This document shows positions 1 through 10,036 of a DNA stretch of 10,036 nt, one piece after another. The DNA comes from a virus. Taxonomy: Duplodnaviria; Heunggongvirae; Uroviricota; Caudoviricetes. Within the stretch, counting starts at the first letter, position 1; every line of letters begins with the position of its first letter. The notes under the pieces are model-generated. The model ran no database searches. It was given only the letters and a program-made list of their open reading frames with translations, and was not told where the DNA came from. Made by a program: the position numbers and the translations under genes. Location of the stretch: the IMG/VR virus record IMGVR_UViG_2609459830_000016, one strand, 5' to 3'.

Positions 1-55
1 ACCCGCGAGGTCGCCGCCCCGTAACCTGTCGGATCGCCGGAAAGGACCCGCAAAA

Positions 56-70
56 TGATAATAATTATCA
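56..70. promoter_or_regulatory. Candidate Fur box: perfect 7-1-7 inverted repeat TGATAAT-A-ATTATCA
   Basis: Bases 56-70 read tgataataattatca, and the two 7-nt arms are exact reverse complements around a central A. This matches the 7-1-7 Fur operator model from memory. The regulated gene is not identified; the 64-aa ORF starts about 150 bp downstream and a leftward partial reading frame is also open. Confidence 0.45.
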
Positions 71-218
71 TCTACATGTCACAACGTGCATCTACGCCAT
101 CAAACCACGTCAAATAATCAATTATGACGCAGGTATCGTATTAATTGATCTGCGTCAACTTAACGTAAAAACAACTTCAGACAATACAAATCAGCGACAC
201 TGAATACGGGGCAACCTC

Positions 219-413
219 ATGTCAACGAAGAACAGAACCCGCAGAACAACAACCCGCAACATCCGCTTTCCTAACCAAATGATTGAACAAATTAACATCG
301 CTCTTGAGCAAAAAGGGTCTGGGAATTTCTCAGCCTGGGTCATTGAAGCCTGCCGTCGGAGACTAACGTCAGAAAAGAGAGCATATACATCAATCCAAAG
401 TGATGATGGATGA
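219..413 (+). CDS. Small basic protein (64 aa), possibly ribbon-helix-helix-like DNA binding; prophage accessory ORF
   Basis: ATG at 219 is preceded by GGGG about 9-12 nt upstream. The N-terminus is Arg/Thr-rich, followed by a predicted strand (RNIRFP) and helix pattern typical of small DNA-binding proteins. It resembles small DLP12-type ORFs near bor from memory, but the family is not verified. Confidence 0.5.
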   Translation: MSTKNRTRRTTTRNIRFPNQMIEQINIALEQKGSGNFSAWVIEACRRRLTSEKRAYTSIQSDDG

Positions 414-772
414 ACATCCCGGTTTCTTCCACCATCGCACCGGAAAAGCGACTATGAGGGTAACCCTGCGTCTGTCAGCACAGTAAAACCCGGTGTGCAT
501 CGTTTTTGATTATTCCCGCACACTCACGCAGAAGGAATTCCCCGTCGGGCTACGGTCATGGTTAATGCGGGAATACGGCGACGATACAGCGCAGCTAAAA
601 GGGTAATGGACAGATAGAGCGGTTTATTTCATTCCACAGGATTCTGAGTGCCCCCCTCCTCCAATAGGCTGAGCATCCACCTATATAGTTTTAATTTTCA
701 TCAATCCATTTAACTATCGTTTAATTGTTGTCACATAGGATTCTGCCGTTTTTAACAATGCAGGATAATAAG

Positions 773-1066
773 ATGAAAAAAATGTTGTTTTCTGCCGCTC
801 TGGCAATGCTTATTACAGGATGTGCTCAACAGACGTTTACTGTTGGAAACAAACCGACAGCAGTAACACCAAAGGAAACCATCACCCATCACTTCTTCGT
901 TTCGGGAATTGGACAGGAGAAAACTGTTGATGCAGCCAAAATTTGTGGCGGCGCAGAAAATGTTGTTAAAACAGAAACCCAGCAAACATTCGTAAATGGA
1001 TTGCTCGGTTTTATTACTTTAGGCATTTATACTCCGCTGGAAGCGCGTGTGTATTGCTCACAATAA
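773..1066 (+). CDS. bor: Bor outer-membrane lipoprotein (lambda Bor family, serum-resistance lysogenic conversion factor)
   Basis: The ORF track gives 725-1066 from a TTG, but the likely start is the internal ATG at 773 with AGGA 8 nt upstream. The product begins MKKMLFSAALAMLITGC, a lipoprotein signal with lipobox, and is 97 aa. It closely matches lambda Bor as recalled, and it is convergent with Rz as in lambda. Confidence 0.9.
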   Translation: MKKMLFSAALAMLITGCAQQTFTVGNKPTAVTPKETITHHFFVSGIGQEKTVDAAKICGGAENVVKTETQQTFVNGLLGFITLGIYTPLEARVYCSQ

Positions 1067-1076
1067 TTGCATGAGT

Positions 1077-1094
1077 TGCCCATCGATATGGGCA
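1077..1094. terminator. 18-bp perfect palindrome between convergent bor and Rz (candidate bidirectional terminator or protein-binding site)
   Basis: tgcccat-cgat-atgggca is a 7-bp stem with a 4-nt loop, lying between the bor stop (1066) and the Rz stop (1098). No strong U-tract follows on either strand, so a terminator function is uncertain. Confidence 0.35.
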
Positions 1095-1097
1095 GCT

Positions 1098-1559
1098 CTA
1101 TCTGCACTGCTCATTAATATACGTCTGGGTTCCTTCCAGTTGTTTTTGCATAGTGATCAGCCTCTCTCTGAGGGTGAAATAATCCCGTTCAGCGGTGTCT
1201 GCCAGTCGGGGGGAGGCTGCATTATCCACGCCGGAGGCGGTGGTGGCTTCACGCACTGACTGACAGACTGCTTTGATGTGCAACCGACGACGACCAGCGG
1301 CAACATCATCACGCAGAGCATCATTTTCAGCTTTCGCATCAGCTAACTCCTTCGTGTATTTTGCATCGAGCGCAGCAACATCACGCTGACGCATCTGCAT
1401 GTCAGTAATTGCCGCGTTCGCCAGCTTCAGTTCTCTGGCATTTTTGTCGCGCTGGGCTTTGTAGGTAATGGCGTTATCACGGTAATGATTAACAGCCCAT
1501 GACAGGCAGACGATGATGCAGATAACCAGAGCGGAGATAATCGCGGTTACTCTGTTCAT
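1098..1559 (-). CDS. Rz: Rz i-spanin (inner-membrane spanin subunit)
   Basis: Start ATG at 1559 overlaps the endolysin TGA stop (ATGA overlap); the track ORF is 4 codons longer. The product has an N-terminal transmembrane helix ([18 protein letters not shown]) followed by a charged, Ala-rich coiled-coil-like periplasmic domain. It sits in the Rz position after the endolysin. Confidence 0.85.
1157..1339 (-). CDS. Rz1: Rz1 o-spanin lipoprotein, embedded in Rz in a different frame
   Basis: A 60-aa ORF lies wholly inside Rz. It has a lipoprotein signal with lipobox VVGC and a proline-rich mature part (PPPPPAW, QPPPDW). This is the classic embedded Rz/Rz1 architecture. Confidence 0.8.
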
Positions 1560-2053
1560 TGCTGACCCCACAAACAGATTTCACGCTCAATCTCACGACG
1601 AGTCATGAGACCTTTCCATTGCTTACCGCCAGCATATGTCCAGCGACGTAGCTGATCACATGCGCCTTTGATATCGCCCTGGTTTATTTTGCGAAGAAGC
1701 GTCGATGTTCTGAAATTGCCAGCACCCACGTTGTAAACGAATGAGTAAAGAGCGCCGCGCGTTGTTTCCGGTATATCGACTTCGATGTACGGGTTAATTT
1801 GTCTGGCGACAGTGGCAAGGTCTTTATTCAAGAGTGCTTTGCATTCTGCTTTGGTATACGTTTTACCGAGCATGATGTCTTTTCCTGTATGCCCGTGACA
1901 TACAGTCCATACACCAACAATATCTTTGTATGGTATGTAGCTGACACCTTCCAGACCATCGTTACCACTTGGGCCAGTGATTAACACTGATGCTATAGCA
2001 ATTGCTCCGCCACCAATAGCAGCAGCAACGGCTTTTCGTAATGATGGAGGCAT
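1556..2053 (-). CDS. R: SAR endolysin (signal-anchor-release lysozyme, T4-lysozyme-like fold, phage 21 R type)
   Basis: The 165-aa product has a Gly/Ala-rich N-terminal SAR domain ([20 protein letters not shown]) and then the E...D...T catalytic region ([24 protein letters not shown]). Its ATG overlaps the holin TAA stop (TAATG). Confidence 0.9.
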
Positions 2054-2268
2054 TATTCACCTCTCGCAGCCTTGCGCTTATCTTCTTTAATCTTGAAATA
2101 AAGGTTTGTCAGGTACGTCAGCAGGCCAAATACCAGGCTACCCAGCACACCTATTGCTGCCCACTGTGAGGGCGTGACTTTATCGAGCAGCTGTAAAAAC
2201 CAGTAACCGGCACTACCTGCTGAGGTGCCATAGGCGACACCCGTTGTTAACTTATCCATGGATTTCAT
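2053..2268 (-). CDS. S: Class II pinholin with dual-start motif (antiholin from M1, holin from M4), phage 21 S type
   Basis: Start ATG at 2268 has GAGGTG 6-7 nt upstream, and a second ATG lies at 2259 (MKSMDK). The product is 71 aa with two transmembrane segments and a charged C-terminus ([13 protein letters not shown]). The track ORF from 2313 is an upstream extension without an RBS. Confidence 0.85.
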
Positions 2269-2403
2269 AACCCCACCTCGCAGACAAAGCGGGTGTAAAT
2301 TGAGGGAATACAACGTATCGCAAAAAAGCAGAAACGTAACAGACTCGGAGTCAGTGAATAACTCAGGTATTGGGTTATCAGCTAATATCGAGACTCAAAA
2401 AAT

Positions 2404-2429
2404 GGAAAAACCCGCTCGACGGCGGGTTT
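2404..2429 (-). terminator. Intrinsic terminator on the minus strand upstream of the lysis cassette (tR'-like position)
   Basis: Minus strand reads aaacccgc-cgtcga-gcgggttt followed by TTTTTCCATTTTTT, a GC stem with U-tract. It lies about 135 nt upstream of the holin start. Confidence 0.5.
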
Positions 2430-2856
2430 AAGCTGTGTGACGAAGTAACCACTCTTAACAGCATAACCAATTTTTTACGTACGTAAACCACTAAATGATA
2501 TTTGCGAGAATGCTACCGAGTATTGAAAACACCACTACAAATACATAAGCAAATCTCAACAAATAACCAACAAATAATTTCCAGCGTTATTTTTAGCCGA
2601 TTTAAATTGAACCTTCAAATTATAGAGCACTTATAAATAACAGCCATTAATATAAATTGGCTAATAGATTTATTTTTATTCAGCCAAGAGCCATGAATAG
2701 GATTCGATAGAAAAAGTTCAGATAAAAATAGAGATCTACTTCACAAATCAAATGAGAAACCAAAACTTACATCTTGAAATAATCACATTGATTAGATGAA
2801 TATTTATCGCGCAGTGACATCATTTTTTAATAATAGTTCAAAAAAAAGGGCTCACG

Positions 2857-3939
2857 ATGAAAAAATTAACAGTGGCAATTTCTGCTGTAGCTGCATCAGT
2901 ACTGATGGCGATGTCTGCTCAGGCAGCTGAAATTTATAATAAAGACAGTAACAAGCTGGATCTGTACGGGAAAGTTAATGCTAAGCACTACTTCTCCTCT
3001 AATGATGCAGATGATGGTGATACTACTTATGCCCGTCTTGGCTTCAAAGGTGAAACCCAAATCAACGATCAACTGACTGGTTTCGGTCAGTGGGAATATG
3101 AATTCAAAGGCAACCGCGCTGAATCTCAAGGTTCCTCCAAAGATAAAACCCGTCTTGCCTTCGCTGGCCTGAAATTCGGTGACTACGGCTCCATCGATTA
3201 TGGCCGTAACTACGGTGTAGCATACGATATTGGTGCATGGACCGACGTTCTGCCAGAATTCGGTGGCGATACCTGGACCCAAACAGATGTATTCATGACT
3301 GGTCGCACCACAGGTGTTGCAACTTATCGTAACAATGACTTCTTTGGTCTGGTTGATGGTCTGAACTTTGCTGCTCAGTATCAGGGTAAAAATGACCGTA
3401 CTGACGTAACTCAAGCTAATGGTGATGGTTTCGGTTTCTCCACTACTTATGAGTATGAAGGTTTCGGCGTAGGTGCAACCTATGCTAAATCTGACCGCAC
3501 TAATAATCAGGTTATCTACGGTAACAACAGCCTGAATGCATCTGGTCAAAATGCTGAAGTATGGGCAGCTGGTCTGAAATATGATGCGAACAACATCTAT
3601 CTGGCTACTACCTATTCTGAAACCCAAAACATGACTGTTTTTGGTAAAAACCATATTGCCAACAAAGCACAAAACTTCGAAGTAGTTGCACAATATCAGT
3701 TCGACTTCGGTCTGCGTCCGTCCGTTGCTTATCTGCAATCTAAAGGGAAAGACTTGGGTGCTTGGGGTGATCAGGACCTGGTTGAATATATTGATGTAGG
3801 TGCAACCTATTACTTCAACAAAAATATGTCCACTTTTGTTGACTACAAAATCAACCTGATTGATAAGAGCGATTTCACGAAAGCATCTGGCGTTGCTACC
3901 GATGATATCGTTGCTGTAGGTATGGTTTACCAGTTCTAA
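2857..3939 (+). CDS. nmpC: Phage-encoded general porin (OmpC/OmpF/PhoE family, NmpC/Lc-like)
   Basis: The 360-aa product has a signal peptide [27 protein letters not shown], aromatic/Gly-rich beta-barrel repeats, and a C-terminal VGMVYQF ending in Phe. An AAGGG RBS sits 6 nt upstream. It lies between Q and the lysis genes in opposite orientation, the known locus of nmpC/lc in DLP12/PA-2-type prophages, and appears intact. Confidence 0.9.
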
Positions 3940-3954
3940 TTTGATTACTAAAAG

Positions 3955-3987
3955 ATATGTTGGGGAGGCTTTGCCTCCCCAACATAT
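3955..3987. terminator. Long near-perfect hairpin just downstream of the porin gene (14-bp stem)
   Basis: atatgttggggagg-ctttg-cctccccaacatat. There is no clean U-tract on the plus strand, but CTTTTAG follows on the minus strand, so it could act in either direction. Two further 8-bp hairpins follow at about 3989-4010 and 4013-4036. Confidence 0.4.
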
Positions 3988-4075
3988 AAGTGGCTCCCTC
4001 AAGCCACTTCCTTTAGAAGCACAACCTTGCTTCTAACTATATAAACCTTCTGTTATATATTACCCTTTATTTTTG

Positions 4076-4100
4076 GGGGCGTTTCAACGCCCCATTTTTA
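4076..4100 (+). terminator. Intrinsic terminator (GC stem plus T-tract) on the plus strand
   Basis: ggggcgt-ttca-acgcccc followed by ATTTTTAATAATTTTT; a likely porin transcript terminator. Confidence 0.45.
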
Positions 4101-4126
4101 ATAATTTTTAGTAAACAATTGGCATA

Positions 4127-4510
4127 TTAATTAGAGTTATTAACAACGATATCCATCTCTAACCGGATATCTAATGCCATTAACATCCCTTCAATTATGC
4201 CCTCAGCCTTCTGTAACCTTTTCCCGATATAACCATCAGAGCAGCAATGCTTACCTGCCAGTGACATGAATGTCATACCGACTACATAATAATCTACTAA
4301 TAAATCGTGCAAATCGCTGTTGTTCTTTTTCAGACGGGCCATGCACCCGCAAATGATCATCGCGTCATCGTCACAACATTGCGGGCGAGATTTTACTTTT
4401 GAAGTAATTAATCCCTTAAAACCGGCGGCAATGGACGACCAGGTCACATCTTCATGATTATTAGCCGCCCACGCTCCCCAACGCTCAAGAACCATCTGAA
4501 TATCACGCAT
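4127..4510 (-). CDS. Q: Late-gene antiterminator Q (phage 21/82/QuuD-like family)
   Basis: Start ATG at 4510 has GGAG 7 nt upstream; the track start at 4525 is a TTG. The 127-aa product carries a Cys-rich putative zinc-binding region ([18 protein letters not shown] ... KHCC) and matches the DLP12 Q-like antiterminator from memory. It sits in the Q position downstream of the nin region. Confidence 0.85.
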
Positions 4511-4595
4511 CAACTTACTCCACAAAAATCAGACCAGAACGCCAATTACAAGCAAAAATCAACGAAACAGTATTAGTTGATTGTTATCTCTGACT

Positions 4596-4736
4596 TCATA
4601 CTCCTGCTCCTGTCAGGGTTTTGGCGTAATTCTTCAGTATTCGGTAATCGGTCAAAACAGAACCGGGGAAACGATATAAGCGCAGACGCCCCCAGCGGTG
4701 GCGAAGACGTTCTGCCATATAAAACTCAAACATCAT
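4596..4736 (-). CDS. Small nin-region ORF (46 aa, YlcG-like position between rusA and Q)
   Basis: Hand translation gives [46 protein letters not shown]. Its ATG overlaps the rusA TGA stop (ATGA). It is below the ORF-track size cutoff; synteny matches DLP12 rusA-ylcG-quuD as recalled. Confidence 0.5.
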
Positions 4737-5095
4737 TCATTCCCCATTTCGGTGATGGTCAGTTCCAGCCTCCCACCTTTGGTAACAGGCATCTTCACAA
4801 CGCGGTAATCAACGACCTGAGCATCATCCAGCCAGAAACCTGCTTTAGTGAGTGCGTCAAAAGCGGCTTTTTGCAGATTATCCAGGTCACGGCGACGGCG
4901 ATCCGGCATGTGGCACTCAATGCGGATTTTCACAGGCATAGCCAAGCCGATATCCAGCATTGCGTTTTTAATGATTCGGGCGACGTTATCGCGGTATGCC
5001 TGCCCCTCTGCGCTGACGTGCGTGCGCCCGCGATTATGGCGGTAATAGCGATTATTGCTCGGAGGCCAGGGTAATGTGATGCTGTAGGTATTCAC
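4733..5095 (-). CDS. rusA: RusA Holliday-junction resolvase
   Basis: 120 aa from a GTG at 5095 ([35 protein letters not shown]...), matching E. coli RusA as recalled. The GTG start overlaps the ybcO-like TGA stop (GTGA). The track ORF from 5158 is an upstream extension. Confidence 0.9.
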
Positions 5096-5382
5096 GCCTT
5101 GATTACCCCCTCTTTCAGCCAGATAACCTGCGTTCTCGCCATACCTTCCAGCGCGCATTCTTTTGCGTACTCAGCATCGACAAAATGCGTGCGGCGGTCG
5201 ATTTCGTCGTGACAGGCAGAACAGGCAATGGTGGCAATAAGGTCTGGCGGTTTAATACCGGTGCCACACAGTCCAGCCAGCCGGATATGTGCCAGTACAG
5301 ACGTTTCAGGGTTGCCATTGCATACGCCAGGGATTCTTACCTGGCATTCGCGACCACGCGCTGCTTTTCTCAAATCAGCCAT
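5092..5382 (-). CDS. ybcO: YbcO-like nin-region protein (Cys/His-rich, DUF1364-like putative nuclease)
   Basis: 96 aa from the ATG at 5382, with a strong AAGGAGGA RBS. The product has a Cys-rich motif ([11 protein letters not shown]...CSACHDEID) and sits between ninE and rusA as in DLP12. Confidence 0.8.
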
Positions 5383-5545
5383 GATTCCTCCTTGCTGCCA
5401 GTCGCAACCATTTTTTATCAACCAGGCTGGCGGTATATCCGAGCCGTGTTGGTATTTCGGATGGTTTTAGCTCAGGCTTACGCTTACGACGATTTGGTAC
5501 TCTGTAGATGTGTCCGTTCATGACACGAATAAGCGGTGTAGCCAT
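5375..5545 (-). CDS. ninE: NinE-like small protein (56 aa)
   Basis: Hand translation gives [56 protein letters not shown]. Its ATG overlaps the ybcN-like TAA stop (TAATG) and its stop overlaps the ybcO-like start. It is below the ORF-track cutoff. Confidence 0.7.
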   Translation of the reverse strand: MATPLIRVMNGHIYRVPNRRKRKPELKPSEIPTRLGYTASLVDKKWLRLAARRNHG

Positions 5546-6000
5546 TACGCCTCCTGCTTGTCGCGCAGCAGCTGGAACTCGCAGCTCTGCGGAATAGTCA
5601 GGTGGCAGCCAATATTCATCGCCCAGGCTTCAACCTTACACAGGAAGACATACATCTCTCCGGTATCAAGATCGGAGGTATGGCGTAACGACTGGATAGT
5701 AGTGATTTCGCCGGTTACGACATCAACCAGGTCCTTGGTTTCATAACCGAGGTATGTGTGTTTGAGAGCATCTTTTACCCATGCTGCGGTAGCGAACGAT
5801 TTCCCCCTGCGGATAAGGTATTCACTGATTTCGCTGTACCACATGTGGCTAAGTGCATTCTGGGAAAGACTGCGTCTCTCGCGCCACGGTTTAAGCACCA
5901 TGCGAAAGCACTTGCCGTCTTCCAAATAAGGCTGGAGCTGCTGACCGATAGCGGTGAAGTTACCGCGATGCAGTTTGATGCCGTCTTGTGGGAGGTTCAC
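5545..6000 (-). CDS. ybcN: YbcN-like nin-region protein (DUF1367 family)
   Basis: 151 aa from a GTG at 6000 with a GGAGGTG RBS 4-5 nt upstream. It matches DLP12 YbcN as recalled and is the first gene of the nin block. Confidence 0.8.
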
Positions 6001-6035
6001 GCTTCACCTCCGCAGAGGTCAAACGCTGGATAAAG

Positions 6036-6128
6036 AAAATCGCAGGTGCATTTCTGCATCTGTGACGGGAGAAGATAGTTTAGATTGTATGTGCGCATAA
6101 ACGTCCCCGTTTAGCGCAGAAGTCACCG
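6036..6128. repeat. Direct repeat copy A (~93 bp, about 95% identical to 8357-8450)
   Basis: By eye the alignment to copy B shows about 5 mismatches in 93 bp. This copy sits immediately upstream of ybcN. It contains an imperfect stem-loop (gcgcataaacg-tccc-cgtttagcgc) that is identical in copy B. Confidence 0.8.
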
Positions 6129-6151
6129 GAGGAGTTCAAACTCCGGTGACT
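6121..6151. other. Perfect 11-bp stem / 9-nt loop hairpin at the inner boundary of repeat copy A
   Basis: agtcaccggag-gagttcaaa-ctccggtgact. The left arm is the last part of the repeat and the right arm is unique. No U-tract follows on either strand, so it is not a canonical intrinsic terminator. Confidence 0.5.
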
Positions 6152-6221
6152 TAATTATGACAAGTTGATTATTGAAAATCAAAAGTCATTTAAACAATAA
6201 TGATACCCAGCAAGAGATTTC

Positions 6222-6623
6222 TTATTTTAACTCATAGATCAGACAGTCAACGATTTCTAAACCATTTACCATAGAATTAGAAACGCGAACTTTACCATCG
6301 TTGACTCTAGCAAATCCTTTTAACATTTTATAAACAAAAGCTGAATCCCCCTTAGCCTCAATTGCTTCTAATGGTATCGGCTTATACTTTTTTGATATGC
6401 TATTTCTATTTATCTCACTGATTTTTCTATATATTTCTGCCGGCCCACGTTCTGAGAAGTCACTGATAACTAAAATATATCTCCAAGATAGATCTGGGTA
6501 ATAAAACCACATTGCAGCATCAATAGTTAAATTCTGTAACTTGAGTTTTTTTAACAAAAATTGACCTGAGAATTCCATATCTTTTGTCAACTCTCTGCCG
6601 ATTACCAGTGTGCTTTTACCCAT
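6222..6623 (-). CDS. Hypothetical protein (133 aa), downstream partner of the HEPN-like gene; low-GC accessory gene of unknown family
   Basis: ATG at 6623 with GGAG 7 nt upstream, lying inside the 3' end of the upstream gene (22-nt overlap). The DNA is AT-rich. No recognisable catalytic motif was found, including no canonical GS...DxD nucleotidyltransferase signature. Confidence 0.6.
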   Translation of the reverse strand: MGKSTLVIGRELTKDMEFSGQFLLKKLKLQNLTIDAAMWFYYPDLSWRYILVISDFSERGPAEIYRKISEINRNSISKKYKPIPLEAIEAKGDSAFVYKMLKGFARVNDGKVRVSNSMVNGLEIVDCLIYELK

Positions 6624-7018
6624 TTCAAAACTCCAGAATTTTGGTCACCTACAGCATCAAACAATTGTTCGGCCATAGCTTTACTTATGTTATTGTCGTA
6701 TCTAAATTGCTCGCTCCAGTCTTTAACGACCGACCAGTTAATCTCCAACGAAACATCATTTTTTGCGTCAGCAATCAAAATTTGATGTAAGTTGGCAATT
6801 TTGAGAAGTTGCGACAAATCATGAGTATATGAATCATTTACGACTTTTTTGTTTGGAAACTCATGTTGTAAAAATGACTTGGCAATACAGGCCTTCAATG
6901 CACATTCAACTGCATACCCACAAAGATAATATGCACCATGAAAAAAGCCATGATCAAGCAAGCATTTGGCCTCATTAAGCCTAGTGTCAGATAATGCTTC
7001 AAGGTCGTTTTTATTCAT
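6602..7018 (-). CDS. HEPN-like domain protein (138 aa), low-GC accessory gene
   Basis: The sequence pattern (LLDHGFFHGAYYLCGYAVECALKACIAKSF ... NDSYTHDLSQLLKIANL) resembles the HEPN helical-bundle signature as recalled. The canonical Rx4-6H RNase motif is not obviously present. A perfect TATAAT (minus strand, 7052-7057) lies upstream as a possible own promoter. Confidence 0.65.
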   Translation of the reverse strand: MNKNDLEALSDTRLNEAKCLLDHGFFHGAYYLCGYAVECALKACIAKSFLQHEFPNKKVVNDSYTHDLSQLLKIANLHQILIADAKNDVSLEINWSVVKDWSEQFRYDNNISKAMAEQLFDAVGDQNSGVLKWVKAHW

Positions 7019-7317
7019 ACAATTATAACTTGAATTATCCTAATTTTTATGATTATACCCTTATCAGGTATGATGTAGGAACTGAAAACAATATTGGATA
7101 TCATTTTCGGTATTTCTCTGCAAATTCCAGCCCACAGGATCTCGGTGTACAATCTGTCGCTGATCGCGCAAATTTAGGGTCAATCACTTCATTTTTTGCA
7201 TCAAACCCTCACTAACATCGAACGATTATAGTACAAGTAGTGTTCTTGACTTCTCATTAAACCGTCAGCATTCAATTAATTACAAAATACTAGCGGCATT
7301 TCTCTCCCGCAACTTTA

Positions 7318-10036: not shown

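Follow-up and report, generated by a model that had tools for sequence, protein, structure and literature searches.

What does a perfect Fur-box palindrome do at the edge of a lambdoid prophage, and which gene, if any, does it control? The question arises from the window, i.e. the whole stretch of viral DNA analysed here (10,036 nucleotides; IMG/VR record IMGVR_UViG_2609459830_000016), close to whose first base such a palindrome is found. The initial annotation had interpreted it as an operator placing an accessory gene of the prophage under iron control, and had named two candidate transcripts: a rightward one, comprising an open reading frame (ORF) of 64 amino acids and possibly bor, or a leftward one from a promoter overlapping the box.

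The palindrome and its place in the window

Bases 56–70 read TGATAATAATTATCA, a perfect 7-1-7 inverted repeat as originally described, and shuffled sequences place it far beyond chance. The repeat is a perfect match to TGATAATNATTATCA and the sole match in the 10-kb window with up to two mismatches allowed, a threshold at which 0.09 matches are expected by chance (200 shuffles). All 14 specified bases of the 7-1-7 core TGATAATnATTATCA agree at these positions. Bases 51–69, CAAAATGATAATAATTATC, can also be aligned with the classical 19-bp Fur consensus GATAATGATAATCATTATC, with 16 of the 19 positions in agreement, and none of the 200 shuffles gave any match to this consensus at up to three mismatches.

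The window represents a lambdoid prophage read on the minus strand of lambda. Its first 20 bases correspond to the lambda cohesive-end site in reverse complement, and bases 1–49 form a lambda-type cos site that had been overlooked (Table 1). The cosQ subsite, identified from its annotation at the homologous position in phage 434, is invariant in all cos sites compared. The features follow each other in the order cosN, cosQ, palindrome, ylcI and bor/iss, and then Rz, R, S, a porin gene, Q and the genes of the nin region. The palindrome lies 6 nt beyond cosQ, within the last ~50 bp of the right end of the phage chromosome, and is thus located outside any accessory-gene cassette. The leftward frame open from an ATG at position 71, which had been pointed out as a possible leftward reading frame, simply crosses cos. 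The rightward ORF of 64 amino acids, in contrast, is a real gene of the YlcI/YnfO family (DUF3950); it is transcribed away from cos and preceded by a ribosome-binding site (GGGG, 208–211), as annotated in phage 434.

Table 1. Features at the cos end of the window, with positions counted from its first base.
Feature	Position	Strand	Basis or remark
cosN cohesive-end 12-mer, reverse complement GGGCGGCGACCT	8–19	-	read directly; aligns with the lambda, 434 and DLP12 cos
cosQ, packaging-termination subsite, AGGACCC (reverse complement GGGTCCT)	43–49	-	annotated in phage 434 OL657226
19-bp Fur-box match	51–69	no strand	16/19; hexamers cAaAAT-GATAAT-A-ATTATC
Predicted -10 TATCAT of a cos-ward sigma-70-like promoter	55–60	-	prediction; inside the Fur box
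Perfect 7-1-7 Fur core TGATAATAATTATCA	56–70	no strand	same sequence as the DLP12 'nohB' Fur site
Predicted -35 GTGACA of the cos-ward promoter	77–82	-	prediction; not conserved in other cos lineages
ylcI/ynfO-family gene, 64 aa	219–413	+	Pfam DUF3950, E = 2e-20; RefSeq YlcI/YnfO family protein
bor/iss lipoprotein gene	773–1066	+	Pfam Lambda_Bor, E = 6e-31; RefSeq: iss

Several further genes of the window deserve mention. A full-length OmpC/NmpC-type porin gene (2857–3939; Porin_1, E = 3e-153) is located between the Q antiterminator gene (4127–4525, minus strand) and the holin gene, on the strand opposite to both, and its place matches that of nmpC in DLP12. In the nin region, the gene for a HEPN-domain protein (6602–7018, minus strand) overlaps by 22 bases with an ORF of 133 amino acids (6222–6623, minus strand) that has no Pfam match, and the two may constitute a two-gene toxin-antitoxin or defence module. 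An ORF of 115 amino acids (8679–9026) has a match in the integron cassette protein family VCH_CASS14 (E = 6e-20), an unusual kind of cargo for the early region of a lambdoid phage, and is adjoined by a Bro-N/P22_AR_C antirepressor-like gene (7318–8163, minus strand).

The nohA and nohB sites of E. coli K-12 and binding by Fur

The same palindrome is present in the DLP12 prophage of E. coli K-12, between ylcI and nohD, and the window is identical to K-12 DLP12 from cosN to about base 140, except for base 50 outside the box. The Qin prophage carries the lambda variant TGATAATGATTATCA between nohA and ynfO, which differs from the box of the window only in the unpaired centre base. The nohB (DLP12) and nohA (Qin) boxes and the one described here are the same element, although the gene content beside them differs: in the window, bor comes directly after ylcI, but in DLP12 ybcW and ybcV separate the two genes, and the distance from the box to bor is about 1.7 kb.

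Both K-12 copies are recorded as Fur sites. Using a Fur model based on information theory, Chen et al. 2007 (PMC2189734) searched the whole K-12 genome; their Table 4 gives 'nohB' 25.3 bits at coordinate 579824 (U00096.2), which ranks third among the predicted Fur clusters, and 'nohA' 22.3 bits at coordinate 1634624. With the version offset applied, the two coordinates coincide with the palindrome centres located in the present version of the K-12 record. The published information-theory value of 25.3 bits for the identical DLP12 sequence is also the Fur score that we adopt for the box of the window. As the source of the nohB site, the same paper refers to the Fur titration assay of Stojiljkovic et al. 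(1994), and the nohA site was obtained through in vivo selection by Vassinova and Kozyrev (2000). For nohA, which they had picked as a sigma-70 promoter predicted to be under Fur control, Chen et al. 2007 (PMC2189734) observed a shift of the oligonucleotide with 150 nM purified Fur; their oligonucleotide set contained the Qin nohA variant and not the exact DLP12/window variant, from which it differs in the centre base. In addition, nohB is named among Fur-regulated genes in review-type text.

Binding of iron-loaded Fur to this site has been shown by others on identical or near-identical sequence, and these published experiments support the proposed identity of the palindrome as a Fur operator. 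The palindrome is the long-known nohB/nohA Fur binding site. It is already known and represents no new iron switch; as a Fur site it offers nothing new, as the identical sequence has been among the listed Fur targets for decades. The nohA/nohB literature assigns the site to the noh gene, which encodes a Nu1-like homologue of the terminase small subunit, and its accessible part makes no mention that the site abuts cosQ. The open-access papers searched deal with the site solely as a promoter element of K-12 'nohA/nohB', and a literature search for a Fur box linked to cos or terminase returned nothing relevant.

Data on Fur occupancy in vivo point in both directions. Among the ChIP-exo peaks reported for nine strains by Gao et al. 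2023 (PMC10164565), the CFT073 peak P53 (1424699–1424711), present only under iron-replete conditions, is flanked by a terminase small-subunit gene and by leftward genes, and its coordinates in CFT073 overlap with a palindrome of the phage-21 type, GTGATAATTATTCTC, located 6 nt from cosQ. A Fur peak is thus listed on a homologous palindrome in CFT073, whereas the same study reports no peak on the box in MG1655, W3110 or BL21(DE3). None of the 137 Fur peaks of MG1655, from a sheet flagged against Seo et al., falls in the intervals 562–611 kb or 1609–1655 kb that span the DLP12 and Qin sites; W3110 has no peak in the DLP12 interval (562–595 kb), and BL21(DE3) has neither a peak nor a locus tag at the lambda DE3 box (768425–768439). 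The sheets for O157 Sakai, 042, W, KO11FL and Crooks contain no peak with a noh gene name, in a comparison by gene name (PMC10164565). Multi-mapped reads were considered as the cause of the absent K-12 peak and rejected: reads can distinguish the two copies, since the cos regions of DLP12 and Qin show 18 differences over 390 positions and several of these adjoin the box, so that the absent peak is no mapping artefact.

Two further observations concern these loci. A published MG1655 'FNR' ChIP-seq summit (1634625) falls exactly on the Qin cos box and was grouped by its authors with nine other operons described as known to be Fur-bound; it may reflect FNR, Fur or an easily pulled-down ChIP site. 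In the CFT073 prophage with peak P53, a gene for a 'TonB family protein' (NC_004431.1, 1423654–1423980) is found at a distance of ~700 bp from the box, i.e. iron-uptake-related cargo beside a Fur site.

Conservation of the box with cos

In a comparison of phages anchored on cosQ, this subsite is followed by the core GATAATnATTATC, intact or with one or two substitutions, in lambda, 434, DLP12, phi80, N15 and 21, and also in HK225, mEp237, a Stx1a phage, YDC107_1 and PhiR12_2. Past the box, the DNA of most of these phages is unrelated. Phages 4A7 and 2B8 contain cosN and cosQ without the box.

A scan of viral contigs with a pattern made up of cosN and cosQ only retrieved 117 usable loci, which form 22 flank clusters that include distant homologues of each other. 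The box, defined by up to three mismatches to the 14 specified bases, is found 4–8 nt after cosQ in 17 of the 22 flank clusters, with a background probability of 0.0024, and nothing is found there in the remaining 5. Over the 22 cluster representatives, the mean majority frequency is 0.90 for the box and 0.93 for the cosN–cosQ block, vs. 0.49 for the next 20 nt, and the consensus is a 10-1-10 palindrome, AAATGATAATnATTATCAttt. The A-rich bases preceding the core are also conserved across lineages. Substitutions in a single arm are not compensated in the other arm, a pattern more in keeping with a protein-binding site than with a hairpin.

The viral-contig loci include 72 with both the box and ylcI, 26 with the box only and 13 with neither, and ylcI is never found without the box (n = 0). 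The loci with the box but without ylcI comprise 19 unique flanks. Furthermore, the segment GTTTCTTCCACCATCGCACCGG (421–445), which lies just past the ylcI stop codon in the window, directly follows the box in Stx1a-type phages, YDC107_1 and PhiR12_2, so that ylcI together with its upstream region resembles an inserted module between the two. The box accompanies cos rather than ylcI or bor. What this analysis adds, modestly, is the conserved association of the box with cosQ among lambda-like phages, lambda itself being one of them. In lambda and most of its relatives, a site that ranks among the strongest Fur predictions for E. coli adjoins cosQ.

A lambda-type cos can also occur without the box outside of phages 4A7 and 2B8, as a satellite-like element of 13.4 kb has intact cosN and cosQ sites (2340–2460) and no box. 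This element encodes an integrase, a D5 primase, a single-stranded DNA-binding protein (SSB), capsid E-like and gpD-like proteins, AlpA and a Nu1 C-terminal-like protein, and its AlpA gene ends 22 nt after cosQ. If viewed as a cos subsite, the box shows the conserved position across lambda-like phages that such a subsite should have, but not the presence in every functional lambda-type cos, as 4A7, 2B8 and the satellite-like element are without it. Because two isolated phages and this element manage without the box, it is probably not needed for packaging. The cos literature defines cosQ as a 7-bp site and, where accessible, leaves the palindrome unmentioned, while the minimal cos insert of the Feiss laboratory (lambda 48446–182) happens to include the box.

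Transcription beside the box and its possible roles

The leftward promoter suggested by the initial annotation (TTGTGA, 18 nt, TATCAT; 84–55, minus strand) is present with 9 of 12 matches, and a better alternative with 10 of 12 matches combines the same TATCAT (60–55) with GTGACA (82–77) across a 16-nt spacer. In the 434/DLP12-type lineage, the box would cover the -10 hexamer and the spacer of this sigma-70-like promoter, which would drive transcription across cosQ and cosN in the direction of the terminase small-subunit gene. As the predicted -10 and spacer are inside the box, iron-loaded Fur would occlude the promoter, and this would be the state of an iron-sufficient lysogen. Of the two transcripts named in the initial annotation, the leftward one fits better, as its direction agrees with the published assignment of the site to noh, but Fur-dependent output is not consistently seen. 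On the plus strand, a search for a sigma-70-like promoter near the box found none, and control of ylcI or bor is thus not indicated. A sigma-70 promoter conserved across lineages, whether cos-ward or flank-ward, was also considered and discarded, as only weak scattered hits were obtained and none in lambda or phage 21.

Expression data from fur mutants are similarly divided. A positive log2 value stands for a rise in the fur mutant, as seen with fepA. In CFT073, the genes C_RS26755 (+2.95), C_RS07340 (+2.33), C_RS07370 (+2.13) and C_RS07355 (+1.34) flank the P53 box and are counted in the Fur regulon of this strain (PMC10164565). In the NCM3722 fur mutant, nohD2 (DLP12) and nohA (Qin) are 9- to 12-fold up (PMC10219339, Table S2). 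Higher expression in the fur mutant is therefore seen for noh or flanking genes in NCM3722 and CFT073, but not in MG1655, where nohD (log2 -0.14) and nohA (-0.29) do not change. Moreover, borD is down 2.3-fold in the MG1655 mutant, and ylcI and ynfO go from few reads to zero in that of W3110.

A third lambdoid prophage of NCM3722 (AA953_RS10095 to RS10165 and beyond), including its lysis genes, is ~11-fold up in the fur mutant; this value holds for most of the listed genes, with bor and Rz rising much less (PMC10219339). The rise suggests Fur-dependent or iron-stress-dependent induction of this prophage. As the whole prophage is up, its induction together with cross-mapping of reads could explain the noh signals, and none of the gene IDs of nohD2, nohA and the third prophage appear in the ChIP-seq peak table of that study (PMC10219339). 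Whole-prophage induction may confound the derepression in CFT073, too. The transcriptional output of the box in chromosomal prophages is weak or strain-dependent.

Taken together, we favour the interpretation, with a probability of roughly 0.6, that the palindrome is a high-affinity Fur operator within the cos-proximal block at which Fur occludes a cos-ward promoter, with weak or strain-dependent output and without ylcI or bor as targets. Lambda, phage 21 and most other box-bearing lineages show no predicted cos-ward promoter, and therefore occlusion cannot fully explain the conservation of the box. A neutral decoy site and a cos-linked role remain as alternatives.

If the box were such a decoy, it would bind Fur without any regulatory or packaging role and would be an AT-rich palindrome simply carried along with cos. 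The absence of ChIP-exo peaks in MG1655, W3110 and BL21(DE3), the unresponsive noh genes of MG1655, and the viability of phages 4A7 and 2B8, in which, as in the satellite-like element, cosN and cosQ occur but the box is missing, are all consistent with this explanation. Against it speak the presence of the box in 17 of 22 flank clusters, even if some of these are distantly related to one another, and its conservation (0.90), close to that of the cosN–cosQ block (0.93), when the DNA beyond it drops to 0.49 and the spacer varies between 4 and 8 nt; the CFT073 peak with its derepressed neighbours also argues against it, so that we regard a decoy as unlikely. Even less probable is the main proposal of the initial annotation, according to which the operator controls the rightward ylcI, possibly together with bor, and releases them upon iron starvation. 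The ylcI start lies 149 nt beyond the box, ylcI never occurs without the box in the viral-contig sample, and the two most derepressed CFT073 genes, C_RS07340 and C_RS26755 (2.3 and 2.9 log2), are on the side away from the terminase gene. Yet no plus-strand promoter accompanies the box, 19 unique flanks have it without ylcI, the DLP12 bor is far away from it, and W3110 ylcI and ynfO as well as MG1655 borD fall in fur mutants, the opposite of derepression. The broader claim that a prophage accessory gene is under iron control is not supported either, as the box belongs to the cos-proximal block with or without ylcI and bor.

The cos-linked alternative would make the box an accessory part of cos, at which bound Fur or terminase helps the packaging motor to recognize cosQ and cosN at termination, e.g. 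as a brake just upstream of cosQ. Its position 4–8 nt from cosQ, on the side where the motor arrives, its conservation in lambda, 434, 21, phi80, N15 and others whatever the flanking genes, and its inclusion in the minimal cos insert would all fit. Nevertheless, the lambda-type cos sites of 4A7, 2B8 and the satellite without a box, the variable spacing to cosQ and the silence of the accessible cos literature, in which cosQ is complete with 7 bp, make such a role very improbable. The palindrome could also be imagined as the operator of the adjacent YlcI, if this protein were a ribbon-helix-helix DNA binder. Its beta-strand/helix/helix-like pattern, which is an impression gained from the sequence, and the constant co-occurrence of ylcI with the box next to it might hint at this. 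We rejected this candidate and give it hardly any credence, since the box is conserved without ylcI in phi80, N15, 21, Stx1a phages and the 19 unique flanks mentioned above; a search for a solved structure of YlcI gave no match, and no solved structure or family annotation shows DNA binding by DUF3950.

Beyond the occlusion of a cos-ward promoter by Fur, it is conceivable, though on balance doubtful, that the box, which lambda itself has and which does not depend on cargo genes, is a selected part of the cos module, with Fur providing most lambda-like phages with a conserved input of iron status at the junction of the lysis and terminase genes that gates cos/terminase transcription in the lysogen or, less likely, aids the termination of packaging next to cosQ. 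If the box has a function, the iron status of the host would be linked to terminase expression or packaging in the best-studied phage family.

Two known systems offer a comparison. Like the Fur box, the IHF site I1 in lambda cosB is a site for a host protein within cos and is conserved among lambda-like phages. It differs in being located on the other side of cosN and in having a demonstrated role in the initiation of packaging, whereas some functional cos sites are without a Fur box. The operator of stx1 in Stx1 phages, credited to Calderwood and Mekalanos 1987, is likewise a phage-borne Fur site on a lambdoid prophage. In contrast to the box of the window, which is found at cos independently of the cargo, the stx1 operator is located at the promoter of a specific cargo gene with proven iron regulation.

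What the first reader, a model, noticed from the sequence alone, without database searches (positions are those of the whole stretch)
6160..7317. Low-GC overlapping two-gene operon with a HEPN-like protein: candidate undescribed defence or toxin-antitoxin module
Two minus-strand genes (6602-7018, 138 aa; 6222-6623, 133 aa) overlap by 22 nt, and the second has a GGAG RBS inside the first, which suggests translational coupling. Hand counts of sample stretches give roughly 30-37% G+C against about 50-55% in the flanking nin and Q genes, so the pair looks horizontally acquired. The first protein shows a HEPN-like helical signature (AVECALKACIA ... SYTHDLSQLL) without an obvious Rx4-6H motif. The partner matches no family I recognise and lacks the GS...DxD signature of the nucleotidyltransferases that usually pair with HEPN; the gene order is also the reverse of the usual NTase-then-HEPN arrangement. 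The pair sits at a moron hot spot between replication and nin genes, has a perfect TATAAT of its own, and is bracketed by direct repeats. HEPN two-gene modules are commonly toxin-antitoxin or abortive-infection systems, so this is a plausible new prophage-encoded anti-phage or addiction module.
Basis: partly seen in the sequence, partly recalled or inferred. Interest (0 to 1): 0.8.

Follow-up and report, generated by a model that had tools for sequence, protein, structure and literature searches.

The report
Conserved HEPN gene pair in prophage
A foreign-looking two-gene cassette in an E. coli prophage encodes a predicted RNA-cutting (HEPN) protein and an unannotated partner; the same pair, in the same overlapping layout, occurs in hundreds of bacterial and archaeal species, so it is a good but untested candidate for a new toxin-antitoxin or anti-phage module.

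Summary
Two minus-strand genes (7018-6602, 138 aa; 6623-6222, 133 aa) overlap by 22 nt. A GGAG sits 7 nt before the second start. The cassette is 35% G+C against about 52% in its flanks.

Gene 1 is a true HEPN: it passes the Pfam PF05168 threshold and its model resembles solved classical HEPNs. It lacks Rx4-6H but has invariant E38, H66 and R106-Y107, matching the published "alternative histidine" HEPN-T variant.

Gene 2 matches nothing in Pfam, NCBIfam, PADLOC or PDB sequences. Yet its family has at least 799 clusters. It lies directly downstream of the HEPN gene in 134 of 134 loci from many phyla, including archaea. The overlap is exactly 22 nt in 101 of 116 distinct loci. Its fold only faintly resembles minimal nucleotidyltransferases, it lacks their catalytic motifs, and a profile comparison is negative.

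The pair is patchily distributed and is AT-richer than its flanks in 72 of 74 genomes. It has no conserved third gene. In sister prophages the same slot holds different cargo, next to a validated defence gene.

Best reading: a mobile HEPN effector with a cognate restraining partner. This would be a new variant of HEPN two-gene systems. Toxicity and anti-phage activity are untested.

The parts
6602..7018 (-). HEPN gene, 138 aa (RefSeq WP_001038620.1). Single-domain HEPN-T type. E38, K42, H66, R106 and Y107 are invariant; there is no Rx4-6H motif.
   Evidence: ORF. Pfam PF05168 27.8 bits, above the cut-off of 22. AF2 model pLDDT 94. Best structural matches are HEPN proteins 1wol, 1ufb, 1o3u and 2hsb. 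Conservation. RefSeq annotation.
6222..6623 (-). Partner gene, 133 aa (RefSeq WP_000520500.1). Unannotated alpha/beta family, always found directly downstream of this HEPN subfamily.
   Evidence: ORF. No Pfam, NCBIfam, PADLOC or PDB-sequence hit. 799 representative clusters. AF2 model pLDDT 89. Adjacent to the HEPN gene in 134 of 134 loci.
6602..6623 (-). 22-nt overlap between the HEPN 3' end and the partner 5' end (translational coupling).
   Evidence: The overlap is exactly 22 nt in 101 of 116 distinct loci.
6631..6634 (-). GGAG Shine-Dalgarno sequence for the partner, 7 nt before its ATG. It is formed by the codons of invariant Gly129-Val130 of the HEPN protein.
   Evidence: An SD-like tetramer lies within 15 nt of the partner start in 71 of 114 loci.
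7019..7090 (-). Conserved promoter-like leader of the cassette. It includes GGGTATAAT (the -10 hexamer at 7057-7052), 34 nt upstream of the HEPN ATG.
   Evidence: The block is conserved upstream of the pair in other prophage-like contigs with close (71-85% identical) HEPN relatives whose further-upstream sequence is unrelated. TATAAT positions. No good -35 was found.
7091..7317 (-). AT-rich spacer between the stop of the antirepressor-like gene and the conserved cassette leader. Homology to sister prophages fades about 60-85 nt after that stop, which marks the upstream junction of the cargo.
6183..6221 (-). Short AT-rich 3' tail of the cassette. The downstream junction with the conserved nin-region leader is at about 6183-6186.
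   Evidence: Flank homology in about 2,800 E. coli genomes ends at query position 484-487, which is window 6183-6186. Downstream comparison.
6021..6182 (-). Flank, not part of the module. This is the nin-region leader, copy 1 of a 162-nt direct repeat. It carries a putative -35/-10 (6182-6154) and a perfect 12-bp hairpin (6120-6152), which the phage 82 record annotates as a 'possible regulator-binding site'.
8343..8504 (-). Flank: copy 2 of the 162-nt repeat (81% identical). Together with copy 1 it brackets the isrK/C4-antirepressor module plus the HEPN pair.
7318..7926 (-). Upstream neighbour: antirepressor-like gene (Bro-N plus P22AR C-terminal domain, 203 aa in RefSeq).

Best explanation
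The pair is a self-contained, horizontally mobile two-gene module.

Gene 1 encodes a small single-domain HEPN protein of the HEPN-T 'alternative histidine' type. I predict it is the effector. It would be an RNase whose active site is built from E38 (helix 2), H66 (the insert between helices 2 and 3) and R106-Y107, not from Rx4-6H.

Gene 2 is translationally coupled to gene 1 through a deeply conserved 22-nt overlap, with its Shine-Dalgarno sequence embedded in invariant HEPN codons. The two proteins should therefore be made together in a fixed ratio. Its product is an obligate, faster-evolving alpha/beta protein without catalytic motifs. It most likely binds the HEPN protein and holds it inactive, either as a protein antitoxin or as a sensor-inhibitor.

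Loss or displacement of the partner would free the HEPN protein to cut RNA and stop growth. Triggers could be phage infection, shut-off of host gene expression, or loss of the element.

In this window the module is cargo in the accessory slot of an argU/DLP12-type lambdoid prophage of non-O157 STEC. It lies between the isrK/C4-antirepressor module and the nin leader and has its own conserved -10 element. There it would act as a superinfection-exclusion (abortive infection) module, a prophage-retention module, or both.

Shown: gene structure, HEPN membership and fold, conserved residues, obligate pairing and overlap, relative rates of change, patchy distribution, low G+C, and cargo-slot polymorphism.

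Inferred: RNase activity, physical interaction, toxicity and neutralisation, the trigger, and any anti-phage effect.
For: HEPN identity:
- Pfam PF05168 above its cut-off.
- Confident model whose best matches are solved HEPN-T proteins.
- E38, K42, H66 and R106-Y107 are invariant across 54-116 homologues from many phyla.
- This fits the alternative active site described for AF0298-like HEPN-T and AbiV (PMC3710099).

Obligate pair:
- The partner lies immediately downstream on the same strand in 134 of 134 loci. These comprise 42 viral contigs, 80 of 328 species-representative genomes (including Methanosarcinales, ANME-2 and Aenigmatarchaeota), and others.
- The overlap is exactly 22 nt in 101 of 116 distinct loci.
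- No third gene is conserved.

Effector and regulator asymmetry:
- The HEPN protein is more conserved than the partner in 98% of 5,565 locus pairs (mean identity 49% against 32%).
- Their divergences are correlated (Spearman 0.44).

Mobility:
- The pair was found in 328 of about 100,000 species genomes.
- Its G+C is below that of its flanks in 72 of 74 genomes, by 8 points on average.
- Immediate neighbours are heterogeneous: 182 Pfam families among 150 neighbours.
- It occurs on a 13.9-kb Acinetobacter plasmid beside two BrnT/BrnA modules, in an Acinetobacter prophage next to AbiH and umuDC, and in a PIN/HicB/Fic-rich region.
- Occasional frameshifted copies exist.

Hot spot:
- Sister E. coli prophages carry a different 169-aa gene in the same slot.
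- One of them has PD-Lambda-1 on the other side of the antirepressor gene.
- Gifsy-1 HepS, a validated HEPN abortive-infection protein, lies in the equivalent replication-antirepressor region (PMC13043305).

Own promoter element: a conserved block travels with the cassette.
Against: - There are no functional data. Toxicity, interaction and RNase activity are all inferred.
- The HEPN protein lacks the canonical Rx4-6H motif. Some HEPN domains without it are non-catalytic (PMC3710099).
- The partner has no recognisable DNA-binding domain, unlike most type II antitoxins.
- The toxin-first gene order is the minority arrangement.
- In many genomes the pair lies between housekeeping genes in the same orientation: purM-pair-purH in Chloroflexi, and ddl-pair-PASTA in two large chromosomal contigs of unnamed organisms.
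- Only about 2% of immediate neighbours are PADLOC Septu hits and about 2% are PIN proteins. Defence-island association is therefore not demonstrated.
- The pair is rare in isolated phages (1 of 50,697 records) and plasmids (1 of 72,556).
Confidence: 0.55

Rival explanations
1. The pair is a highly degenerate HEPN-MNT module. On this view the partner descends from a minimal nucleotidyltransferase that lost its catalytic residues. It now neutralises the HEPN protein by binding alone (type II-like) and not by AMPylation (type VII), and the gene order has been inverted. This is a statement about ancestry and is compatible with the best explanation's mechanism.
For: - Foldseek lists the MNT antitoxin 7ae9 among its weak hits.
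- The HEPN protein belongs to the MNT-associated HEPN-T clade.
Against: - Equally good matches go to unrelated small alpha/beta sandwiches such as RimP, RbfA, BolA and the ANL C-terminal subdomain.
- Foldseek finds nothing significant: best E 0.12, and TM 0.35-0.38 to MNT.
- No GS or DxD motif is present. The conserved residues are W39, W47, G60-P61, Y65, R113, N120-G121, D126 and Y130.
- Profile-profile comparison of the partner family with a 122-sequence MNT family gives probability 0.3%, the same as the negative controls.
- No NTase Pfam hit appears in any of 67 members.
- MNT is almost always 5' of HEPN, whereas here the partner is always 3'.
Confidence: 0.2
2. The pair is a non-toxic accessory heterodimer. 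On this view the HEPN domain is a non-catalytic RNA- or nucleotide-binding module (as proposed for MtlR and some MNT-fused HEPNs). The pair would have a regulatory or stress-related role and would be neither a toxin-antitoxin nor a defence module.
For: - There is no Rx4-6H motif.
- Some HEPN domains are non-catalytic.
- Many loci lie between housekeeping genes in the same orientation with short gaps.
- HEPN conservation is unusually high across phyla, about 50% identity between E. coli and archaea.
Against: - Polar residues are invariant at the positions of the described alternative HEPN active site: E38, H66 and R106.
- The pair is present in only about 0.3% of species genomes, scattered over more than 15 phyla and archaea.
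- Its G+C is lower than its flanks in 72 of 74 loci.
- It is found in prophage accessory slots and on a small plasmid among toxin-antitoxin modules.
- Frameshifted copies exist.
Confidence: 0.15
3. The roles are reversed. The upstream HEPN protein would be the antitoxin or regulator, as in the usual antitoxin-first type II layout, and the downstream 133-aa protein would be the toxin or effector.
For: - The upstream position is the commonest one for antitoxins.
- The partner has a strictly conserved polar set (R113, N120, D126, Y130) that could form an active or binding site.
Against: - The HEPN protein is the more conserved partner in 98% of comparisons, which is the usual pattern for the effector.
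- HEPN domains are effectors in all characterised two-gene systems: HepT/MntA, RnlAB and AbiV.
- The partner shows no similarity to any toxin family in Pfam or PADLOC.
Confidence: 0.08

Closest known systems
HEPN-MNT (HepT/MntA) type VII toxin-antitoxin systems (Shewanella SO_3166/3165, Aphanizomenon, Legionella)
   Same: - A small HEPN protein paired with a protein of about 100-130 aa in a two-gene operon.
- Patchy, mobile distribution in bacteria and archaea.
- The HEPN protein here belongs to the MNT-associated HEPN-T clade (PF05168).
- The partner's best (weak) structural matches are MNTs.
   Different: - Gene order is inverted.
- The partner lacks the GS...DxD motif and shows no profile similarity to MNT.
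- The HEPN protein lacks Rx4HxY.
- Neutralisation by AMPylation is therefore not expected.
AF0298-like HEPN-T proteins and AbiV (HEPN with an alternative histidine; Anantharaman et al. 2013; AbiV RNase, bioRxiv 10.1101/2024.05.05.592566)
   Same: - The histidine of Rx4-6H is absent while the arginine is kept.
- A second invariant histidine lies in the insert between helices 2 and 3 (H66 here).
- An acidic residue lies in helix 2 (E38).
- AbiV is an anti-phage RNase.
   Different: - AbiV is about 200 aa and, according to the preprint, is restrained by an RNA antitoxin (abiV2). Here the partner is a conserved protein.
- AF0298-type proteins normally pair with an upstream MNT.
RnlA-RnlB and LsoA-LsoB (E. 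coli HEPN toxin with a downstream protein antitoxin; anti-phage)
   Same: - The order is toxin first, antitoxin second (my recollection).
- The toxin is a HEPN RNase and the antitoxin is a small non-enzymatic protein.
- These systems are carried on a prophage or plasmid of E. coli and are triggered by phage infection.
- The rnlAB operon is described as an anti-phage toxin-antitoxin system with a HEPN toxin in PMC8266594. The other details are from my own knowledge.
   Different: - From my own knowledge, RnlA is a multi-domain protein of about 357 aa with canonical Rx4-6H.
- The window's partner hits no PADLOC model; whether that library holds RnlAB models was not checked.
- This family is far more widespread phylogenetically.
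HepS (Gifsy-1) and Tha (S. aureus prophages): prophage-encoded HEPN abortive-infection proteins
   Same: - A HEPN protein encoded as cargo of a lambdoid or temperate prophage.
- HepS lies in the replication-antirepressor accessory region, and the pair here lies just after the antirepressor gene.
   Different: - HepS is a solo HEPN protein with canonical R100-H105 and no partner. [quoted passage not shown]
- The protein here has an obligate partner and a non-canonical motif.
- Neither protein appears among the fold-search hits.
PADLOC candidate PDC-M28 (untested three-gene cassette found by 'guilt-by-embedding')
   Same: All 54 HEPN homologues tested match the PDC-M28A model, which is also 138 positions long. 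The window protein scores 1.8e-7; the best member scores 7.5e-12.
   Different: - The matches are weak (about 30 bits), which indicates a sister family.
- PDC-M28 is a three-family cassette.
- None of 67 partner-family members hits any PDC-M28 component.

Membership tests
HEPN superfamily, HEPN-T clade (Pfam PF05168) | Sequence match to the family profile above the curated threshold | tested here: met
   27.8 bits against a cut-off of 22, covering residues 12-118. The precomputed PF05168 assignment is present on most homologues.
HEPN superfamily, HEPN-T clade (Pfam PF05168) | All-alpha up-down helical bundle that superposes on solved HEPN domains | tested here: met
   The AF2 model has pLDDT 94 and is all-helical. 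The top Foldseek hits are 1wol, 1ufb, 1o3u, 2q00 and 2hsb, with probability 0.92-1.0 and TM 0.43-0.63. Their E-values are weak (0.08-0.6).
HEPN superfamily (catalytic forms) | Rx4-6H RNase motif | tested here: not met
   R106 is invariant, but no histidine follows within 4-6 residues in the window protein or in the family.
AF0298/AbiV-type 'alternative histidine' HEPN | Arginine of the motif kept, a second invariant histidine N-terminal to it in the helix 2-helix 3 insert, and an acidic residue in helix 2 | tested here: met
   E38, H66 and R106 are invariant in 54 diverse sequences. Their positions relative to the predicted helices match the description in PMC3710099. Spatial proximity in the model was not measured.
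HEPN-MNT type VII toxin-antitoxin (HepT/MntA) | Partner is a minimal nucleotidyltransferase with GSx9-13DxD | tested here: not met
   No such motif is present, and the conserved residues are different. No NTase Pfam hit in 67 members. hhalign against an MNT family gives probability 0.3%. No PDB MNT sequence is hit by the profile.
HEPN-MNT type VII toxin-antitoxin (HepT/MntA) | Partner has the Pol-beta nucleotidyltransferase fold | tested here: inconclusive
HEPN-MNT type VII toxin-antitoxin (HepT/MntA) | MNT gene lies 5' of the HEPN gene | tested here: not met
   The partner is 3' of the HEPN gene in 134 of 134 loci. The rule is stated in PMC3710099.
HEPN-MNT type VII toxin-antitoxin (HepT/MntA) | Neutralisation by (oligo)AMPylation of a tyrosine in Rx4HxY | not testable with these tools
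   The motif is absent (R106-Y107 only). This needs biochemistry.
Type II toxin-antitoxin modules (general) | Two small co-oriented, overlapping or adjacent genes that are strictly co-inherited, patchily distributed and mobile | tested here: met
Type II toxin-antitoxin modules (general) | One product is toxic and the other neutralises it by direct binding | not testable with these tools
   No expression data are available.
Type II toxin-antitoxin modules (general) | Antitoxin carries a DNA-binding domain for autoregulation | tested here: not met
   No HTH, RHH or AbrB domain was detected in either protein. This feature is common but not universal.
Anti-phage defence system (operational definition) | Enrichment next to known defence genes, or location in mobile-element defence hot spots | tested here: inconclusive
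   In this prophage lineage the slot is polymorphic and PD-Lambda-1 lies nearby. An Acinetobacter prophage copy lies near AbiH. Across phyla, however, only 3 of 150 immediate neighbours hit Septu PtuA, and most are housekeeping genes. No background model was run.
PADLOC PDC-M28 | All components of the three-gene cassette are present | tested here: not met
   There is only a weak match to component A. The partner family hits no PDC-M28 model. The cassette composition is given.
HepS/Tha-type solo HEPN abortive-infection proteins | Stand-alone HEPN protein with canonical Rx4-6H and no conserved partner | tested here: not met
   The partner is obligate and the motif is absent. The definition comes from PMC13043305.

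The most novel reading that the evidence does not exclude
The pair is the E. coli representative of an undescribed, widespread HEPN-based immunity or toxin-antitoxin family, present in at least 328 species genomes across bacteria and archaea. In this family a non-canonical (E-H-R) HEPN RNase would be controlled by a partner protein of a new family with no solved relative. The partner would act as the phage-sensing inhibitor, so that prophages use the cassette to exclude competitors by abortive infection.
Probability: 0.35. Interest if true: 0.7.

Novelty: new variant of a known kind. Interest (0 to 1): 0.55.

Why it matters
If it is functional as proposed, this would add a third kind of partner for small HEPN effectors, beside the MNT enzymes and the RnlB/LsoB-type antitoxins. 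It would also give an experimentally tractable E. coli example of the 'alternative histidine' HEPN active site, which has mostly been inferred from sequence.

The partner family has at least 799 clusters at 50% identity. It has no Pfam, NCBIfam or PADLOC model and no solved relative, so a sizeable set of 'hypothetical proteins' would gain a context-based annotation.

The exact 22-nt overlap is conserved from E. coli to methanogen-related archaea. That is an unusually rigid operon architecture and implies strict stoichiometric co-production.

For STEC biology, the pair is a strain-variable prophage cargo found in about 3.4% of complete E. coli genomes, mainly O26, O103 and O157 isolates. It sits in a slot that also holds validated defence genes, so it could influence phage susceptibility and prophage stability.

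Tried and rejected

2. The pair is the PADLOC candidate PDC-M28. Rejected: PDC-M28 is a three-gene cassette, and only a weak match to component A is present.

3. A third conserved component exists. All-against-all clustering of 1,015 neighbouring ORFs found none outside the enterobacterial prophage backbone.

4. The hairpin at 6120-6152 is the cassette's terminator. Rejected: it belongs to the conserved nin leader, is present in phages that lack the pair, and is annotated in phage 82 as a possible regulator-binding site. It has no U-tract.

5. Short direct repeats flank the pair as insertion scars. The 18-20-nt repeats are 75-89% matches at chance level. No tandem repeats are present.

6. An RNA antitoxin or sRNA lies in the 299-nt upstream spacer. 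There are no Rfam hits there. The hits are C4 and isrK, further upstream.

7. Isoelectric-point asymmetry as a toxin/antitoxin clue was uninformative. Family medians are 6.2 and 6.6.

8. Literature searches by accession, by 'PDC-M28', by HEPN plus NetFlax, and by HEPN plus prophage terms found no description of this pair.

9. Not possible:
   - The afdb50 fold library was not installed.
The reverse test (partner found without HEPN) was therefore not made. It was covered only indirectly, because no extra lone partner appeared in 134 loci except tandem duplicates.
Full report
**Where the window comes from**

The window is 100% identical to a lambdoid prophage integrated next to tRNA-Arg (the DLP12 site) in non-O157 STEC strains such as E. 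coli E2865, O26 RM10386 and O103 RM8385. The minus strand of the window is the direction of early-right transcription. Read in that direction, the order is:
- replication gene P
- a 115-aa gene on the opposite strand
- the antirepressor-like gene
- the HEPN gene and its partner
- a 33-aa ORF
- ybcN (ninB-like), ninE, ybcO, rusA, ylcG, quuD (Q)
- an ompC-like porin
- the lysis genes
- iss

The full cassette is present in 186 of 5,426 complete E. coli genomes, almost always at 99% identity or more.

**Check of the observation**

ORFs 7018-6602 (138 aa) and 6623-6222 (133 aa) lie on the minus strand and overlap by 22 nt. GGAG at 6634-6631 lies 7 nt before the second ATG. G+C is 0.352 over 6183-7317, against 0.52 for ybcN and for ninE-rusA.

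The upstream spacer holds three TATAAT hexamers on the coding strand, where 0.32 are expected. None has a good -35, and the generic promoter scan is at chance level. The hexamer at 7057-7052 is nevertheless part of a roughly 75-nt block (…GGGTATAAT…ATAATTCAAG…ATG). That block is conserved upstream of the pair in other prophage-like contigs carrying close (71-85% identical) HEPN relatives, whose sequence further upstream is unrelated. A promoter element therefore appears to travel with the cassette.

The 'bracketing direct repeats' claim is only partly right:
- Short repeats near the pair are chance-level.
- The real repeat is 162 nt long (6021-6182 and 8343-8504, 81% identical).
- Both copies are the leader that precedes the nin genes. 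The phage 82 record X92588 annotates this stretch with a putative -35/-10 and a 'possible regulator-binding site', which is the perfect 12-bp hairpin at 6120-6152.
- The repeat encloses the antirepressor module plus the HEPN pair, not the pair alone.

**Gene 1 is a HEPN protein with the alternative active-site pattern**

- Pfam PF05168 scores above its curated cut-off.
- The AlphaFold model, built from 54 diverse homologues, has pLDDT 94 and is all-helical.
- Its best Foldseek matches in the PDB are classical HEPN proteins: ST0689 1wol, TT1696 1ufb, TM0613 1o3u, 2q00 and AF0298 2hsb. Probabilities are 0.92-1.0 and TM-scores 0.43-0.63, although E-values are weak.
- No solved structure is close in sequence.
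- R13, E38, C39, K42, F54-P55, H66, W101, R106-Y107, G129 and W133 are invariant across homologues from many phyla. No histidine follows R106.

Anantharaman et al. (PMC3710099) describe this pattern for the HEPN-T/AF0298 group and for AbiV. The motif histidine is lost and the arginine is kept. A second conserved histidine from the insert between helices 2 and 3, together with an acidic residue in helix 2, could form an alternative RNase site. The positions of E38 (helix 26-46), H66 (insert) and R106 (after helix 89-98) fit that description. Catalytic activity remains an inference.

**Gene 2 belongs to a large, unannotated family**

The window protein and 67 diverse relatives hit nothing in Pfam or PADLOC. 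The window protein also hits nothing in NCBIfam. PHROGs lists the family only as phrog_5760, 'unknown function'. The word-indexed search found just 32 close relatives. An exhaustive profile search found 799 representative clusters with E-value 0.001 or better, nearly all 125-140 aa long.

Conserved positions are G20, W39, W47, G60-P61, Y65, R113, N120-G121, D126 and Y130, plus R131 in most lineages. There is no GS...DxD motif.

The AlphaFold model has pLDDT 89 and an alpha/beta order of H-E-E-H-E-H-E-E. Its first 13 residues are low-confidence although conserved.

Evidence on whether the partner is a minimal nucleotidyltransferase (MNT):
- Unrelated small alpha/beta domains score almost as well.
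- Foldseek finds nothing significant.
- I built an MNT family from an MNT gene present in one of the fetched loci. Profile-profile comparison with the partner family gave probability 0.3%, the same as the negative controls.

The partner is therefore not demonstrably an MNT. A very degenerate MNT origin remains possible; I rate it at about 0.2.

**The pair is an obligate, rigidly organised unit**

- Distant HEPN homologues in Chloroflexi, Woeseiaceae and Catalinimonas have a homologous downstream gene.
- Scans seeded with the HEPN alignment returned 42 viral contigs and 328 species-representative genomes, of which 80 were fetched. They span Gammaproteobacteria, Desulfobacterota, Acidobacteriota, Chloroflexota, Bacteroidota, Cyanobacteria, Planctomycetota, Nitrospirota, Verrucomicrobiota and archaea (ANME-2, Methanosarcinales, Aenigmatarchaeota).
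- In 134 of 134 loci the partner lies immediately downstream on the same strand. The single apparent exception is a frameshifted HEPN gene whose partner is still present.
- The overlap is exactly 22 nt in 101 of 116 distinct loci.
- The partner's Shine-Dalgarno sequence is formed by the codons of invariant Gly129-Val130.
- The HEPN protein is more conserved than the partner in 98% of locus pairs (49% against 32% mean identity), and their divergences correlate.
- No third gene is conserved.

**Mobility and context**

- The pair is AT-richer than its flanks in 72 of 74 genome loci, by 8 points on average.
- Immediate neighbours are extremely heterogeneous: 182 Pfam families among 150 neighbours, none present more than three times. 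Most are housekeeping genes such as purM/purH, efp and dapA.
- Three neighbours are PIN proteins and three are Septu PtuA ATPases.
- Individual loci are suggestive. An Acinetobacter prophage end carries the pair near AbiH, umuDC and an integrase. A Woeseiaceae region is rich in PIN, HicB and Fic genes. A 13.9-kb Acinetobacter plasmid carries it beside two BrnT/BrnA modules.
- The pair is rare in sequenced phage isolates, with one Klebsiella phage.

In E. coli, homology to the window's nin leader stops at 6183-6186 in thousands of genomes. Upstream, homology to a sister prophage (FDAARGOS_1291) fades 60-85 nt after the antirepressor stop. Between these junctions, O104:H4 2011C-3493 and FDAARGOS_1291 carry a different 169-aa gene with no Pfam or PADLOC match. 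FDAARGOS_1291 also has the validated defence gene PD-Lambda-1 (DUF4041) where the window has its 115-aa gene. The slot is therefore a cargo-exchange hot spot. It is equivalent to the replication-antirepressor region where Gifsy-1 carries the HEPN abortive-infection protein HepS (PMC13043305).

**Interpretation**

The best-supported reading is a mobile two-gene module. The HEPN protein would be an RNase-type effector. The co-translated partner would be its cognate restraining protein, acting as antitoxin or sensor-inhibitor. Lambdoid prophages would carry it as an exclusion or retention cassette (confidence 0.55).

This mechanism resembles RnlAB/LsoAB: toxin first, with a protein antitoxin. It shares its active-site variant with AbiV and AF0298-type HEPNs.

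It is not a member of:
- HEPN-MNT type VII systems: the partner motifs, the gene order and the Rx4HxY motif were all tested and not met.
- PDC-M28: that is a three-gene cassette, and the partner family is absent from it.
- The HepS/Tha solo class.

The main rivals are a dead-MNT ancestry (compatible with the same mechanism), a non-toxic regulatory heterodimer, and reversed roles for the two proteins.

**Novelty**

I found no description of the pair in the searchable literature. The partner family has no model in Pfam or PADLOC. Two-gene HEPN modules are, however, a well-known kind, so I rate this a new variant of a known kind with moderate interest. It is a strong, well-delimited candidate for simple experiments, but every functional step is still inferred.

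Noticed in passing
window 7978-8177 (-): Rfam finds a C4 antisense RNA (7978-8065, 82.5 bits), isrK (8090-8162, 64 bits) and the C4 a1/b1 target element (8125-8177) just upstream of the Bro-N/P22AR antirepressor-like gene. This looks like a P1 immI / Gifsy-1 isrK-type antirepressor control module. It also means the 281-aa ORF 7318-8163 is over-extended; RefSeq aa (7318-7926).
   Followed up: partly
window 6021-6182 and 8343-8504: A 162-nt direct repeat, 81% identical and about 93% in its roughly 100-nt core. Both copies are the nin-region leader, which carries a putative promoter and a 'possible regulator-binding site' in phage 82. Together they bracket the isrK/C4-antirepressor module plus the HEPN pair, which suggests module exchange by recombination at this conserved junction.
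   Followed up: partly
window 8679-9026 (+): A 115-aa gene on the opposite strand, G+C 0.385, matches Pfam PF18315 'Integron cassette protein VCH_CASS14' (5.7e-20) and phrog_5959 (unknown function). It is another low-GC cargo gene between replication gene P and the antirepressor module.
   Followed up: no
L137 (E. coli FDAARGOS_1291) 4161-5351 and 1994-2503; L136 (O104:H4 2011C-3493) 1994-2503: Sister prophages carry PD-Lambda-1 (DUF4041, PADLOC 1.9e-153) in the slot of the 115-aa gene. In the slot of the HEPN pair they carry a 169-aa protein with no Pfam or PADLOC match, which is another uncharacterised cargo candidate.
   Followed up: partly
window 6631-6634 and HEPN codons 129-130; all related loci: The partner's GGAG Shine-Dalgarno sequence is encoded by the invariant Gly129-Val130 codons of the HEPN gene. 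The 22-nt overlap is identical in 101 of 116 distinct loci from bacteria and archaea. Part of the HEPN C-terminal conservation may therefore reflect constraint on the overlapping translation signals.
   Followed up: partly
L053 and L054 (two large chromosomal contigs, organisms not named); L006, L066, L070, L131 (Chloroflexi and SAR202): In some lineages the pair sits in a conserved position between housekeeping genes in the same orientation: ddl-pair-PASTA protein, and purM-pair-purH. This is unusual for a defence module and was not explained here.
   Followed up: no
L130 6423-7294; L061 5858-6544: Tandem duplication of the partner gene. There are two full copies after one HEPN gene in an Acidobacteriaceae MAG, and a partial second copy in a Desulfobacterales MAG.
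   Followed up: no
window 2550-2850 and 2857-3939 (+): An ompC-like porin gene lies between Q and the lysis genes, on the opposite strand. Its upstream region has very low G+C (0.27). An iss/bor lipoprotein gene lies at 772-1065, after the lysis cassette. An Rz1-like lipoprotein ORF (1157-1339) is embedded in Rz. These are known lambdoid cargo genes.
   Followed up: no
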